Shown: positions 1-64,000 of the stretch, in pieces
Position numbering within the stretch: the first letter of the stretch is position 1
Layout of the letters: every line of letters starts with the position of its first letter
Sequence record: NC_019929.1
Length of the DNA stretch: 64,000 nucleotides
Reading direction: 5' to 3' (one strand)
The notes under the pieces: generated by a model
Databases searched by the model: none
Seen by the model: only the letters and a program-made list of their open reading frames with translations
Told to the model about the DNA's origin: nothing
Position numbers and translations under genes: made by a program

Positions 1-207
1 ACTTCTATTCAGAAACGGCAGTGCTCGGTTGGGAAGAACTGACTGAGGAAATCGGTCAGTACAAGAAAACATGGTACCGTCACCCGGACTGGCAAACGCT
101 GGTTCCAGAGATGGTGCGTAAAGAAGCCTCCAAACTCACCGTTATCACTGATGAAAACGGCAGAATGCGGATGGCGCAATACTAACGAAGAGGTAATCAA
201 AGTGTCT

Positions 208-681
208 ATGACTCCAATTAACTATAACTTGGTAGTGAAAGAACTTTCGAACGGTCTGGTTGCATTGGACAGTGACGAAGCCCTGAGCTTGGCAATGCTC
301 CCGCATGTGGAGCTGAGCGAATTCCGTACCATCCGCTACGGCGCTGGCCGTCAGAAAGGGGTGACCGAACACGCCATCAACATGGCGGCGCACCACAGAG
401 GGTCGGTGCTTATCCTTGTCCATCATGAAGCGTTACGCAATGAAGCGATGCGTAAGTTCCATGCGAAGGCATCGGGAGATGGGTGGTTAACTGTGCATTG
501 CAGTTACCTGCCTGAGAACTGGAAACAGGCTACCGGCTCTGGACTCTCTGGTTATGAGAAGTTCAGTCTGGTCATTGTCGATGAGGCCGGGTTCTTCTTC
601 AACAAATTTAGCTTTGACAAAATCTACCGCAGTCTGGTCGATGTTGTGACGCCGGACGTGGTTATCCATCTCATCAATTAA
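208..681 (+). CDS. Small P-loop/terminase-ATPase-like protein with degenerate Walker A
   Basis: ORF 151..681; start moved to ATG 208 (GAGGT upstream). Motifs GRQKGVT and LVIVDEAG resemble RQxGKT and hhhhDE. Confidence 0.55.
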   Translation: MTPINYNLVVKELSNGLVALDSDEALSLAMLPHVELSEFRTIRYGAGRQKGVTEHAINMAAHHRGSVLILVHHEALRNEAMRKFHAKASGDGWLTVHCSYLPENWKQATGSGLSGYEKFSLVIVDEAGFFFNKFSFDKIYRSLVDVVTPDVVIHLIN

Positions 682-692
682 GAGAACACGCA

Positions 693-848
693 ATGAGCAA
701 TAAAGAGCAGGTACAGGAATCACAGCTGGCAGCTGACCCAATGGACTTTGGTGACATCCCAGGTCTTGACCCGGATGCCGGTGTTGTCGGTGGTGTTGAT
801 GCAGCTATCGAAGACGATGGTTGTGCTGGCGGTGCCTGCAAAATTTAA
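693..848 (+). CDS. 51-aa acidic peptide ending in a NrdA-like C-terminal tail (DDGCAGGACKI)
   Basis: Hand-translated ATG693..TAA848: MSNKEQVQESQLAADPMDFGDIPGLDPDAGVVGGVDAAIEDDGCAGGACKI. Fills the gap between two co-oriented genes and is below the ORF-track length cutoff. Confidence 0.7.
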   Translation: MSNKEQVQESQLAADPMDFGDIPGLDPDAGVVGGVDAAIEDDGCAGGACKI

Positions 849-908
849 CAAATAGGTGTGTCCATATGGACACACCACTTTATTTTTTTACCCAAAAGGA
901 AAATTATC

Positions 909-1814
909 ATGGGCGATCGTTTTGTTATTCAGATTCCGTACAACGTTATTGTAAACCCGAATGCGTATTTAGAGCAGATTAACACCCTGCTGGCAGGCTT
1001 CTGTCATCGCCAGCACGCGACCCCGTGGTCGTTTGAAGCGCTGTACTCACTGAGCGTTAACAGTGAGACCGGCAGTACCCGCGTTGAAGGGAAGGTGAAA
1101 ACCGAAGACGGTCGTCTGGAAATCAACGATTTCGAAATGCCGTGGCAACTGAAAGATGTTGAGTTCAACGGCAAAGTTAACCATCCGCGTTATATCCCAC
1201 TCTTCTCTGTTGGCCAGTGTATTGACAATGTACTGGGCTGGTCTGCTGCGCGTGGTATTCTGGAAAACGGCAAATGGGACACCCAGGTGACCAAGCTGTA
1301 TGAAGAAGACGGTGAAGCGGCGACCGGTATCAGCAAATCGAAAGAGCGCCTTATCATGGACGGTCTGGGTGATGCTCTGGTGGTGCTGGTTAACGTGATG
1401 GAACTGTCGGGTATCGGTGCAGGTAAATTACGCGAGTGTTTTGTTGACGCCACGCTGGCACGCAACAACAGCAACAACAAAGTCAATAGCTACGGCCCAC
1501 ACCGCCTGTTCCACTGGATGCGTATGTGTCTGACTATCGGTAATCAGGTGCTGTACACTGCGTACGATACCTACCTCGAGAACGACGAGAACCGTGGTAA
1601 GAAGTTCTCTATTGAGCTGGGTGAAACCAACGCTTCCCGTCACGCCGAATCATTCATTGGTCACGCCACCCATGCGGTGCACGCGATGTTGCTGCTCGCC
1701 GATCACTACAACATGCCTATCGAACATTGCTTCTCCCTGGCGTGGGATGAAATCAAAGACCGTAAAGGGTTCTTGAACGCCGACGGCATCTTCATTAAAG
1801 AAGCTGACGCCTAA
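909..1814 (+). CDS. mazG: MazG-like nucleotide pyrophosphohydrolase (extended)
   Basis: W..RG...Q..KLYEEDGE...DGLGDALVVL and C-terminal CFSLAWDEIKDRKG signature of phage MazG-like proteins; ATG909 preceded by AAGGA. Confidence 0.75.
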   Translation: MGDRFVIQIPYNVIVNPNAYLEQINTLLAGFCHRQHATPWSFEALYSLSVNSETGSTRVEGKVKTEDGRLEINDFEMPWQLKDVEFNGKVNHPRYIPLFSVGQCIDNVLGWSAARGILENGKWDTQVTKLYEEDGEAATGISKSKERLIMDGLGDALVVLVNVMELSGIGAGKLRECFVDATLARNNSNNKVNSYGPHRLFHWMRMCLTIGNQVLYTAYDTYLENDENRGKKFSIELGETNASRHAESFIGHATHAVHAMLLLADHYNMPIEHCFSLAWDEIKDRKGFLNADGIFIKEADA

Positions 1815-1841
1815 TATAAAAAAGACAGAGGTACTATTCGC

Positions 1842-2669
1842 ATGAAAATCTTCTTAGTCACTGATGAGTTCATTGCAGGAACGGTTAATCCGTCGTTTCG
1901 CGCGGTCGTTATTGCGGCGGATGAATCCGGTGCCCGTTGGGTGGTAGCCCGGCAGAAGGCGGGGCCGGGGATGGAAAATGTCCGGCAAGCCTGCGCCATC
2001 TCGTTAGGTGAAACCGAAGTCGGGGAAGAAACCGTTCTGTCCTACACCACCGGTATCGGGACTGGGAGCATGGTGAAAACCCATCCCCCGATTCCACTGG
2101 AGGCAGACGAGTTTTACCGGGTGAGTGTAGAAACTGTACGTGACCCCTTAGCGCCACTCCCTCAACACCCCGACCGTTTAGGCGATAACCAGGTCTCGTA
2201 CTGGTTCTCTCAGCACACCGGAATTATGATGCGTTTAACCGAACGGGAAACTGTTCTGCCAAACCTGACCGGTGAAAAAGGCGTGTACTCTGAGAAAGAA
2301 AGTTACGCGCAATACTGGCGGCTGTCGCACAACGCAAAACGTCCCGAATTCTCACCAACTGAATCGTTGAACGTTGAGCATTATTTGGCCCGCCCGGAAT
2401 CCGCCAATATCTATACCTTGGCTGAAACACACAGCATCATCTCCCGGCTTTCTCAGGCACCGTATCATGCCGAAGCGCCAAGAGAGTTGTTGTCCTACCT
2501 GTGGGATAACTTTGTTTCCTACAAAGAGGTGGGGTCGGACACGCTGGTAAAAGACCTGCTGTTGTTCAATGGGCAGCAACTGTGGTTCCAGGCAGAGAAA
2601 GCGCGTGACTGGTTTATAACAGTACCGCAATGTATCACGCTGGTACGCAACCTTAACACGGATGCTTAA
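1842..2669 (+). CDS. hypothetical protein
   Basis: 275-aa ORF with GAGG RBS, in a co-oriented run. Confidence 0.8.
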   Translation: MKIFLVTDEFIAGTVNPSFRAVVIAADESGARWVVARQKAGPGMENVRQACAISLGETEVGEETVLSYTTGIGTGSMVKTHPPIPLEADEFYRVSVETVRDPLAPLPQHPDRLGDNQVSYWFSQHTGIMMRLTERETVLPNLTGEKGVYSEKESYAQYWRLSHNAKRPEFSPTESLNVEHYLARPESANIYTLAETHSIISRLSQAPYHAEAPRELLSYLWDNFVSYKEVGSDTLVKDLLLFNGQQLWFQAEKARDWFITVPQCITLVRNLNTDA

Positions 2670-2671
2670 CC

Positions 2672-3109
2672 ATGGAAAAACGACTGCACACTTTCGATTA
2701 CAACGGACGTGAGCAGTTGTTTGTAGACGGTGAGCTGTGGGAAGACCACGGTCTCACCCTGCAACAACTGTGGAAGTTAAAGTTACTGTCAAGTCGACAC
2801 GGCGGGTTAGAGTTCGTCTTTACCGACCAACCTATTCCTGAGCAAGTGTGGACTGACCAACGTGACTTGCTGTTCTGGGAGGTTCGTGAGTCGTTCCTGA
2901 AGAAGGTGTTGTACACGCATAGTTGGCGTGGAGGATGCCATAGTCCAGCGAATGTATTGAAACTCTCTGAACGGTACGGCACCGAGATGGCGTACATCCA
3001 GACATGGCCGAAGGAACTGGATGAAAACAGTTTGGTGGTCTGGTGGTCAGCCCCGCAAGGTAGCGATCGGGCTACCGTCCGAATCGTGTTCGAACACGAC
3101 TACAAATAA
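2672..3109 (+). CDS. hypothetical protein
   Basis: 145-aa ORF abutting the upstream stop, followed by a terminator. Confidence 0.8.
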   Translation: MEKRLHTFDYNGREQLFVDGELWEDHGLTLQQLWKLKLLSSRHGGLEFVFTDQPIPEQVWTDQRDLLFWEVRESFLKKVLYTHSWRGGCHSPANVLKLSERYGTEMAYIQTWPKELDENSLVVWWSAPQGSDRATVRIVFEHDYK

Positions 3110-3118
3110 AATAAAAGT

Positions 3119-3155
3119 CGAGTAGCCCAATGGGCTACTCGCTTTCTTTTTTTGT
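3119..3155. terminator. Bidirectional intrinsic terminator
   Basis: CGAGTAGCCC-AAT-GGGCTACTCG stem, T-tract downstream and A-tract upstream, between convergent genes. Confidence 0.8.
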
Positions 3156-3156
3156 C

Positions 3157-3699
3157 TTAAGATGCAGACGTGTCGTAAACCAGGCCATCTAACTGGGTGT
3201 CAGTGACCAGTTTACTGATGTCCGAACCGTCGGCCGGTACTTCCATGAGGTACACTTCAAGCCTACCGATCCAGGCAAAGGATTTGCCGTTGAACCGTAA
3301 GCTGTGTTTGTCACCGGACACTGCTTCCGTGGGATAGATTTCATCCTCGGTGATGATAAGGTTATACTTATCCCGAATCAACGGCAACAGTCCAGCAGCG
3401 GTAGTCACCCCCGTTCCGTCCACGGAGATAACAATACCGTCAAACAAGTGATCCATAAACAAACGACGATAAGTTACCGTGAACTTGCCGAACGTCCCTT
3501 TATCCAGGATACCATTCACGTCCATCGTGGTGTTTAACCGCGTGTAGTACGTGGGGTCATCCTCACCGGGCCCAGCGAGATTAGAAGGGGTACCGAATGC
3601 CAGCATATCCGACGTAATCCCTTTTGTCGTAAAGCCGGGGTTCTTGGCCACGATTAATTCGTAGACCAACTCTTTTGCGCTTTTACCAAACAGACTCAT
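3157..3699 (-). CDS. Putative virion (tail/baseplate) protein
   Basis: 180-aa ORF at the end of the minus-strand tape-measure operon. Confidence 0.6.
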   Translation of the reverse strand: MSLFGKSAKELVYELIVAKNPGFTTKGITSDMLAFGTPSNLAGPGEDDPTYYTRLNTTMDVNGILDKGTFGKFTVTYRRLFMDHLFDGIVISVDGTGVTTAAGLLPLIRDKYNLIITEDEIYPTEAVSGDKHSLRFNGKSFAWIGRLEVYLMEVPADGSDISKLVTDTQLDGLVYDTSAS

Positions 3700-3730
3700 T
3701 CTGTTTTCCTCTCTGCGATGTAAATTACCC

Positions 3731-5941
3731 TTAACGGGCCTGCGTCAGGAATATGTTCGCAATTTGTCGGGCAGGTACAAGGTCAAATGCAGCGTTCATG
3801 ATGTTACCTTGCGACCAAGCAGAGGCGGCGTTCTGTGCCCAGATGGACGCATTGATTTTCGCCCGCTCAATCCCAACCACACGTTCGCGCAGGGTAGCAG
3901 CACCCAACACGGCCATGAACTCACTGAATTTATTATCGTCGTCCCACACGCCGGTATCCGTAACGATAGGCATGTACATGACGCGCGACAAGTCGCGGAT
4001 AGTCACCTGAATATCACACGACAACGGCACCCCATCACCACGCCACCCAAGACCCCCAGCACCGAACTGCAACGACAGGTTCGTTACCATGGCATTACGC
4101 ATGGAGTAACGACCGCGTGAGTAGCACTCGAGATAGAACGGGTGTGTAAACGATTGTTTACCGGTAGCAATAGGACAAACGGCCGCTAACCAAAACGACA
4201 TCGGTACGAGCAAATCCTGGAACACGTCCAAATCATTACCTGACCAACAACGGAGTGGGATACTCATGGTGATATCGTCGCCTGACGTATCTGAGGAATC
4301 CCACACCTCGGGGAAGTCAATCACTGACGAGTTGTACAGTGACATAATCCCGGACAGGTGTAACAAGTCCAGTGCGCCGGTGAATGCGGACTTCAAGCCA
4401 GTGACCAGACCGTCGATGGCATCAAAGCCGGTCTTGCCCCCTGACAGGTTTACTTCCAACGAACGGGCTTTCTGGGTGACGGAGTTCACGGTGCCGGAAA
4501 TCTCCGGTTCTTTAGTGGTGTTCGAGAAGTTACGGGAGACGGTATCCCGCCCGTCAATCTTCCAGGTTACCCACTGCGAGCCGTTACGGATTTCGGAAGC
4601 CGCCTGTTCAGACACATTGTCCCAGGTACGCTCCATCATCCCGACCATGTCTTTAAAGAATGAACCCACGTTTTCTTTTTGCCCTTCTGCCATCCAGTTT
4701 TCAATCTTGCCGATGTCCAGGTTGTTCTCGTCCATCGCGGTGGCGGAGTTCTGCGCATTCGCGGCGTTTTCCTGGTTCTTTTTCATCTCGTCAAGTTGTG
4801 ATTGGAGTTTCTGCTCTTTGGCCTTCGCCGAGTTCTCAAAGTCCTGGGCAGTGCCGCCGGACTGCTGGGCGTCAGTAATCCCGCCTTGCATTCCGTTGAC
4901 CAACTCGTTTTCTTGCTGGGTGGCATCATTGAACCCGGCCGAATAGGCAGGGTCTTTGCGGGCTACCGTTTCCAACATCCCCAGCGTCACTTCAAACTGT
5001 GCCGCATCGGTTTGCACTTTGGTGGAATATGTAGCTTCGTTGTAGAACGCTCTCAAACGTTCCGCGAAATCCTCTTCGTTATCCCCGGCCTTCTTGCGAA
5101 TCTCTTCGATGGTCTTCGCCTGGTAGTTCGCCAGGGTCTGATAACGGTTGATCATGCGGTAGATATCGAACTCACCGTTGTCCTTCCAGATAGCCGGGAG
5201 CATCGAGTACCAGTCTTCACGTTCTGCGTTGTACTTGTTTTCCTTGTCGTTAACATCGTAACCTAAGGCAAACGTACCGAGTACCCCGGTTGGGACTAAA
5301 CGACGGTAGACCAACTGTGTGTTGACCATGTTCTGCACCGCGCGCAGATACAGGTGCATCGTTGGCATCACGTAGTAGTAACGTGAGGTTTCTTTGTTCA
5401 GTACCACTTTCAGGATACGGGGAGTAATCAGGATGATGGCAAAGGCCACTGTCCCAACGGTCGCCCACAACGCAGCGGCGGCCACGTAGGTTCCGATAGA
5501 ACGCAACATCCCCGGATAGTTACCAGTACGCGCCAGGTACGCCAGGTTGGAGTCGTACATGTTCGCAAAGAATGCGGCTACCCCAAGGTAACGCGGTTTA
5601 CCAAAACGACAATGAAGATAGTACGCGTTCTGGTTAATCGATTCCCAGTAGAAGGTACCGAGCTTATAAGACCCGCGCGCATCCTGGCCAGAGATTTGGC
5701 CTTGTGCCGCGGAACTTGTGGAAGTTGGTTGTGCGAACGCTCCGGTGGAGGGAGGGTCTGCAAACAACGTGAACTGTGGGGGTGCATTGATAGCGCGAGA
5801 ACCACCCATCGTGGTATCTTCAAACGACATCATCGCATTTGAGAAACGACGAAGACCCATGAATCGTTCGTCGCGACGCTCCCCTGTCCCACCGAATAGC
5901 GTCTGAACCCAACTTGTGTCTTCTAACTTGCGTGCATCCAC
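3731..5941 (-). CDS. Tail-associated virion protein, possibly baseplate hub (phiKZ gp182 position)
   Basis: 736 aa directly downstream of the tape-measure gene; central Q/E/A coiled-coil segment; synteny with phiKZ-like phages. Confidence 0.6.
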   Translation of the reverse strand: MDARKLEDTSWVQTLFGGTGERRDERFMGLRRFSNAMMSFEDTTMGGSRAINAPPQFTLFADPPSTGAFAQPTSTSSAAQGQISGQDARGSYKLGTFYWESINQNAYYLHCRFGKPRYLGVAAFFANMYDSNLAYLARTGNYPGMLRSIGTYVAAAALWATVGTVAFAIILITPRILKVVLNKETSRYYYVMPTMHLYLRAVQNMVNTQLVYRRLVPTGVLGTFALGYDVNDKENKYNAEREDWYSMLPAIWKDNGEFDIYRMINRYQTLANYQAKTIEEIRKKAGDNEEDFAERLRAFYNEATYSTKVQTDAAQFEVTLGMLETVARKDPAYSAGFNDATQQENELVNGMQGGITDAQQSGGTAQDFENSAKAKEQKLQSQLDEMKKNQENAANAQNSATAMDENNLDIGKIENWMAEGQKENVGSFFKDMVGMMERTWDNVSEQAASEIRNGSQWVTWKIDGRDTVSRNFSNTTKEPEISGTVNSVTQKARSLEVNLSGGKTGFDAIDGLVTGLKSAFTGALDLLHLSGIMSLYNSSVIDFPEVWDSSDTSGDDITMSIPLRCWSGNDLDVFQDLLVPMSFWLAAVCPIATGKQSFTHPFYLECYSRGRYSMRNAMVTNLSLQFGAGGLGWRGDGVPLSCDIQVTIRDLSRVMYMPIVTDTGVWDDDNKFSEFMAVLGAATLRERVVGIERAKINASIWAQNAASAWSQGNIMNAAFDLVPARQIANIFLTQAR

Positions 5942-5961
5942 GTTTCACCTCTTAAAGAAAA

Positions 5962-5979
5962 GGGGGCATTGCTGCCCCC
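5962..5979 (-). terminator. Intrinsic terminator after tape-measure gene
   Basis: GGGGGCA-TTGC-TGCCCCC stem; AAAGAAAA on plus is the U-tract on minus. Confidence 0.6.
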
Positions 5980-5983
5980 GTAT

Positions 5984-8900
5984 TTAGCCGACCTTGCGTT
6001 GGACGTTCAGCGAAGGTGCGGGTTGAGTGATGGGTTGTTGGCGAGAGGCTGAGCCCGCGGGTGCTTGCCCTTGTGCTTGTGCCTGGTTCCCACCTGTCGA
6101 TAAACCACGACCGGGGTTCGCCTTCATGTAGTCGCGGATTTCTTTCAGATACCCGGCTGACTCTTTCAGGACATTCAGCTGTTGCACATCGACCGGCACG
6201 GTGTTCAGTGTCGGTGTTGATGCTGTAGCGTCTGAACTGTTGGCCGCAGGTTGCTGCGCGGCTTTTTGCAGTTGCTTCTCAGCCCCTGCTTTGACCTTCG
6301 CAACATCCGTTGGTGACAGCCCGTCTGCTGCTGCGGCAGCTGCTACCCCATCCGCAGTGGTCGACGCATCACCTCCGCTGGTACCTGCCCCTGGAGACGG
6401 TACCGCAGGCCCTGCATTCCCTGACGCCGTGGCTTGTGCATCCGCGGCCGCTTGTGCCCCTTTTGCATCCAGTGCGTCATCACGACGAGCTGCGTTATCG
6501 GCAGGCAAGTCGTCTGCCGCCCCGGCAATCGACGGGTCATTAGCCGCACCGGCTGCCACCGCTGGGTTAGCCGGAGACAGGTTCTTCGTCAAATCAGCCG
6601 TCATTCCTGGCGCTGCACTCATCACGTTGGCCGAGACAGCACCCATGCGACGGTTCAACTCCTGAATCACTTCACCGATTGTCCGGTTGCGACCTTGTCC
6701 ATCGTAGAACACCCCTTTGTTCCCTGAGAGAATCGCCGCGGTAATCCCTGGCGCACGCGCCGATGGAGCCGTTGGGTTCTTCTGCCAGGCTTTGAGGAAC
6801 AGTTTACCGCCACCGGCACCGAGGAAGTGGTACAGGTACGCCACCGCTGGCGGTGGTGCTGCGCCACCCAAGTCACGCTGCGCGGAAGCGATGTTGTCAC
6901 GGATAAACTGCATCCCCAGCAGGGTGTTCGCCCACGGGTCAAGTTGCCCGCCGTTACGGTTCAGTTTGTTCGGAATACCAAACTTATTCCCGTGCCCTTT
7001 CATCATGTCGCCCCAGGTTCCGTTAATGAACTGGAACAACCCACCGGCTGACCCGGCACTGTTGGTCACGGTATAGTCGTAGCTTGATTCCGCTTTCGCC
7101 ATTGCCAAGGCAACGGCTGGCGGAACCCCGAACATCTTCGCCGCATCCACAATCATCGACTGGATGGCTTGGACATTCAATGCCCCACGACGACCCAATT
7201 TCTCTATCGGGTACTTCTCCGCTAGAGATTTGTAATCCCCGGCCTGGACTTCCCCGAGACTAATCCCGGACTGACCAGTGGTCATCTTCGCGTAGTTCTC
7301 AATCCCCCCGACCGCATCGACCGATTGTGATAGGTCGTTCGGTGTCCCGTTAAAGCCCGGCGCTGCCGCATAGCCGTTTGCACGGTTTGCCGCATCCGAC
7401 CCTTTCCCGTAGGTTTCAAAGAACTTGCTTTGTGGGTCATCTCCAGAGGTCTGGAAGAAGTTGGTGTTCTTATCACGACGCTGCCATTGGGCACGTTTCC
7501 CAGCAGATTGCGTTTCCTTCAACAGGTTACGCACTGCCAGGTCAGCTTCCTTCGACAACACACGCAAGGTTTCCAACTCTTTGTCGACAGTACGTGGGTC
7601 TGTGTTGGCTTCACCGCCCAATGGGTTGAACGGGATTTCCCACACCGACTGACGTACGCCCCCTTTCAGGTTGTACGCACCACGTACCAGCAAGGCGATT
7701 TCGTACAGATAACCACCCGTCATTTTCAGGTTCAATGGATCACCGGCAGGCAGGTAGCGCTTCACCCCAACGAGGAACGTCATGAAGGCTGGTAAGAAGC
7801 GGCTAAAGAACCACAACTTGTACCTGTCTTCTTTCGGTCCCCCAATGGCGTCAGGTGCCAGCACTGCCACCGCTTTCTTCCAATCCCCTTTGTAACTGGC
7901 AGACTTCGTATCGACGTCTTTGATGACTTCCTTCTCGAAGAGGTTCAACTGCGTACGGGCCGCAGAATCAATCGTCACCAACCCGTACGTTTTCCAACGC
8001 AGGGATTCGAGGGCATCCAAATCTTTCTTGTCTGCCACCGCATTCCAGTCGACCTGAATCTGTACCTGTTCGGTACCGTCTTCCCAGCCTTGGGTTTTGA
8101 TGGTGTTGTCGTTACGCGCCTTATCCAGCGCGGCCAGTTTCTGGGTTGATTCCGCAACCGACGCTGACTTGACCCCATCCACCGCCTCACGCATCCCTTT
8201 CTTCTCAGCGATTTTATCATCAACCAGCCAATCAATCTCTTTCCCTACCCGGTCTTGCACCTTCATCACTTCATCCGCATCCAGCAAGTCCGGTGAGGTG
8301 AAGGTGATGGCATCCCAGGCTTTCGAGAAGAAGCCCTGATTCACTTTACGTGGGTCAGTTAGGGCATGGAAAGCGTTGGCGTCTTTCGACATCTTCACTT
8401 TCGCCCAGAGGCGCTTCTGATCCGCTTTCGAGGTTTTCGATTGGTCAGCCACATCGGCTAACTGGATATCATTGTCCATCGACTTCAAGGCGGTTACCCA
8501 ACGCAGGTAGACCGGCACGAAACGTTGCAGCATGAACGCCTGGAAGGCCAGCATTTCGCCTTTCTCTTCCAGATTCACCCCGTACCCTTCGGCGAGTTTC
8601 TCTACGTCTTTGGCAGCCATACCACGCAAGGTGGCTTGTCCTTTGTCATCGTAGCTGATGTATTGTTTGATGTTGTCTTCGAGGAAGCGGGCTTTTGCAC
8701 CGTCATCGGATGACCAGGCATCGTTGTTGCGATAACCGTACTGGGCCAAACGCATTTTGTCTAAACGCAATGCGGCTTTGTACGTGGCGATATGGTAAGC
8801 CAGCCAGGATGCGCCGACGACAGCAGCCCCGATAGCAATGGCAGGCCAACCGACCGCAGCAACCACCGCAGAGGCGGCTGTGTACAGTCCGGTTGCCACC

Positions 8901-11900
8901 GCCGGGATAGCACGCGTTACTGCGAACTTCCCAACCTGCCAGGCAGCTTTCCCTACCAACGCAGCGGGTTTAAAGATACCCCACTTCGCCACGGTGCCGA
9001 GGATAGACCCGACGGTACCAAGGATACTGACAATCGGACCGATTAAAGGCAGACCCTTAAGCATGTCCATAATGCCACCCTTCTTCCCACCACGTTTCGG
9101 TGGTGCAGCGGCTTCCTCTTCTTCCTTGGTACGGCGACGGCGACGGAAGAACGAGAAGTAATCACGTTTCTCATCGGACTCTTTCGGCTTGTTACGACGA
9201 CCAAACTTCGAGAACATGGTGCGCAGTAACCCGTCTGACCCACCGGCTTTCTCTACCGAGTCGCGCATGGTGTTGAACCATGACATCTCTTGCAGATCAA
9301 CCATCCGGGACATACGGTCTAACAACCGACTGCCGAGCGAACGGGATTTGTCCGCAGCAGACCCAATCACATCAGCTGCTGCCCCCTTCACTTTATCCAC
9401 ATCGTCTTTGATGGCCGACTTGACTTTCTTGCCCGAGATACCGCCGCGCGCATTCAGGTGGTCACGGTAGAAGTCTGCCACATCATCATCACGTCCGGCT
9501 AAACGGCGCGCGACTTCGTAACGGGTAGCGATGTCGTGACGTGATCCGCGGAACGAATCCACGATGTTGTTGCCACGTTCTACCACATTCCCGAATTCGT
9601 CACGCACAGTATCCATCCCGTCACCGACACGACCACGGAACCGACCCCAACGTTTACCGAACCGACGACGAGCCATCACTTTGGCCCGACGGAGCGCCTG
9701 AGCGGCTTGACCGCGTAAGCCTCTGCCACCCCCGACGTTCTTCTCCATCTGCTCAGTCCAACCTTCATCCTCCGCCTCACCGGCTAAGCGCTTGTTCAGC
9801 AACTTATAGATGCGGATTAAGATGTGGTTAGTCTTACGGGCATTGGACATCGAAAACAGCGAGATACCACCGCCCCCACCACCTTCACGGTTTTGCCACC
9901 ACCGGGTCAGTGGGTTGTTCTGGGCCATGTCCTTGAACTTGTCCCAGCCGTTCTTGGCAACGTCCCACACTTTCTTCGGTAAACTGGTTACACGGGAGAA
10001 AGCAGCCTGGATGCGTGACTTCTCTTCGCCCTCGGGGATTTCATTCAGCCAGTCTTTGACCTTGGTCATGAATGACCCGGCTTTCGGGGAGATAAAGTCC
10101 AGCAAGCGTTTTGGCAGCTTCACAATCTTGTTCACCCCGGTACCGGCCTTTTGAGCCAGTATCTGGAACAGGGCTTGTGCTTTACCGCCTTTGTAGTAAC
10201 GCAGCTTTCCGGCTTTGGCTAAATCGGCCGCAGCAAGAATCAGGTTCCCGGCCTCATCAACAATGTCACGACCGAGACGAATATCATCCAGCGTCTTCAG
10301 CTGTTTCATTTTCGCACCCGACCCACTGGAGACCTGGTAATATTCCCCGGCTTCCAGTTTCGCGCCTTGCAGCACGACATTGCCCTTCTCATCAAAGATG
10401 TCACGGATACCCAGGGTACCTTTTACAAAGCCAGAGGCTGAGTTCCACGCCCCTTCAAACCCCCCTGTGACTAAGCCCCGAATCTTCGACAGAATCCCTG
10501 GCCCTTCACCGCCCCCAAACTTACCACGGGCCCAAGAACCGAATTTACCCAGACGGTCTTTTGCCCCTTTACCCAAACGACCGGCAAAGCGACCCATCCC
10601 GGCAGCGGAGTCAAACAACACTCCACCCCAACGACGCAGTAACCCATCTTCCCCGATGATGATACGACGACGGCGACCGCCGCCACCCGGACCACCCCGC
10701 GGCGGACGCGGTGGGCCTTGAATATCATCCGACCCGTCACCCCCTGGACCGCCACCGCCTGCCAATGACGCTAACAGCACACCCTCTTCATCCATGCTTT
10801 TCACATGCTCGAGGATTTTCTGTACCACGGACAAGTTGCTGGATTCACGGATAGCCGCGACCACCCGGTCGGTTTGACCAGACTGGTCTTGTGCCTGGTT
10901 ACGCTGGCTTAACAGTTCCACAAAGTTCGTGGAGGTTTCCCCGTAAAGCACTGCGGCTAACTGGCGTGGGTTCAGTCCTTTTCCGCCCTTGCCTTTTCCT
11001 TTCCCGCCTAATCCTGGCGGTAAGGAGGTATCGTCGTCTGCCGGGCCGCCGCTCCCCGCCCCCATACGGCGCAGGTAGTCCCCGAGCGCCGAACCGTTCT
11101 GCAACTTCTTGGCAATTTCCTGGTCACGCGTTAATGCACGACCAGTACGGGTTTTACCCATAGCCAGGTTATTGAAGAGGGTATAGGGATCGGACAGGTC
11201 TTTGTCTACGGCGAACACATCACTTTTCGCATCGTAGTTAAAGATACCCGCATCGCGCAGAGCACGTTCCCCGTAAATGTTCGCAGCTTCATCAATCATG
11301 CTCTGACGGGCAGTAATTGACGACTGGATGGTAGCGATACGGGACGCCAGTTCGTTACTCAGTTCCGCATGACCACCGGTAAGACCCTCTGAGCGTCTCT
11401 GTAAGATGCCCTGGAGCTTCTCAGAGCCGTTGCCACCCATGTGTCGCATTAAGTGGCTAGAGTCTTTCAGGATGGCTCCTACGTCGAATGCGCGGCCTTG
11501 TGAGGCACGGGACTCAACATAGTCAGCCAGGTGCTGACGTTCTTTGGCGGAAAGTTCCCCTTTGTCGTCAATGAAGTCAACGGTTTTGTTGATTGACCCT
11601 TGCAGACGCAGACGCTGTTCATCGTTGGCTACCGCTTTACGGACACGGTTACCAATCACCTTACGGTCAACGAATCCCCGGCTGGTGATGTCGTATTCCA
11701 TGTCTGCATGTTCACCGTAGCCACGCCGAATCGATTTGTTGATTTCGGATAACCAGGCCGGGATAATCTCGGTCAAGGTTAAGTGAGCTTTACGGTCAAA
11801 CTTGGCCGAGCGTTGCATCGCTGCACCGTCACGTTCATCCAGGAACGCTTTCTCACGGTTCAGCGGTTGTACAATCCCCATCTCGTTGAGGAAACGGAAG

Positions 11901-13132
11901 ATGTCGGCCAACGGGCCTTCGGATTCACCGGCGATGGCCGAGTTGGAAATCGATGACAGGTTCTGGAAATTGAATTTCCCCGCCTGCAACCGTTTCATCA
12001 CCTCGGGGTTCTTTTCCAGTTCCTCGCGTGACCACTTCTGCAATTTCTCGATTTGTGGGCCGAGCAGTTTCTTCGCTAACCACCCGGAACCCCAGCCCAC
12101 GGTTTTATCGCGGGCATTGGTTTTCCGTTTCTCGGCGGTCAGGGACGAGCTGTCATCCATCCCAAAATCGTCTTCCACACCCATACCGAGCAATTGCTCG
12201 AGCATCCCGCGGCCTTCACCGAAGGCATTGCTGATTTTCTTTTTGGCATTCTCACGGATTTGGTCAATAAACCCATCAGCGTGTTTCAGGGGGTTTATCC
12301 ACTCCGCGGCTTTACGTTTTACGTTTGCCCAGTGAACTTCCGAGAACTCCTCTTTCGCGTAGTCCGGTAACGCGGTGTTCTTCTGGATAGCTTCGAGTGC
12401 TGGGGTGTTACGGTCAAACTCATCCTGTTTCAGTTTGGCCAAATCCTGCAAGGCGAACAGTGTCCGGTATTGCAGTTCCAGTTGTTTACGCTGGACGTTT
12501 AAGAACACCCCACGGTGCAAACTGGTGGTGAGACTGATGTCCTTGGCGATGCCGATAACTGTCTGGAACATCGCATCGGACTTCATCTGTTGGACGGAGT
12601 CACGGATACGGTCTTCGGTGGCGACTTCACGCATATCGCGTTGCTGTTCTTCGGTTGGGCCACCGCCCCCGAATACTTCGCCCAGCTCCCTGTCCATCAT
12701 CGCCTGTTTCGGATCGTAGTTGTTGTATTCAACTTGATCCGATTTTGCCCACTTATCAATTTTGCGGGTCATGGCATCTGGCAGATACCGTTTGAGGGTT
12801 GGGCCTAACTGTCGCGCTTGCTGCTTAATCATGCGCTCAGTCTTGACAAGCTCATCCTTCGTATGGGCAACTATATCCTTCCCCGCAGCTGCCACGTTCT
12901 GGTAGCCGTCGTAGGCATCTGCCGCAGGCTTTGGTAATCCTTTCAGGATGACCTGATCACGTTTCCCTTTTGGCCAGATAGTTGAGAGGGCGGACTTACG
13001 CGCAACGCGCAAGGTGTCCATAATCGGGTTACGACTCTTGTCTGTATTTCGTGGTGGCTCGCCGAAGTCATCCCAGTCGTCCATCCTGTCGAGATCAAGA
13101 TCGTCGAAGTCGTCTCTGCCTTTTTTAGCCAT
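5984..13132 (-). CDS. Tail tape-measure protein with lytic transglycosylase domain (phiKZ gp181-like)
   Basis: 2382 aa, helical, hydrophobic TM-like segment (GPIVSILGTV...AWLAYH), SLT motifs AMAKAESS and GLFQFINGTW; divergent from the vRNAP genes as in phiKZ-like phages. Confidence 0.85.
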   Translation of the reverse strand: MAKKGRDDFDDLDLDRMDDWDDFGEPPRNTDKSRNPIMDTLRVARKSALSTIWPKGKRDQVILKGLPKPAADAYDGYQNVAAAGKDIVAHTKDELVKTERMIKQQARQLGPTLKRYLPDAMTRKIDKWAKSDQVEYNNYDPKQAMMDRELGEVFGGGGPTEEQQRDMREVATEDRIRDSVQQMKSDAMFQTVIGIAKDISLTTSLHRGVFLNVQRKQLELQYRTLFALQDLAKLKQDEFDRNTPALEAIQKNTALPDYAKEEFSEVHWANVKRKAAEWINPLKHADGFIDQIRENAKKKISNAFGEGRGMLEQLLGMGVEDDFGMDDSSSLTAEKRKTNARDKTVGWGSGWLAKKLLGPQIEKLQKWSREELEKNPEVMKRLQAGKFNFQNLSSISNSAIAGESEGPLADIFRFLNEMGIVQPLNREKAFLDERDGAAMQRSAKFDRKAHLTLTEIIPAWLSEINKSIRRGYGEHADMEYDITSRGFVDRKVIGNRVRKAVANDEQRLRLQGSINKTVDFIDDKGELSAKERQHLADYVESRASQGRAFDVGAILKDSSHLMRHMGGNGSEKLQGILQRRSEGLTGGHAELSNELASRIATIQSSITARQSMIDEAANIYGERALRDAGIFNYDAKSDVFAVDKDLSDPYTLFNNLAMGKTRTGRALTRDQEIAKKLQNGSALGDYLRRMGAGSGGPADDDTSLPPGLGGKGKGKGGKGLNPRQLAAVLYGETSTNFVELLSQRNQAQDQSGQTDRVVAAIRESSNLSVVQKILEHVKSMDEEGVLLASLAGGGGPGGDGSDDIQGPPRPPRGGPGGGGRRRRIIIGEDGLLRRWGGVLFDSAAGMGRFAGRLGKGAKDRLGKFGSWARGKFGGGEGPGILSKIRGLVTGGFEGAWNSASGFVKGTLGIRDIFDEKGNVVLQGAKLEAGEYYQVSSGSGAKMKQLKTLDDIRLGRDIVDEAGNLILAAADLAKAGKLRYYKGGKAQALFQILAQKAGTGVNKIVKLPKRLLDFISPKAGSFMTKVKDWLNEIPEGEEKSRIQAAFSRVTSLPKKVWDVAKNGWDKFKDMAQNNPLTRWWQNREGGGGGGISLFSMSNARKTNHILIRIYKLLNKRLAGEAEDEGWTEQMEKNVGGGRGLRGQAAQALRRAKVMARRRFGKRWGRFRGRVGDGMDTVRDEFGNVVERGNNIVDSFRGSRHDIATRYEVARRLAGRDDDVADFYRDHLNARGGISGKKVKSAIKDDVDKVKGAAADVIGSAADKSRSLGSRLLDRMSRMVDLQEMSWFNTMRDSVEKAGGSDGLLRTMFSKFGRRNKPKESDEKRDYFSFFRRRRRTKEEEEAAAPPKRGGKKGGIMDMLKGLPLIGPIVSILGTVGSILGTVAKWGIFKPAALVGKAAWQVGKFAVTRAIPAVATGLYTAASAVVAAVGWPAIAIGAAVVGASWLAYHIATYKAALRLDKMRLAQYGYRNNDAWSSDDGAKARFLEDNIKQYISYDDKGQATLRGMAAKDVEKLAEGYGVNLEEKGEMLAFQAFMLQRFVPVYLRWVTALKSMDNDIQLADVADQSKTSKADQKRLWAKVKMSKDANAFHALTDPRKVNQGFFSKAWDAITFTSPDLLDADEVMKVQDRVGKEIDWLVDDKIAEKKGMREAVDGVKSASVAESTQKLAALDKARNDNTIKTQGWEDGTEQVQIQVDWNAVADKKDLDALESLRWKTYGLVTIDSAARTQLNLFEKEVIKDVDTKSASYKGDWKKAVAVLAPDAIGGPKEDRYKLWFFSRFLPAFMTFLVGVKRYLPAGDPLNLKMTGGYLYEIALLVRGAYNLKGGVRQSVWEIPFNPLGGEANTDPRTVDKELETLRVLSKEADLAVRNLLKETQSAGKRAQWQRRDKNTNFFQTSGDDPQSKFFETYGKGSDAANRANGYAAAPGFNGTPNDLSQSVDAVGGIENYAKMTTGQSGISLGEVQAGDYKSLAEKYPIEKLGRRGALNVQAIQSMIVDAAKMFGVPPAVALAMAKAESSYDYTVTNSAGSAGGLFQFINGTWGDMMKGHGNKFGIPNKLNRNGGQLDPWANTLLGMQFIRDNIASAQRDLGGAAPPPAVAYLYHFLGAGGGKLFLKAWQKNPTAPSARAPGITAAILSGNKGVFYDGQGRNRTIGEVIQELNRRMGAVSANVMSAAPGMTADLTKNLSPANPAVAAGAANDPSIAGAADDLPADNAARRDDALDAKGAQAAADAQATASGNAGPAVPSPGAGTSGGDASTTADGVAAAAAADGLSPTDVAKVKAGAEKQLQKAAQQPAANSSDATASTPTLNTVPVDVQQLNVLKESAGYLKEIRDYMKANPGRGLSTGGNQAQAQGQAPAGSASRQQPITQPAPSLNVQRKVG

Positions 13133-13161
13133 GTTGATAATTCCAATTCAGGAGCTTAAAA

Positions 13162-14775
13162 GTGAAAAAGCTAAACTGGGTTGACTTTTATTTATTAAAC
13201 GTCAACAAGTCCCTGGTGTCGCAACTCAAACCCGTAACATCGACAGACACCTTTCAGGGGTTGACGAAAAACTTTCACCCTGAGGGACTGTACTCAACCG
13301 ACATCTTCGGTCTGACGGGAAGTGAAGCGCGCGACAGTACATTCTCGTACATCGATATCAAACTGGATATCATTTCGCCCACCGTGTGTTTGGCCATGTT
13401 TCAGCTGAAACAGCTGTACGAAGAAATCTGTTCCGGGAAACGCTTTGCGACCTGGAACGAGAAAGAAAAAGACTTTGAGCCAGCGCTGCCCAGTGAAAAA
13501 GGTGCAGACACCGGCTTTAACTTCTTCTTAAGTCATTACACCGAACTTGACCCGAGCCGGAACGATTCCCTGCGTCGTGATGAGTCCGTTGACTTCTTCA
13601 ATAAATTCCGACCCGTCAGTTTGAGTCGTTACGTGTTAGTCCTGCCAGCCGGTCTGCGTGACCTGGTGGTACGCCCTGACGGTCGTGACCAGGAAGATGA
13701 CATTGGTGGTTTGTACCGCCGTCTGGTCTCCTTGTCCCGTGCGATTCCTGACCGCAATGCGCGTACCGAATTGACTGACCCCGTCCGCTGGAAACTCCAG
13801 CAAACCTTTAACGAAATTTGGATGTACTTCTTTAACATCCAGGACGGCAAGGGTGGTTTTGCTCGGCGTAAGGTAACGTCCCGTAAACTCCTGAACGGTA
13901 CCCGTAACGTACTGTCTTCGTTCTCAACCGGTTCTAAGGTGATGGGGCGTGAGGATGCGGTACGTCCAACCGATACGCGTATCGGTCTGTACCAAACCTT
14001 GAAGGCGCTCCTCCCGGTTGCCCAGTACAACATCCGCGAACGTTACCTCAGTAACATCCGTGCGGGTGACGGGAACCTTTACGGGGTGAACACCAAAACC
14101 CTCAAGCGGGAATTCTTAGAAGTGCCGGGGCGGGTCTATGACCTCTACGCCACCGACGATGGTATTGAGTTACTCATCAACCGCATGGAAGCTCGCGAGC
14201 TTCGCCATCAGCCGATGATGATTGACAAAGACCATTACGTTGCTCTGATTTATCAGGACAAGAAGCACTTCAAAGTCTTCTACGACATTGAAGAACTCCC
14301 TGAAGGATTCTCGCGCAAACTGGTACGCGGAATTTCATTAGCCGAACTGCTCTACCTTTCCGGATACGATCTCTGGAATGACTACTTCTCATTCATTACT
14401 CGTTACCCTGTAACGGGTCGTGGATCGACTTACTCCTCGACCATAAGATTGGAGACCACGACGTCATCGCTCTATTTAAAAGAGCTGGAAGACGACTGGG
14501 TGACCGTAAAAGCCAAGGGTGCCACGAGCTTCCCTGACCGTAACGTGCCGACCTTTGTGGAATCTATGGCCCCCCATCCTTCCCGATTGGGCGGGCTGGG
14601 TGGTGACTACGACGGCGATACTGGCTCAGCCAACAGCCCGATGTCACAAGAAGCCCTCGAGGAGAATAGAAAGTGGGTCAATTCAAAGAACTACTGGTTT
14701 GCGACTGACGGCAGTTTCAAAGTCCAACCTGTCAACAATGTGATTAAGCGTGCGACGCAAGCTCTGTTGAAATGA
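13162..14775 (+). CDS. rpoC-like: Virion RNA polymerase beta' N-terminal subunit (phiKZ gp180-like)
   Basis: GLYSTDIFG, GRxxARRKVTSRK, RYPV and catalytic GGDYDGD (DxDGD) motif. Confidence 0.9.
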   Translation: MKKLNWVDFYLLNVNKSLVSQLKPVTSTDTFQGLTKNFHPEGLYSTDIFGLTGSEARDSTFSYIDIKLDIISPTVCLAMFQLKQLYEEICSGKRFATWNEKEKDFEPALPSEKGADTGFNFFLSHYTELDPSRNDSLRRDESVDFFNKFRPVSLSRYVLVLPAGLRDLVVRPDGRDQEDDIGGLYRRLVSLSRAIPDRNARTELTDPVRWKLQQTFNEIWMYFFNIQDGKGGFARRKVTSRKLLNGTRNVLSSFSTGSKVMGREDAVRPTDTRIGLYQTLKALLPVAQYNIRERYLSNIRAGDGNLYGVNTKTLKREFLEVPGRVYDLYATDDGIELLINRMEARELRHQPMMIDKDHYVALIYQDKKHFKVFYDIEELPEGFSRKLVRGISLAELLYLSGYDLWNDYFSFITRYPVTGRGSTYSSTIRLETTTSSLYLKELEDDWVTVKAKGATSFPDRNVPTFVESMAPHPSRLGGLGGDYDGDTGSANSPMSQEALEENRKWVNSKNYWFATDGSFKVQPVNNVIKRATQALLK

Positions 14776-14790
14776 CCATAAGGCTCGACT

Positions 14791-17700
14791 ATGCTTCTCA
14801 TTAAGCAGTTTAACCAACGCTTCTCTGTGCGTAAAACGGATGAGTTCGGGAAACCGCGTATCATCCCGCTGGAGAAGTTGCAGATTCCGCGCGGGGCCGT
14901 TTTCCATACCATCGACCTTGACCAGGTCGTTCTGGCTCCGCCGGTCAGCACCCCGATTCTCCAGGACTTAGAAAAGCCTGCGCAGATTCGTCACCACTTC
15001 AAACTGCCTGAAGAAGGTATCTCTGGCCACCCACGCAATAAACCAGTGCAGGGGCAAGAGAAAGCGATTTTCCAGTACCACCGTGTGAACCGTAGTTTCC
15101 GTCGCCTGTCGTCTGACGCCCTGGTGCGTAAAGACCTGAAAACCCTGCTGATTGAAAACTACACCCCGATGCTGTCGCACTACATCTACCCGGACACGCA
15201 GCTGGCCTGGTATGACCGTCTGCGCAACATCATGGTCACCATGACCAACCAGTTCAAATACGATACCGCAGAGTACCTGCGTCAGAACTACTTCGTCATT
15301 GAGCTGGGTTCGACCCTGCCCTCCTTCAACAAATTCCAGACCACGTTTAACGACCGTGTGAAAACCAAACTGGAAAAGTTCCACGACTTCAACCTGTTGT
15401 GGCTGTTGGAAATCTTTGCCTGGGCGTACGGACATCAGAAAGACTCGCTGTTTGACGGTATGGACATTACCCAGCTGTCACGCATGAACTTCATCTTTAC
15501 CCACAACAGCGGCTTTACGTCGATGAACATGGGTCTGGTTGAGAAAATGCGTAAATCCTCTGGCGGGCGTCTGAGTGATGATCAGATGGGGCGTAACTTC
15601 TACAAGTCACTGGTACAGGTGATGACCCAGGCTCCGTCTGACGAGTACGAAGCCGAGTTCCTGACCCCGGAAGGTGAAGAACGTATCGTGACCCGTGACG
15701 AAGTCGAAGAAGACAACGTTGACCTGGTTGACGATAACGATGACGTGGATAATGAAGCGGACGTGCAGGACGATAACAGCTTCGATGAAAAAGAAGACCT
15801 GGTTATCGAAGCACCGAAAGAAGACATCAAAGCCACCACTATCGTTGTTGAGAAACACATTGCTCACGACGAAGTGATTAAGCAGGAAGTGAAGCGTCTG
15901 GCTGAGGCTGGACGCGTGACGTCGAAAGCGTACCAGTTCCTGTCTGATTCTTCGCAACGTTTCGTCAATCTGCCGAACCCGTACAACCCGAAAGAAACCT
16001 ACGGCCAGGCTTTGACCATCGACGTGAAAGACATCGAAGTCAAAGCCAAACCGAAAAAGATTGAGCGTCTGGTCACAGACGAGGCCTGGTTTGAAAACAC
16101 CAACGACCAGGTTATCTCCCAGTATAACAAGACCATGCTGCCGAAAGACGTCTTGTCCGCCGTAGCATCAACCCAGCGCCTGGGCTTGGCGATTCACAAC
16201 CACACGGTAGAGAAAGAAAACACCGTGACCGGTAAAGTGGAACACCACACCCTGCGCATTCAACCTATCGGTGGCGAACCGACCACTATCCGTTTCTCTA
16301 TCCCGTCGTTAACTGAAGACGGTACCTGGGTGGCGAACGGTGTGGAATACACCATGCGTAAGCAGCGTGTTGATTTGCCAATCCGTAAGGTTGCCCCGGA
16401 TACGGTTGCCCTGACCACTGCGTACGGCAAGAACTTTGTACGCCGCAGTGATAAAGTGGTAAACGATTACGGGCGTTGGTTGACGAATGCGATTATCACG
16501 CGTGCCGTTGACCCGAAAAACACCGAAGTGACTGATGCCAAACTGGCAAACGTGTTCGACCCTCTTCTGACGCTGCCACGTCAATACACCGAAGTGGCAC
16601 GGCGTGTAGCAACCTTCAATGCGATGGGCTACATGTGGAGTTTCGATTACAAAATGCGTGACACCTTCTTTGACAGTGATCAAATCGCCGACGCGGACCG
16701 CGCCAAACTGATCCCTGTTGCGAAGAAAGCGCGTAGCGAAATCATTCTCTGCATGGACGACAAGTCGCAGATGTACAAGGTCAAAGAAGACCAAGTCGAA
16801 CCGCTTGGCACCTTAGCTGAAATGCTGGGTGTTGATGAATCCAAAGCACCGCGTGAAATGACCGAACTGTCGCTGATGGGCAAGTCTGTTTCGCTCGGCT
16901 TCATCTTCTCCTTCTACCTTGGGTTGCAGGGGGCGTTGAAACACTTTGGTATCCAGTACGAACTCGTCCCGGCGGGTCAGCGTGTGGGCAAGTCGCAGTA
17001 CGACAGTATCATCCGTCTTCAAGATGCGAAGATTCTGGTGAATTGCGATAACGACCAGCAACGCATGATTCTCAACGGTCTTGACCGTTATTTGAAACAC
17101 CTGACTGCCTACACCGAGTCAGAAGTCGAACGTGAAGACATTTACCTGAACCTGTTACGTGATGCAGATGGCCTGACACCTCGGTACATCAAAGAGCTGA
17201 AACAAATGCGGACCGCCTTTGTTGACGACATGCACGCCCGTATCCTCAGGAAGATGGGTGAGCCGGAAACCTTTATCGGCTTGCTGGAACGTTCCAACGA
17301 AATGCTTCAGACCGACCAGACCTTGCCGGAAATCAACGGTGAGGAAATGATGTTCATCGGGAACCAGCGTATTGCGTACCACATCTATACCGCAATGGTG
17401 CGGGCGATGCGTAACTACAATAACGCACCGGGTGCGAACCGTAAGTTCGAACTGACGCAGGACATGATTTGGGGGGCTATTAACTCCGATCCGTCTGTGC
17501 TGTTGGCACCAGGGGCTAACCCGATTCAGAGCATCAAAGAGAAGGACGTGGTGACGATGGGCGGTACCGGTGGTCGTAACCGTAAGACCATGGTGTACCA
17601 CACCCGTGAGTTCCAGCCGTCTGACCTCGGTATCGTGTCGGGTAACACGGTCGATAACGGGGACGTAGGTATCACCGCGTTCTTAACCAACAACCCGGCT

Positions 17701-18957
17701 TTCGACACCATCGATGGTACCACGTACAAACGTAAAGACGAGTTAAAACCCGGAGAGGCGCTGTCGTTTATCGACGGGCTGGTACCGGACACCCTGATGG
17801 ATGACGCCAAGCGTCAGAACTTCGTCGGAATTCAGATGGGGTCAGCGACATCGTGCATCGGTGCTACGACGACCCCGTACCGTACTGAACAGGAGAAAGC
17901 AGTCGCACACCGTACGTCTGTGAAACACGCACGCGTGATTGACAAAGCAGGCAAAATCACGGGCATCTCTGATGACCACATTGAAATCACTTATGAAGAC
18001 GGTGAGAAAGAGGCATTCCCACTGGGTCGCTGGTTCGGCGCTCACGAAGGTACCTATTATCCTCACACCCTGGTGACTCGCTGGAAAGCCGGAGACAAAC
18101 TCCCGGCCGGTACAGTCATCACTTACAACGACCAACATTTCGAAGTCGATATTTACGATCCGACGCAGGTATCCTGGAAGAACGGGATTCTGGCTACGGT
18201 AGCGTTACCCGAAGGGGAAGAAGTAATTGAAGACTCCAATGCGATTAGTGAGCGGTTCGCCTCGAAAGCACAGTCTGACGTTACCAAACTCAAAGAGGTG
18301 ACGATTACCTTTACCCAGAACTTGCTCGAGATTGGTAAAGAAGGCGACCACGTCGACGTGGACTCAATTCTATGCACCTTTACCGACAACCTAACAGGCG
18401 ATATGTCGGGGTTCAGTAAAGAAGCTGCGGCAACCTTGCAAGACTTGAGTTCGTTCGCCCCACGCGCTGGGGTACGTGGCCACATCGATAAGATTGAGGT
18501 GGTGTATCACGGCGAAACCGAAGACATGACACCGTCACTGGCTGAACTGGTGCGCAAATACGACCGTATCCGTCGTAAGGCTGCACTGGCTGTCAACCGC
18601 GACGACCCTACTGATGGGCGTGTTACCGGGGACTACCGTGTTGAAGGGGTGCCGCTGGCGTATAACTCACTGTGTGTTCGATTCTATATCACGCACCGTG
18701 TAGATATGGCAGCTGCGGATAAAATGGTTATCGCGAACCAGCTGAAAACCACTGTGCAGGAAGTGATGCGTGGCGTGAACCGGACAGAGTCTGGTGATGA
18801 CATCGACATCCTCTTTGGTCGTGACTCAGTTGACGCCCGTATCGTTGGTTCGATTCAACGTATCGGAACAGCGAATGCGGTTGGCGAACGTGCAGGTATT
18901 CTCATCGGGGATATTCTCGATGGTAAAGACGTACCGGTACTGCCGACGAAACTTTAG
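14791..18957 (+). CDS. rpoB-like: Virion RNA polymerase beta subunit (phiKZ gp178-like)
   Basis: 1388 aa; GGTGGRNRK, DLGIV..NTVDNGDVG, RQNFVGIQM and ADKMVIANQLK match beta conserved regions; adjacent to beta'. Confidence 0.9.
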   Translation: MLLIKQFNQRFSVRKTDEFGKPRIIPLEKLQIPRGAVFHTIDLDQVVLAPPVSTPILQDLEKPAQIRHHFKLPEEGISGHPRNKPVQGQEKAIFQYHRVNRSFRRLSSDALVRKDLKTLLIENYTPMLSHYIYPDTQLAWYDRLRNIMVTMTNQFKYDTAEYLRQNYFVIELGSTLPSFNKFQTTFNDRVKTKLEKFHDFNLLWLLEIFAWAYGHQKDSLFDGMDITQLSRMNFIFTHNSGFTSMNMGLVEKMRKSSGGRLSDDQMGRNFYKSLVQVMTQAPSDEYEAEFLTPEGEERIVTRDEVEEDNVDLVDDNDDVDNEADVQDDNSFDEKEDLVIEAPKEDIKATTIVVEKHIAHDEVIKQEVKRLAEAGRVTSKAYQFLSDSSQRFVNLPNPYNPKETYGQALTIDVKDIEVKAKPKKIERLVTDEAWFENTNDQVISQYNKTMLPKDVLSAVASTQRLGLAIHNHTVEKENTVTGKVEHHTLRIQPIGGEPTTIRFSIPSLTEDGTWVANGVEYTMRKQRVDLPIRKVAPDTVALTTAYGKNFVRRSDKVVNDYGRWLTNAIITRAVDPKNTEVTDAKLANVFDPLLTLPRQYTEVARRVATFNAMGYMWSFDYKMRDTFFDSDQIADADRAKLIPVAKKARSEIILCMDDKSQMYKVKEDQVEPLGTLAEMLGVDESKAPREMTELSLMGKSVSLGFIFSFYLGLQGALKHFGIQYELVPAGQRVGKSQYDSIIRLQDAKILVNCDNDQQRMILNGLDRYLKHLTAYTESEVEREDIYLNLLRDADGLTPRYIKELKQMRTAFVDDMHARILRKMGEPETFIGLLERSNEMLQTDQTLPEINGEEMMFIGNQRIAYHIYTAMVRAMRNYNNAPGANRKFELTQDMIWGAINSDPSVLLAPGANPIQSIKEKDVVTMGGTGGRNRKTMVYHTREFQPSDLGIVSGNTVDNGDVGITAFLTNNPAFDTIDGTTYKRKDELKPGEALSFIDGLVPDTLMDDAKRQNFVGIQMGSATSCIGATTTPYRTEQEKAVAHRTSVKHARVIDKAGKITGISDDHIEITYEDGEKEAFPLGRWFGAHEGTYYPHTLVTRWKAGDKLPAGTVITYNDQHFEVDIYDPTQVSWKNGILATVALPEGEEVIEDSNAISERFASKAQSDVTKLKEVTITFTQNLLEIGKEGDHVDVDSILCTFTDNLTGDMSGFSKEAAATLQDLSSFAPRAGVRGHIDKIEVVYHGETEDMTPSLAELVRKYDRIRRKAALAVNRDDPTDGRVTGDYRVEGVPLAYNSLCVRFYITHRVDMAAADKMVIANQLKTTVQEVMRGVNRTESGDDIDILFGRDSVDARIVGSIQRIGTANAVGERAGILIGDILDGKDVPVLPTKL

Positions 18958-19006
18958 TCCTAAGGGTGGGTCGCTCCCACCCTCGTAAACAACTCCGGAG
19001 TTGAGA

Positions 19007-19300
19007 ATGAGTATTTTAGATTCTATCAAAATGCGTAACGGGATTCCGACTGGGAAAAATATCACCCAGCAAGAGACCGAAGGTTATTCCCCGCAACAGC
19101 GTTTGAATTTCGTCACGCTGGGCAATGCCGTTGAACTGACCACGGAAATCCTCCACGGTCTGATGAAAGGCAACAGCGGTCTGACTGACCGTCAGGGCGA
19201 TCAGCGTATGTTGAAACGCGACATCGCGGATTTAGTCGGTGCACGCATTACTGCGCGTATCCAGGAAGCAGTTAGCACCGAGAACGGGGGTCAGGCATGA
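19007..19300 (+). CDS. hypothetical protein (virion operon)
   Basis: ORF 19001..19300; ATG19007 has GGAG RBS; overlaps the next start. Confidence 0.75.
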   Translation: MSILDSIKMRNGIPTGKNITQQETEGYSPQQRLNFVTLGNAVELTTEILHGLMKGNSGLTDRQGDQRMLKRDIADLVGARITARIQEAVSTENGGQA

Positions 19301-20772
19301 TCAGCTTATACTCACTTAACGCCGTCACCAACGCCATGAAGCTGTGTAAGCAGCACAACGTGCGTTTGGATGCGGAAGAAGAAAGCCCGATTGGTCTGCT
19401 GAATAAAGCAACCGACCAGGCACCCATCTTCAACACCGCAATCACTGACGAGCAGTTCTTCCAGCAGCTGCCCGACATCACCAAAATCAAAACGCCTGCA
19501 CACGGCACCGGTGAAGCGTCTGTGGTGGCTGATACAGCTGCCGGAGCAGAAATGCTGAACGTGGAAGACCACGAACCGACGCTGTTCGAACTGAAGAACA
19601 TGGCTATCCTGCGTTGTAACGGGATGCTGGACTTTGCCCGTAACGTGATTCAGCCGTTCGTGCAAACTGTTATTCAGAACAACCAACCGGTTGACCAGCA
19701 GGAACTGTCGGAAGAGTGGAACCTGGTACCGGTCGGGATGGATGCTGCACTGGAAAGTCCGGTAGTGCAGGCGCTGATTGACGAAATCGAAAACCCGCTG
19801 GGCAACGGCACTACGCACGAAGCGGTCAATGCCAACGTACCGACTAACCTCGAAGTGCCGGAAACCGGTAACAAGATGTTTGACAGTCTGGTGGCCACCC
19901 TGTTGAACGAAACGGGCATGTCCATCGTTGAAGCAGTTCAGGGGATGCTCGAAGGGAACATGCTGTCGCCGGTTTCTGACCAGGCTCCGCACAACCTGAA
20001 AAAGAACATCCTGTTCATGCTGCTGGCGTCGTACTACGTTGAACGTCCGTGGGAAAACTCTAACCTGGGCAGTGGTGAGTGGCGTGCGAAGATGCTGCCG
20101 TTGTACTACTCCAACATTGGTTGGGTGTATGCTTACGCACAGGGTATCGTTGATCGCGTGACCACCGGTAACGTGGTTTACTCCTACGACGGTGCAGACA
20201 AGAAAGTCTACATCTGTCAGGAAGCGTTCAAAGACTACCTGGAAAAAGGTGGGGATGTGGAAGCGCTGTTGGGTGCTATCTACATGCTCGATGACGGCGA
20301 CTCTTCTGTGTCAACCCGTGTACCGGGCCTGCTGGAAAAACAAAACGATTACCGTGCCGCATACGGTCGTCGTAGCGCTATCCAACGTGCGAAGAACGAT
20401 ACCGATTGGTTGACCCGTAACCGTGCATCGCTGAAAACGGCGTTTGCAGTGGCTATCGATACCCTCGACCCGGAAATGCTGTCGCGTGACCATCAGGGTA
20501 ACCTGTGCACGCCAGAGCAGTCGAAAACTGCGGTGTTCTCTGCTATCGACCATCTGTTCGGTAACAGCACCAAGGACATTACCGAGTTCGTGATTCGCAC
20601 AGCATCGGCCGAAGTCTTCGGTGAGTACGACCTATGCAATCTGCTGCTGGATATTCACCGCGGCATGATTGAAAACCGTCAGCCTGACGAAGTGGCTACC
20701 GACTGGATGATTAACTACGTCATCAACTGGGTTGGTGGTGCCATCTGTGTTGACATCCTGAAACGCGCTTAA
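19297..20772 (+). CDS. Virion head protein (SPN3US gp243 position)
   Basis: 491 aa, strongly biased codons, between vRNAP beta and the protease block. Confidence 0.6.
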   Translation: MISLYSLNAVTNAMKLCKQHNVRLDAEEESPIGLLNKATDQAPIFNTAITDEQFFQQLPDITKIKTPAHGTGEASVVADTAAGAEMLNVEDHEPTLFELKNMAILRCNGMLDFARNVIQPFVQTVIQNNQPVDQQELSEEWNLVPVGMDAALESPVVQALIDEIENPLGNGTTHEAVNANVPTNLEVPETGNKMFDSLVATLLNETGMSIVEAVQGMLEGNMLSPVSDQAPHNLKKNILFMLLASYYVERPWENSNLGSGEWRAKMLPLYYSNIGWVYAYAQGIVDRVTTGNVVYSYDGADKKVYICQEAFKDYLEKGGDVEALLGAIYMLDDGDSSVSTRVPGLLEKQNDYRAAYGRRSAIQRAKNDTDWLTRNRASLKTAFAVAIDTLDPEMLSRDHQGNLCTPEQSKTAVFSAIDHLFGNSTKDITEFVIRTASAEVFGEYDLCNLLLDIHRGMIENRQPDEVATDWMINYVINWVGGAICVDILKRA

Positions 20773-20789
20773 CCCTGTAGGAGGTGATC

Positions 20790-21518
20790 GTGAGTGCAAT
20801 TGAAACAGCCCGTCGTGACCCAACGAAAATCCATGCGGACTTGGTCAACAACGGCACGGTCACCACTACCAAAGGGGGATGTTACATTTACATCCCTGTT
20901 GGGTTTGTGGCGAAAGAGTTGGCGGTGGTGTCTTCGACGGTAACGATTATCGGCTTGTTTGCGATTTCGACCGACCGGAGAACCTACGGGGTATCGAGCG
21001 TTACGACGTTCATCGAGATTACCCCGTCGGCGTTTGAAGAAATCGATGTCCACGGTGTTCCGTATTACGAATTCCGTTTTGACCCTGGTACGGTTGTTTT
21101 CCCCAACCGCATGTTGCAGGTGCTGCCAAGCCCTGTGTATAACATCGCGTCGTACGAGTACGACTTTGGTAACCGTCCCTTCTGGACGACGTCTGATGAC
21201 GATGCTGAGTTACTGGCACCGGATAAGACTAAGAAGTGGAACGGTTTTACCGTGTTCGCTGACCAAATCACAGCGGACTGTTATGCTGCGCACACACAGC
21301 GCAAAGTTGGCGACCCACGAACGTATTTCCGGGACACATTGAAAAAGGACAGCGATTTGAGTAACACGGTGCAGTTCATTCCATTGCGCAGTGGCTCACT
21401 CAACAAAACGTCGCGCTTGGCGAAACTGGCTGACGTGGAACTGAAACAAGGTATCCGTTCTGCGTTGCAAGTTGACCCGGTACGTGCCGAACCGCTCGAG
21501 GATTTGTTTATGCGTTAA
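20790..21518 (+). CDS. Probable virion RNAP beta' C-terminal subunit (SPN3US gp244 position)
   Basis: C-terminal SRLAKLADVELKQGIRSAL resembles the beta' C-terminal helix; lies immediately upstream of the protease; GTG20790 follows AGGAGG. Confidence 0.6.
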   Translation: MSAIETARRDPTKIHADLVNNGTVTTTKGGCYIYIPVGFVAKELAVVSSTVTIIGLFAISTDRRTYGVSSVTTFIEITPSAFEEIDVHGVPYYEFRFDPGTVVFPNRMLQVLPSPVYNIASYEYDFGNRPFWTTSDDDAELLAPDKTKKWNGFTVFADQITADCYAAHTQRKVGDPRTYFRDTLKKDSDLSNTVQFIPLRSGSLNKTSRLAKLADVELKQGIRSALQVDPVRAEPLEDLFMR

Positions 21519-21573
21519 CTGGTGCTGCGCCTTCGGGCGCAGACTGGTCTGAAAAAAGAAACTGGGGAAAACA

Positions 21574-22377
21574 ATGGAAAACATGTCACTACGCTATAAC
21601 TGCGTGGCGCTGGCTGGGGTCAATAAAGGGGCAACGCTCAAAAAAGATGCTGACGGGTATTACTACGTCCTTTTAGGCGCACTGAATATTTTCAACTCTG
21701 AGAATATCTATTACGCTTACAACGAATCGAAGCATGTCTTCGAACGTTCTAACATCTTCATGCGCAAAGTGCAGGCGGGGAATCTCTTCGGTGAAGAAGA
21801 CCACCCTCCGTACGAGCAGGGTATGTCCGAAGCCCAGTGGATTGAGCGCAACGAATGGATTGAGACGAAAAACGTCTGTATGCACATTCGTGAAGTCGAA
21901 GTGAAACCAACAGACCAGGTATGTAACGGTCTGCCGGTAATGGAAATCTGGGGCTGGGTCAAGCCGAACCGTGAACGCGGTCCGCTGTTGGCAGAAGCGC
22001 TGGAGAATCCACATCAGAACGTGTGCTTCTCGCTGCGTGCTATCGTGCGTGAAGGCCGCATTGGTGGGCAAGTGGTACGCCGTATCGATAAGATGGTCAC
22101 CTTTGACTGGGTTATCGAAGACGGTTTGCAGATCTGCAACAAATACTCCGCGATTCAGCGTGGCAGTAAAGTCGCGCAAGAATCTACCCGTACGTACGTT
22201 GACCGTCCGATCAGCATGGAAGTGCTGGAAGACATCATCTACAACCCGCAAGCGTCTTCTACGGTTGCTACGGAGTCTCGTCGTGGAGCACTGCGTGGTA
22301 TTGCCCAGGAATATTTAGCGCTTAATCCTCGCCGGTCTAACCTGCGTGTGATGGGTATGGGTAAAGGAAGCTGGTAA
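21574..22377 (+). CDS. Prohead (capsid maturation) serine protease (phiKZ gp175 / SPN3US gp245-like)
   Basis: GEEDHP (His77) and CFSLR (Ser153); C-terminal A-x-E sites AQE203 and ATE234. Confidence 0.85.
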   Translation: MENMSLRYNCVALAGVNKGATLKKDADGYYYVLLGALNIFNSENIYYAYNESKHVFERSNIFMRKVQAGNLFGEEDHPPYEQGMSEAQWIERNEWIETKNVCMHIREVEVKPTDQVCNGLPVMEIWGWVKPNRERGPLLAEALENPHQNVCFSLRAIVREGRIGGQVVRRIDKMVTFDWVIEDGLQICNKYSAIQRGSKVAQESTRTYVDRPISMEVLEDIIYNPQASSTVATESRRGALRGIAQEYLALNPRRSNLRVMGMGKGSW

Positions 22378-22378
22378 A

Positions 22379-23008
22379 ATGAGCGAAGCCATCGACCCCT
22401 CTTTAGAACGTTGGCGGGAACAACAAATGCCGAGCGTGGCCAAAAAGCTGACGCTTCGACAATTGTCAAATCCGCCGTTACATCTAAGCAAGTGTAAGAT
22501 TCCGGTGTTCTCACCGCGTATCCCACTTTCCGTTGCGCGTGATGAAGACATGACTGTGCCGCGTATTTGCTGCTCAGTTGATCTCAGTCGCTGTATTCAC
22601 GGTGTGCGTCACATCTATTCCACAATAGAGATACCCACCCGTTTGTACTTGTACGGCTTCGAAGAACGCGCGGTCGCACAACCGTCCGTGGATTTGACTT
22701 GCGAACCCAACCGGGCAGGCGAAGTGTGGATTGTTCCGCACCGCATGTCTAACTGGGACATCAAACCGACTCTGCTCGGGGAGCTGCGCCTGTCAAGCCT
22801 CGGTGCCGGTGGGCATCAGTTCACGTACCAGATGTGTTTCGGACAGGATGTTCGTTTGTCGTCCGACCAACTCTTAAAGGCGGATACCTTCTATGAAGTC
22901 AAAGTAACCGTTAACTGGGAGAAGGAAACGATTAAGGTTAGTGACGCCAAACAAGTCGATCGCAGTAAATTCGACATCGCCATCAACGAGTATTCTGTCA
23001 CCCCGTGA
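22379..23008 (+). CDS. hypothetical protein
   Basis: 209-aa ORF translationally coupled to the protease. Confidence 0.75.
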   Translation: MSEAIDPSLERWREQQMPSVAKKLTLRQLSNPPLHLSKCKIPVFSPRIPLSVARDEDMTVPRICCSVDLSRCIHGVRHIYSTIEIPTRLYLYGFEERAVAQPSVDLTCEPNRAGEVWIVPHRMSNWDIKPTLLGELRLSSLGAGGHQFTYQMCFGQDVRLSSDQLLKADTFYEVKVTVNWEKETIKVSDAKQVDRSKFDIAINEYSVTP

Positions 23009-23060
23009 TCCGGCAAGTTCGTGGTCTGCAACTACCACTTACCGTACCCAGGGGGAACGC

Positions 23061-23360
23061 ATGAAAGTCGTTAACATCGCAATACCCTCGACGCTGCAAA
23101 CGTTGACACCTGATGAGCTGAAGGCTCTGGCCATTTACGCTATTCAGGAACGCTGTGGTCGAGAAGTGTTAGCTGAGATTCTCAGTTCGCGCTTTGACAC
23201 CAAACGTAAAATCAATAACATTGTCGCGGGCATTGCCCAACAAGACATCGCACAATTTTATTGCGATATTCGAGATGCAGGGGTGGCTATCGATTTTACC
23301 CGCACTTACTTTTTGCTCGCTGAACCTTACCGCACCAACGTGTCAATTAAGCAGTTGTAG
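23061..23360 (+). CDS. hypothetical protein
   Basis: ORF 22941..23360; ATG23061 preceded by GGGGGA. Confidence 0.7.
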   Translation: MKVVNIAIPSTLQTLTPDELKALAIYAIQERCGREVLAEILSSRFDTKRKINNIVAGIAQQDIAQFYCDIRDAGVAIDFTRTYFLLAEPYRTNVSIKQL

Positions 23361-23418
23361 TTTTTTTACGGATGCGGTAGTTCATGTGTTGGGGATACAC
23401 TTTTAAAGGAAGAGAGCA

Positions 23419-23967
23419 ATGTTTTATTTGGATAGCGATGGGTTATTTGCGCGTTGGCGTACCTACGTATTATCCACACATTTTCCGGGAATGACGATTA
23501 AGGAGTTCAATGCTTTACCCGAACTGCGTCGTCGGAGTCTGACACGCGAGATGTATCAGCGTGACCCAGATTTGTTTTACAAGCTACCGCCGATTCCCGA
23601 AGCGGCAGGCATTCTTGAAACGCTGGAAAAGTTGTGTGATTCGTGGGCAATACTGACGTCTGGTTCGGAAGATCACTTTGATCACCGACTGGTTATTGAA
23701 TCAAAACAGAGGTGGTTCTTAAAACACTTCGGGATTCCGTCAGATAAAGTCATCGTCACTGAAAACTCTGGGCAGAAAGCAGCTTACGCCTCACGGGGGA
23801 ATTTGCTTGTCGACGATTATGGTCGGAACTGTCGTGAATGGGTGTTGCAGGGTGGGGGCGCGATTTGGGTACGTACAGAACAGCCTAACATCAAGGGCAT
23901 CTGTAATCAGTGCGAAGCGTTCTACGAAGACCCGGTTAATTTGTCGGGGACTCTGTTACAAGTTTAA
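23419..23967 (+). CDS. 5'(3')-deoxyribonucleotidase-like HAD hydrolase
   Basis: N-terminal YLDSDG (DxD) and LLVDDYGRN motifs typical of NT5C-type phage proteins. Confidence 0.75.
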   Translation: MFYLDSDGLFARWRTYVLSTHFPGMTIKEFNALPELRRRSLTREMYQRDPDLFYKLPPIPEAAGILETLEKLCDSWAILTSGSEDHFDHRLVIESKQRWFLKHFGIPSDKVIVTENSGQKAAYASRGNLLVDDYGRNCREWVLQGGGAIWVRTEQPNIKGICNQCEAFYEDPVNLSGTLLQV

Positions 23968-23974
23968 TACTTAG

Positions 23975-24012
23975 GTAGTCCTTTCACCCGAGAGGACTAC
24001 CTGTTTTATTTT
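23975..24012 (+). terminator. Intrinsic terminator
   Basis: GTAGTCCTT...GAGGACTAC stem followed by CTGTTTTATTTT. Confidence 0.65.
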
Positions 24013-24016
24013 AAGT

Positions 24017-24046
24017 GCATTCGAAAAACTTATAGATATATTTTAC
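24017..24046 (+). promoter_or_regulatory. Putative phage (early) promoter motif, copy 1
   Basis: GCATTCGAAAAACTTATAGATATATTTTAC, near-identical to 46847..46876; both follow a terminator and precede a new gene run. Confidence 0.55.
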
Positions 24047-24101
24047 TTAGGTGAGATTACATTCCTAATCTTTTCGACCATTAACCTCAAGGAGCTTTAT
24101 C

Positions 24102-24497
24102 ATGCAAGTCCACCCTAACATTGTTAAGCAGTGCGAAGACCCGTTTACCATGATGCTGGTTGCCAGCAAATGTCAGGATAAAAACTTCGAGGAGTTTATG
24201 AATAATCCTGCCGCCGTGCAAGCATCGGTACTGCACCATCTCGAGCGTATCGAAACCGGGAAGATGGTAAAAGACGTCGGTGAAGAACCGTTCGTCGTCA
24301 AAATGATTAACCACATCGCGTCGCCGGAGTTTCGGGCGATTCGATTAGAACGTGACGGTATGCCAAATAAGATTCGTGACCTGTTCACACGTATTCTTAA
24401 CGACCGCCAGTTCAAACACGTTATGGACCGCGAGCCTGACGTTTACGAAGACATCAAACGCCACATGGAAGAAACCATGTACGTCTTCACTCACTAA
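24102..24497 (+). CDS. hypothetical protein
   Basis: 131 aa, AAGGAG RBS. Confidence 0.8.
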   Translation: MQVHPNIVKQCEDPFTMMLVASKCQDKNFEEFMNNPAAVQASVLHHLERIETGKMVKDVGEEPFVVKMINHIASPEFRAIRLERDGMPNKIRDLFTRILNDRQFKHVMDREPDVYEDIKRHMEETMYVFTH

Positions 24498-24536
24498 GCC
24501 ATTCAATCCGACCATTACCTTTAGGAAATAGAAACT

Positions 24537-25208
24537 ATGCAAGGCGCAGAACTGAACACCATGTGGGAAAAACTGTTACGTCAATTCCGTGACTTCTATC
24601 TGTACACTGATAACGCTCACCGTATCGACCACATCCAGGCAGTGAAATCCAATGCTGTTCGTATCGCACACCTGTTAGGTGAAACTGAACATTTGAAGTT
24701 GGCGTTTATTGCGATTGCTGCACACGACATCTTCTCCACCAAAGATGACCGGGCTGCGCACCACATCAAAGGCTACAATTGGATACTGGACAACAAACCG
24801 GTACTCAAGCGCAAGTACAAGCTGAGCGATGACGATTGTCTGGTTATCGCCCACGCCGTGTTAGAACACCGTAGCTCCCACAAAGGGAACTACAACGGTA
24901 TCGTTTCCGAGATTGTGGCCGCAGCTGACCGCGGCATTCCGTCGGTTGACGATGTCACCAATTACGCTTACCGTTCTTACTTGTATGCACGCGACCACGG
25001 CAAAAGCGTCACGGATGCGAAGTTCCATGCGGTACGCCACATCAAAGAGAAGTTTGGTAAGGATGGCACATCTAAAGTGCCGGAGTGGTACGGTACTCTG
25101 TTTGCAGAGAAACTGTTAATCCGGTTAGACTACGTAGAGCAACTCGACATCGATTGCTTTACACCTGAAATCACCGATGAGCTTGAAGCTCGTTTACAAC
25201 CCAAGTAA
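24537..25208 (+). CDS. HD-domain phosphohydrolase
   Basis: HRIDH...AAHD...LEH...AAAD motif order. Confidence 0.8.
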   Translation: MQGAELNTMWEKLLRQFRDFYLYTDNAHRIDHIQAVKSNAVRIAHLLGETEHLKLAFIAIAAHDIFSTKDDRAAHHIKGYNWILDNKPVLKRKYKLSDDDCLVIAHAVLEHRSSHKGNYNGIVSEIVAAADRGIPSVDDVTNYAYRSYLYARDHGKSVTDAKFHAVRHIKEKFGKDGTSKVPEWYGTLFAEKLLIRLDYVEQLDIDCFTPEITDELEARLQPK

Positions 25209-25224
25209 CCTGAAGGATAATGCA

Positions 25225-25710
25225 ATGACTGTTAAAGTAACCTCAATCAAAGAACTGAACTCCATCATCGAAAGCATCGACGGCCCAACCGTGGTACTGA
25301 ACGAAGACCTGTCGCTCAAAGCTGAGCCGCTCATGGACATCTACGTCGATACCCTCCCGGTGGTGAAGGTCGGTGAGACTGATTATCGCTTTACGCTGGA
25401 CGACGCCAATGCGCTGCGTCAGCATGACGCAAACTTCCTCGAAGCGTTCGGCGGTATCGCCAGCGGTGTGATCGTTGACCGTGCGAAAGCCGACAGCGAC
25501 ATCGGCGCACTCGACCTGAAACTGGACATCGGTAACGCGTCCTTCTCAACCGTGTTCGCTCGCCCAACCGGTGATGAGCCAACCAAGAAAGAGTGGGAAG
25601 CCTCCATCGGCTTCGGCTATGGTGTGCCGAAGTCTAAAGCGCTGGAAGGCAAACTGCGTAAAGGCTTCGCGGCCGCCATGATGGCAAGCGATGAGGAAGA
25701 CGAAGAGTAA
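25225..25710 (+). CDS. hypothetical protein, likely abundant
   Basis: ATG25225 after AAGGA; strong high-expression codon bias; acidic C-terminus. Confidence 0.8.
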   Translation: MTVKVTSIKELNSIIESIDGPTVVLNEDLSLKAEPLMDIYVDTLPVVKVGETDYRFTLDDANALRQHDANFLEAFGGIASGVIVDRAKADSDIGALDLKLDIGNASFSTVFARPTGDEPTKKEWEASIGFGYGVPKSKALEGKLRKGFAAAMMASDEEDEE

Positions 25711-25777
25711 TCTTCGTTTCCTTAACAAATTGAGATGGTCTTATGACCATCTCTTTTTTTTGATCCTGGAGTAAAGA

Positions 25778-26365
25778 ATGCCTAGAGAAGAACTCTTTAG
25801 CGGCGGAGCACTCAGTGCACGGGAAGCCCCCGAGCGCACCACCATGCGCAGTGCCATGAACCGCGATGAGGTTATCCAGCGTCTGAACCAAATCGGTGAC
25901 GTGTTTACCCTCTCCCTGCGTACCGTAACCGATGACACGGCGTTTGAGAATACCGCAGGGTTTGCTGCGGAGATGATTCCCCACACCGTCAACGGCTACC
26001 AACGTTTCTTAGACGACATCACTAAGTCTGCGGCAGGACGTGTGATTGCCGGTTTCGTGATTCGCTTTAAGCAGCTGTTGTTGATTGAGTTCGGCGAGTA
26101 TGTGATTGCTTCGCTGGAAAATGAACTGGTGACGCTGTCGCCTAACGACATCATTGCTGCTGAGAAAGGCGAAGGCCACAACGAAACCACGCTGTGGAAA
26201 ATCGCGCACCCAGACAATCCCGATCTCGCACCCCCGTCTGAATACGACCTGCTGACCTCTTTCCTGCTCCTGATGCAGATGAAGAACCTCATCATCCGGG
26301 CCGGTGCCCAACAGCAGATGCAGCAAGATGAAAAAGACGCTGCGCACCAAGGGCGAAAAAAATAA
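25778..26365 (+). CDS. hypothetical protein
   Basis: 195 aa, GGAG RBS. Confidence 0.8.
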   Translation: MPREELFSGGALSAREAPERTTMRSAMNRDEVIQRLNQIGDVFTLSLRTVTDDTAFENTAGFAAEMIPHTVNGYQRFLDDITKSAAGRVIAGFVIRFKQLLLIEFGEYVIASLENELVTLSPNDIIAAEKGEGHNETTLWKIAHPDNPDLAPPSEYDLLTSFLLLMQMKNLIIRAGAQQQMQQDEKDAAHQGRKK

Positions 26366-26371
26366 AACGTA

Positions 26372-26411
26372 CCTCACTCCCGCAAAGGAGTGAGGCGCGC
26401 TTCTTTTTTTT
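26372..26411. terminator. Bidirectional terminator
   Basis: CCTCACTCC-CGCAAA-GGAGTGAGG stem with T-tract and upstream A-tract between convergent genes. Confidence 0.75.
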
Positions 26412-26413
26412 GC

Positions 26414-27292
26414 TTAGCCGCGGAGCTGCTGAGCCATCTGCTCGTCAGAGACAGAACGGTAACCGCCCGCCGTCGCATCGACGTCAGGGTTGATACCATC
26501 AGTCTGCTGAGACGGAGTCAGCCACAGTTTACGCTCGTATGGACGCAGACCGTACAGCTTCATGCGTTCCAGTTCCTTCTGAGCTGCCTGCATCGGGCCC
26601 CAACCTGTCCATTGCTGGGAGGTAAAGGTGATGGACAGTTCGTTGGTCTGAGGACCGGTGTTCGGATCACGTTCACCGATGTCCTGACCAGAAGTTTCTG
26701 GAGACATATTGGTCAGCCACCAGGCGTTCTGTGCTTTACGCTGATACGCATCTGGTTCGAAGTACAGCACAGTCATGCTGTACATGTCCGGCAGGTGGTC
26801 TGGCACGTTCGGGTTGATTGCCGCAAGACCTGGGTGACCAGTTTGCGGGTCACAGACCCCGTACACGAGCCACGCCCAAAGCATGTTCTGATACACCTTG
26901 CCGAGTTTATCCGGCGTAGTGTGCGTTACGGAAGACAGTGCTTCGGTAACCAGACCAGCTTCATACTGCACGCGGTTGTTACGACCCTGTTGGGTCTGCA
27001 CGTACTCTGCGCTCAGGGTTTTATCCAAACCAGTAATCGTGGAGTGAACCTCGATGAAAGATTTGATAGCCTGACGCCACAGCTGCGGGTTCGGCATGTA
27101 ATCCACCCAACGAGGGAATTCCATGACACGCGCAATGACGTTACGACGCAGACGACTGGCGTTCGTAACGAATTTACCAACCTGTCCAACCGGGCCTTGT
27201 TGGCCCGAGGAGAACGGATTGACCATGTCGTACGAACCACCGTCGACGTGCAGGCCCTGATCAGGCAGAATCAAACGTTCTTTGATAGCCAT
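26414..27292 (-). CDS. Tail tube protein (phiKZ gp30-like)
   Basis: 292 aa directly downstream of the sheath; high-expression codons. Confidence 0.75.
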   Translation of the reverse strand: MAIKERLILPDQGLHVDGGSYDMVNPFSSGQQGPVGQVGKFVTNASRLRRNVIARVMEFPRWVDYMPNPQLWRQAIKSFIEVHSTITGLDKTLSAEYVQTQQGRNNRVQYEAGLVTEALSSVTHTTPDKLGKVYQNMLWAWLVYGVCDPQTGHPGLAAINPNVPDHLPDMYSMTVLYFEPDAYQRKAQNAWWLTNMSPETSGQDIGERDPNTGPQTNELSITFTSQQWTGWGPMQAAQKELERMKLYGLRPYERKLWLTPSQQTDGINPDVDATAGGYRSVSDEQMAQQLRG

Positions 27293-27295
27293 CTA

Positions 27296-29338
27296 TTAGC
27301 TCTCCCGACGGTAAACTTTGATAGTGGTGTTGAACTGAGTCAGCAACACACCGCCGTAAGCATTCAGATCCAGCGTCACGGAATAACCGTTAGCTTTATC
27401 GTCCGCAGTGAAGTAGGCGCTCGGAGTCACGTCTGCAATATTATCCAGACGACCTTCCAGTCGTTCGGTAATTTTGTTTTCGATCATCTTCGCACGCTCG
27501 TTGTCGGTCATGCGGTTTTCACCAGACATGTCCGCCCACACCCCATCAGACACACGGTATACGTAGGTCATGATGAAGTTGAACAGTGCGTTGTTCAGCA
27601 CCGAACGGTCTTCGCTGTAGATGGACTGAATCGCCGGAATGAACAGACGATAGTAGTCGCGGCTACGGGCAGTGATGAGCGACACATCCCAGTCGGACGC
27701 ATACACTTCATTGCCTTTCCACGGCATACTCAGATCGTACAGATCCTCGATGATCGTTTCTTCACCGCGGCTAAAGCGGGCTGAAGGTTTCGCACGACCC
27801 TCGCCAGCACCGAGATACTTCGAGAAGAAGCTCGCGATACTGTAGTTCATCGGAACCGGCTTCTTGTAGGAAGAGTTACGGATGAACGCGGTCTGACCGG
27901 TCACCATCCCACGCGCCGCAGGCGTACCGTAGTACGAGCTTTCTGGCACAGAGGTGATGAGTTCAATCAGAGCAACTTTGGCACCCTCTTCGGTTTGCAG
28001 GTCATTACGACCCTGGTCGAAGACGTGGGTACACAGAGTCAAGAAGGTGTTACGCGACTTGCCGATGAAGTTCACGCAAGCTTCTTTGGTATCGAACGAG
28101 AAGCCCGAGTCCCAGAAGCAGCCGAGTGAATATTTCAGTTCGTTGTCGTAACGGACTTTCCCGTCTTCTGGGAACAGCAGCATTTCACGACGAACGAGTT
28201 CATCGTACGTGCTGTCGCCCATGGTACCATCGCTACCACCTTGCAGGTAGTGGATGTTAGACGCGGAGAAGACCATTTTGCCGGTTTCGGTCGCAGGGTT
28301 GACCTGCACACCGTCGTACGGCTGACCAATGAGGTCGAGACCGCCAAAGATGTCGACCATGTACGGATCGGCAATATTGACGTTTTGCACAGCAGCCTGT
28401 GCCAGGCCCAGTACGGTTTCGAGGTTGTCACGGTAGATGTGGAACTCTTCGAAAGGACCGTAGTCTGGCAGCCCGCCGACATCCGGCATCGTCTTACGGT
28501 AGCCATCAGGAATGATGACATCGAAGTCGAGCTGGGTGCGCATCGGCAGATAGTATGCATCAGGCTTAAAGCTGAAGTTCATGCTGCTCAGACCGGTGAG
28601 GGTTTTCCACACCACTGGTGAAGTCACACCTTCCAGGGTTTCGAACCACTGGAGTTGGTACATACGGCCACCGACGCTGTTCTGATAAGCAGACGCCATC
28701 GTTGGGCTGGACTTCTCATTGAGCGGAACCATCTTAAACCCAAAGCCATTGACATCTGCACCCGCGTACGGGCCCTGGATGTCGAACAGTGGGTAAAGCT
28801 TGGATTTGGTACCGCCGTCGCCGGTCATGGTACCATCGGTCACTACACCCGCTTTGAAAGCAGGGGTCGTGCTATCGATGATAACAGAACGGAACACAAC
28901 GACGATACCGTCAACCTGCTCTTTGACCTTGGGCTTGCCAGTCGCATCATACTGGACAATCCCGTTAATGCGTTCGTACGCCGGAACTTTCGTTTCGAGT
29001 ACATCTGCAAACACACGGATCGCTGCGGTTTTCGCATCGTCCGGTACCAGACGCTGATACATACACTCGTTGCCGTTGGCGTTAAACATTGCCTGATAAG
29101 GCGTGTTGAACGTCGCATACGGGCCACGCAGGTCAAAGATACTACGACCAAGCAGAGACAGTGCATTATCCCCGGTTAACGGGAACGCCTCGTTGTCTAC
29201 CCCGCGCGCGGCAAAGGTGAAGATCAGCGGCTTATGAATCGGATCGCCGGTGGCGGTCCGTACAAGCGGAAGAACAGAATTATCCTGCCAACCTTGCTTG
29301 TTATTCAACGGCGCGCCGTTTCGTGGAATAAAAGTCAT
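27296..29338 (-). CDS. Tail sheath protein (phiKZ gp29-like)
   Basis: 680 aa; GGSDG and FWDSGF segments typical of contractile sheaths; sheath-tube-terminase synteny. Confidence 0.85.
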   Translation of the reverse strand: MTFIPRNGAPLNNKQGWQDNSVLPLVRTATGDPIHKPLIFTFAARGVDNEAFPLTGDNALSLLGRSIFDLRGPYATFNTPYQAMFNANGNECMYQRLVPDDAKTAAIRVFADVLETKVPAYERINGIVQYDATGKPKVKEQVDGIVVVFRSVIIDSTTPAFKAGVVTDGTMTGDGGTKSKLYPLFDIQGPYAGADVNGFGFKMVPLNEKSSPTMASAYQNSVGGRMYQLQWFETLEGVTSPVVWKTLTGLSSMNFSFKPDAYYLPMRTQLDFDVIIPDGYRKTMPDVGGLPDYGPFEEFHIYRDNLETVLGLAQAAVQNVNIADPYMVDIFGGLDLIGQPYDGVQVNPATETGKMVFSASNIHYLQGGSDGTMGDSTYDELVRREMLLFPEDGKVRYDNELKYSLGCFWDSGFSFDTKEACVNFIGKSRNTFLTLCTHVFDQGRNDLQTEEGAKVALIELITSVPESSYYGTPAARGMVTGQTAFIRNSSYKKPVPMNYSIASFFSKYLGAGEGRAKPSARFSRGEETIIEDLYDLSMPWKGNEVYASDWDVSLITARSRDYYRLFIPAIQSIYSEDRSVLNNALFNFIMTYVYRVSDGVWADMSGENRMTDNERAKMIENKITERLEGRLDNIADVTPSAYFTADDKANGYSVTLDLNAYGGVLLTQFNTTIKVYRRES

Positions 29339-29396
29339 GGAACGTCTCCATAATTCGTCTTAAAAGACCTGTGGGTCATACTAAGGTATCAATCTC

Positions 29397-30305
29397 ATGG
29401 CACTCGAAAACGCTTACAGCGGCAATCCCTTTAGCAGCCTTGACCTGACACGCATCAAAGCTGACCTGGAACTGGCCCGTTCACTCAATCAAACCAGACC
29501 GCAGTCTGACGAAGTTCACTACGTTATTGAAACTGCCGATGTAAAACCGTTTCCTCTGCCGATTGTGATCGGCGACGACGTGTATGTTGACGCACGCACG
29601 TTTACCACGCTGGACAAATCCAACGAGCTAAAAATTCGTAACCTGACTGAGCACGCACTGCGACTCGACCAGGCACGTTGGGAATTAGTGTGGAAACGGA
29701 ATGGCGGAAAGCTGGGTGCACTGATGTCCCAGATGTATTATCACCATGAGATTTTCAGTAAATGGGTGACCGATGCCATCGACCACGCAAATACACTCGC
29801 TCCATATCAAAGCGCACAAGTCAAAGCACTGGCCGCGCTTTTCTCTGTGGGGCAGTTCTACAACAACTTCGAAGACGAAGTAAAAGCACTGCGGATGCAG
29901 CAAATGTTGGAGAACGAACTGGGTATTGCGAGTGAAGTGTTTGAATCGGTAACGGGACATACTGATTACTTATTCCCCCGCAACATCAGCGAATTCGTTG
30001 AGATGGTGAAACAGGCTGACATCAGTTCCCGCCTGAAAGACCTGAGTGTGGTCAGCCTGCAAGCCATGCTCTCGGCAAGCTTTGGCCCGTTCGTCAGCTA
30101 CGACCGCCAGTTGGCGACCAGCGCGATCGAATACCCGCCAACGCTGTTCTGCATGACCAAAGCGTGTCTGGACAACAACATGTTTAACCGTTTCCGTTTC
30201 GGTGGCATGGTGAAGAAAACCGACGCAGCGAAAAAGAAAGACAAGTTCGAAGGTACTTTCAACACGCTGATGAACCAGTACACTAAACCCCTGAACACAA
30301 AGTAA
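29397..30305 (+). CDS. Virion structural protein (phiKZ gp28 position)
   Basis: 302 aa, divergent from the sheath, first gene of the terminase operon. Confidence 0.6.
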   Translation: MALENAYSGNPFSSLDLTRIKADLELARSLNQTRPQSDEVHYVIETADVKPFPLPIVIGDDVYVDARTFTTLDKSNELKIRNLTEHALRLDQARWELVWKRNGGKLGALMSQMYYHHEIFSKWVTDAIDHANTLAPYQSAQVKALAALFSVGQFYNNFEDEVKALRMQQMLENELGIASEVFESVTGHTDYLFPRNISEFVEMVKQADISSRLKDLSVVSLQAMLSASFGPFVSYDRQLATSAIEYPPTLFCMTKACLDNNMFNRFRFGGMVKKTDAAKKKDKFEGTFNTLMNQYTKPLNTK

Positions 30306-30315
30306 GAGGCCCACT

Positions 30316-32835
30316 ATGGAGAACTGGCTGGTCGCCCACGCCGTTAAGAATGCGTGGCAGCGTCCGTACCTCGACGGGGAGTTGAACATCGCTCCCTTCC
30401 GACTCTCTCCGCAAACCGGGGCGATCGGCTTTTTCAAACACGGTCGGCTTCCTGTCCCCCTCCCAAAAGAGGGGAGTTGGTGGCACGCGTATGTGATTGA
30501 CAAACTGCACCTGAATTGGGGCAACCTGGCGATTCCGGTAAACCGCTGGAAGAAACTGTCGACCTGTGTAAACGGGTTCAGTACCTGGATGCAAGTATAC
30601 AACGAAGACGGTACGATTATTCCAGCCGACTCGGTATACTTCTGGCGTACCATCGCCGGACAGATTTACATGGCGATTCCCCAGACCGATCGCTATAAGT
30701 GGTTGGATACGGAACCGTGTTATCTGCGCATCTATGCTGGTTACAATGGTGGCAACAATGCCCCGGTGATTAAACCCACTTTCACGGAGTATTACGCCCC
30801 GCCGAATCCGCAACAGATTCAGGTGGTGCTCGATCGCTACAACTTACTGAAAACCCAAAACGTGGGCTACGTTGACATGTGGGTTAACGGTAAGATGGTT
30901 CTGAACCCAACCACCTCGAGCATGAAGTCGTGGGACGATGTGGATGTGCGAGTTGATGGGCGCGCGCGCCGAGTGATTGATTACCGCTGTGGGGATTTGC
31001 CAACGTTTTATTCCGATTTGGATAAGACCCGTAAATACCTGCTGCACATCCCGAAGAAAGACGGTCAATGGATTTTCAACGATGACGTTGAGATTCAGTT
31101 GCTGTGGAAAGGGGAAGGGCGGTATTACCACCTGCACCGCCAGCAGGCAGTACGTCAGTTAACCTGGAACGATTTGGCGATTCCTACGGAGCGCATTTCG
31201 AAATACCGCAACACGTTCAGTAACCCGTTAAACGACATCGACGAATTAACCATTCGCTTGATTATCCGTGACGACTACCTGGACTTGGCCCCGCTGTATA
31301 ACTCTTCCCACACGCATGACCTGTACCGTCTGACCGATGAGTTAATCATCGATGCGATGGTCGGGGCCAATGCGAACGTGGCCGAATGGCAAGCCGCCAA
31401 TTTGGAGAAGTCTGCGGCCAACCGTTTAGCGGCAGCGAAGTTACGGAACATTACCCGTGACCTGGCGACGGATGCGTACGGGTATAATGCGGTGTCGTTG
31501 TATGCCGCGGATACGCCGCAGCGGTTAGTGGCGCAACCCGGTGGGTCATTACAGGGTGTTCTGCCCGACCACCTTGCAGCACTCTCAACCGTGTACGAGT
31601 ATGACGCGGACGGTGTTCTGCTCGAGAAGCACGCGAACAAAGGGTACGACATTTACATTGCTCGTAACCCGCAAGCCCGTATCATCGAAGCCATTGCCTC
31701 GGATGCCTCGGATGCGGTACACATCGTTGACAATGCCCCAGACTTCGAAATCGAAGAGGGTATGAATGTGAATCTGTGGATTCGTATTCTGAAAAACGAA
31801 GTACCGACCGATGACTATTACCAGGCCGTGGAAGACGAAGATTACCAACGCAAAGACAACCAGATTACCTGGACAGTCGATCGCACACGTCGTCATCCGA
31901 CGGTGATTTACGATGACAAGCATCTCTTCTTTGAAGTTGATGTGAATGTCAGCGAAGGGCAGATTCGTGTGCCGATTGTGGCGCGTAACCAATCCGGGCA
32001 ACAGCGTACTTTGTGGATTCCGATGGAATCGATTGAAGTGTGGCTGAACGGTCACCCGCTGGTGCACTCCATTGACTTTGTGGCTATTTGGCCTGAGGTC
32101 GTGGTGACGTGTAAAGCCTGGATGAGTGACACCGACACTAACCGCGTGGCAGTACGCTGTCGCGGTGTGACGGGATTAATGCGGGTGCCGAAGTGTGGGT
32201 TTGTCTCCAGTGGGTTACTGTCCAACAACAGCCAATACGACTGCCGTGATGACAAAGTGATTCGCGTAATTGGGGGCGGGTCGCTGTTACTGCGGGACGA
32301 GGTTATCTTCCGCGAAGACAATGCCATTGGTACCGACATCGTGGCTGACGGGTTCCCGTACTCTGTCGCTGACCCAACGATTCCCCTGCGCACGTTAATC
32401 AGCGGGGACTTGTACGCCCTGCGTGATGCTGCCCGTGACCTGGATGACCGTGTTGAAGCGTACCTGACCAACTGGTTCCCAACACCACCGCCGGTAAACC
32501 CGGTGCCGTTGCCTGGCCGGTATCATTTGTACTCGCCGACACTGAACAAAATCCTCTGGGATTACCTCAATGGGATTTTGATTCTGAAAGAGGACGACCC
32601 GGAATACCGTATCTCCACAACCCAACTTGACGACATCATGGAGCGTTACAAAGACCTCCTGAATTTCGACCCGGCGTATATCGGGTACGACAAAGCGTTT
32701 GTGAAACTGCATCCGCACGTTAAGTACGAAGTGGTGGAAGTGAACGAGTTAGGCTTTGCCTTCTTGGATCGCGTGAACCAACGCTATCTGAATGGCGAGG
32801 TGCAGCTTAACCAGTATCTGAAAATCAAGGGTTAA
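30316..32835 (+). CDS. Virion structural protein (phiKZ gp27 position)
   Basis: 839 aa; synteny. Confidence 0.6.
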   Translation: MENWLVAHAVKNAWQRPYLDGELNIAPFRLSPQTGAIGFFKHGRLPVPLPKEGSWWHAYVIDKLHLNWGNLAIPVNRWKKLSTCVNGFSTWMQVYNEDGTIIPADSVYFWRTIAGQIYMAIPQTDRYKWLDTEPCYLRIYAGYNGGNNAPVIKPTFTEYYAPPNPQQIQVVLDRYNLLKTQNVGYVDMWVNGKMVLNPTTSSMKSWDDVDVRVDGRARRVIDYRCGDLPTFYSDLDKTRKYLLHIPKKDGQWIFNDDVEIQLLWKGEGRYYHLHRQQAVRQLTWNDLAIPTERISKYRNTFSNPLNDIDELTIRLIIRDDYLDLAPLYNSSHTHDLYRLTDELIIDAMVGANANVAEWQAANLEKSAANRLAAAKLRNITRDLATDAYGYNAVSLYAADTPQRLVAQPGGSLQGVLPDHLAALSTVYEYDADGVLLEKHANKGYDIYIARNPQARIIEAIASDASDAVHIVDNAPDFEIEEGMNVNLWIRILKNEVPTDDYYQAVEDEDYQRKDNQITWTVDRTRRHPTVIYDDKHLFFEVDVNVSEGQIRVPIVARNQSGQQRTLWIPMESIEVWLNGHPLVHSIDFVAIWPEVVVTCKAWMSDTDTNRVAVRCRGVTGLMRVPKCGFVSSGLLSNNSQYDCRDDKVIRVIGGGSLLLRDEVIFREDNAIGTDIVADGFPYSVADPTIPLRTLISGDLYALRDAARDLDDRVEAYLTNWFPTPPPVNPVPLPGRYHLYSPTLNKILWDYLNGILILKEDDPEYRISTTQLDDIMERYKDLLNFDPAYIGYDKAFVKLHPHVKYEVVEVNELGFAFLDRVNQRYLNGEVQLNQYLKIKG

Positions 32836-32837
32836 TC

Positions 32838-34481
32838 ATGGCCAAGATTGCTACCAAATTAATCGACAAGGATCGCGGGTTCGAAGTGTGGGACCCGAGT
32901 GAATTGTATCAAACGGGGAAACCCACGGGGTATGTGCCAAACCCGAAAGACCTTATCATCAACGAAATCACCAGTGGTTTCGATCGGGTGGTCAGCACCA
33001 ACTATGCCGTACCCAGTTGGGAAGTTGAACCGTTCGGGGGTGTGGGTGTGGCAAACCAGGATGGCCGGTTAAACGGCCACTATGCGCTGCGTTCTGACAA
33101 ATACCGTGTGTACGTTGACAGCTCTAAGTTGCCTGCGACCATGGTAATTGACGATGCGGTGTCCTGGGATGGCCCAGACATCGATGGGGTACGTATCTTG
33201 CGTGGCTCCAGCGTGTCGGATGCCGCAGAGATTCTCTCGGGCTTCTACAAAGACGGTAAACTGAAATACACCTACCTGCCAACCCAAACCATTTCGGTGG
33301 AAGGGGCGGACACGGTGGTGAAGAAAGCTTTACCGGGCAGTTGTCTGGCAGAAGTCAGCAACGGTGAAGAGTGCATGTTCATCGTGTATTCCGATGTCGG
33401 AAACGTGGTGCAGATTGCCCACGGTCATATCGTCAAAACCAATTTGGTGATGGCGCAGGAAACCCCGACACGTACCGTCCTCGGTATCAAGTTGATTTCT
33501 CCGTTCCTGGTCGATGACGACGGTACCACCCTGACCCTGCCGATTAACATGCCACTGGATTCGATTCCGCTGTGGTGTGATATTCAGTACAGTGACGGCA
33601 CCAAACGTCTGCCGATTGACCAGGCGCGTGTGAAGTTTAACGGTCTGCGTAACTCCGGTTCGCAAGACACGTTCTACATCTCCTCGAATGCCGGGAACAA
33701 ACTGCCGTGCGTGTTAAGTTACCAACTGGCCAAAGGGGAAACCTACGGCGGAACGGATGTGGTCGGTGACACCATTGTCAAGGACTACACCGCGGTAACT
33801 GAGCAAGTGGACGGGGCGTACTCCATGAAACTGTTCGTGATTCCGCGCTGGCTTGATGCTAACCGTGGCTACCGACTGGACTTCATGTTGTATAACCTGA
33901 CGCGTGGGAAAGTGTACGATGCGACCGCCGCCATCCAATACACCAGTGGGACAACCTTTGACCCGCTGCTGATGGGTGTGAAGCAACGTCTGAATGTGCA
34001 GGTCGATATCTCGAAAGTCGATGCGCAGTTCCGTGCGTTTATTCAGGCACAATCGTTCGCGATTACACTGGTGAACCCAGGTAACGAACTCAACACCAAC
34101 TTCCTGCTGGAATACTTGCCAGATGGCTTGAAATACGGTCAGGAGATTTGGGCTGAGTTTAAATACTCCAACGTCAACTACTCTGAACTCGACGTCAGTG
34201 TGAAAGCTGCATCGAAAGCCGAATGGTTGAAAACGCTGTATGACCCGGTCTACCCGCTGTACGATCGTCGTAACGAATCAGGGCCACTGGAGCCGACCCA
34301 CTTTGAAATCCACGTTGGCGGCAAGGTTTACACCTACACCGTTGATGAATGGATGACGAAGAAGGTTATCGACTACCGTGTGGCACTGGATGCTCCGCTG
34401 GTTATCCGTTGGATTCGTCGCACACCAACCGATACGTTAAACCTTGCGGCCACGCCAATGTTGGCGCACCACATCGAGTAA
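32838..34481 (+). CDS. Virion structural protein (phiKZ gp26 position)
   Basis: 547 aa, beta-rich; directly upstream of the terminase. Confidence 0.6.
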   Translation: MAKIATKLIDKDRGFEVWDPSELYQTGKPTGYVPNPKDLIINEITSGFDRVVSTNYAVPSWEVEPFGGVGVANQDGRLNGHYALRSDKYRVYVDSSKLPATMVIDDAVSWDGPDIDGVRILRGSSVSDAAEILSGFYKDGKLKYTYLPTQTISVEGADTVVKKALPGSCLAEVSNGEECMFIVYSDVGNVVQIAHGHIVKTNLVMAQETPTRTVLGIKLISPFLVDDDGTTLTLPINMPLDSIPLWCDIQYSDGTKRLPIDQARVKFNGLRNSGSQDTFYISSNAGNKLPCVLSYQLAKGETYGGTDVVGDTIVKDYTAVTEQVDGAYSMKLFVIPRWLDANRGYRLDFMLYNLTRGKVYDATAAIQYTSGTTFDPLLMGVKQRLNVQVDISKVDAQFRAFIQAQSFAITLVNPGNELNTNFLLEYLPDGLKYGQEIWAEFKYSNVNYSELDVSVKAASKAEWLKTLYDPVYPLYDRRNESGPLEPTHFEIHVGGKVYTYTVDEWMTKKVIDYRVALDAPLVIRWIRRTPTDTLNLAATPMLAHHIE

Positions 34482-34524
34482 AACCACTCCTCCTCTCCTT
34501 CGGGAGAGGAGGTGAGGAGATTGT

Positions 34525-36633
34525 ATGATACTGCGTGAATCTGATTGGGGATACTATCCGGGTTCGTTACCGGATGACACCACACCCAATAAGAGCTTTA
34601 AGAAATTTGCGAGTCTGCTTAACCAGTTAGGCGTGAAACATTACTACGTTCACCTCGCGCTGCACAACCGTGACCTGCTGGGTGTCGACCCGTTCTCACC
34701 AGACTTAACGCTGGAACAGAAAGCGGCAATCATTACCGAGTGTGCTGAGAACCCGTGGTACTTCTTCCGCGAATGTGTGCGGGTACCTGCGGATGGTATG
34801 AAAAACGGTTTACCCTTTCGTATCGACCGCGGTAACTTTTCGATGTACTGGATTTTCTTCAACAACATCGATGCGGCAGTAGAGTTCCTCCGTCAGCACG
34901 GTAAGACAGTCGGGATGTCCGCGCTGCTGTTGTGGCTGATGCGCTTCCTGGAGAACTCCCGTACCATTCTCGTGACCAAAGGCCCGGCCCTGCGTGAAGA
35001 AACCATCAACAAGATGAAACAGCTTCGCAACGGATTACCGGATTACCTGTGGCCACACCATCCGGATGACCCGGATAACCGTGAGACCTTTGCATGTCTC
35101 GCGCAGGGCAACAAACTGATTACCGGTATCGGTCAGAACGATGCAGAATCAGCAAACGGTGTGGGGCGTGGATTAACCGCCGGTCGTCTGTTCGGCGATG
35201 AAGGCCCCTTCACCAAAAACATCCACCACATCTTACCTGCGGCACTGGCATCGGGTACGGCTGCGCGTCGTATCAACGAAGCCGAAGGCGTCCCTTATGG
35301 AAACGTCTTCGCCACTACGCCAGGTGACCTCGCCACGGAAGAAGGCGCGTACATGTACGAGCTAATGACTTCCGGGATTATGTGGGATGAGCGTTACATT
35401 GACATTCCTTCGCGTACCCAGCTGATTGACATTATCCGCAAAGGGTCAACCGCGAAGATTCCACGTATCATGTTCTACGTGAAGTACAACCACCGACAAC
35501 TGGGCACCACCGATGAGGAGCTGGCAGACATGATCGCCAACGCCCCAGGTACCCCTGACCAGATCCGCCGTGACTTCGGTGGGGAATGGACTACCGGTGG
35601 CTTTAACAAACCGTTCTCGGGTGATGACGCGCGTCGCATGAACGCCTCGAGAATGCGTGCCGTGTACAAGGACATTTCTCCGTCCAACTACGTGACCGAC
35701 TGGTATTACACCGAAGAAGAGATGATCACCAAGTTACACGATCGCCACATCATCGGTCTGGATACCTCGGAAGCCGTAGGGCGAGATGCTATCGCAATGT
35801 CGATTGTCAACTCTATGAACGGGGAATACGCTGGGAAGCTCACAGTGAACGAAACCAACGTCATCGGGTTTGCTATTCACCTGGCAGACTTCATGGTGCG
35901 GTATCCGAACACTGTCCTGATTCTGGAACGACGGTCAACGGGTTCTTCGGTCGCGGATGCTATCATCCTGCAATTGCAGTCGAAGGTACCTGACCTCCAC
36001 CGTCGCTTGTATGTGAAAGTGACCCAGGATTATGCCCGTACTCATGAGCTCTACAAAGAGTACCACCGTGGTCCGGTGGGGAGTGCGGAACGCTTCTGGG
36101 ACAAGTTCCGTAAATACATCGGTTTTTCAACCGACCAGGATAAACGCCGTAAGCTGTACGGTGAAGTTTTCACCATGGCGTTACGCCTGACCGCGGACAC
36201 TTTACGGTCTGGTGAATTAATCGACCAAATCCTTAGTCTGGTTGAACGTAACGGTCGTATTGACCATAAAGCGTCCGGGCACGATGACTTGGTTGTCTCT
36301 TGGCTTCTGGCGATGTGGCTGATTCTGTTCGGTAATAACTTAGGCCATTACGGCATAAGCAACAGCCGACTGATGATGCGCAATCGTAATTTGTTGGAGA
36401 ACAAGGGCGACTTTGACGAAGAGGAACAGGTCGAGGAGGAAGAAAAGCAACAAAAACTGATGGGGGAAATCGAGGAGGCTATCCGTTACTCAGCCGGGTT
36501 ATCCGATCCGGTTCAGCAAATGGCAAGTCGCAATCGGTTGCAATCTCTCATTGCCCAACTCAACACTGATACGCGAAATGTCGCGTCGATGGAAAGCTTG
36601 AAAGAGCTTATCCAACGGCAGAGGATGAAGTGA
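34525..36633 (+). CDS. terL: Terminase large subunit
   Basis: Walker A RQHGKT, Walker B LFGDEG, ATTPG coupling motif, RNase-H-like IIGLDTS and HDDLV. Confidence 0.9.
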   Translation: MILRESDWGYYPGSLPDDTTPNKSFKKFASLLNQLGVKHYYVHLALHNRDLLGVDPFSPDLTLEQKAAIITECAENPWYFFRECVRVPADGMKNGLPFRIDRGNFSMYWIFFNNIDAAVEFLRQHGKTVGMSALLLWLMRFLENSRTILVTKGPALREETINKMKQLRNGLPDYLWPHHPDDPDNRETFACLAQGNKLITGIGQNDAESANGVGRGLTAGRLFGDEGPFTKNIHHILPAALASGTAARRINEAEGVPYGNVFATTPGDLATEEGAYMYELMTSGIMWDERYIDIPSRTQLIDIIRKGSTAKIPRIMFYVKYNHRQLGTTDEELADMIANAPGTPDQIRRDFGGEWTTGGFNKPFSGDDARRMNASRMRAVYKDISPSNYVTDWYYTEEEMITKLHDRHIIGLDTSEAVGRDAIAMSIVNSMNGEYAGKLTVNETNVIGFAIHLADFMVRYPNTVLILERRSTGSSVADAIILQLQSKVPDLHRRLYVKVTQDYARTHELYKEYHRGPVGSAERFWDKFRKYIGFSTDQDKRRKLYGEVFTMALRLTADTLRSGELIDQILSLVERNGRIDHKASGHDDLVVSWLLAMWLILFGNNLGHYGISNSRLMMRNRNLLENKGDFDEEEQVEEEEKQQKLMGEIEEAIRYSAGLSDPVQQMASRNRLQSLIAQLNTDTRNVASMESLKELIQRQRMK

Positions 36634-36869
36634 TGACTCTAACTTACTATATCGTAGTAGCCCTGATGTGGGTTTGTCTGTTTCTGATGGTAAGACATAC
36701 CTGCACCGTGGTGAACAATTATGGTCGGCGTTGTGGTGCGTGTTCGCGCACGGTACGCATGGCTCAGTTCACCGGGGTGTTTGGCTTGTTTGTCGTCGGT
36801 ACAGGTGCAACCTACGCGGCGAGTGTGGTACTCGCTTTACACACACTTGCTGTCTCCGGAGTCCATTAA
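36630..36869 (+). CDS. Small two-TM membrane protein
   Basis: 79 aa with two hydrophobic stretches; GTGA overlap with the terminase stop. Confidence 0.6.
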   Translation: MMTLTYYIVVALMWVCLFLMVRHTCTVVNNYGRRCGACSRTVRMAQFTGVFGLFVVGTGATYAASVVLALHTLAVSGVH

Positions 36870-36898
36870 ATCCAGAAACTCAAAAATAATTCGAGTTA

Positions 36899-36935
36899 GC
36901 CGCTACCCTTTCGTGGGGTAGCGGCCTTTTATTTT
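36899..36935. terminator. Bidirectional terminator
   Basis: GCCGCTACCC...GGGTAGCGGC stem plus T-tract between convergent genes. Confidence 0.75.
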
Positions 36936-38310
36936 ATTTCTGTAATGAGCGAATCAGGAAATACAACAGCAACGCATTACGCAATGCAGCAAGCGCAGAC
37001 TCGTGACGGATGTGAGTTTCCTTGGCAGCCAGTTTCTCAATCCGGGTACGCAACGACAACACGTACGGGTTCGGGGATTTTGATGCCTGGTACAGGGAAC
37101 GCATCCGCAGCAGTACCGTGCCTGCATCGTTGAAGTTCAAGCGACTGCTCACGACTTCGTCAAATGCATGGGACAGGGTGTCTTCCATGATGCTGTTAAT
37201 CTCATCACGCTTCTTACCCAGGGGCAGTCCGGCGATGTAACTCAGCAGCTGCTTGAGGGCCGCAGGCGATGCCTTCGGAACCATCTCCAGCACCACGCGA
37301 GCCAACTCTTCCTTGTACAGGTTGTTGATGTCGTAAGAGGCATCGAACAGGTTCTGCTTGGCAATGTCCAGGGCACCGACTTTGTCACGGATAATGGATT
37401 CACCGTCCAACTCAATACGAGAGGACTGAATCACCATGCGGCTGTTTTCCCGACGTACCCGGTCTAACACGGCGTAGTAGTCTTTCACGGTCTGTTTGGT
37501 ACGAGTGTTCAAGTCCGTGATAAACCGCAGCACCAAGTCCGGGGTGTCGTAGCGCTTGACCGCATCGTAGTTCGGGTAGTCTGGTGAGCAGAAATACTCC
37601 GCACGCTCCTGCATGTGCAAGCCCCAGTTGCCCAGACGACGAATGTCAAACTTTAACGACAGCATCGAGTAGGTCACCTCGGCCGCATTCATATCCACCG
37701 GTTTCGGGAAGAAGTGGTAGTAGATACTCGAGTAGAATTTGAACTGGAGAATCACCACCAGATCAACCGCCGCATTACGGATCTCTTTGTCGCTGAATTT
37801 CGGGAACATCAAATGCAGCAGATAAGTAATGGTCAGGTTGAAGGTGTCCCCGGCCACGTTCCAGTCGGTGTTGATGGCTTCGGCTTCTTTGATAAGCTCG
37901 GCCAAGAAGTCTTCGTCGACTTTCAACACTTCTTCGAACAGGCGGTTACGGTCGGAGTCGTAAAAACGAATCTGGTGCACGCCCAACAGGTTCGACCCAC
38001 GCCACTCGACGTTGCCGTCACGGCCCAGAATCGATGCAACGTACATCCGCATCCGCTGCGCCATCTTACGGTCAATCACCACGCCCTTAAAGGCGTTGTC
38101 AAACGCTTTACGCAAGCGGTCATTCTTAAGGGCTTCGGTGGCAACCACCATCCCCATCGGAACATATCCGCCAAACCCGTAATCGTAGTACAATCCGGTG
38201 GCGAAAGAACCGTCGTCAAAGAAGGGGTCACGACCGTGTCTTTCACGGGCAACTTTTACCTCGGGACTCGCGTAAAGTCCTGATGCAAAATCATAAACTA
38301 GATCGGACAT
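36934..38310 (-). CDS. Conserved jumbo-phage protein, probably virion structural
   Basis: ORF 36934..38535; start moved to ATG38310 (MSDLVY) with GAGG RBS, since the longer frame overlaps the divergent gene. Confidence 0.65.
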   Translation of the reverse strand: MSDLVYDFASGLYASPEVKVARERHGRDPFFDDGSFATGLYYDYGFGGYVPMGMVVATEALKNDRLRKAFDNAFKGVVIDRKMAQRMRMYVASILGRDGNVEWRGSNLLGVHQIRFYDSDRNRLFEEVLKVDEDFLAELIKEAEAINTDWNVAGDTFNLTITYLLHLMFPKFSDKEIRNAAVDLVVILQFKFYSSIYYHFFPKPVDMNAAEVTYSMLSLKFDIRRLGNWGLHMQERAEYFCSPDYPNYDAVKRYDTPDLVLRFITDLNTRTKQTVKDYYAVLDRVRRENSRMVIQSSRIELDGESIIRDKVGALDIAKQNLFDASYDINNLYKEELARVVLEMVPKASPAALKQLLSYIAGLPLGKKRDEINSIMEDTLSHAFDEVVSSRLNFNDAGTVLLRMRSLYQASKSPNPYVLSLRTRIEKLAAKETHIRHESALAALRNALLLYFLIRSLQK

Positions 38311-38323
38311 GGCATGAACCTCT

Positions 38324-38347
38324 AAAAAATTACGGATAGATATTATC
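38324..38347 (+). promoter_or_regulatory. Putative phage promoter motif (AAAAAATTACNGATNGATATTATC)
   Basis: Nearly identical to 58303..58326; upstream of the plus-strand gene at 38384. Confidence 0.5.
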
Positions 38348-38383
38348 CTTTTGATAGTAGTATACCTAAAGGAGATTTTTCCC

Positions 38384-39517
38384 ATGAAGAAATATGAACG
38401 CAAAGCAACGTGGCACAAAGCGCTACGTTCCGGTACGATATCAAAAGACCAGGATGTAAAGATGTGGGTATTGCCACACGGGGTTATCTGTGAGTTAGCC
38501 CGTGTTGGGGGTATGCCGATTCTACGCAACGGCAACTATGACGCCGTCAATTCTTTCCTGGCGAAAACACTGTCTGATGCGGGCATTGAAAACGAGGTGC
38601 TGTTTTATACCACCCGTGTTATCCCGCAGACGTTATCGCGTTGGCTTACACACTGGTTGTCGACAGACCCCGGTGAAAACGATCCAGAGCTGAGTTCCGT
38701 TACCGTTACCACAATGGGACAATATCCGCAGAAACCTTTACCCTTTCAGGTTAACGTGGTGGAGCCAGTTCTGGTGAAAGCAGGGGCTGTGTTTGAGAAC
38801 ATCAAACAGAAATCCCGTAATAACGCCGTCTCTCAATTTATCGTTGAGGCGAACGGTGTGCAATACCGACTAGAACCGGTGCGTAACACCACCGGGAAAA
38901 TCATTGACTGCACAGAGTACGGCTACGTGGTCCGCACACCCACAGGTCACACTTTCCTGGCAACTATGATCTCTCGTCGCATCCAGTCGCAGCTAAAACA
39001 TTACAATGTGCGGCCGGACGATCTTATCGGTACCGAAGTTAAGATCGAATATACGATGTTTACCGAAGGGACTCGACTGTGCAACTTCAAGTCTTCGATA
39101 ATTTATCGAAGCATTGCCCTGGATAACATGGGCGACTCTTACCCTGCCACATACGATGGCCCGAACCTCTTTAAGCAATTACCAGGCGGTAGCAATCCAG
39201 CGCTCTTGACTGTAACGCGTTGCGGCCGTGCGGATATTGCGCTAAGAGAAGGGACAATTTATGGCATTGAGCGGGAGTCCGGTGAGACCCTCTTTAGATT
39301 TGAACCTGGCGTATCGCATGGTTTGTATGCGGCGCAGTTCGAACACAAAGGGGTGACCGAAACCTGGCGTTTCGTATCTGAGTTTGCTGTGGATGTTATA
39401 GACCCGACCGCATTCGTGGAGAGTGTGGCTACCCAAATCTTTGGGGCAACGGGCTATAGTCTACAAAGGCTTGGACTGTGTTACGCTGAAACCGAACCAC
39501 AGTCAATGGAAACTTAA
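38384..39517 (+). CDS. hypothetical protein
   Basis: ATG38384 after AAGGAG; 377 aa. Confidence 0.8.
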   Translation: MKKYERKATWHKALRSGTISKDQDVKMWVLPHGVICELARVGGMPILRNGNYDAVNSFLAKTLSDAGIENEVLFYTTRVIPQTLSRWLTHWLSTDPGENDPELSSVTVTTMGQYPQKPLPFQVNVVEPVLVKAGAVFENIKQKSRNNAVSQFIVEANGVQYRLEPVRNTTGKIIDCTEYGYVVRTPTGHTFLATMISRRIQSQLKHYNVRPDDLIGTEVKIEYTMFTEGTRLCNFKSSIIYRSIALDNMGDSYPATYDGPNLFKQLPGGSNPALLTVTRCGRADIALREGTIYGIERESGETLFRFEPGVSHGLYAAQFEHKGVTETWRFVSEFAVDVIDPTAFVESVATQIFGATGYSLQRLGLCYAETEPQSMET

Positions 39518-39527
39518 GGAGCACCCT

Positions 39528-40037
39528 ATGTTTACTGCGCCAACCATGCTCTCTGGTAGCAGCCTGCGAGTAGCGTGCCAAGATGCACGCCTCATGGAAC
39601 TCTGCGATCAGAGCATACTTACTGCGATGATGACCCACAACCCTTTAGGTGACTACGGAAATACCAGCGAGATATTGGCCGTTGCTGCCGTGCTCCGTCG
39701 TATTTACGGTCATTTCACAATCGTGGATCTGTGTGACTTTATTGACAACCATACCGATTTAGCGAAAGGGTTGGTGGCGTTAACACAAGACGGTGTATCA
39801 AGCTTTGATAGCGGCATCGGCAACTTTTTGGATATTGGCTCAGGCTTTGACTCGGGGATGATGTTTATCACCCGTGAACGCTATGTGGCCGTTTGGGAAT
39901 TCATGGCGAAGATGGGCGTGAACGTGCCGTCTAAGATCATGTACTACCCGACTCACGATTTGAATATCTTCGGTGAGCCAGGACTCTGGGTAAAACCCGT
40001 GCACCTGGGACTTGACGGACTGACCGTTAAGTGTTAA
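39528..40037 (+). CDS. hypothetical protein
   Basis: ATG39528 after AAGGAG. Confidence 0.75.
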   Translation: MFTAPTMLSGSSLRVACQDARLMELCDQSILTAMMTHNPLGDYGNTSEILAVAAVLRRIYGHFTIVDLCDFIDNHTDLAKGLVALTQDGVSSFDSGIGNFLDIGSGFDSGMMFITRERYVAVWEFMAKMGVNVPSKIMYYPTHDLNIFGEPGLWVKPVHLGLDGLTVKC

Positions 40038-40046
40038 GTATCCAAC

Positions 40047-40084
40047 GCGCACTCTCTTCGGGGGGTGCGCAACACTTTTTTATT
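40047..40084 (+). terminator. Intrinsic terminator (UUCG loop)
   Basis: GCGCACTCTC-TTCG-GGGGGTGCGC then T-rich tract. Confidence 0.7.
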
Positions 40085-40102
40085 TCCTAAAGGATAACGA
40101 GT

Positions 40103-40651
40103 ATGTTCCAATTGTTTAAAGACGTGTTCTCCCTGACCTCGACCCCGCACATCTCCCTGGCAGAGAACTGGCAGGAGGACATCGCCAACCAAATGCGTGA
40201 CCTGGTACGTACTGACCGCATGGAGAATCGTTACGTGGTGTGGTACAAGGACGACAAGCCGTATTTCATCTTTGTGGTCGCGCCTGTCGAGGATCGCCAT
40301 TACCTCTACGTCAAAGAGCACCTCAGTGACGAAATCGTCAACGGGCTACGCGGTACATTAAGCGAAGAGGGGGATGTGAGCAAATACATCCTGTGCAGCG
40401 ATTTAAGGACACCAATCGAATTAGCGGCGGCAACGTTCCAGGGAGTGGCTATCGACATCCCAGGGAGCGTTACAGACGACGTAATCGTGCAATTCATCGG
40501 AAGCGCCGGGGAGGAAGTTGTCCGTCATCGGAAAACGCTGGCCCCTGGTCTGTCACCGGTGTTGTTCCTGTCGGGTAATTTCACTGTCGAGGACATTGCC
40601 GAACTTGAACAAGCGGGTTTCAAGTTGGGTAATCTTCTGTACAAATTTTAA
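40103..40651 (+). CDS. hypothetical protein
   Basis: 182 aa, AAGGA RBS. Confidence 0.8.
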   Translation: MFQLFKDVFSLTSTPHISLAENWQEDIANQMRDLVRTDRMENRYVVWYKDDKPYFIFVVAPVEDRHYLYVKEHLSDEIVNGLRGTLSEEGDVSKYILCSDLRTPIELAAATFQGVAIDIPGSVTDDVIVQFIGSAGEEVVRHRKTLAPGLSPVLFLSGNFTVEDIAELEQAGFKLGNLLYKF

Positions 40652-40658
40652 CCAATTT

Positions 40659-40688
40659 GGGTGCCTTCGGGTGCCCTTTTATTTTTTT
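40659..40688 (+). terminator. Intrinsic terminator (UUCG loop)
   Basis: GGGTGCC-TTCG-GGTGCCC then TTTTATTTTTTT. Confidence 0.7.
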
Positions 40689-41089
40689 GCCCTGCTCACT
40701 TTTTAACCAATGTTTGTACACTTTTTAACCAGCGCCAAAAAGCCCCCTGAAAAGCTCTCTGAGGAGATTTACTCTGACCCGGTACGTTTGGGTGCCTGCC
40801 CCCCTTTCGTCGCTGTGACGTGGCTTACAGGACGCGTGCGCCCCATCCCCGGTTCGCCGAGCCGACCGCCGCGACGATCAAAATATCATGTACGCTTCGC
40901 GTTGGAATGGATTGGGAGACTGGATCGATTTGTAATTCGCATCTCTGCGAATTACCTTCGAGTGCTTTTCCTGGCTTACTGCCTATCCGGCCCTTAAGGC
41001 CGGGATTATTTAAAAATTTCCTTTTTAAATTAGTGACTTACGTCACTCATTGATTTCAGGTTTTGATCTTCGGCGGATCTCTTTCATTA

Positions 41090-41240
41090 TACGCGCGTAC
41101 GCGCACACCCGTATCCTCCAGGATCTTTTAATATATATATATTTATTATTAATATCTTTAGATATTATTAAATATATTAAAATATATTAATATCTTTAGA
41201 TATATTTAAAAGATCTTAAAACGCGTGGGTGCGCGCGTGA
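41090..41240. repeat. AT-rich element with 19-bp direct repeat flanked by CGCG-rich arms (origin candidate)
   Basis: ~90 bp almost purely A/T; TATTAATATCTTTAGATAT at 41147..41165 and 41185..41203; flanks ACGCGCGTACGCGCACACCC and ACGCGTGGGTGCGCGCGT. Confidence 0.55.
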
Positions 41241-42156
41241 TCCTTATTACGAGATCGTGATCGGGGGGAGGGGAGGAATTATTTTTTACAAGACTTCCCA
41301 GTAGTGTGACAAGTTGACCCCGATGGCATTACGGGAAAGCCACTCTCGACCGAGGATGAGTCTCAGTGTAGCGTGTGTGCGAAATGGGAGTGGCGCTTTT
41401 TCAACGAACGAATCTTACAGGCTGGTAGGATGGAAGGGGAAACCTAGCGACCCTCAGAGTCGCAAACTGCTGTGTGTTGGCTCCGCCCCTGGGGTAAAAC
41501 CTCGGGGCGATTTTTTTTTCTCCCGAAATCGAATTACGAGTTTGTTTAGTTATATGCGAATAGTTTCCTCGAACGTCACTGCTTGGGGATAGCTGATTTT
41601 CTGCGGATGCAGAGCTCCACCCTGGTCTTCACCAGCCAGGGTGCTTTTTCGAGAATTCCTATCGTGGGAGCCCTCGAAAAAGCAAATCGCTCAGCCTAAC
41701 ACTGTTGGTTTGTTTAGTATGTTCGGCAAAAAGTGTTTCGCGACACTTCGAACGGGTGGTTCCGAGCGGGGAAACTTTGAACCACCCACCCATTCAGGTA
41801 TCGGCTTTTTGCAATCGGCCTTTGGTCGTGATGCATGACGCTTTCACCGTCACACATGTGCCGGTACCGTGGCAGCTCCAGATGCGGGACTTCGAGTATA
41901 CGCCGTTGAACTTACCTCCGGTAGTCCTCGTCGTTCCCGCCCTGGGGTGCGGCCAATCCGAATTCGGCGTTGCGTCGATAGGGGTCTGCGTGTAGAACCG
42001 CAGGCTTGGGGTTACTCCCGAAGGAGAGTGGTCCATATCTTGGCGGCTCGGGAAGACGAGAGGGGTGGATGTCCTCGTTGGGAAACGACGATGTCTGGCT
42101 GAATAAAATTTACAGGTTAGCCGTTGGGTATGTTAAACAACCCACGGAGAACTGCA

Positions 42157-42666
42157 ATGACCACAATCGCTTACGACGGGAAAACCCTCGCGGGTGATTC
42201 CCAAACGACACAAGGCGACATCCGCCTGTCGATGCACGCTGTGAAAATCTTCACCCCCCAACCAGGTGAGTCCTGGGCGGTGAACGGGGAGAAAGCGGTT
42301 TCGTTTGGTGTGGCTGGATGTCTTCAAGGCAACAACGCACTGCGTGAAGCGCTGAACAGTTGCATGAAGGGCTACCAGGGTCTGACCGGAAGCACACGAT
42401 TCCCAAAAGGGATTGTGATTAGTTATCTGGTTGTGACCGAGCATGGTAACGTCTACGCCGGTGGTCAATACGAGAACGACGAGATGCCTTGGCTGACCAA
42501 AGTCGCTGCACCCATTGCGGTGGGTAGCGGGGCAGAGTTCGCCATTGGTGCGATGGCCGCAGGCGCATCCGCTGGTGACGCAGTTAGTATTGCGGCACGG
42601 TTCGATGTAAACACTGGTGGCGAGATTCGGGAGATTAGCCATGAAGCTCTTTCACGTCACGCGTGA
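42157..42666 (+). CDS. HslV/proteasome-beta-like Ntn peptidase
   Basis: ATG42157 after GGAG gives M-TTIAYDG..LAGDS (N-terminal Thr); GSG..FAIGAM...A..AV.IA..FDVNTGG C-terminal motif. Confidence 0.75.
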   Translation: MTTIAYDGKTLAGDSQTTQGDIRLSMHAVKIFTPQPGESWAVNGEKAVSFGVAGCLQGNNALREALNSCMKGYQGLTGSTRFPKGIVISYLVVTEHGNVYAGGQYENDEMPWLTKVAAPIAVGSGAEFAIGAMAAGASAGDAVSIAARFDVNTGGEIREISHEALSRHA

Positions 42667-43018
42667 CTCGTATGTTTTATCTGGCGTGGTGGCAACCGCG
42701 ATTATCTGCGCGGAATCCCACGAAGCAGCAGTCAGACATTGGCCTAAGGTCGACCGTCAGATGCAGCTCGAGGTTGTTGAGTTAGCACCCGCACCAGAAA
42801 ACCAGTTACCGGGTGTCGTGTTGACAACCCAGTTCTGGGGACAGGGTAAACCGGGTTCATTGGCCTCGCGTCATCCGGAAGCAAAGATTTTCATCATCGA
42901 GTTTGAACGTACGGCAACGACCGCGCTTAAAGTCACAGACTGGAAAGACCACAGAGGTCCCCATCCGGATTTTGAGGGTGGCGATATTGACCCGCAAACG
43001 TTAAGCCCGGCGTTTTAG
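42641..43018 (+). CDS. hypothetical protein
   Basis: ATG42641 after GGGAG, overlapping the peptidase 3' end. Confidence 0.7.
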   Translation: MKLFHVTRDSYVLSGVVATAIICAESHEAAVRHWPKVDRQMQLEVVELAPAPENQLPGVVLTTQFWGQGKPGSLASRHPEAKIFIIEFERTATTALKVTDWKDHRGPHPDFEGGDIDPQTLSPAF

Positions 43019-43024
43019 TATTCT

Positions 43025-43100
43025 AGGGGCATAGCTCAGCTGGCAGAGCACCGGTCTCCAAAACCGGGTGTCCAAGGTTCGAATCCTTGTGCCCCTGCCA
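43025..43100 (+). tRNA. trnW: tRNA-Trp (CCA)
   Basis: AGGGGCA/TGCCCCT acceptor, CCGGT-CTCCAAA-ACCGG anticodon arm, TTCGAAT T-loop, encoded CCA. Confidence 0.95.
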
Positions 43101-43174
43101 AATTTAGCCTGCAAGTTCAGTTCTATCCAAAAGCCAATCTGTCCACTACGGACGCTGCTGATTTGGAGAACACC

Positions 43175-43429
43175 ATGAACTTGTATTTGTTAGAAAGACT
43201 AGACCGTGTGGATTACGACGAGTTTGATTCCATAGTCGTGGCTGCCCCTAACCGGGGTGCCGCGCGCGCAACACGTCCCAGATACGGTCATTGGGCTGGC
43301 TCTTGCTATTGTGACGACGATGTACCGTGTACTTGTGGCTGCGATGACGGCGTACGCCTGAGCGTCACTTGTATCGGTCGTACTGACTTACCGGCAGGAG
43401 TTATCCACGAGTCGTTCTGTGCAGGCTGA
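43175..43429 (+). CDS. Small Cys/Asp-rich hypothetical protein
   Basis: ATG43175 after GGAG; contains CYCDDDVPCTCGCDDG. Confidence 0.7.
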   Translation: MNLYLLERLDRVDYDEFDSIVVAAPNRGAARATRPRYGHWAGSCYCDDDVPCTCGCDDGVRLSVTCIGRTDLPAGVIHESFCAG

Positions 43430-43458
43430 ATACGGTGGGCTTCGGCCCACCACACTTT

Positions 43459-43534
43459 GGGGCGATGGCTCGAGCGGTAAGGCGAGTGATTGCAAATCAC
43501 TTTTAGGCCGGTTCAAATCCGGCTCGTCCCTCCA
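43459..43534 (+). tRNA. trnC: tRNA-Cys (GCA)
   Basis: GGGGCGA/TCGTCCC acceptor, AGTGA-TTGCAAA-TCACT arm, U73 and CCA. Confidence 0.95.
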
Positions 43535-43569
43535 ATTTTTTTCTGAATTCCTGTAGGAACTCAAATCGG

Positions 43570-43737
43570 ATGAAAGCCAAACTTCGTAATTTTGCGTTGC
43601 TGGTTTTCCTGGTGTTGGCCGTATTGTTCTACCTGGCTAAGAATTTTGTGATGCTCGCCGTTGACGTCGCAATAATTCTGATGGTCTTGTGGGTGCTACG
43701 GTCACTCGCTAAACGGGCTTTCCGTCGGAAGGCTTAG
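43570..43737 (+). CDS. 55-aa two-TM membrane protein
   Basis: Hand-translated MKAKLRNFALLVFLVLAVLFYLAKNFVMLAVDVAIILMVLWVLRSLAKRAFRRKA; basic ends, hydrophobic core; not in the ORF track. Confidence 0.65.
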   Translation: MKAKLRNFALLVFLVLAVLFYLAKNFVMLAVDVAIILMVLWVLRSLAKRAFRRKA

Positions 43738-43800
43738 CGAACAGCGGAAACTCCGCTCTGTTGTATCAAACCCTGATATTCACCAGTAGGATAATAAAAC

Positions 43801-44631
43801 ATGAAAAAGCTTTTGGTAGGTTTGTTGGCAATCCTGGCGTTCTCCGCTCACGCTACTGATGTTACCATTACGACGGGCCAGCAAGGTCTGACGTACAACG
43901 CCACGTACGGCGTGAATCTTGCCAGTGCTCTGAATGAGTTCGGCAACAAGTCCACTGTGGTACCGTCGAAAGGTTCCCTGGACAACCTGGACAAAGTTGC
44001 TGCCGGTTCTGCGCAGATTGGTTTTACCCAGGCAGACGCTTTCCAGTTCTGGCGCTCACAGCATCCGAACGAAGCACAGAACGTAGACATCGTTGGCCAG
44101 CTGGGTGACGAGTGTGTCTTCGTGGCTGTCAAGAAAGAAGGTAAGGTTGGCGGTGAAGCCGATCTGAAAGAAGGCATTAAGATTGCGGTCGGTGAACCCG
44201 ACTCTGGTTCTTACGCCAGTTGGCAATACCTGCAAGGTTTGGTGAAGCAATACGCAAAAGCTGAAACCTACGCGAAAGGCGGTATCCGTTCTCTGTCCAA
44301 AGTGGCCACGGGTGAATACGACGCGTTCATGTGGGTAAGCGCACCGGGCAAGAATAACAAATTCCTCGAAGCAGTTAACCAGGATAGCTCTGGTCTGAAA
44401 CTCATCGACATGAACAACTGGAACGTCAACGATAAACTGCCTAACGGGCAAGCAGTCTACGAGAAGAAGTCTGCTAAAGTTGATAACTCTGCGTGGTTCG
44501 GTGGTGATGTGAAAGTGCCGTGCACCAAAACGTTGGTGGTTGCTAATACCGACGCCGGTGACGAACTGCTGGAAGCCGTTTCTACTATCCTCCTCAAGAA
44601 TGCTCCACGCATCATGGGGACGGGTAAGTAA
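43801..44631 (+). CDS. TAXI-family-like periplasmic solute-binding protein
   Basis: Sec signal peptide (MKK...AFSAHA), SKGSLDNLDKVAAGSAQIGFTQAD and IAVGEPDSGS motifs. Confidence 0.75.
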   Translation: MKKLLVGLLAILAFSAHATDVTITTGQQGLTYNATYGVNLASALNEFGNKSTVVPSKGSLDNLDKVAAGSAQIGFTQADAFQFWRSQHPNEAQNVDIVGQLGDECVFVAVKKEGKVGGEADLKEGIKIAVGEPDSGSYASWQYLQGLVKQYAKAETYAKGGIRSLSKVATGEYDAFMWVSAPGKNNKFLEAVNQDSSGLKLIDMNNWNVNDKLPNGQAVYEKKSAKVDNSAWFGGDVKVPCTKTLVVANTDAGDELLEAVSTILLKNAPRIMGTGK

Positions 44632-44649
44632 GTGCTGACGTGTAAAGGG

Positions 44650-45215
44650 CACTGGCTGGGCTGATAACCCCGCCGGGACGGTTTCATCTGAGGGGTTGGG
44701 TGAAGTGAAGAAACGTGGCACACCAATAAGTCCACGTTAACCGGATTGCATAAAGCACTACCTGCGGGTAGGCAATCCTGCCGTCTAACATTATTCGGTG
44801 ATTAAACATGGAAGAGTTGTTCAGAGCGTTTCTGTACCGAATGGGTACCTGGTTGAAAGACCTCAAGCTCTGGAAGCTCGATTGCTATTGGTTATCAGGA
44901 TGTGGGACTGAACGCCATAAACCTGTTTTAGGACGAGAGTCCTCAACCCAGGCGAAGTCCGTTACGGACGAAGGTCAAGCACCGGCCCATTAAGCCGACT
45001 CGCTGACATAGGCAACCTTCACCCCACAATCTGAATGTAACTGATGGGATTGAGTTCCCAGTGTGAAAGAGTAGCAGTGTGCTACTGAGTTCCTCCCTGG
45101 GACTGCTGAGCAGCGAGGGAATAGGGCCAAGAAGAAAGTAAGTAGGGTTGGTGCTTGGAGGCGCTAAGACCGGGGGATACCCTGGCTCAGAAGAAGAAGT
45201 CCATCAACCTCACTT
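44650..45215 (+). ncRNA. Candidate large structured non-coding RNA
   Basis: ~560-nt gap with no convincing gene; nested long-range pairings and many hairpins (see findings). Confidence 0.45.
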
Positions 45216-45218
45216 AAT

Positions 45219-45294
45219 GCGAGTATAGCTCAGCTGGTAGAGCTTCTGGTTCCCAACCAGACGGTCGTGAGTTCGAATCTCATTGCTCGCTCCA
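45219..45294 (+). tRNA. trnG: tRNA-Gly (CCC)
   Basis: GCGAGTA/TGCTCGC acceptor, TCTGG-TTCCCAA-CCAGA arm, CCA. Confidence 0.95.
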
Positions 45295-45403
45295 ACAAAA
45301 TCAATGACTTATAGCGATTTCCCCATTTCGCTACAAGACAACCTAAGTATATGTAAAACAACCAAGACGTGTGCGAATTCGAAGTTGAGTTCTCAGACGT
45401 ATT

Positions 45404-45489
45404 GGCGCGGTACTCAAGTGGTCAACGAGAGCAGACTGTAAATCTGTTGCCTTCGGGCTTCGTAGGTTCAAATCCTTCCCTCGCCACCA
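45404..45489 (+). tRNA. trnY: tRNA-Tyr (GTA)
   Basis: GCAGA-CTGTAAA-TCTGT arm, long variable arm with UUCG, CCA; C:U mismatch in acceptor and U:U in T stem. Confidence 0.9.
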
Positions 45490-45495
45490 ATATTT

Positions 45496-45570
45496 GTTCC
45501 TGTCGTCTAGTGGTAAGGACACCTGGTTTTCAACCAGGCAACCGGAGTTCAATTCTCCGCAGGAACGCCA
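45496..45570 (+). tRNA. trnE: tRNA-Glu (TTC)
   Basis: GTTCCTG/CAGGAAC acceptor, CCTGG-TTTTCAA-CCAGG arm, CCA. Confidence 0.95.
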
Positions 45571-45575
45571 AACAA

Positions 45576-45722
45576 TGACACTGACCCTCGCCGCCATTGA
45601 GCAGCTTAGAGGTCTGGCAGCCAATAAAGGCATCCGTAAGTAACCGTAGCCTTCGGGCGTAGATGGTGAAAGCCGCCAAGTGCAGCCTTAGAACTCCGTG
45701 GGATTCGGAGGAGTGTCACCCA
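45576..45722 (+). ncRNA. 147-nt tRNA-shaped RNA with extended anticodon-position arm
   Basis: TGACACT/AGTGTCA terminal stem plus C-CCA end; T-like arm CTCCG-TGGGATT-CGGAG; 64-nt arm closed by TGGCAGC/GCCGCCA. Confidence 0.6.
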
Positions 45723-45726
45723 TTTT

Positions 45727-45804
45727 AGGATTGTAGCTCAGTTGGTCTAGAGTGCCGCCCTGTCACGGCGGAGGTCGCGGGTTCGAGCCCCGTCAGTCCT
45801 GCCA
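45727..45804 (+). tRNA. trnD: tRNA-Asp (GTC)
   Basis: CCGCC-CTGTCAC-GGCGG arm, CCA. Confidence 0.95.
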
Positions 45805-45813
45805 TTTTTAAAT

Positions 45814-45889
45814 TGCGTCTTAGCTCAGTTGGTAGAGCGCACCCCTGATAAGGGTGAGGTCACTGGTTCAAGTCCAGTAGATGCAACCA
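45814..45889 (+). tRNA. trnI: tRNA-Ile (GAT)
   Basis: CACCC-CTGATAA-GGGTG arm, CCA. Confidence 0.95.
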
Positions 45890-45895
45890 GTATTC

Positions 45896-45971
45896 GGTTC
45901 TGTAGCTTAGCTGGTAGAGCACGCCACTCATAATGGCGCGGTCGTTGGTTCGAATCCAGCCAGAACCACCA
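45896..45971 (+). tRNA. tRNA with CAT anticodon (Ile2-like or elongator Met)
   Basis: GGTTCTG/CAGAACC acceptor (G1-C72, so not initiator), CGCCA-CTCATAA-TGGCG arm, A73, CCA; resembles enterobacterial tRNA-Ile2. Confidence 0.9.
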
Positions 45972-45978
45972 TTTCAAC

Positions 45979-46056
45979 GGTGTATGTAGTTCAGCTGGTT
46001 AGAATACTGGCTTGTGACGTCAGTGGTCGAGAGTTCGAGTCTCTCCATACACCCCA
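45979..46056 (+). tRNA. trnH: tRNA-His (GTG)
   Basis: G-1:C73 8-bp acceptor GGTGTATG/CATACACC, CTGGC-TTGTGAC-GTCAG arm, CCA. Confidence 0.95.
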
Positions 46057-46061
46057 ATTCT

Positions 46062-46151
46062 GGAGAATTGTCCGAGAGGCTTAAAGAGCTCCCCTGCTAA
46101 GGGAGTGGTGGCGAAAGCTGCCCGTGTGTTCGAATCACACATTCTCCGCCA
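46062..46151 (+). tRNA. trnS: tRNA-Ser (GCT)
   Basis: CTCCC-CTGCTAA-GGGAG arm, long variable arm, G73, CCA. Confidence 0.95.
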
Positions 46152-46157
46152 AACAAT

Positions 46158-46277
46158 AGTCGCCTAGCTCAAGATTAGAGCACACCTTACGACCAATACT
46201 GACCAACACGCACCGCGGTGCAATAATGGCGGTGGCGTGATGTGCGGTTACCGGTTCAAGTCCGGTGGTGACTTCCC
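46158..46277 (+). ncRNA. tRNA-like RNA with 62-nt anticodon arm (no anticodon loop)
   Basis: Canonical acceptor AGTCGCC/GGTGACT, D arm GCTC/GAGC and T arm ACCGG-TTCAAGT-CCGGT; anticodon arm expanded (46183..46244); ends TCCC. Confidence 0.7.
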
Positions 46278-46283
46278 TATAAT

Positions 46284-46348
46284 GGCTACTCCCGGTCGGT
46301 CTGGGGTCGTCTGTAAAGACGAGGATGGTTCAAATCCGTCAGTGGCAA
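46284..46348 (+). ncRNA. Compact degenerate tRNA-Tyr-like element
   Basis: GCTACT/AGTGGC stem, CCCGG/CTGGG arm, TCGTC-TGTAAA-GACGA arm, GATGG-TTCAAAT-CCGTC T arm; 1-nt variable region, no CCA. Confidence 0.45.
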
Positions 46349-46349
46349 G

Positions 46350-46421
46350 AGCGATGCTGTTAAGATGGTTAACACCCGACTCATAATCGGATATTCGCAG
46401 GTTCGATTCCTGTCATCGTTC
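46350..46421 (+). tRNA. trnM: Atypical tRNA-Met (CAT)
   Basis: AGCGATG/CATCGTT acceptor, GTTA/TAAC D stem, CCCGA-CTCATAA-TCGGA arm with C:A mismatch, GCAGG-TTCGATT-CCTGT T arm; CCA not encoded. Confidence 0.75.
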
Positions 46422-46431
46422 GCCCTATTTT

Positions 46432-46508
46432 GGTTCCATAGCTCAGTTGGTTAGAGCGGCTGCCTGTTAAGCAGTAGGTCCCTGGTTCGAGTCCAGGTGG
46501 TACCGCCA
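46432..46508 (+). tRNA. trnN: tRNA-Asn (GTT)
   Basis: GCTGC-CTGTTAA-GCAGT arm, G73, CCA; U:U mismatch in acceptor. Confidence 0.95.
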
Positions 46509-46803
46509 CATTTGTGTTGCCCTAGTCCCGAAGACGTTCCGGAAAAACCTATTCATGGTCGGGGGTAACACGAACACATTCGCTGTCTTGCATCCTTTAC
46601 GTTAGTCTCCAGACGCGTTTCGGGGCGCGGGACGGTGAACCCCTTTCTGGTTGCATTTCCATTTTCATGAACCCTGCCTGGTGTGTTGGTGTTTATGTAA
46701 CCAGAATCAATTAGCCCATGCCGATGTGCTATTGTCTTCCGAACGCGACCCGCGTTCTGCCCAGGAAGACGCCTGCTGTAGTTTCAATGCCAGTACCAGG
46801 GAA

Positions 46804-46846
46804 GCACCTACTCTTCGGAGTAGGTGCAATCTCTTTTTATTTTTTT
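46804..46846 (+). terminator. Terminator of the tRNA transcript (UUCG loop)
   Basis: GCACCTACTC-TTCG-GAGTAGGTGC then T-rich tract. Confidence 0.8.
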
Positions 46847-46876
46847 GCATTCAAAAATATCACAGATATATTTTAC
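46847..46876 (+). promoter_or_regulatory. Putative phage (early) promoter motif, copy 2
   Basis: GCATTCAAAAATATCACAGATATATTTTAC, matching 24017..24046. Confidence 0.55.
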
Positions 46877-46943
46877 CTATTGGAGATGAGAAAACCTTAT
46901 CTCCAAGCGACCCATTCGACTATAGCCTTAAAGGAGTTATACC

Positions 46944-47921
46944 ATGCCACGTAATTATCGCCCTACTGCTGCTTCTGCCATCGATGGTTTAGTGGCTGCG
47001 CATTACAGTCGTGAAGAAGCAACCATGATTCGCCCGTTCCTGCCTTTGCACTTCGATAACTTCGTTGCATTACCGAGTGCGAACTATGAATTCTGGAGTG
47101 CGTACCGTGCGGTACAAGATGCCCTGACGTACGACCGTCACAAGTTCCGTTTCTATTTCTGGCGTGATGAAGAAAAGAGCCACATCCCAAACAGCCCGTA
47201 CGTCAAGATGTACTACGAATCCCCCACGTTCAAAGCAGAGTTCAGCACCATTGAATTCATCCGTCACTTTGGCCGTGCTCTGTTTACTGACCATGGCTCA
47301 GATGGCCTGGGACGTAAGCTCAATTACGTTAACGGTGGATTACGGATTAAGACCCGTATCCTGAGAGAGTTGTTTGATGAGATTGGTAAAGAGACTGATA
47401 ACCCAGCACCGTGGTTCAACGGGTATCGTCGTCCAACCATCTCGGTACTGATTCCACCCCAGCCAACTGTGTTCACTCCACGCGAAGTATTAATCGCCTG
47501 GCGTGCCGGTGAGCGCGTTCATCGTACGTTACACGGTGGTCGCTTTGACCGTAAGCAACACTGGATTAACCCAATGCAAGATGGTTGGGATATTGCCCGC
47601 TACTTAGACTTGCAGGCATACCGTGAGTCAAAAGGTTTCATCTCGTCACAAGAGTTCCACCGTCTGCGTTCGGATGTCATCACGGTATTAACGGCCACGG
47701 ATATTTTCCCGGCCTACACCATGTACCACCGTTCACTGATTCTTAACAACCATATCTTCGGCGAGTCTATCGACCCCACTGGGTATCAACGATTAGATTT
47801 GCCAGCAGTTGACAACGTTCATCCCATCGGGTACCTCACCCCGAAGAACAATTACAGCGTAACCATGCCGAGCGATGTGTTCAGCATGTTTACACCGGAT
47901 GAATGGCACGCCGTATTGTAG
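46944..47921 (+). CDS. hypothetical protein
   Basis: 325 aa, AAAGGAG RBS. Confidence 0.8.
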   Translation: MPRNYRPTAASAIDGLVAAHYSREEATMIRPFLPLHFDNFVALPSANYEFWSAYRAVQDALTYDRHKFRFYFWRDEEKSHIPNSPYVKMYYESPTFKAEFSTIEFIRHFGRALFTDHGSDGLGRKLNYVNGGLRIKTRILRELFDEIGKETDNPAPWFNGYRRPTISVLIPPQPTVFTPREVLIAWRAGERVHRTLHGGRFDRKQHWINPMQDGWDIARYLDLQAYRESKGFISSQEFHRLRSDVITVLTATDIFPAYTMYHRSLILNNHIFGESIDPTGYQRLDLPAVDNVHPIGYLTPKNNYSVTMPSDVFSMFTPDEWHAVL

Positions 47922-48009
47922 GTGAAGTCGATGCTTAGGGGTCCTTAGTGGCCCCTATTTTTTTTTTGTATTTTTACGGTTCCGCTATTAGTTATAGGAG
48001 GTAGTCGCC

Positions 48010-48417
48010 GTGAAACATACAACTCATCAATATCTGGAATTCTATTCCGCGTTAGAACAAGGCAGTATCCCGACTTCCATTAATCCAGGAAGTGAATGGG
48101 AGCAACATCTCTTCTGCGATTTAATCCCGTTACTGACAATGCACCCGCATTACCAGAAATGGTTTGAGTCGTTAGAGAAAGTCCACGCTGTTGGATTCCG
48201 CCGTGGGGTTGATTCCCCGGTGGTCGATACAGGCATCAACATTACCCGCACTGAGTGCACCTCACCCACCGAGAAGTTCATTAACTCATTCATGAAAGAA
48301 ATGGCCAATGCTTTAATCAGTAGAAGCCATCCCTATGAGGAACTGTTCGCGGTGTTGCTGGATGGGATTTATACATTCCAACTCAAACATTATAAAACCC
48401 TTTCCACACTACATTAA
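48010..48417 (+). CDS. hypothetical protein
   Basis: 135 aa, GTG start after AGGAGG. Confidence 0.7.
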   Translation: MKHTTHQYLEFYSALEQGSIPTSINPGSEWEQHLFCDLIPLLTMHPHYQKWFESLEKVHAVGFRRGVDSPVVDTGINITRTECTSPTEKFINSFMKEMANALISRSHPYEELFAVLLDGIYTFQLKHYKTLSTLH

Positions 48418-48485
48418 CCTTTTTTACGGCACCTACCATTTCTTTTGGGAGTCTGTGCTGTAATAGATTCCAAAGGAGACGTAAC

Positions 48486-48875
48486 ATGAAGACGAAACTG
48501 CGTCCGATGGACGTGATTATGGCTCATCCGGATACCCTCAAGAACATTAAGCCACGCAGTGAACTTGATAGTGCCCTTATCGAGATGACACTGTGGGGTT
48601 TCACATTCCACCCGGATGAACACCACAACACGAAGCATTTGGATGTGGCTGCTGATGCAGAGATTGACTGGTCGGTTAAAGAGGGTTTCGAAGATGTAGA
48701 AGCCTACGTGACCAGTTCCACGCAACCAGCCCGTTTCCCGGTTGCTGGTGAAGCTGAGAACATTATCTCTTTGCGCCGCTTGCTTAACGCGCAACCCGAA
48801 GTTGTCCGCGAGGGAGATGCGTGGGCGGCTGGCACAGCGTGCCATTTGAAGAACATGCTTACCCAGGCCGGTTAA
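48486..48875 (+). CDS. hypothetical protein
   Basis: 129 aa, AAGGAG RBS. Confidence 0.8.
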   Translation: MKTKLRPMDVIMAHPDTLKNIKPRSELDSALIEMTLWGFTFHPDEHHNTKHLDVAADAEIDWSVKEGFEDVEAYVTSSTQPARFPVAGEAENIISLRRLLNAQPEVVREGDAWAAGTACHLKNMLTQAG

Positions 48876-48885
48876 AATAGAAGTA

Positions 48886-48925
48886 CCCCTACTCGATTGA
48901 GTAGGGGCTGTTTCTTTTTTTTTCT
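48886..48925. terminator. Bidirectional terminator
   Basis: CCCCTACTC-GATT-GAGTAGGGG with T-tract, between convergent genes. Confidence 0.75.
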
Positions 48926-48926
48926 T

Positions 48927-49739
48927 TTACGCTTTGAAACGTCCGGCGTTAAGATAGTTGTAACGGTTACCGATGTCATCGTTGTGGATGAGTGCACGTT
49001 GCATCCGCGGTAAGTTGTCGTTGAACATCTCACCGGAATCTTCATACTTCTCAATGAAGTTACGGAAGGCACCGAACTCCATCCCGTTTTCCAGTTTCCC
49101 GGCATCCATGTCAAACATCATCTTGTTGTAGATGTACTGTCGGGTAGCGTACAACCCTAAGTCAGCGACAACCGGATAGAACGGCGGTTTGATTTCGTTC
49201 AGGTCATCAGACAACATGAACTTCGCCATAATCTTCGTGGCGTAGACAAACATGCCTGGGTCTTTGATACGAATCACGTTCGGGCCTAATACCTTACATT
49301 CCGGCGAACCGATACGGGGCATGGCGGACTGACTGTCAACGACCTGCTGGGTGGAAGACATTACCCCGGTCGATGCACCATCAAGGTATGAACCCGCGGG
49401 CGGTAGCGTGTACGCTTGTCCCGCGACCGGCGTAACCGCCAGGTGTGCATCAATAAGCGGACGACCACCCGTTTTGATATCGTCGATGTAATAGACACGA
49501 CTGTAGTAGTCTTGCGTGTCGTTTTCATACGCCACCCCCTGTAAGTCAATCTCGGTATACTGACCCATCCGTGAGACTTCGGGAATCAAATACTCCTTAA
49601 AGACTTTTTCGCTGATCTCGTTATCCAGGGAAGAGGCGATCCCGAGTAGGCGAAGGTTTTCTGGTGCAAATGCAGCCCGTAGAATGGGCTCTGGGATCTC
49701 GCGGCGGATACGCCGGAGACAATAATCGATAACACTCAT
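48927..49739 (-). CDS. Conserved jumbo-phage protein, probably virion structural
   Basis: Start set at ATG49739 (MSVIDYC) after GGAG; lone minus-strand gene, as late genes are elsewhere in the window. Confidence 0.6.
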   Translation of the reverse strand: MSVIDYCLRRIRREIPEPILRAAFAPENLRLLGIASSLDNEISEKVFKEYLIPEVSRMGQYTEIDLQGVAYENDTQDYYSRVYYIDDIKTGGRPLIDAHLAVTPVAGQAYTLPPAGSYLDGASTGVMSSTQQVVDSQSAMPRIGSPECKVLGPNVIRIKDPGMFVYATKIMAKFMLSDDLNEIKPPFYPVVADLGLYATRQYIYNKMMFDMDAGKLENGMEFGAFRNFIEKYEDSGEMFNDNLPRMQRALIHNDDIGNRYNYLNAGRFKA

Positions 49740-49899
49740 TCTAGAGCTCCTGTAAAGCACGTACGTCGGTTCATAGCATCGGGTAATATGATTGCTAACG
49801 CCAATAAAAAATACGCGTAGCGCCCTTTCTGTGCGCACCATACTCGAAGATATTTTGCATAGATATTATCTTCGTGAAGTTCCCCTTAAGGAGTATTAA

Positions 49900-50223
49900 A
49901 TGACGCGCGTGTATTTCAATTTTCGATTAGACGTGAGTCACGTATTAACGCTGAGTCCCCAGAGGGCGTTGCTCTGTATGCAAGAGCTCATCTATCCGGG
50001 GCTACATGACTTACCGTCTGAGCACTTAAGTATTGCCGAAAGATATTTCGGTTCGGAAGCGTGGTACATGATATCAGCACTCGGTCGTTACCATCGCAAT
50101 CCTTTCCTTTACAATAACGGAGTTGTGCAAACGTGGTCAGAATTCACCTCGAGCCAAATGCGGTTCACAATTGCTTCTGGGGCGCAGTGGAGTCATCCTC
50201 ATATGCTACCACTTTGCGGATGA
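49900..50223 (+). CDS. hypothetical protein
   Basis: 107 aa, AAGGAG RBS, downstream of the AGATATTATC motif at 49861. Confidence 0.75.
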   Translation: MTRVYFNFRLDVSHVLTLSPQRALLCMQELIYPGLHDLPSEHLSIAERYFGSEAWYMISALGRYHRNPFLYNNGVVQTWSEFTSSQMRFTIASGAQWSHPHMLPLCG

Positions 50224-50786
50224 CACCTCAGGAGAAACAGACCGTTACGGTGCAGTTGCTACACACGGCATTGGAAGACATCTTTTATTCCATTCCGTCT
50301 GAACCCAACTGTCGCCTGTCCGACCACTTAGAACCGTTCGTCGATTGTTTTGAATTGACAATGGCATTGGTGGCCGATCAAATCATTGCACCGCCTAAGC
50401 GTATTCAGCGTAATACGTTGATAGTGTCTAACGGAGGGTTGGGAGCATCTCCAGTTGGGCGGCGGTCACAAGAAGTGGCGGTATTAAAACCGGCCAGTTA
50501 TCTTCTGGGCATTGCTTTTGAACCTTGCTACGACGTGTTCCTTAACGAAGTAGAAGGTGTTGTGCGTGCGGCTTTCGAAGCGGCGAAGCAACCGTATAAC
50601 CGTTATGCAACGGTCGAGGTTGAACCGCATCTCACCCCGCGTGGTCAGGTAGCTACACTGGAGTTGAAAATTGGAGAGGACATCCGCTTTATCCACTACC
50701 GCAAGTCCTTCCCAAACAAAAGATATCGTCCACATGACGCTCATCGATCACATCGCGAGCAAGGCGTATCTGAGGATTTTGAATGA
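50220..50786 (+). CDS. hypothetical protein
   Basis: ATGA overlap with the upstream stop. Confidence 0.75.
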   Translation: MTPQEKQTVTVQLLHTALEDIFYSIPSEPNCRLSDHLEPFVDCFELTMALVADQIIAPPKRIQRNTLIVSNGGLGASPVGRRSQEVAVLKPASYLLGIAFEPCYDVFLNEVEGVVRAAFEAAKQPYNRYATVEVEPHLTPRGQVATLELKIGEDIRFIHYRKSFPNKRYRPHDAHRSHREQGVSEDFE

Positions 50787-51102
50787 CGATAGGTTGGCCA
50801 GTCGTTCAGGTTACGACATCCAACAAATCAAACACATCATCCTGGACTTGATTGAGTATTTTGTCGGCAATGTAACGGAACATGGAGCATGGGACAGTCG
50901 TGTCGTGACGGCTATCGCAAACTGCTACCGGAAATCCAGCGCAGCGGAAGTGACGATGTTTGCTACACAGGTGCGTCTGGCCATGAGCGAGGAAATGGGC
51001 ATTCCTCTCAAAGGTTGGCGTTATCATTATCGGATAGTGGGTAGGTTTATCCGCTTTATCCCTCGCAAGATAACAGACGTTTATGATGACTATCTACCTT
51101 GA
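50734..51102 (+). CDS. hypothetical protein
   Basis: Overlapping operon member (MTLIDHI...). Confidence 0.65.
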   Translation: MTLIDHIASKAYLRILNDDRLASRSGYDIQQIKHIILDLIEYFVGNVTEHGAWDSRVVTAIANCYRKSSAAEVTMFATQVRLAMSEEMGIPLKGWRYHYRIVGRFIRFIPRKITDVYDDYLP

Positions 51103-51481
51103 CTTCCCGCACACATATGCGGAGATGTTAGCGATTGTCAGAAAGTTTGCTTATAAGAGCTATCTGGATGTGGCGGATACTGTTGATTACTATCTCGAGC
51201 AACTTATCCGGTTGGAAGTGCTACGGCGTAAGCATAACGTAGCCTACCCGATACTCCGTGATATCTTCGGCGAGATTGTGAGAAAGCACCCGTTGATGGA
51301 TAGCGATGAGCACTACTTCAACTGTCGCGCCATTGAGATTTATTTACAGAACTCCACTCGTCTATGGGACTTGGTGGAAGAGGAGCTGACGATGCTCCCC
51401 AGTACCGACTTTCTGCTCTGGCATGTGGAATTCGGTATCTGGAAAATGTATACAGCAGGAGTTATCCATGTTGGAGAGTGA
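51083..51481 (+). CDS. hypothetical protein
   Basis: 132-aa operon member. Confidence 0.7.
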   Translation: MMTIYLDFPHTYAEMLAIVRKFAYKSYLDVADTVDYYLEQLIRLEVLRRKHNVAYPILRDIFGEIVRKHPLMDSDEHYFNCRAIEIYLQNSTRLWDLVEEELTMLPSTDFLLWHVEFGIWKMYTAGVIHVGE

Positions 51482-51977
51482 GTATTTCTTTATCCCGGAC
51501 TATCAGCTTATCTGTGGTCCGCTCTCGGAGTTTGACCCTAACTGCATTCTCCGTGAGGTAAACGATGACCTGAATAGCATCATCAATTTGGCGATGTCGT
51601 TTGTAGAGAAGGGCACCATCGGCGAACAAGTCGGGTTCAGTATGCCGAAGACCTTTGAGTTCGTAGCCCGTGAGATGAATGCACGCGGTTATGTTATTGA
51701 AGGTGACAGCATCATTGAATACGGCGTGGCAATACAGGAAGTAGGTAAGGCGTTCATGACAGCTGTGTCGAACAATCCCTATTGGTTCACACGGTACGGT
51801 ACTTGGGTAGGTGCCCGGTACGGCGCAAAGAGTCAAACGGGCGGGGTGGAATTCCTGTTACGTTACTCAATGCAGAAGTTCCCTCAGTACGAGCAACCAG
51901 GGATGGCTGAGAAAGTGACACCAACATTACTGGCGGTAATCGAAATGCTGTTTGGTAATTTGGGAGGGAAGTTATGA
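51468..51977 (+). CDS. hypothetical protein
   Basis: ATG51468 after AGGAG. Confidence 0.75.
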   Translation: MLESEYFFIPDYQLICGPLSEFDPNCILREVNDDLNSIINLAMSFVEKGTIGEQVGFSMPKTFEFVAREMNARGYVIEGDSIIEYGVAIQEVGKAFMTAVSNNPYWFTRYGTWVGARYGAKSQTGGVEFLLRYSMQKFPQYEQPGMAEKVTPTLLAVIEMLFGNLGGKL

Positions 51978-52558
51978 GAATCATGTTTGATGTACCGAAT
52001 GAAGTTAATCGGTACGGGGCCATGAAGTTCTTTGAGACCGTGCGGGATAATGTCCTGCACGCCATCGAAGCCGGGAACCTGGAGATTGCCGAAAGTAACA
52101 TTCGGCAGTTTTATCAGGACTATGCCTGGGCATACATCATTGCCACCAAGAACCGTAACCCTGCCATGCTGGATAAGTATCTGATGCAGGTGACCTGTGA
52201 CCCGATTGGGGACTGGACACCGATGACGGATGCATCTGGTGCGGAAATTCAGTTAGGGGCTTTAGCAAGCGATAAGCCGTTGCCAGACCACATGCTCATC
52301 ATTGACGACCAGTTCGCCAGCGGTGAAGATGAGACGTACACGTTTTTGTGTGCCGAAGACAGCAACACGCTATCACACTTTGCCGCACTTGAGGCAGTAA
52401 AGGAGCGCCTGACGCACGAGCTGACTACCCGAACCGGGTTAGCCGCTCTGATTGAATCGATGTTGCCGGGAGACTTCTCGTCGTACGTCGGGGAATCATT
52501 TGACGGTATGGTGGTAATTTGTCATGAAACTTTACTTGGACGTGGCGGAAATATTTGA
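51974..52558 (+). CDS. hypothetical protein
   Basis: 194 aa, ATGA overlap. Confidence 0.75.
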   Translation: MRIMFDVPNEVNRYGAMKFFETVRDNVLHAIEAGNLEIAESNIRQFYQDYAWAYIIATKNRNPAMLDKYLMQVTCDPIGDWTPMTDASGAEIQLGALASDKPLPDHMLIIDDQFASGEDETYTFLCAEDSNTLSHFAALEAVKERLTHELTTRTGLAALIESMLPGDFSSYVGESFDGMVVICHETLLGRGGNI

Positions 52559-52955
52559 CTTCGAAGAACTGATGGCACGGGCGCACCTCGCGAATGAAAA
52601 CGAGGTGGAGCCCGCTATCGCTTATTTATTTCTGACGAAGTACGCGGAAGAAACCGTGCGGTCTATCGCAAAGCGGGCAGGGGAAGGCGAGAACTTTCTG
52701 ACATTCATCTCACCGGAACCACACCTTATTGTGACTCAGTTAGCCCAGATGTGGGGTCGCGAAAAGGTTGTCCCGCTATTGATGTCGCACATGTCGTGGA
52801 AAATCAACGAAGATGTTCAATTCACCCGTATCCTTAATACTGTGGAGCGATTGTGGAAAGAAGTTGGTCTTCCGCGAGACGAAGCGGCCAAACGCACGAA
52901 GGTTTCTCTCCTTATGAAAGAGATCGGTAGTGCAACCATTTGCGTAGAGTGTTAA
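52524..52955 (+). CDS. hypothetical protein
   Basis: 143-aa operon member. Confidence 0.7.
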   Translation: MKLYLDVAEIFDFEELMARAHLANENEVEPAIAYLFLTKYAEETVRSIAKRAGEGENFLTFISPEPHLIVTQLAQMWGREKVVPLLMSHMSWKINEDVQFTRILNTVERLWKEVGLPRDEAAKRTKVSLLMKEIGSATICVEC

Positions 52956-52964
52956 GGGGCGAAG

Positions 52965-53558
52965 ATGTTATATAGGGTGAGAGCTAACCACCTTATTTGC
53001 GTCGACTTAGGTGTGCTGGGTTATGTGAACGACGGGGAGTGGTTCTTGCAGATGGTGATTAACTACATCCGCACCATTCCCCGTTTACACATCGAGCTGG
53101 GGGAAAGTCCGAACGAGCAAAGTATCGTGACTGCGGTTGAATGGGCGTTGTTGTCGTACACCCGTGAGCTGCGTTTCCCCGGTACCCGTTCAGAGTTCCA
53201 TCAGCTGAACCAATACCTAAAGACGTTGAATGATGAATACCGTCGCTGGAAGTTCGACGAGTGTATGGAGTCGCAAGTGGGGTCAGTTGCTTTTGATGAC
53301 CTGCGTCCGCTCCTGACTATCGTGGAACAGTGTCGTATTCTGGGTGAATCGTCGTGGGACATCCTGCGGACATATGCCAATGACTTGATGCTTGAGGTTA
53401 TCCTTTCGGCAATCAAGGAACATTTCGCTGCACCGATGGACATGTTTATGACCGTCCACAAAGAGAAAGTCAAGGGCTTTGACCTGTACGTCCATTTTCC
53501 TACGGATGCCACGTCAGCGCTTGATTTGAAACTGTTGGTAGATATTCCGGAGGAGTGA
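52965..53558 (+). CDS. hypothetical protein
   Basis: 197-aa operon member. Confidence 0.75.
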   Translation: MLYRVRANHLICVDLGVLGYVNDGEWFLQMVINYIRTIPRLHIELGESPNEQSIVTAVEWALLSYTRELRFPGTRSEFHQLNQYLKTLNDEYRRWKFDECMESQVGSVAFDDLRPLLTIVEQCRILGESSWDILRTYANDLMLEVILSAIKEHFAAPMDMFMTVHKEKVKGFDLYVHFPTDATSALDLKLLVDIPEE

Positions 53559-53968
53559 TGTTCAACGTTAAGTCGATTGAGCCAGGGAGTGTGGTAAACA
53601 TTGTTTACGATACCCCTTTAAAAGGTAACGAAACCCGTGTGCTGGTCTTGGCCTCCAACGTGGGATTCGAAATGGCCAAGTCGTATCTGGATGTGCGCGC
53701 TGAGCAGAAGAACATTTATTCTTCTCTGGTCGCGCAACCTGACGACGACCCAACCAAATACACCTACCTGTTGTTCAAAGGTGCTGATGGTAAACCGAAT
53801 GTAGCGGCGGATGCGTGGATTCGCAACGTGGCAATCATCGAGACCATCTCAGTACAGTTCAAAGTGACCCTGGATAACAAACAGGAAATCGATGACCTGA
53901 AACTGGCACTGGCAGCCCGCGGCTTCAATGATGTGCAGTTTGAAATCATTGAAAACGTAGCAGGTTAA
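53558..53968 (+). CDS. Conserved hypothetical protein upstream of DNA polymerase
   Basis: ATG53558 after GGAGGAG; beta-rich; ends before a terminator. Confidence 0.75.
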   Translation: MFNVKSIEPGSVVNIVYDTPLKGNETRVLVLASNVGFEMAKSYLDVRAEQKNIYSSLVAQPDDDPTKYTYLLFKGADGKPNVAADAWIRNVAIIETISVQFKVTLDNKQEIDDLKLALAARGFNDVQFEIIENVAG

Positions 53969-53974
53969 GATAGA

Positions 53975-54012
53975 CCCACTCTTCGGAGTGGGCTTTCTTT
54001 TTTTCTTTTTTC
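53975..54012 (+). terminator. Intrinsic terminator (UUCG loop)
   Basis: CCCACTC-TTCG-GAGTGGG then long T-tract. Confidence 0.8.
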
Positions 54013-54059
54013 ACGTATCTGACCTGTCTTATAGCTGAGAATACACCAAGGGGCCAGAC

Positions 54060-56345
54060 GTGGAATACCAATCGCCATTTCGTCTTACTGAAGACGAATA
54101 CCACCGTGACATCGACATCATCGATGCGTACTACGAACAGTTGGCCTTATACATCCACACCGTGACTGCCGGTAAATACTCGCTGGAGTTTTGCCGTGAG
54201 CAAGTCGAAGACATGTTCAAACCAGGCGGGGAGTTAGTACAAGACTTCCCGGTCTGTAAGATGTGGGTGCGTAACCAAAAGACCGGTGACCGCGAAGAGA
54301 AGTACACCACGGTTGACCGTCTGTTCCGTACAGTAATTGATAAACAGATTATCTCGGCCCCGTCATTAACCTTTTACGTGCCCGAGCATGTCAAGCGTTC
54401 GAAGCTTGCGGAGTTTACCGCAGAGAACGTGCGTAAGCGTGCTGTGGTGAAAAAAGAAATGTACGTGGCCGCTGCTGCGGGTAACGAAGTCTTAAAGATT
54501 AACAAAAAGAACGAACAAAACGCCGTTAAGACTTTGAACAACGGGATGTCCGGAGCTTTCTCCTCACCGTATACCGTTATCTTTAACCAGTCGTCGCACT
54601 CCGTGTTGACGTCAACGTGCCGTACGGCGACCTCGTTTGGTAACGCCGGTAACGAACGTCTGTTGGGTGGTCGTCGTCACTACGACACACCGTCCCGCGT
54701 ACTCGACCATTTCCTGTCTATCGGTACCCTTACCGACTGGCAGGGATTCAAAGCGTGCATGGACAAATACAACCTGCACTATCCGTCGGTCGACGAAGTT
54801 ATGGAAGTGGTGGAGCACTCTTCGAAAGATTACTTCATCAACCCAGAAGGTCTGGCGTTTATTCGTCAGTACGCCACTAACACAACTGCACTTACGCGTG
54901 CGGCATTTGTGTACATGGGCGACTTCTATCACTTAGCGAAGTACAACGATCAATTCATGCGTGGATTTATTGGTGCACTGATTGCCGAAGAGATGGAAGA
55001 AGAAATCACCGATTGGGATGCCGCTGAGAAATCGATTGACGGGGACATGGAGATTATTATCTCTCAGTTCCGTACCGACATCGTGCCGCTCGGTAAGTCT
55101 TTCTCGGATGTGAAGCTGAAAGATGAAGACACCAATAAAGCTGAGCCATGGGAGAAGCAGGACAAATACAAAGAGCTGATTCGCTCTGCGGTGTATCTGC
55201 AAAAGACCATTGGCCACTACGCGTGTCTGATTCGTAATGTGCTGACCACCAAGAACCTGCCAATCAACATTGCCAGGATGCCTGACGTGGTGCGTAGCGT
55301 AGGTGTGGTATCGGACACCGACTCCACGATGATGACTGCGCAGTGGTGGGCACAGTGGTACACCGGACAACACTATGGTCGTGAGGCAACCCGTGTTTCC
55401 GATGCGATGATTTACCTGGCCACTCAACACTTGCGTCATTTGATGGCAAGTATGTCAGTAAACATCGGTGTAGCAAAAGAGCGTCTGTTCCTGTACGCAA
55501 TGAAGAACGAGTACAAGTTCGACTCCTTTGCCCTGACCACCAAAGCCAAGCATTACTTCTCCATTATTACCGGACAGGAAGGCCAGCTGAAGAAAGACCC
55601 AGAGCTAGAAGTGAAGGGGGTTTCTCTGCGCACGTCGAACATTCCACCGGTTATCATGAAAGAGTTCAAGCGTACCATCAAACAACTCTGTGAGATTGTT
55701 GCACGCGGCGACAAAATCGAAATCATTCCTCTGCTGGAGAAGGTCGCAGGGATCGAGCACACCGTGGCGAATTCTATCCGCAGCGGTAACGCCGGTTACT
55801 TGAAAACCACCAACATCAAGGAACGTACCGCGTATAACGAGAACGACGAGAAGAACTACCACTACCACCGTTTCTACAACGAAGTGTTCGGGCCGAAGTT
55901 TGGTCATATCGGTGAACCTCCGTACGACGGTGTGAAGTTGCCGGTTAGCTTGCAGACTAAAACTGCGGTTAAGGAGTGGTTAGAGTCCATTAAAGATCCG
56001 ATGATTAAAGCCTCTGCAACCCAGTGGTTTGAATCCACCAACTTCCGTACTTACCGTACGCTGATTCTGCCAGAACACCTGGTAGAGAACTACGGGATTC
56101 CACAGGAGCTGATTGACATCGCGGATATTCGCCGTACTGCGTTTGCCACGGTTGAACCGTACTACCACATCCTGGAATGTCTGGGTGTGTTTATGATGGA
56201 CAAGAACCGCACTCGACTGCTGTCAGATTACTACGGCGAATCGCTGGATGCGGAACTGGCCGAAGCCTTAGCCGAGGTCACGTATGTTCGTAACGATGAG
56301 CGTGAAGACGAGGATGAAGATGAAGAAGAAGGCGGTGAGGAATAA
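54060..56345 (+). CDS. polB: Family-B DNA polymerase, polymerase-domain subunit of a split enzyme (phiKZ gp50-like)
   Basis: Motif B-like QNAVKTLNNGMSG, motif C-like SDTDS, KxKxY (TTKAKHY); no exonuclease motifs; acidic C-tail. Confidence 0.85.
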   Translation: MEYQSPFRLTEDEYHRDIDIIDAYYEQLALYIHTVTAGKYSLEFCREQVEDMFKPGGELVQDFPVCKMWVRNQKTGDREEKYTTVDRLFRTVIDKQIISAPSLTFYVPEHVKRSKLAEFTAENVRKRAVVKKEMYVAAAAGNEVLKINKKNEQNAVKTLNNGMSGAFSSPYTVIFNQSSHSVLTSTCRTATSFGNAGNERLLGGRRHYDTPSRVLDHFLSIGTLTDWQGFKACMDKYNLHYPSVDEVMEVVEHSSKDYFINPEGLAFIRQYATNTTALTRAAFVYMGDFYHLAKYNDQFMRGFIGALIAEEMEEEITDWDAAEKSIDGDMEIIISQFRTDIVPLGKSFSDVKLKDEDTNKAEPWEKQDKYKELIRSAVYLQKTIGHYACLIRNVLTTKNLPINIARMPDVVRSVGVVSDTDSTMMTAQWWAQWYTGQHYGREATRVSDAMIYLATQHLRHLMASMSVNIGVAKERLFLYAMKNEYKFDSFALTTKAKHYFSIITGQEGQLKKDPELEVKGVSLRTSNIPPVIMKEFKRTIKQLCEIVARGDKIEIIPLLEKVAGIEHTVANSIRSGNAGYLKTTNIKERTAYNENDEKNYHYHRFYNEVFGPKFGHIGEPPYDGVKLPVSLQTKTAVKEWLESIKDPMIKASATQWFESTNFRTYRTLILPEHLVENYGIPQELIDIADIRRTAFATVEPYYHILECLGVFMMDKNRTRLLSDYYGESLDAELAEALAEVTYVRNDEREDEDEDEEEGGEE

Positions 56346-56473
56346 TTTCTCGCACTTGTACCTAAGCCGTATGCCGCACCTGACCCGCAGAGTTGTTCTG
56401 TCACCGCCAGGTGGGTTGCAGCCGTCAATGGATACCGCGGGCTCACCGCGGTTCTACCACCGGGAGGAGAAAG

Positions 56474-56665
56474 ATGGCTTATCGTAATCCCTCCATCGCC
56501 AGCGCAGCCATCAGCGAAATCCGCAAAGAACTGGAAGAACGCGGCTGCACCGATATCGTTCTGCATCGCGGTGGTGAGTTTGTACACATCACCGCCAAGC
56601 ACCCGAAAAAGAATCGGGAGATAAATGTTTACGCCCAGCCGTACCTGGCACAGGAGAATAAATGA
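56474..56665 (+). CDS. hypothetical protein
   Basis: ATG56474 after GGAGGAG; 63 aa. Confidence 0.7.
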   Translation: MAYRNPSIASAAISEIRKELEERGCTDIVLHRGGEFVHITAKHPKKNREINVYAQPYLAQENK

Positions 56666-57123
56666 AAGAGGAAGAGAGTCGGTTCACGCCGATCCCGGAT
56701 TACCGGGTACCGCTGGGCCTGGTTATTGAACAGCGTGACGGTAAGGGTACCGCAGTTACTGTTACTTACCACCCTAACTCGCGCATCGGTCGTCAACTGT
56801 TAAAAGAAATGGAGTACCGCTATGTGGCGGTACTTGACCGTGATGAAACCGGCGTCCCGGAATACAGTGACTGCTACTTCATGAAAGAGCAGGCAATTGT
56901 TGAGATGTTGAATGCGCTGCCGTGGCTGCGTAATCAGTATCAGGTCATTGATGGTTGGGTTGGGCCAGAGGTGCACGGGCCGAATGCGATTGTCGATATG
57001 GACTTTATGGTTATCGACAAGCTCGAGCGTACGCATCTGCATCGCTACACCGATGAGAACGTTTCGAAGATTTGTAACGATCTCGGGGTGCAGTTCTACC
57101 AGAGCAAAAAAAGAAAGGAATAA
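56662..57123 (+). CDS. hypothetical protein
   Basis: 153 aa, coupled to the upstream gene. Confidence 0.75.
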   Translation: MKEEESRFTPIPDYRVPLGLVIEQRDGKGTAVTVTYHPNSRIGRQLLKEMEYRYVAVLDRDETGVPEYSDCYFMKEQAIVEMLNALPWLRNQYQVIDGWVGPEVHGPNAIVDMDFMVIDKLERTHLHRYTDENVSKICNDLGVQFYQSKKRKE

Positions 57124-57145
57124 CTCTACACCGAAGTGTAGAGTT
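57108..57145 (-). terminator. Terminator for the minus-strand gene (UUCG loop on minus)
   Basis: AACTCTACAC-CGAA-GTGTAGAGTT; the plus-strand A-run is the minus-strand U-tract. Confidence 0.7.
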
Positions 57146-57199
57146 ATTTACCTATTATATGGGAGATTCGAAAGAATCTTTGGCAGGAGAGAGTAAGTC

Positions 57200-58303
57200 T
57201 CAATTTTCGAGAGCTGCGTACAACGGTTTTATCAGGTTCAGTTGCAGATACGTTTGCACTGACTTGGTTTGACGTTGTAACACTTTCGAATCCTCAAAGC
57301 GGGCGATGTCGATGTTCAAGTTCGATTTGAATTTGTCCATCGAAGGGTTGTCGTATTGCAGTACATACAACGCCCAGTACCAGTTAATGATGTTCTGGTG
57401 CCAACTGGCTTGTGTCGTCGAACCGGAATACCGGTGCTGCACACGGTCTACCGCTGTAGAGGGGTCGAGAGGGTTCTCAAAGAATTGGGGGACGTGGGCT
57501 AATACCGTACCGGGGTGCGGTGTGCCTGCGAGAAGACTTTTGTGTATGTTCCGCGCGTGCCTAACCGTGAGGTCGTGCAATGGCGGAACGTTAACAACGC
57601 GCATCGGCAGGTCATCTTCCATCTCTTTATTAAACGCTACTGCCCGATGGACATTCAGAAATGCGATGTCCATGTAGCTTGGCAACATGCGAGTAATCAC
57701 ATGACGCTGAGCATAAACCACGCTGGTCATCTGTTCCGTTGACTTTCGGTAATGCTGTTCCGCAAGAACGTATTGCCAAAGCAAGGCGACCAGGTTAATT
57801 TCAATGATTGCTACGCCCCGAGGTCGGTTATCGCCGAATTGCCAATTCAAATTGGTATACTCGTGGTAGAGATAGACTGCGGGGGTGTAATCGCGAAATG
57901 GCAGATCCGGATCAACCGGACGAGCGACGAGAGAGATTATCTCATCTTGTCCCTCTATAAAGGCACCGTTATACACTTGCCCAAAGTTGCCGGGCGAAAT
58001 GAGACGTAGTGCATTCCCTATATCGGACAGTTTGCGACGGCAGGCCCATTCGATATCAAGGTATTCAGGTTCAGCTGCATAGCCGATACTGGATAGGATT
58101 TTCAAGATGAGGTGACCGGATCCCACACGCGTCTGCACCGATTCGAGGAAGTTACGAATGCGCTGTTGATTATTTTTTACGGCAGCAACCAATTGTATAG
58201 CGGAAGGGTCCGCGACGTGACCCTTTATGGCCACTTGGTTTAACTCGGCTTGACTGAACATGACGGGCTCCTTTGGTTCCACATAGGAATTGGTCACAGT
58301 CAA
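57200..58303 (-). CDS. Conserved protein between DNA polymerase and chimallin (phiKZ gp52 position), probably virion
   Basis: 367 aa, minus strand; synteny only. Confidence 0.6.
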   Translation of the reverse strand: MTVTNSYVEPKEPVMFSQAELNQVAIKGHVADPSAIQLVAAVKNNQQRIRNFLESVQTRVGSGHLILKILSSIGYAAEPEYLDIEWACRRKLSDIGNALRLISPGNFGQVYNGAFIEGQDEIISLVARPVDPDLPFRDYTPAVYLYHEYTNLNWQFGDNRPRGVAIIEINLVALLWQYVLAEQHYRKSTEQMTSVVYAQRHVITRMLPSYMDIAFLNVHRAVAFNKEMEDDLPMRVVNVPPLHDLTVRHARNIHKSLLAGTPHPGTVLAHVPQFFENPLDPSTAVDRVQHRYSGSTTQASWHQNIINWYWALYVLQYDNPSMDKFKSNLNIDIARFEDSKVLQRQTKSVQTYLQLNLIKPLYAALEN

Positions 58304-58326
58304 AAAAATTACAGATTGATATTATC
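58303..58326 (+). promoter_or_regulatory. Putative phage promoter motif upstream of chimallin
   Basis: AAAAAATTACAGATTGATATTATC, matching 38324..38347; a second AGATATTATTAC lies at 58408..58419. Confidence 0.5.
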
Positions 58327-58467
58327 ATAGTGAGAGTTCTGGTCTTCTGTCTGGTATATGTTATTGCAATAAGCGACGGCTTACCTGTATTCCATATATT
58401 CTCAGGCAGATATTATTACTGTGAACTTCACTACGATTGATATAAAACCACTTAAGGAATATTTACC

Positions 58468-60324
58468 ATGGTAAAAGTAGTAGACACCAACGCAAACAAC
58501 GCTTCTCAGAATGCTAACCTGAACACTGAAACTCAGGCACCTCTGGGCGGTAATGCATCTCAGCCTTCTGCTGCGGCAGCGGCTGCAAGCTCTCTCGGTA
58601 ACGTGGGTCTGTTCGACCGTGCGTTCGGCTGGCAGAGCACCAACTCTTACGCTTCCGCTTACGTTGCTCAACTCGAGGAACTGGCGAAAGAAAACTCCTA
58701 CCTGCGTGGCTTCAAATGGGGCATCGTTGACGGCGTCGGCGCGGACATGGGTTCTGCGGCTTACATCGCTGGCGATTACAACGGTCACTGGCTGTACGGT
58801 ATTCTGTTCTTCGAACGCGGTCAGTCTCTGCGTCTGAAAGAAACTACCGGTGGTGCTGAGTCTTACTACACCATCACTGAGCTGCTGGATACTGAGTTCC
58901 TGAAAACTGTATCCAAAACTATCCAGGCTACGCATCAGCTGCCTAACGCACACTTCATGGCGGTGAACTCCGTACCTGACCTCGGCAAGCAGCTGAGCAA
59001 AGAGTGGGCGCAGCAGTTGACTGGTCAGCTGGCGCTGGGTATCTTCGGTCGTATCCAGGGCTTCCTGGGCCAGATGCAGCTGAGCAAATCCGATCGCTTC
59101 ACCGCGCAGGTCTTCCAGCTGGACGATGGTTCTGTACTGGACGGCAACGGCCACGCACAACGTGCTGACTTCGGTGTGACCCTGGAACACGTTCCGGCAA
59201 CCAGCGATAACAGCACCCCGACTCTGATGGACAACAGTCAGGCGCAGATGTATCCGCGTGTTCACGGTGTTGGCTATGTCAACATGCGTTTCACCGGCCA
59301 GAAACCTGCGGTTAACGGCGTGCCAGATCTCAAGCAGCTTCAGGCGGAAATCGTCGTGTCGCTGATGGACTCTCAGGCCGAAGGTTCTCGCGTTCCGATG
59401 GAACGTCAGATTCTGGAACTGGCAGCGTTCGCAGAAATCGCCTCTATCGGCGGCTGGCGCGACCTGTTCATGAAAGGTCTGAACGGTACCGATCGTAAAT
59501 GGTCTCGTGTGGTTGAATACCTGAACTGGGGTACCGACCAGCGTCCGGACATCTCCAAAATCGACAAGAGCCGCGAAGCGATTGAAGGTTGCCTGGATAT
59601 GTTTGCACCGCGTGAAGCAGCGCTGGTTGTCAGCCATCGTGCCGGTAACGGTATCGGCGGTCTGTCTACCATCCTGTCTGAAATTGCCGGTAATTCCGAT
59701 ATCGCACTGAAACAGCTCCTCACCATTCTGAACGGCATGACCCCGCGTGCCAAGAAGTCTAACGACGAGCTGATCGGTACCACCGGTACTAAGAACTTCA
59801 CTCAGCGCTTTGCCGCCGCACTTGGCAAAGATACCATCACCTGTGCTGACGTCGTGAAAGCTGCCGTACCTACCGTATCCGGTGTGTACACTGGTAACAC
59901 CCAGAAACGTAGCTTCCAGGACATGGACCTGGTGTCTGTGCTGACTAAGTTCGGCGACAACCAAACTGATGTGTACACTTACCTGCACGCTCAGTCCTAC
60001 TCCCACCGTGAACTGAACGCCCGTGCTCAGCGTATCTACATGCTGAAACTGGCTGCGGTTCTGTTCGGTGCTAAAGATGCGCGCATCACCGGCGAATCTC
60101 TGGACATGGCTGTGAACCCGGTATTCGCGAAATGCGTACTGGACTTCGTGCGTGAGAACTGCAACTGGCAGCTGACTGGCGTATCTGCGCACAACAGCAT
60201 CGCTAACTCCCTGTTCTTCAACAACGGCGGTGAGAACTTCACCCTGTCTGGAACTGGTAGCAGCGCGCAGGGTTCTGACTTCTCTCTGGGTGTATCAATC
60301 GGTAGCCTTGACCTGGGCCTGTAA
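58468..60324 (+). CDS. chmA: Chimallin, phage nuclear shell protein
   Basis: 618 aa, extreme high-expression codon bias, low-complexity N-terminal arm, immediately upstream of nvRNAP beta' (conserved chmA position). Confidence 0.85.
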   Translation: MVKVVDTNANNASQNANLNTETQAPLGGNASQPSAAAAAASSLGNVGLFDRAFGWQSTNSYASAYVAQLEELAKENSYLRGFKWGIVDGVGADMGSAAYIAGDYNGHWLYGILFFERGQSLRLKETTGGAESYYTITELLDTEFLKTVSKTIQATHQLPNAHFMAVNSVPDLGKQLSKEWAQQLTGQLALGIFGRIQGFLGQMQLSKSDRFTAQVFQLDDGSVLDGNGHAQRADFGVTLEHVPATSDNSTPTLMDNSQAQMYPRVHGVGYVNMRFTGQKPAVNGVPDLKQLQAEIVVSLMDSQAEGSRVPMERQILELAAFAEIASIGGWRDLFMKGLNGTDRKWSRVVEYLNWGTDQRPDISKIDKSREAIEGCLDMFAPREAALVVSHRAGNGIGGLSTILSEIAGNSDIALKQLLTILNGMTPRAKKSNDELIGTTGTKNFTQRFAAALGKDTITCADVVKAAVPTVSGVYTGNTQKRSFQDMDLVSVLTKFGDNQTDVYTYLHAQSYSHRELNARAQRIYMLKLAAVLFGAKDARITGESLDMAVNPVFAKCVLDFVRENCNWQLTGVSAHNSIANSLFFNNGGENFTLSGTGSSAQGSDFSLGVSIGSLDLGL

Positions 60325-60356
60325 GTCCCGGTTAAGTTGGTTGTAGTAAGTTAGGT

Positions 60357-60398
60357 AGGGACAGGGGCTAACGCCTCTGTCCCTTCTCTCTTTTTTTG
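60357..60398 (+). terminator. Intrinsic terminator after chmA
   Basis: AGGGACAGGGGC-TAAC-GCCTCTGTCCCT then T-rich tract. Confidence 0.75.
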
Positions 60399-60411
60399 TT
60401 GAGGTTGCAGA

Positions 60412-62013
60412 GTGGAAAAGGCACCGAAGTATTACGGCGTATCAGGCCGATTGATTAACCATGACGGGTATTTGCGTGACCTCTATATCGAGGCAGCTGC
60501 AAAAGGCATTAAACCGCCAACCGTTATCAACGACGTTGCCAAGAACGGAGATGCAATTGAAACAGCCGAGCTTATCGATCAGATAATTCAGAACCGAATC
60601 GTCGACGAAGAACTGAACTCGGCACCCATCTGTAGTCTGACCTGCGAGAAACCGATTGCACACCGACCGAATCTGGGTCGTAAGTGTCCAACCTGTGGTT
60701 ACGTGGTAACAGAGCACCGTATCGAATCTGAAGTCTGGGTTCGTGCACCGGATGAGATGGGTAATTTTATCAACCCGCGTTTCTGGGGTTTATTTAATGC
60801 CTTCTTTGGCAGCAAGTTCAAGAAGTTTGACCGCAACAAAGTGACCGTTGAGCGTGGTTCGGATTTGATGATGTGGATTATCGATCCCTATTATCGTCCG
60901 GATGAAGCCGATGGTAAACGTGCGCACGTAGTGAAACGTATCTTAGAGGAACACCGCTTTGAACGTGGACTGCGGAACTTCATCGACCACCACAAAACAA
61001 TCTTCGCCATCCTGACCAGCAGCGATGCCTGGCGGGAAATCTATCCACCCACGCGTCACAATGCAGCAGCCTCTGAGTTGTTACGTTCTCAATGGCAGCA
61101 CTTCTTTGAGACACAGGCGCACGCGTTCTTCCCAACGCACCTTCCGCTGTTATCACCAAAGCTGATTGTGACGGAAGAAGGACGTCGCGGTGTGATGATA
61201 GATCCGGTCTTTACCGGGGCAATTGATGCGGTGAAAAATATCGCATTGTTGTATACTCGCAGTAAACCGATTGAGTCCCGCTTCCTAATCAGTCGCGCAA
61301 TCAAGGCCAATCGGCAGTTGGCGTACTTCTATATCGATTACCGTCGTGAAACGATGGAAGGTAAGCCTGGACACTATCGCGCGAAAATAGGGTCAACCTA
61401 TATTCCGTTTGGTGGCCGTGCAACCATTTCACCGATCTCGGAACCGCACGATGCCTGGAAGCTAAAAGCTCCGTGGCGTTGGGCAGTGGGTCTGATGTCT
61501 GTGGATATCGAGAACAAGTTGCTACGCCGGGGGTACAGTCCTCGCCAGTGCGAACGCATCGTCGCGAAAGCGTGTATGCAGTATATGCCACTGGTGCACG
61601 AAATCTTCAAAGAGCTGATAGCGGAAACGCCTGGTGGTTTGGGGATTATGGTAGAGCCACTGCGTAACCCAACGTTGGTACAGTTGTCCGTACAGACGTT
61701 GTACATCGATGAGATTGTCACCGATGTGAACCAGTGTTCTCTGCGCATCTCTGACCGTGTGATTAAGATGGCGAACGGTGACTTCGATGGCGACCAATTC
61801 CAGGTACGTCGTCCAGTTGACCAGCGTGAAATGGAGCTGGCCTTGGCATACCGTCCGGATAACGGCTTTATGTCCAGCACCGATGTAGACCGTGTCGAAC
61901 ATGGCATGATTTTACATAACGAGCTTATCAGTATGCAGAACCAGTTCCTCATTGAGGCAGATGAGGATGCAGAGATGGGACTGTCGATAGAAGAGATACT
62001 TGCACAGGAGTAA
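60412..62013 (+). CDS. rpoC-like: Non-virion RNA polymerase beta' N-terminal subunit (phiKZ gp55-like)
   Basis: Zn-finger CSLTC...CPTC, LRNPTL and catalytic NGDFDGD. Confidence 0.9.
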   Translation: MEKAPKYYGVSGRLINHDGYLRDLYIEAAAKGIKPPTVINDVAKNGDAIETAELIDQIIQNRIVDEELNSAPICSLTCEKPIAHRPNLGRKCPTCGYVVTEHRIESEVWVRAPDEMGNFINPRFWGLFNAFFGSKFKKFDRNKVTVERGSDLMMWIIDPYYRPDEADGKRAHVVKRILEEHRFERGLRNFIDHHKTIFAILTSSDAWREIYPPTRHNAAASELLRSQWQHFFETQAHAFFPTHLPLLSPKLIVTEEGRRGVMIDPVFTGAIDAVKNIALLYTRSKPIESRFLISRAIKANRQLAYFYIDYRRETMEGKPGHYRAKIGSTYIPFGGRATISPISEPHDAWKLKAPWRWAVGLMSVDIENKLLRRGYSPRQCERIVAKACMQYMPLVHEIFKELIAETPGGLGIMVEPLRNPTLVQLSVQTLYIDEIVTDVNQCSLRISDRVIKMANGDFDGDQFQVRRPVDQREMELALAYRPDNGFMSSTDVDRVEHGMILHNELISMQNQFLIEADEDAEMGLSIEEILAQE

Positions 62014-62016
62014 TGA

Positions 62017-62607
62017 ATGGCAGGCATGTGGTTGCAAGGTAGTACCGTCTGGGGCAGACAGTCGGAAGGTTCCGGAATGTTTGATACATTCAAAGAGAAT
62101 TTCTCTCTTGATGGAATCGCGGCGGATATGCTCGACAGCGTGAAGAAACACACCACGGAGTTAATCTCCCTGGAGCGCTGGCGCGAGACGTTTACTGCTG
62201 CCCGTAAGTTGCGTTATAACGACGTGACAGACGTGGTACGTCAGCTTGATGAGCTGGGCGACTTCCAGTTCGCTAATGAAGCGTTGCAGCCTTTCCTCGT
62301 CGCTATGCCTGAGTATCGTAAGCTGTATAACGAGAAGATGGCCACTGGTTATGAGAACGGGTATTCACAAATCGATGCGTTCCGCGGTAATGCATACATG
62401 CACACCGACGACAACTATCGTGAAGTGACCTCCGGTATGAGTACAGGATACGATGACGAGAAGATTTGGATTTGGGCGTCCAATGAAAATCGTGCAAACC
62501 GTCTGTCCAGTATTCAGAAGGTGGAAATGCAAATCAACTGGACACGTATGCGTGACTTCGACTGGGAAGATGGTGATCCCTGTTCGGAACTCGGCGCTAC
62601 GTGCTAA
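62017..62607 (+). CDS. Conserved hypothetical protein
   Basis: 196 aa directly after nvRNAP beta'. Confidence 0.75.
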   Translation: MAGMWLQGSTVWGRQSEGSGMFDTFKENFSLDGIAADMLDSVKKHTTELISLERWRETFTAARKLRYNDVTDVVRQLDELGDFQFANEALQPFLVAMPEYRKLYNEKMATGYENGYSQIDAFRGNAYMHTDDNYREVTSGMSTGYDDEKIWIWASNENRANRLSSIQKVEMQINWTRMRDFDWEDGDPCSELGATC

Positions 62608-62610
62608 GAA

Positions 62611-62640
62611 AGAAGGGGCTTCGGCCTCTTCTTTTTTTCT
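62611..62640 (+). terminator. Intrinsic terminator (UUCG loop)
   Basis: AGAAGGGGC-TTCG-GCCTCTTCT then T-tract. Confidence 0.75.
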
Positions 62641-62654
62641 AAGAGGAAAAGAAG

Positions 62655-63041
62655 ATGCCGATAGCAGTAGGAACTCTGTCAACCCGTGGGTGGGCGAGAA
62701 CCGCGAAAGAGCAGATTCGTGAACTGATGAATCATTACACTGAGGCAGGCTTTAGCCAGTCGCAGATTTATCAGGGTAACGTAAAATCGCTGGCGAAAGC
62801 CATGCAGGTCTTCTCGCAAGATCCCGATGGGTTGGCGAACCGTGTCAAATCCGATCTCGAAAGCTTGTACGGGAATGTGTTCCCCGAAGGCGTTGAGGTC
62901 ACCACGTCCTGGGAGTATGCTCAGGATTCCGACGTTCGTTACCGCATTAACATTTCACTGCGGGTAATGAAGAACGGTGAGTGGATTGATACGGAGCGTT
63001 ATGTGGAAACAGAATCAAGCACGGTTGAGGATGAGTCATGA
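62655..63041 (+). CDS. Conserved hypothetical protein
   Basis: 128 aa, GAGG RBS. Confidence 0.75.
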   Translation: MPIAVGTLSTRGWARTAKEQIRELMNHYTEAGFSQSQIYQGNVKSLAKAMQVFSQDPDGLANRVKSDLESLYGNVFPEGVEVTTSWEYAQDSDVRYRINISLRVMKNGEWIDTERYVETESSTVEDES

Positions 63042-63730
63042 GTCAGCAAATTTTTAATGGTGTCCCGGTAGACGAACTCCACGGTAAGATGAAGTTTGAG
63101 TTCGATAAACTGTGCGACTTCGAAAAAGAATTGCTCGGTGGGCAATATGTGTGCAGTACCTTTACCGAAGCGATGTTTCGCCGACAGGGTCTGCCACTGC
63201 TGAGCGGGATGTTGGACAACACGTTTAACGAAGTGGCTTGGGAGAACTACGTCGGGAACGCCTTTGTGCCCCTCCAGATTGTATCCGATCTCGACCACTC
63301 GCAGCTGCTGTTTACCATTCCCCCGCTGATGAACACTGGTCGCTCGTTGCAACACATCGAGGGACAGGTGAGCCTGACCGAAGAGACAGAGAACATCCGT
63401 TTACAGGCGGATATCATCTCCGAAGTTGGTGAGCAGCAAATGCACCAGATGATTGACTCGACGCTCTCGGGCATTGAGCAACTGTCATATCTGGAAAATG
63501 CGGTTGCCGCGAAATACAAAATCGACTTACTTAACTGGATATTCCGTCGCTACCAGCTTAATGGGCAATTGGAATACCCGGATGGTTTGTTAGATGTTGT
63601 GGCATTTGCCGAAGGGAAGGGGGTTGCAGCGCCGAGCACCAAGGCTGCTGTTGCCGCACAACCTACGGCACAACCCGAAGTCAAACAAGTTAAGTCGGGC
63701 GGTATCGGCGATGGTGATGACGATTACTAA
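63038..63730 (+). CDS. Conserved hypothetical protein
   Basis: 230 aa, ATGA overlap; Ala/Gln-rich tail. Confidence 0.75.
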   Translation: MSQQIFNGVPVDELHGKMKFEFDKLCDFEKELLGGQYVCSTFTEAMFRRQGLPLLSGMLDNTFNEVAWENYVGNAFVPLQIVSDLDHSQLLFTIPPLMNTGRSLQHIEGQVSLTEETENIRLQADIISEVGEQQMHQMIDSTLSGIEQLSYLENAVAAKYKIDLLNWIFRRYQLNGQLEYPDGLLDVVAFAEGKGVAAPSTKAAVAAQPTAQPEVKQVKSGGIGDGDDDY

Positions 63731-63752
63731 TCCACCTCACAAACCTGTGGGT

Positions 63753-64000
63753 GTGAAAAGAATCTTCAGTACCGGGGATGTGCACCTGCTGCATAAGCGG
63801 GTGCCAACCTGGCACATTGTCATGGTGTTTAAAGAAGCACTGTTGGCATGTGGAAATACGATTGATGCCCTTTATATAGCCGGGGACTTATTTGATGATT
63901 CCCGGCAGTTGCGCCAAGAGGATTCTCACGAAGCCGTGGGATTTCTGACCTGGTTGCTCAACTGGGCAAAAGAGACAAATACGGCTATCCGTATTGTTGA
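63753..64000 (+). CDS. SbcD/Mre11-like metallophosphoesterase nuclease (truncated by window end)
   Basis: Hand-translated from GTG63753: MKRIFSTGDVHLLH...LYIAGDLFDDS (GDxH and GD motifs), open to 64000. Confidence 0.75.
   Translation, partial: MKRIFSTGDVHLLHKRVPTWHIVMVFKEALLACGNTIDALYIAGDLFDDSRQLRQEDSHEAVGFLTWLLNWAKETNTAIRIV

Follow-up and report, generated by a model that had tools for sequence, protein, structure and literature searches.

A large structured RNA spanning a small conserved gene at the head of the tRNA cluster in SPN3US-like jumbo phages

What is encoded by the several hundred nucleotides that precede the tRNA genes in certain jumbo phages? We addressed this question for a 64,000-nucleotide stretch of sequence record NC_019929.1 (the window), which derives from Erwinia phage phiEaH2; by blastn, positions 44630-45218 are 100% identical to positions 168630-169218 of JX316028. 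In phiEaH2 a segment of ~565 nt on the plus strand (44650-45216) lies between a gene of the TAXI/NMT1_3 type and tRNA-Gly(ccc). An initial annotation had proposed that this region specifies a structured RNA of ~560 nt with paired ends and without a credible gene, being either a member of a class such as GOLLD or ROOL or a new large RNA of an enterobacterial jumbo phage. The comparative analysis reported here supports a large structured RNA outside the families of Rfam, confirming its boundaries and most local hairpins, but not the GOLLD/ROOL assignment, the noncoding character or the global fold with its end and long-range helices.

Homologs of the segment are present in 52-54 phage records, at one place in each (blastn). 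The phages that carry it belong to the genera Erskinevirus, Wellingtonvirus, Machinavirus and Seoulvirus, all SPN3US-like jumbo phages, and their hosts are Erwinia, Salmonella, Escherichia and Proteus. Alignments obtained with nhmmer are collinear over query positions ~20 to 586 in every genus and lineage, and the conserved module that they delimit has almost exactly the limits (44650-45215) that had been drawn for it initially. The module invariably heads the cluster and shares its strand with the tRNAs, which lie downstream in all genera; in phiEaH2, the TAXI gene, the module and the tRNAs are all on the plus strand, and a gap of 8 nt separates the module end from tRNA-Gly. The flanks vary. 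In most Erwinia phages the upstream neighbor is the TAXI gene; SPN3US has gp2 and a strong hairpin in this place, and ChrisDB has other small genes. The module is followed by a tRNA directly, by a ParB-like gene, or by ~200 nt of additional noncoding DNA. Thus, the whole stretch is collinear while the flanking genes differ, and it behaves as a self-contained module.

For comparative analysis we used 22 non-redundant homologs, with pairwise DNA identities that range down to ~50%, and two covariance models, one describing the 3′ hairpin (R1) and one the 5′ domain (R2). Together these models detect one module copy per genome, no second copy (paralog) in the 238 of 243 kb of phiEaH2 that were searched, and no match in the syntenic HslV locus of phage EL. 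Wider relatives were also sought among viral contigs with three DNA patterns and protein-pattern scans, and none was gained. A pattern scan of metagenomes returned 54 loci, only seven of which were true when examined with the covariance models, all near-identical to known genera. All eight hits from a scan of bacterial genomes were due to chance, yielding no relative of the module, and blastn revealed no similarity to it in E. coli genomes and plasmids. Within the databases searched, the module is known solely from SPN3US-like giant phages.

To what extent is the module a folded RNA? The fold of a single sequence beats those of its shuffled versions on both strands, with z-scores of −3.1 (plus) and −2.9 (minus), and values this similar mean that single-sequence folding does not tell the strands apart. 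Among the 22 homologs, 97.6% of the 545 pair cells of the 5′ domain at 44650-44790 (RNAalifold/covariance-model structure) hold a standard base pair, versus 74.9% in shuffled controls and 36-44% when the partners are slid, and changes on both sides are seen in 19 of 26 pairs. The corresponding values for the 3′ terminal hairpin are 95.6% of cells, versus 83.8% and ~45%, with compensatory changes in 9 of 23 pairs. G-U pairs are frequent (17 GU and 13 UG at single positions, for example) and place the RNA on the plus strand, because they would be A-C mismatches on the other. At least 12 helices are conserved, and many unpaired nucleotides are invariant. These compensatory pairs indicate that the large folded RNA of about 565 nt is real, in agreement with what had been proposed initially for the head of this tRNA cluster, where both the collection of homologs and the covariation check had been suggested. 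The features of the module are collected in Table 1.

Table 1. Features of the module and its immediate neighbors in the window.
Feature	Position	Strand	Description
TAXI/NMT1_3-type gene	43801-44631	+	Upstream neighbor in phiEaH2
H1 hairpin	44652-44676	+	9-bp stem 44652-60/44668-76; conserved 7-nt loop YUGRURW
Pseudoknot	44663-44795	+	H1 loop 44663-44666 with linker 44792-44795; 4 bp
Closing helix GACGG/CCGTC	44677-81/44781-85	+	Read from alignments; encloses multi-helix junction
Variable junction hairpin	44682-44708	+	Holds the GGGTGAAG arm; from alignments
H3 hairpin	44713-44737	+	6-7 bp; conserved loop GCA.ACC..UAAGYC; preceded by invariant AGAC
H4 two-tier hairpin	44743-49/44772-78 and 44758-62/44767-71	+	Near-invariant internal loop ACAYAAAGCAC
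Shine-Dalgarno-like GGUGA	44797-44801	+	6 nt before AUG; read from sequence
Small ORF	44808-44993	+	61 aa; phrog_26199; open frame, shared stop, dN/dS
Hairpins in 3′ half of ORF	44895-44969	+	Include GGAC/GTCC 44931-42 and GTCCG/CGGAC 44957-69
Three-tier stop-codon hairpin	44973-75/45015-17, 44978-80/45002-04, 44983-85/44995-97	+	UAA 44991-93 in loop
UGGGA/UCCCA hairpin	45045-45060	+	Nearly invariant; preceded by invariant ACAAU
AGUAGC/GCUACU hairpin	45070-45086	+	Conserved loop containing GUGU
Variable hairpin cassette	45087-45135	+	At least three versions, distributed against phylogeny
3′ terminal long hairpin	45144-45211	+	Closing stem 45144-56/45197-211; apical hairpin 45167-75/45180-87
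tRNA-Gly(ccc)	45219 (start)	+	First of ten clustered tRNAs in phiEaH2

Every complementary segment listed in the initial annotation is present where it was placed, and the local pairings fare best. In the 5′ domain, compensatory changes among the 22 homologs substantiate both AACGTGG/CCACGTT, for which up to six pair types occur per position at 44713-18/44732-37, and GGATTGC/GCAATCC with CTACC/GGTAG inside it. H3 is paired in 99.3% of cells and H4 in 100%, with both sides changing in six of seven and seven of ten pairs, respectively. Both sides likewise change in six of the nine pairs of the H1 stem, whose GGG/CCC core is invariant. Three unpaired elements, namely AGAC, ACC..UAAGYC of the H3 loop and ACAYAAAGCAC of the H4 internal loop, are invariant or nearly so. 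The junction hairpin that follows the first strand of the closing helix is missing in SPN3US-type Seoulvirus and in the Caitlin/ChrisDB group. The closing helix itself changes from ACGG/CCGT to CCGG/CCGG in Seoulvirus and to GCGG/CCGT in Machina; only one of its pairs covaries, and it is absent from the RNAalifold prediction.

Pairing between the H1 loop and the linker, counted with our own script, is possible in 20-22 of the 22 sequences at each position, and two positions change from A-U to G-C between clades. All exceptions come from a single homolog in which the linker is misaligned (L004), save one A-C mismatch in another (L014). The pseudoknot ends 1 nt from the start of the Shine-Dalgarno-like motif (44795 and 44797), and the AUG is 12 nt from its 3′ strand. 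A purine-rich motif equivalent to GGUGA is found upstream of the AUG in all clades. RNAalifold reveals no conserved pairing that hides the Shine-Dalgarno-like motif or the AUG, and therefore an on/off switch is not evident.

We also considered the complementarity of AAGCACC to GGUGCUU as a switch, which is unsupported: Kwan and Wellington have altered one side only. As a separate observation, the pseudoknot is only 4 bp long. Scans for sigma-70-type promoters and intrinsic terminators remained at chance level, giving no such signal at the module, and these phages use other promoters. Over the minus strand of the module, the sigma-70 scan likewise gave nothing meaningful.

Contrary to the view that no credible gene is present, the frame of ORF 44808-44993 lacks stop codons in all 22 homologs and is under purifying selection, whereas all five alternative frames are interrupted in every sequence, by 1-7 stops each. 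The UAA stop is at the same position in all homologs, the starts correspond, and gaps come in multiples of three. The products are 55-64 aa long (69 aa in two that start at an upstream AUG) and have in common the motif R.W.[LF]...W[LF][ST]G.G..R and a C-terminal AP.. element. When related phages are compared by the Nei-Gojobori method, the first ~38 codons give dS values of 0.3-1.8 and dN/dS ratios mostly of 0.1-0.35, whereas the last ~24 codons give dS values of 0.05-0.29 and dN/dS ratios mostly of about 0.6-1.4. This pattern implies a constraint on the protein in the N-terminal half and on the nucleotide sequence in the C-terminal half. The initial annotation had set protein-level conservation of this ORF against a structured RNA. 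Such conservation is found, but it explains only the N-terminal ~110 nt of coding sequence.

To judge from these signatures of selection, ORF 44808-44993 is a real, conserved gene. It is annotated in some records (Asesino gp9 and Machina gp9) and unannotated in phiEaH2, SPN3US and many relatives. The products match phrog_26199 with E-values of 1e-49 (Machina), 1.4e-8 (Caitlin), 7.6e-5 (SPN3US) and 0.025 (phiEaH2), and they align with one another over their full length. Relatives are few: three among 5.8 billion proteins and, in a profile search of 1.84 billion representatives, only four small ones. No significant match was obtained in Pfam, PADLOC or the sequences of the PDB, and the only match in NCBIfam, to a radical-SAM RiPP peptide model, was below threshold. 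In the AlphaFold2 model, residues 2-29 form a helix (pLDDT of about 80) and residues 37-61 are disordered. The helix is predicted to be amphipathic; the peptide, with multiple Arg, Lys and Asp residues, does not have the character of a hydrophobic transmembrane helix.

Within the 3′ half of the ORF, the hairpins that had been noted initially as GGAC-GAGA-GTCC and GTCCG-TTA-CGGAC are retained by each clade at equivalent places with other sequences, often with GNRA loops. These retained hairpins and the low dS values argue that RNA structure overlaps the coding sequence there. Further 3′, the stop-codon hairpin varies at its outer pair (nine AU, eight GC and five GU) and its inner pair (19 GC and three AU) and is otherwise invariant. 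Another pairing from the initial list, AGTAGCA/TGCTACT, is backed by compensatory changes among the 22 homologs, with both sides changing in four of the six pairs of the AGUAGC/GCUACU hairpin. UGGGA/UCCCA is paired in 22 of 22 homologs; its variants are G-U only, without compensatory change, and the comparison neither supports nor refutes it.

The 3′ terminal hairpin is the most conserved segment of the module, with identities of 76-87% between clades, whereas the TAXI gene reaches 71% and the HslV gene 50%. Its internal loops GGAGRCGCUAAGACC and CAGAAGAAGAAGUCC are conserved. Kwan and Wellington, which lack the original interior of this hairpin, have replaced it while keeping a 10-bp closing stem of unrelated sequence, and the interior is thus not indispensable.

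The pairings proposed to organize the molecule as a whole find no such backing. Of the two helices that would join its ends, CCCCG/CGGGG pairs in 47% of cells with no compensatory change, and CTGGGC/GCTCAG reaches 79% only through near-invariance of both sides, again with no compensatory change. Both are unsupported, and their segments sit in local hairpins with covarying stems. The long-range helix GGGTGAAG/CTTCACCC is paired in 37% of cells, its 5′ arm being deleted in Seoulvirus and the Caitlin group, and the remaining proposals, GTACC/GGTAC and CCTGGTTGA/TCAACCCAGG, pair in 46% and about 51-55% of cells.

Does the module belong to a known family? With Rfam 15, cmscan of positions 44400-45400, at gathering scores and at E ≤ 10, returned only tRNA and a chance miRNA match, and four homologs searched at E ≤ 1 gave nothing but tRNAs. 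Absence of a family, in a comparison that the initial annotation had suggested, is consistent with its alternative of a new large RNA. No covariance-model match was obtained for GOLLD, ROOL, OLE, RNase P, tmRNA, group I or group II introns, 6S RNA, SRP RNA, or known riboswitches and ribozymes. In addition, ARAGORN detects no tmRNA, no split host gene surrounds the module, and no description of the module RNA was found in the searched literature.

Likenesses to several described RNAs can nevertheless be drawn. ROOL and GOLLD RNAs are several hundred nucleotides long, reside in phages and prophages, typically beside tRNA genes, and adopt ornate multi-helix folds. The module is similar in size, phage location, tRNA adjacency and multi-helix fold, but it has no Rfam match, occurs in Enterobacterales jumbo phages only, carries a conserved ORF in its middle, and shows no evidence of closing end-pairing or of multimer-forming loops. 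Like tmRNA, it has a pseudoknot 12 nt before the AUG, a UAA in the loop of the hairpin at 44983-97 and structure after the ORF. Unlike tmRNA, it lacks a tRNA-like domain and its end pairing is not conserved; moreover, its ORF has an AUG with a purine-rich Shine-Dalgarno-like motif in all homologs, measures 55-64 codons and is under protein-level selection in the N-terminal half. The stable RNAs C and D of phage T4, which lie in a tRNA cluster in the same orientation and are released by tRNA-processing enzymes, are about 120-140 nt long and noncoding. The module, likened to them by description only, shares their location in and orientation with a tRNA cluster, but is longer and coding.

Among regulated mRNAs, the T4 gene 32 leader and the E. 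coli rpsO/S15 and alpha-operon/S4 leaders carry a pseudoknot upstream of or at the ribosome-binding site, where the encoded protein binds and sets translation. The geometry of the module pseudoknot at the ribosome-binding site resembles theirs, but its 5′ domain of ~145 nt has a multi-helix junction and is accompanied by an extra 300-nt 3′ domain. Dual-function RNAs such as S. aureus RNAIII/hld and E. coli SgrS/SgrT also hold a small ORF within a larger structured RNA that is conserved beyond coding needs, and RNAIII, at about 500 nt, is similar to the module in size. In contrast to these RNAs, the module is phage-encoded and tRNA-linked, and no base-pairing targets or sequence relationship were found for it. 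Both dual-function features, a conserved ORF under selection and structure conserved beyond coding needs, appear to be present, and on this comparative evidence we place the module, as a new RNA family, among structured mRNAs or dual-function RNAs.

The explanation that we favor, and to which we would give an even chance, is that the module is one structured mRNA or transcript, possibly also acting as an RNA in its own right, in which the 5′ domain acts in cis and the 3′ domain is protective. Three parts would be joined in it: the 5′ domain of ~145 nt, the small ORF, and an RNA domain of ~300 nt. The first would consist of H1 followed by the junction closed by GACGG/CCGTC, with the H1 loop pseudoknotted to the linker before the ribosome-binding site. 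The second would be the translated ORF, its first ~35 codons specifying the conserved amphipathic helix and a W...WLSG.G..R motif. The RNA domain would begin in the second half of the ORF, carry the stop codon within the loop of a hairpin and end in the terminal hairpin. Acting in cis, the 5′ domain could bind a protein or small ligand, stabilize the 5′ end, or do both, and so set the use of the adjacent start codon. Once RNase P or RNase E has removed the tRNA precursor, the 3′ domain might fix the position of the new 3′ end and shield it, and it probably has a binding factor as well. What is controlled would be the small protein, itself a candidate partner of the RNA that encodes it. A counterpoint is that about 220 nt of conserved structure, invariant loops included, exceeds what protection of the 3′ end by itself would call for.

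The tRNAs of phage PhiKZ depend on the non-virion RNA polymerase (PMC12571901). By analogy, transcripts of the tRNA region in the phages studied here may be made by a non-virion RNA polymerase, away from ribosomes. If transcription proceeds as in PhiKZ, then the RNA would fold fully before translation, which fits the presence of structure inside the coding region. Since the module heads a tRNA cluster in phages whose transcription and translation are believed to be kept apart, it is a candidate for control of processing, stability or export at the level of RNA. Large, well-supported structured RNAs without known function are rare, and, as far as the searched literature shows, this is the first such RNA in SPN3US-like jumbo phages. 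The comparative support for it is unusually clean, and it unites a pseudoknotted junction domain by a start codon, an ORF whose second half doubles as RNA structure, and a highly conserved 3′ hairpin. The annotation of these genomes is corrected as well, the small ORF being missing from the records of phiEaH2, SPN3US and many relatives.

Other readings of the same data have to be weighed against a structured mRNA. The module could be a large RNA or ribonucleoprotein that acts in trans, as a scaffold, decoy or catalyst, on tRNA maturation, ribosomes or some other process of infection, with the ORF supplying a peptide cofactor or serving another purpose of its own, after the manner of tmRNA, RNAIII and SgrS. 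We consider this, the main rival, possible, if somewhat unlikely. The number of conserved helices (at least 12) and of invariant unpaired nucleotides speaks for it, as do the size of the RNA, a 3′ hairpin whose conservation exceeds that of protein genes, a tmRNA-like layout, with the pseudoknot directly preceding the ORF and a hairpin loop enclosing the stop codon, the invariable location on the tRNA strand at the cluster head, and a tiny protein with an arginine-bearing helix. However, neither a target nor any complementarity came to light, E. coli genomes and plasmids lack similar sequences, about 110 nt between the two domains evolve as plain coding sequence, and Wellingtonvirus has lost the conserved interior of the 3′ hairpin. 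Doubtful, in our estimation, is the proposal that the module represents a new class of tmRNA-like, trans-acting ribonucleoprotein RNA, in which domains of ~145 and ~300 nt are joined by a segment encoding their own small helical partner and which acts, during infection, on RNA traffic or on the tRNAs or translation machinery of the phage. A special case of the cis-acting model, in which the 5′ domain is a ligand-sensing riboswitch of a new class controlling translation of the small ORF, is improbable. A junction and pseudoknot with invariant unpaired nucleotides (AGAC, ACAYAAAGCAC and ACC..UAAGYC) do abut the Shine-Dalgarno-like motif, as a riboswitch might, but none of the known riboswitch models matches, no conserved alternative pairing forms an expression platform, and the downstream gene encodes a 60-aa protein without metabolic link.

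The other explanations are all unlikely. The combination of a small ORF, a long structured mRNA and a structured 5′ UTR of about 150 nt recalls type I toxin-antitoxin systems of the hok style, in which the fold keeps the mRNA for a small toxic peptide inactive until it is processed. Yet the peptide is charged, with a predicted amphipathic helix and disordered tail rather than a hydrophobic transmembrane segment, conserved 5′-3′ fold-back pairing of the mRNA is not found in the 22 homologs, PADLOC gives no match, and there is no evidence for an antisense RNA, all of which makes such a system very improbable. We give scant credence to a purely noncoding RNA of the GOLLD/ROOL type, with paired ends and an ORF that is open by chance. 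Size, phage origin and tRNA adjacency do resemble ROOL and GOLLD, and the structure is real, but Rfam yields no match at E ≤ 10, the end-pairing and long-range helices are not conserved, and the ORF is open in 22/22 homologs under purifying selection while other frames hold 1-7 stops each. Hardly any weight goes to a plain small protein-coding gene flanked by sequence in which chance or common ancestry merely mimics structure. The minimum-free-energy z-score is indeed modest and alike on both strands; compensatory changes in 19/26 and 9/23 pairs, pairing in 96-98% of cells versus about 40-45% when partners are slid, and an identity of the 3′ hairpin between clades above that of neighboring genes argue otherwise.

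Two smaller points concern the 3′ domain. An RNase P P4-like pairing, GAAGUCCAUC/GAUGGGAUU, was dropped as a candidate, its CAUC being part of the terminal stem, where adjacent pairs covary. The hairpin cassette between the AGUAGC/GCUACU hairpin and the terminal hairpin has the same version in phiEaH2 as in Wellington, and in its sister Asesino the same version as in SPN3US.

Alignments reveal a minimum of three cassettes, unrelated to one another, for the variable hairpin in the 3′ domain of the module, and their spread across the phages contradicts phylogeny. The version carried by Wellington is also found in phiEaH2, while the SPN3US version is common to Asesino, the sister of phiEaH2, and to one Machinavirus, pSal-SNUABM-04. 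This distribution suggests that recombination has occurred inside the module.

The 3′ terminal hairpin has an interior that is near-invariant elsewhere and is replaced by unrelated sequence in Kwan and Wellington. Its closing stem of 10 base pairs, GGAGGGGATG/CATCCCCTC, is retained in these two phages, and the score of R1, the covariance model built for this hairpin, falls from ∼100 to 49 bits.

Coordinates of features in and around the RNA module (window positions unless a locus is named)
Feature	Position	Remark
HslV-family peptidase gene	42124-42666	Upstream of module
55-aa ORF	43570-43737	Strongly hydrophobic; annotated as hypothetical in phiEaH2
TAXI/NMT1_3-type periplasmic solute-binding-like protein gene	43801-44631	Pfam 9.6e-12
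Variable hairpin of 3′ domain	45087-45135	Equivalents in homologous loci L002, L045 and L003 (SPN3US)
3′ terminal hairpin with exchanged interior	L005 1768-1841; L022 1877-1950	Kwan; Wellington
Gaps inside tRNA cluster	45295-45403; 45571-45726; 46152-46348	110-200 nt each

Residues 20-36 of the small ORF (window 44865-44915) give a weak NCBIfam match to NF050041, a radical-SAM RiPP precursor model. This match is sub-threshold (E 0.026, 14.5 bits versus a cutoff of 50) and is seen with the phiEaH2 copy only. Two radical-SAM proteins are encoded in phiEaH2 (record 62552-64793), ∼100 kb from the ORF. The resemblance is probably due to chance.

Upstream of the module, the HslV-family peptidase gene is conserved in the whole SPN3US-like group and shares 35% identity with the version in Pseudomonas EL-like jumbo phages, at whose HslV locus the RNA module was not found. 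The TAXI/NMT1_3-type gene, which lies 5′ of the module and encodes a protein with a signal-peptide-like N-terminus, is conserved at that place in most of the group's Erwinia phages and is absent from Seoulvirus. Between tRNA-Cys and this gene lies the hydrophobic ORF, which may encode a small membrane protein.

Downstream of the module, Seoulvirus phages carry ∼200 nt of extra non-coding DNA before the next tRNA (L003 2726-2920 and its equivalents), a stretch that is kept within the genus. In SPN3US, Rfam gives two neighboring tRNA-like matches of 37.1 and 30.6 bits on the plus strand (L003 2921-3064, record 2929-3072), where a single “tRNA-OTHER” is annotated. Both overlap SPN3US_0003, an annotated minus-strand CDS that is probably spurious. 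None of the three gaps in the phiEaH2 tRNA cluster has an Rfam match at E ≤ 1. The counterpart of the last of these gaps is the interval between tRNA-Ser and tRNA-Met in Asesino, whose record places a 121-nt “tRNA-Ile(aat)” there.

What the first reader, a model, noticed from the sequence alone, without database searches (positions are those of the whole stretch)
46158..46277. tRNA body with textbook D and T arms whose anticodon loop is replaced by a long hairpin
Seen: the acceptor, D arm (GCTC-AAGATTA-GAGC), 5-nt variable loop and T arm (TTCAAGT) are canonical. The anticodon arm is 62 nt (CAC/GTG, TTACG/CGTGA, CCA/TGG, apical GCAC-CGCG-GTGC), almost the same length as the 64-nt arm of the 45576 element, although the sequences differ. 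Removing an insert at 37/38 gives no normal U33 loop. Inference: a deliberate anticodon-less tRNA mimic, or a tRNA with a short intron-like insert of a type not known to be spliced in bacteria. Two independent elements with the same architecture suggest selection.
Basis: partly seen in the sequence, partly recalled or inferred. Interest (0 to 1): 0.7.

Follow-up and report, generated by a model that had tools for sequence, protein, structure and literature searches.

The report
Phage tRNA gene split by hairpin
A jumbo fire-blight phage carries a well-conserved tRNA-shaped gene whose anticodon loop is interrupted by a 48-base hairpin-forming insert, so it is probably a non-decoding tRNA look-alike, or less likely a tRNA with an intron of a type not known to be spliced in bacteria.

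Summary
The window is Erwinia phage phiEaH2, a 243-kb jumbo phage. The element at 46158-46277 is real. It has a complete tRNA frame, and a frame descriptor gave 1 hit in the window against 0 in 100 shuffles.

Removing 46193-46240, exactly between positions 37 and 38, leaves the loop UUACGA+U. That loop has U33, anticodon ACG and A37, as in tRNA-Arg(ACG). The element also follows tRNA-Ser(GCU), as argV follows serV in E. coli. The remaining anticodon stem has only 3 bp here and 4 bp in relatives.

The insert and stem can form a 21-22 bp rod in which the anticodon bases pair with the end of the insert. A second fold has nearly the same energy.

Every Erskinevirus-like genome or contig found carries the element, with only three variable sites. 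All three keep the rod. Neighbouring tRNA-Ser differs by 9-14%.

Asesino has a paralog with a similar rod and no usable anticodon. Related jumbo phages carry other tRNA look-alikes without an anticodon.

- Best reading (0.45): a stable, non-decoding, tRNA-shaped RNA.
- Rival (0.25): an intron-bearing tRNA-Arg, like the unexplained inserts in Lak megaphage tRNAs.
- Rival (0.2): a decaying tRNA gene.

No expression data could be obtained.

The parts
46158..46164 (+). Acceptor stem, 5' strand (AGTCGCC). It is preceded by U at -1.
   Evidence: Pairs 7/7 with 46267-46273. The Asesino paralog shows compensatory changes in this stem.
46165..46182 (+). U8, A9, the D arm (GCTC / AAGATTA / GAGC) and A26. 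The D loop has a single G and ends GAUUA.
   Evidence: E. coli argV has GGAUA at this place. The other tRNAs of the cluster have U after the G's.
46183..46186 (+). Anticodon stem, 5' strand (CACC). In phiEaH2 only CAC is paired.
   Evidence: The relatives carry an extra G on the 3' strand that pairs with C46186.
46187..46192 (+). Relic or true anticodon-loop positions 32-37: U U A C G A (U33, anticodon ACG, A37).
   Evidence: ARAGORN with introns allowed, on the Asesino-type copy. Together with U38, 5 of 7 positions match the E. coli argV loop.
46193..46240 (+). The 48-nt insert between positions 37 and 38. Its last five bases (46236-40) pair with UUACG. Inside it lie helices ACUG/CGGU, CCA/UGG and GCAC/GUGC capped by CGCG. 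An alternative 10-bp helix joins 46207-16 to 46229-39.
   Evidence: The first 46 nt are invariant in all lineages seen. No other copy was found in the phage genome, IMG/VR or GTDB genomes.
46239..46241 (+). The only variable sites: G>A at 46239, A>G at 46240, and +G after 46241.
   Evidence: Opposite U46188 and U46187 the three variants read G/A, A/G and A/A, and all of these pair. The added G pairs with C46186.
46241..46244 (+). U38 and the 3' strand of the anticodon stem (GUG; GGUG in relatives).
46245..46266 (+). Variable loop CGGUU and the T arm (ACCGG / UUCAAGU / CCGGU).
   Evidence: The T arm is closest to Ile-type tRNAs. The variable loop resembles that of argV, CGGUC.
46267..46277 (+). 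Acceptor stem 3' strand (GGTGACT), discriminator U and CCC.
   Evidence: Sequence conservation ends here: three different downstream sequences follow in three lineages. Position 46277 is T in one relative.
46062..46151 (+). tRNA-Ser(GCU), directly upstream with a 6-nt spacer.
   Evidence: It aligns closely with E. coli serV, which is followed 3 nt later by argV, the tRNA-Arg(ACG) gene.

Best explanation
The element is a tRNA-derived gene. Its loop, D loop, variable loop and position after tRNA-Ser(GCU) resemble tRNA-Arg(ACG). Its T arm and stem resemble tRNA-Ile. A 48-nt insert between positions 37 and 38 has turned the anticodon arm into a 21-22 bp irregular rod.

I think the RNA is made as part of the tRNA-cluster transcript. 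RNase P would then cut it out at A46158, the 3' end would be trimmed to UCC, and the CCA-adding enzyme would complete it. It would then persist unspliced as a stable, L-shaped RNA that cannot decode.

The acceptor/T-arm end could engage proteins that handle tRNA ends. The rod hides the former anticodon and keeps the molecule out of decoding. The most likely use is as a decoy or competitor for a factor that binds or attacks tRNAs, or as a tRNA scaffold that stabilises the rod.

Shown: the anatomy, the conservation and the existence of relatives. Inferred: transcription, processing, stability and function.
For: - The tRNA frame is complete and far beyond chance. The nucleotides used for tRNA tertiary contacts (U8, A14, A15 with U48, A21, G53-C61, the T loop) are readable.
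- The element is a discrete conserved module. It differs by 3 events in 120 nt between phiEaH2 and Asesino and shows the same few changes in Logan contigs. The adjacent tRNA-Ser differs by 9-14%, and the flanks diverge at once.
- The insert is at least as conserved as the 'exons': no change in its first 46 nt.
- All three variable sites keep or improve the rod, and they weaken the alternative helix.
- An Asesino paralog (L002:2110-2230) has the same frame, with compensatory changes in the acceptor and T stems. It ends ACCA, has a rod of about 20-22 bp, and has no loop with U33 and a purine at 37.
- Related phages keep other tRNA look-alikes without an anticodon. One family sits directly before tRNA(CAU) in seven phages. 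Its acceptor and T stems covary, while its middle parts differ widely and range over 65-108 nt in total. Two 300-kb phages have tRNA-like genes with hairpins placed at other positions of the anticodon loop.
- After hypothetical splicing the anticodon stem would have 4 bp (3 bp in phiEaH2). The stretch between the D and T stems would be 21 nt, 1-2 nt short of a normal tRNA.
- No RNA ligase, polynucleotide kinase or splicing endonuclease is annotated in phiEaH2. The annotated 'ribonuclease' has an RNase H domain.
- Phage T4 has a precedent: species 1 RNA (rnaC) lies in its tRNA cluster and has an acceptor stem and T arm but no anticodon.
Against: - There is no evidence that the RNA accumulates or in what form. 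The only runs holding it are assembled contigs, and the one labelled RNA is probably DNA.
- The insert lies exactly at the canonical intron position and leaves a good Arg(ACG) loop, which is what an intron would look like.
- Only three sequence variants exist, so there is no two-sided covariation for the rod.
- Two folds of the arm are nearly isoenergetic in phiEaH2.
- Identity between phiEaH2 and Asesino is mosaic. tRNA-His is 100% identical, so recent exchange rather than selection could explain part of the conservation.
- The paralog is absent from a close Asesino-like contig, so such elements can be lost.
- No binding partner or target was found.
Confidence: 0.45

Rival explanations
1. It is an intron-containing tRNA-Arg(ACG). 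The 48-nt insert would be cut out at the two one-base bulges (A37 and U38) that flank the 5-bp anticodon-insert helix. A host or phage RNA ligase would then join the halves, giving a tRNA of about 73 nt that decodes CGN codons.
For: - The insert is exactly at 37/38. The joined loop UUACGAU has U33, ACG (the one natural A34 anticodon in bacteria) and A37.
- 5 of 7 loop positions, the variable loop and the GAU(U)A end of the D loop match E. coli argV.
- The gene follows tRNA-Ser(GCU), as argV follows serV.
- The anticodon pairs with the 3' end of the insert, and both junctions lie at bulges. This is the layout of archaeal and eukaryal pre-tRNAs.
- The cluster has no other Arg tRNA.
- Lak megaphage tRNAs carry conserved inserts at 37/38 whose removal is also unexplained (PMC6784885).
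Against: - The mature anticodon stem would have 4 bp, and only 3 bp in phiEaH2 and Stratton, although the rest of the gene is unchanged there.
- The bulges are 1 nt and the central helix is 5 bp, not the 3-4-3 of a bulge-helix-bulge motif.
- The insert is too short for a group I intron, and no known ribozyme matches it.
- No ligase or endonuclease is annotated in the phage. A review reports RNA repair genes as less common in the nucleus-forming jumbo-phage group (PMC7824862). That phiEaH2 belongs to that group is my assumption from its phiKZ/SPN3US-like relatives; it was not checked here.
- The insert does not evolve faster than the exons.
- The paralog cannot give a usable loop.
- Overall the joined sequence is closer to tRNA-Ile (68%) than to argV (58%).
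- The discriminator is U and the tail is CCC.
- ARAGORN with introns assigns different anticodons to the two variants, and GenBank says Ile(aat).
Confidence: 0.25
2. It is a dead tRNA gene. A tRNA-Arg-like copy was broken by an insertion and a stem deletion, and it persists only through recent shared ancestry or exchange between co-infecting phages.
For: - These clusters are full of odd and variable tRNA-like pieces that come and go between close relatives.
- The paralog is present in Asesino but not in a close relative.
- phiEaH2 has lost one more stem pair.
- Identity between the two phage species is mosaic.
Against: - Every structural feature of the frame is intact (7/7, 4/4 and 5/5 pairs, and the T loop).
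- There are 3 changes in 120 nt, against 16.5% divergence in the downstream non-coding DNA and 10% in tRNA-Ser next door.
- All changes are compatible with the rod.
- The element is kept in four different neighbourhoods.
Confidence: 0.2
3. The rod is the active part. It would be a two-turn double-stranded RNA displayed on, or released from, a tRNA scaffold, for example as an RNase III substrate or a small regulatory RNA.
For: - The rod sequence is invariant.
- The target and its paralog have rods of similar length.
- Engineered tRNA scaffolds with RNA placed in the anticodon stem are processed and stable in E. coli (PMC3753655, listed).
Against: - No complementary target beyond chance was found in the 243-kb phage genome.
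- The rod sequences of target and paralog differ.
- The host genome could not be searched.
Confidence: 0.1

Closest known systems
Inserts in Lak megaphage tRNA genes (Devoto et al. 2019, PMC6784885)
   Same: A tRNA gene of a very large phage is interrupted after position 37. The insert sequence is almost identical between variants. There is no known splicing route, and standard bacterial tRNA finders miss or miscall the gene.
   Different: The one Lak example shown (tRNA-Tyr) keeps a normal 5-bp anticodon stem, and its insert is longer (93 nt). Here the stem is short and the insert forms one continuous rod with it. The hosts and phage lineages are unrelated.
Phage T4 species 1 and species 2 stable RNAs (rnaC, rnaD)
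   Same: They are encoded inside the phage tRNA cluster. rnaC has an acceptor-type stem and a textbook T arm but no anticodon loop, and its length is 119-139 nt. The T4 record gives no function beyond 'small, stable RNA'.
   Different: There is no sequence similarity. rnaC has a 5' extension and a different middle part. The T4 record describes these RNAs as stable, whereas nothing is known here about accumulation.
Archaeal and eukaryal pre-tRNA introns (bulge-helix-bulge, position 37/38)
   Same: The position is 37/38, the anticodon pairs with the insert, and both junctions lie at bulges on opposite strands.
   Different: The bulges are 1 nt instead of 3, and the central helix is 5 bp instead of 4. 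The organism is a phage of a bacterium, and no splicing endonuclease is known or annotated there.
Group I introns in bacterial and phage tRNA genes
   Same: An interruption of the anticodon loop of a bacterial-type tRNA gene.
   Different: At 48 nt the insert is far below the size of a group I core. Rfam finds nothing.
Engineered tRNA scaffolds (RNA inserted in the anticodon stem; PMC3753655)
   Same: A tRNA body carries a foreign structured RNA where the anticodon loop was. The purpose is to obtain tRNA-type processing and stability.
   Different: That system is man-made. Here it is natural, and the payload is unknown.
tmRNA tRNA-like domain and bacterial Y RNA (YrlA)
   Same: tRNA mimicry in which a long helix stands in for the anticodon arm.
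   Different: ARAGORN finds no tmRNA. There is no G3-U70, and the D stem is complete. YrlA matches in this cluster are weak and span neighbouring true tRNAs, not this element. From my own knowledge, YrlA is circularly permuted relative to this RNA.

Membership tests
Canonical decoding tRNA | Cloverleaf frame with 7-bp acceptor, D arm, T arm and conserved tertiary nucleotides | tested here: met
   The exception is a single G in place of G18G19.
Canonical decoding tRNA | 5-bp anticodon stem closing a 7-nt loop with U33 | tested here: not met
   The primary sequence has a 62-nt arm. Even with the insert removed the stem has 3 bp (phiEaH2) or 4 bp (relatives).
Canonical decoding tRNA | Recognised by tRNA models | tested here: not met
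   Default ARAGORN and Rfam RF00005 give no hit, even at E up to 10.
tRNA-Arg(ACG) | Loop with U33-A34-C35-G36-A37, an A20-type D loop, and argV-like context | tested here: inconclusive
   The loop, the variable loop, the end of the D loop and the synteny with tRNA-Ser(GCU) fit. Overall identity is higher to tRNA-Ile, and the discriminator is U.
Group I intron in tRNA | Insert of about 200 nt or more with a conserved catalytic core | tested here: not met
   The insert is 48 nt and no Rfam intron or ribozyme matches it.
Bulge-helix-bulge intron | Two 3-nt bulges separated by a 4-bp helix | tested here: not met
   1-nt bulges and a 5-bp helix in the rod fold.
Bulge-helix-bulge intron | Splicing endonuclease and RNA ligase available | tested here: inconclusive
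   None is annotated among 262 phiEaH2 genes, but most of them are 'hypothetical'. The host was not searched.
Lak-type phage tRNA insert | Insert after position 37 of a phage tRNA gene, conserved between variants | tested here: met
Lak-type phage tRNA insert | Exons that join into a normal tRNA | tested here: not met
   The anticodon stem is short, and the stretch between the D and T stems is 21 nt, 1-2 nt short of a normal tRNA.
T4 species 1-type stable RNA | tRNA-like RNA without an anticodon, encoded in a phage tRNA cluster | tested here: met
T4 species 1-type stable RNA | Accumulates as a stable processed RNA | not testable with these tools
   No RNA reads were available.
tmRNA | tRNA-Ala-like domain with G3-U70 and a tag reading frame | tested here: not met
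   ARAGORN finds no tmRNA. Pair 3-70 is U-A.

The most novel reading that the evidence does not exclude
The insert is a true intron removed by proteins (cuts at the two bulges, then ligation) in a bacterial cell infected by a cultured phage. That would be the first tractable case of non-self-splicing tRNA splicing outside archaea and eukaryotes. It would probably also explain the unexplained Lak megaphage tRNA inserts.
Probability: 0.2. Interest if true: 0.9.

Novelty: new variant of a known kind. Interest (0 to 1): 0.55.

Why it matters
Phage tRNA clusters are usually read as codon-supply or anti-defence spare parts. This phage group also keeps several tRNA-shaped genes that cannot decode, and nobody has explained such RNAs since T4 species 1 RNA was described.

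This element is the cleanest case among them. It has an intact tRNA frame, a defined insert at the classical intron position, natural variants and a paralog. It also sits in cultured phages of a workable host.

A single Northern blot or tRNA-seq experiment would decide between a tRNA mimic and a new kind of bacterial tRNA splicing. It would also correct database entries: the element is unannotated in phiEaH2 and is called tRNA-Ile(aat) in Stratton and Asesino.

Tried and rejected
- **Known RNA families.** Group I intron, small ribozymes, tmRNA and Y RNA gave no Rfam or ARAGORN support.
- **Mobile hairpin or repeat.** The insert has no other copy in the window, the fetched loci or the whole phiEaH2 genome. 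A 22-mer from it finds only the two Erskinevirus contigs in IMG/VR and nothing in GTDB genomes.
- **Bacterial origin of the whole element.** The D-arm/T-arm pattern finds nothing in GTDB genomes and one phage contig in metagenomes.
- **Antisense target in the phage.** The best complementary run is 13 nt, which is chance level.
- **Promoter inside the insert.** There is a sigma-70-like site at 46199-46227. The region has 6 such sites against 2.4 expected, so I treat it as chance.
- **Uninterrupted ortholog.** blastn of each half, and of E. coli argV, against 50,697 phage records found none in related phages.
- **RNA evidence.** The runs that hold the element are assembled contigs. The 'RNA?' run is flagged as probably DNA. 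No joined form was seen, but contigs cannot show absence.
- **Genes near the cluster.** A Pfam scan of ten flanking proteins found no RNA enzyme.
- **Paralog in IMG/VR.** No hit.
- **ARAGORN anticodon calls.** They are unstable: gcg, acg, and aat in GenBank. I gave them no weight as identity calls.

Full report
**Where this is.** The window matches Erwinia phage phiEaH2 at 100% identity (243,050 bp, genus Erskinevirus, a jumbo phage). Window position 1 is record position 124,001. The finding lies inside a cluster of 12 tRNA genes called by ARAGORN, at 43025-46508. The phiEaH2 record annotates no tRNA at all in this stretch. In the near-identical phage Stratton and in the sister species Asesino, the same element is annotated as a 120-121 nt 'tRNA-Ile(aat)'.

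- The acceptor strands 46158-64 and 46267-73 pair at 7 of 7 positions.
- U8 and A9, a 4-bp D stem with a 7-nt loop, A26, a 5-nt variable loop and a 5-bp T stem with loop TTCAAGT are all present.
- A descriptor asking for these features in elements of 95-160 nt found this element and nothing else in the window. It found nothing in 100 dinucleotide-preserving shuffles.
- The whole 120 nt folds better than every one of 200 shuffles, with z = -3.0.

Three details depart from 'textbook'. The D loop has one G where G18G19 should be. The 3' tail is U-CCC rather than N-CCA. Default ARAGORN and the Rfam tRNA model do not see the gene at all.

**The arm.** Folded alone, the 62 nt at 46183-46244 give two competing structures of nearly equal energy.
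That makes 21 bp at -20.3 kcal/mol.
- *The alternative.* A 10-bp helix joins 46207-16 to 46229-39 and leaves the 5' third of the arm single-stranded, at -20.5 kcal/mol.

**Natural variants.** Variation exists at only three places.
- Asesino, an IMG/VR contig, a metagenome contig and two Logan runs read AG at 46239-40 and carry an extra G after 46241.
- A third Logan run reads AA with the same extra G.
- In the rod, the bases opposite U46188 and U46187 are therefore G/A, A/G or A/A. All of these pair. The extra G pairs with C46186.
- With these changes the rod becomes the minimum-energy fold of the arm, at -22.7 and -23.0 kcal/mol. In the alternative fold, the change at 46239 breaks a C-G pair.

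This favours the rod. But these are one-sided purine changes opposite U, not two-sided covariation.

ARAGORN with introns allowed, run on the Asesino-type copy, removes 48 nt and leaves a 4-bp stem (CACC/GGUG) closing the loop U-U-A-C-G-A-U. In window coordinates the insert is 46193-46240, between A37 (46192) and U38 (46241). So the loop does have U33, a purine at 37, and the anticodon ACG.

In E. coli K-12, serV (tRNA-Ser GCU) is followed 3 nt later by argV (tRNA-Arg ACG). Here tRNA-Ser(GCU) aligns closely with serV, and the element follows it after 6 nt. The element shares several features with argV:
- 5 of 7 loop positions;
- the variable loop (CGGUU against CGGUC);
- the D stem;
- the GAU(U)A end of the D loop.

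By contrast, the T arm and the anticodon stem look like Ile tRNAs. Over its full length the joined sequence is 68% identical to the phage tRNA-Ile(GAU) and only 58% to argV.

I therefore call it tRNA-derived, with an Arg(ACG)-type loop and context. I do not press the ancestry further.

What is abnormal is the stem. One base pair is missing relative to any standard tRNA, and phiEaH2 and Stratton lack a second. In the rod fold, the anticodon bases pair with the last five bases of the insert, and A37 and U38 are single-base bulges at the two junctions. That is the layout of archaeal and eukaryal pre-tRNAs, but not their 3-4-3 geometry.

**Conservation.** Between phiEaH2 and Asesino the modules of this cluster range from 100% identity (His) to about 81% (Ile).

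| Module | Identity, phiEaH2 vs Asesino |
|---|---|
| tRNA-His | 100% |
| This element | 97.5% |
| tRNA-Ser (next to the element) | 90% |
| Non-coding DNA downstream | 83.5% |
| Next protein gene | 75% |

- In the relative seen in run X37, tRNA-Ser has 13 differences in 94 nt, and 101 nt are inserted between tRNA-Ser and the element. The element itself shows two changes and one indel.
- In run X38, tRNA-Ser shows 8 differences and the element the same three events, plus C>T at 46277.
- Downstream of ...UCCC the three available genomes continue with three unrelated sequences.

The element is thus kept intact as a unit while its surroundings are reshuffled. The first 46 nt of the insert never change. 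This argues for constraint on the insert as well as the body. The mosaic pattern means that recent exchange cannot be excluded.

**Relatives.**
- *A paralog.* My descriptor found a second, unannotated element in Asesino (L002:2110-2230) between tRNA-Asp and tRNA-Ile. Its acceptor (AGUCACU/AGUGGCU) and T stem (ACAGG/CCUGU) differ from the target by compensatory changes. Its D loop ends GGAUA, as in argV, and it ends A-CCA. Its arm is a rod of about 20-22 bp of a different sequence, in which a relic UUAC again pairs with GUAA. It has no loop with U33 and a purine at 37, and ARAGORN with introns does not call it. It is absent from a close Asesino-like contig and from IMG/VR.
- *A family before tRNA(CAU).* Seven related phages, phiEaH2 included, carry a tRNA-like gene directly fused to the tRNA(CAU) gene (46284-46348 here). 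Its acceptor and T stems covary richly. Its middle ranges from a 6-nt loop hairpin to a 47-nt rod capped by GAAA in Salmonella phage SPAsTU.
- *Hairpins at other loop positions.* Two 300-kb phage contigs have tRNA-like genes with hairpins inserted at other positions of the anticodon loop.
- *T4.* The 3' domain of phage T4 rnaC (species 1 RNA) is likewise a tRNA frame without an anticodon.
It is a further and more widespread family, with a covarying acceptor stem, one T-like hairpin and CCA, but no D arm. It does not share this element's architecture.

**What it most likely is.** I weigh three readings.

*(a) A non-decoding, tRNA-shaped RNA (0.45).* This fits:
- the conserved insert;
- the paralog;
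- the company of other look-alikes without an anticodon;
- the short stem;
- the lack of any annotated splicing or RNA-repair enzyme in phiEaH2.

A comparative review notes that RNA repair genes are less common in the nucleus-forming jumbo-phage group (PMC7824862). That phiEaH2 belongs to that group is my assumption from its relatives; I did not check it.

The processing route is inferred from what is established for E. coli tRNA maturation: RNase P cuts at a site with U at -1 and a C74-C75 tail, exonucleases trim the 3' end, and the CCA-adding enzyme adds A76. What all these families share is the acceptor/T-arm half and the 3' end. I therefore suspect that they engage, or distract, something that acts on tRNA ends. 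The rod keeps this one off the ribosome's decoding site. This last step is speculation.

*(b) An intron-bearing tRNA-Arg(ACG) (0.25).* The position, the loop, the anticodon-insert pairing, the synteny and the Lak megaphage precedent (PMC6784885) support it. Against it stand:
- the 4-bp or 3-bp stem;
- the missing machinery;
- the conserved insert;
- the paralog.

*(c) A decaying gene (0.2).* The turnover of odd tRNA-like pieces in these clusters fits this. The intact frame and the low divergence do not.

*A variant of (a) (0.1).* Here the rod is the payload on a tRNA scaffold. It has no support beyond the invariance of the rod. No target was found in the phage genome.

**Limits.** No RNA reads were available, so expression, ends and splicing are untested. 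Only three sequence variants exist. The check for RNA enzymes rests on product names and a few Pfam scans, and the host genome was not searched.

**Verdict.** The feature is real, conserved and mis-annotated. It is a new variant of two poorly understood known things: phage tRNA genes with unexplained inserts, and stable tRNA-like RNAs of phage tRNA clusters. Its function is unresolved but can be tested directly.

Noticed in passing
window 45576-45722: A structured RNA family with a covarying 7-bp acceptor-type stem, a conserved T-like hairpin (CUCCG-UGNNAUU-CGGAG) and an encoded CCA. Its interior varies (110-154 nt). It has no D arm. It is present in Asesino, Kwan, SPAsTU, pEa_SNUABM_10, pSal-SNUABM-04 and Huxley, and is unannotated everywhere.
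   Followed up: partly
window 46284-46348: A 65-nt tRNA-like gene fused with no spacer to the next tRNA(CAU). It has a G-A mismatch at pair 1-72 and a 6-nt loop where the anticodon loop should be. Homologs lie before tRNA(CAU) in six other phages. Their acceptor and T stems carry many compensatory changes, and their middles differ widely (65-108 nt overall).
   Followed up: partly
window 46349-46424: The tRNA(CAU) scores low against the Rfam model (44 bits), lacks U8 in the Rfam frame, and ends G-CCC instead of CCA. ARAGORN and Rfam disagree by one base on its start, and the ARAGORN frame would give a G3-U70 pair.
   Followed up: no
L003:2808-2903 (ChrisDB): The ChrisDB copy of this tRNA(CAU) carries a 10-bp hairpin in its variable region and has a degenerate D arm.
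   Followed up: no
L002:2323-2405 (Asesino) and L007:3375-3446 (minus strand): Two further unannotated tRNA-like pieces. One has acceptor GGGAACA/TGTTCCC followed by C-CCA and no T arm. The other lies between the target and tRNA(CAU) in an IMG/VR contig and has a T-like arm with loop TTAGAAT.
   Followed up: no
L078:8121-8222 and 8600-8707; L080:7503-7604 and 8120-8227: Two roughly 300-kb IMG/VR phage contigs have tRNA-like genes ending A-CCA. A normal 5-bp anticodon stem closes a large loop that holds a 6-10 bp hairpin, inserted at positions other than 37/38.
   Followed up: partly
window 43025-46508: The cluster holds all four tRNAs with GUN anticodons (Tyr, His, Asn, Asp), the set that carries queuosine in bacteria. 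It has no annotated Arg, Lys or Leu tRNA.
   Followed up: no
window 45570-45576, 46152-46157, and several loci: The spacer AACAAT after an encoded CCA recurs before tRNA-like elements: 45576, the target, the Huxley and pSal-SNUABM-04 look-alikes, and ChrisDB tRNA-Glu.
   Followed up: no
NC_019929 / JX316028, whole record: The phiEaH2 records annotate no tRNA genes at all. Stratton labels the tRNA-Asp(GUC) at the equivalent of 45727-45804 as tRNA-His.
   Followed up: no
L020:12552-14793 (phiEaH2 62552-64793): Two adjacent genes for radical SAM domain proteins, gp083 and gp084. Their role is unknown.
   Followed up: no
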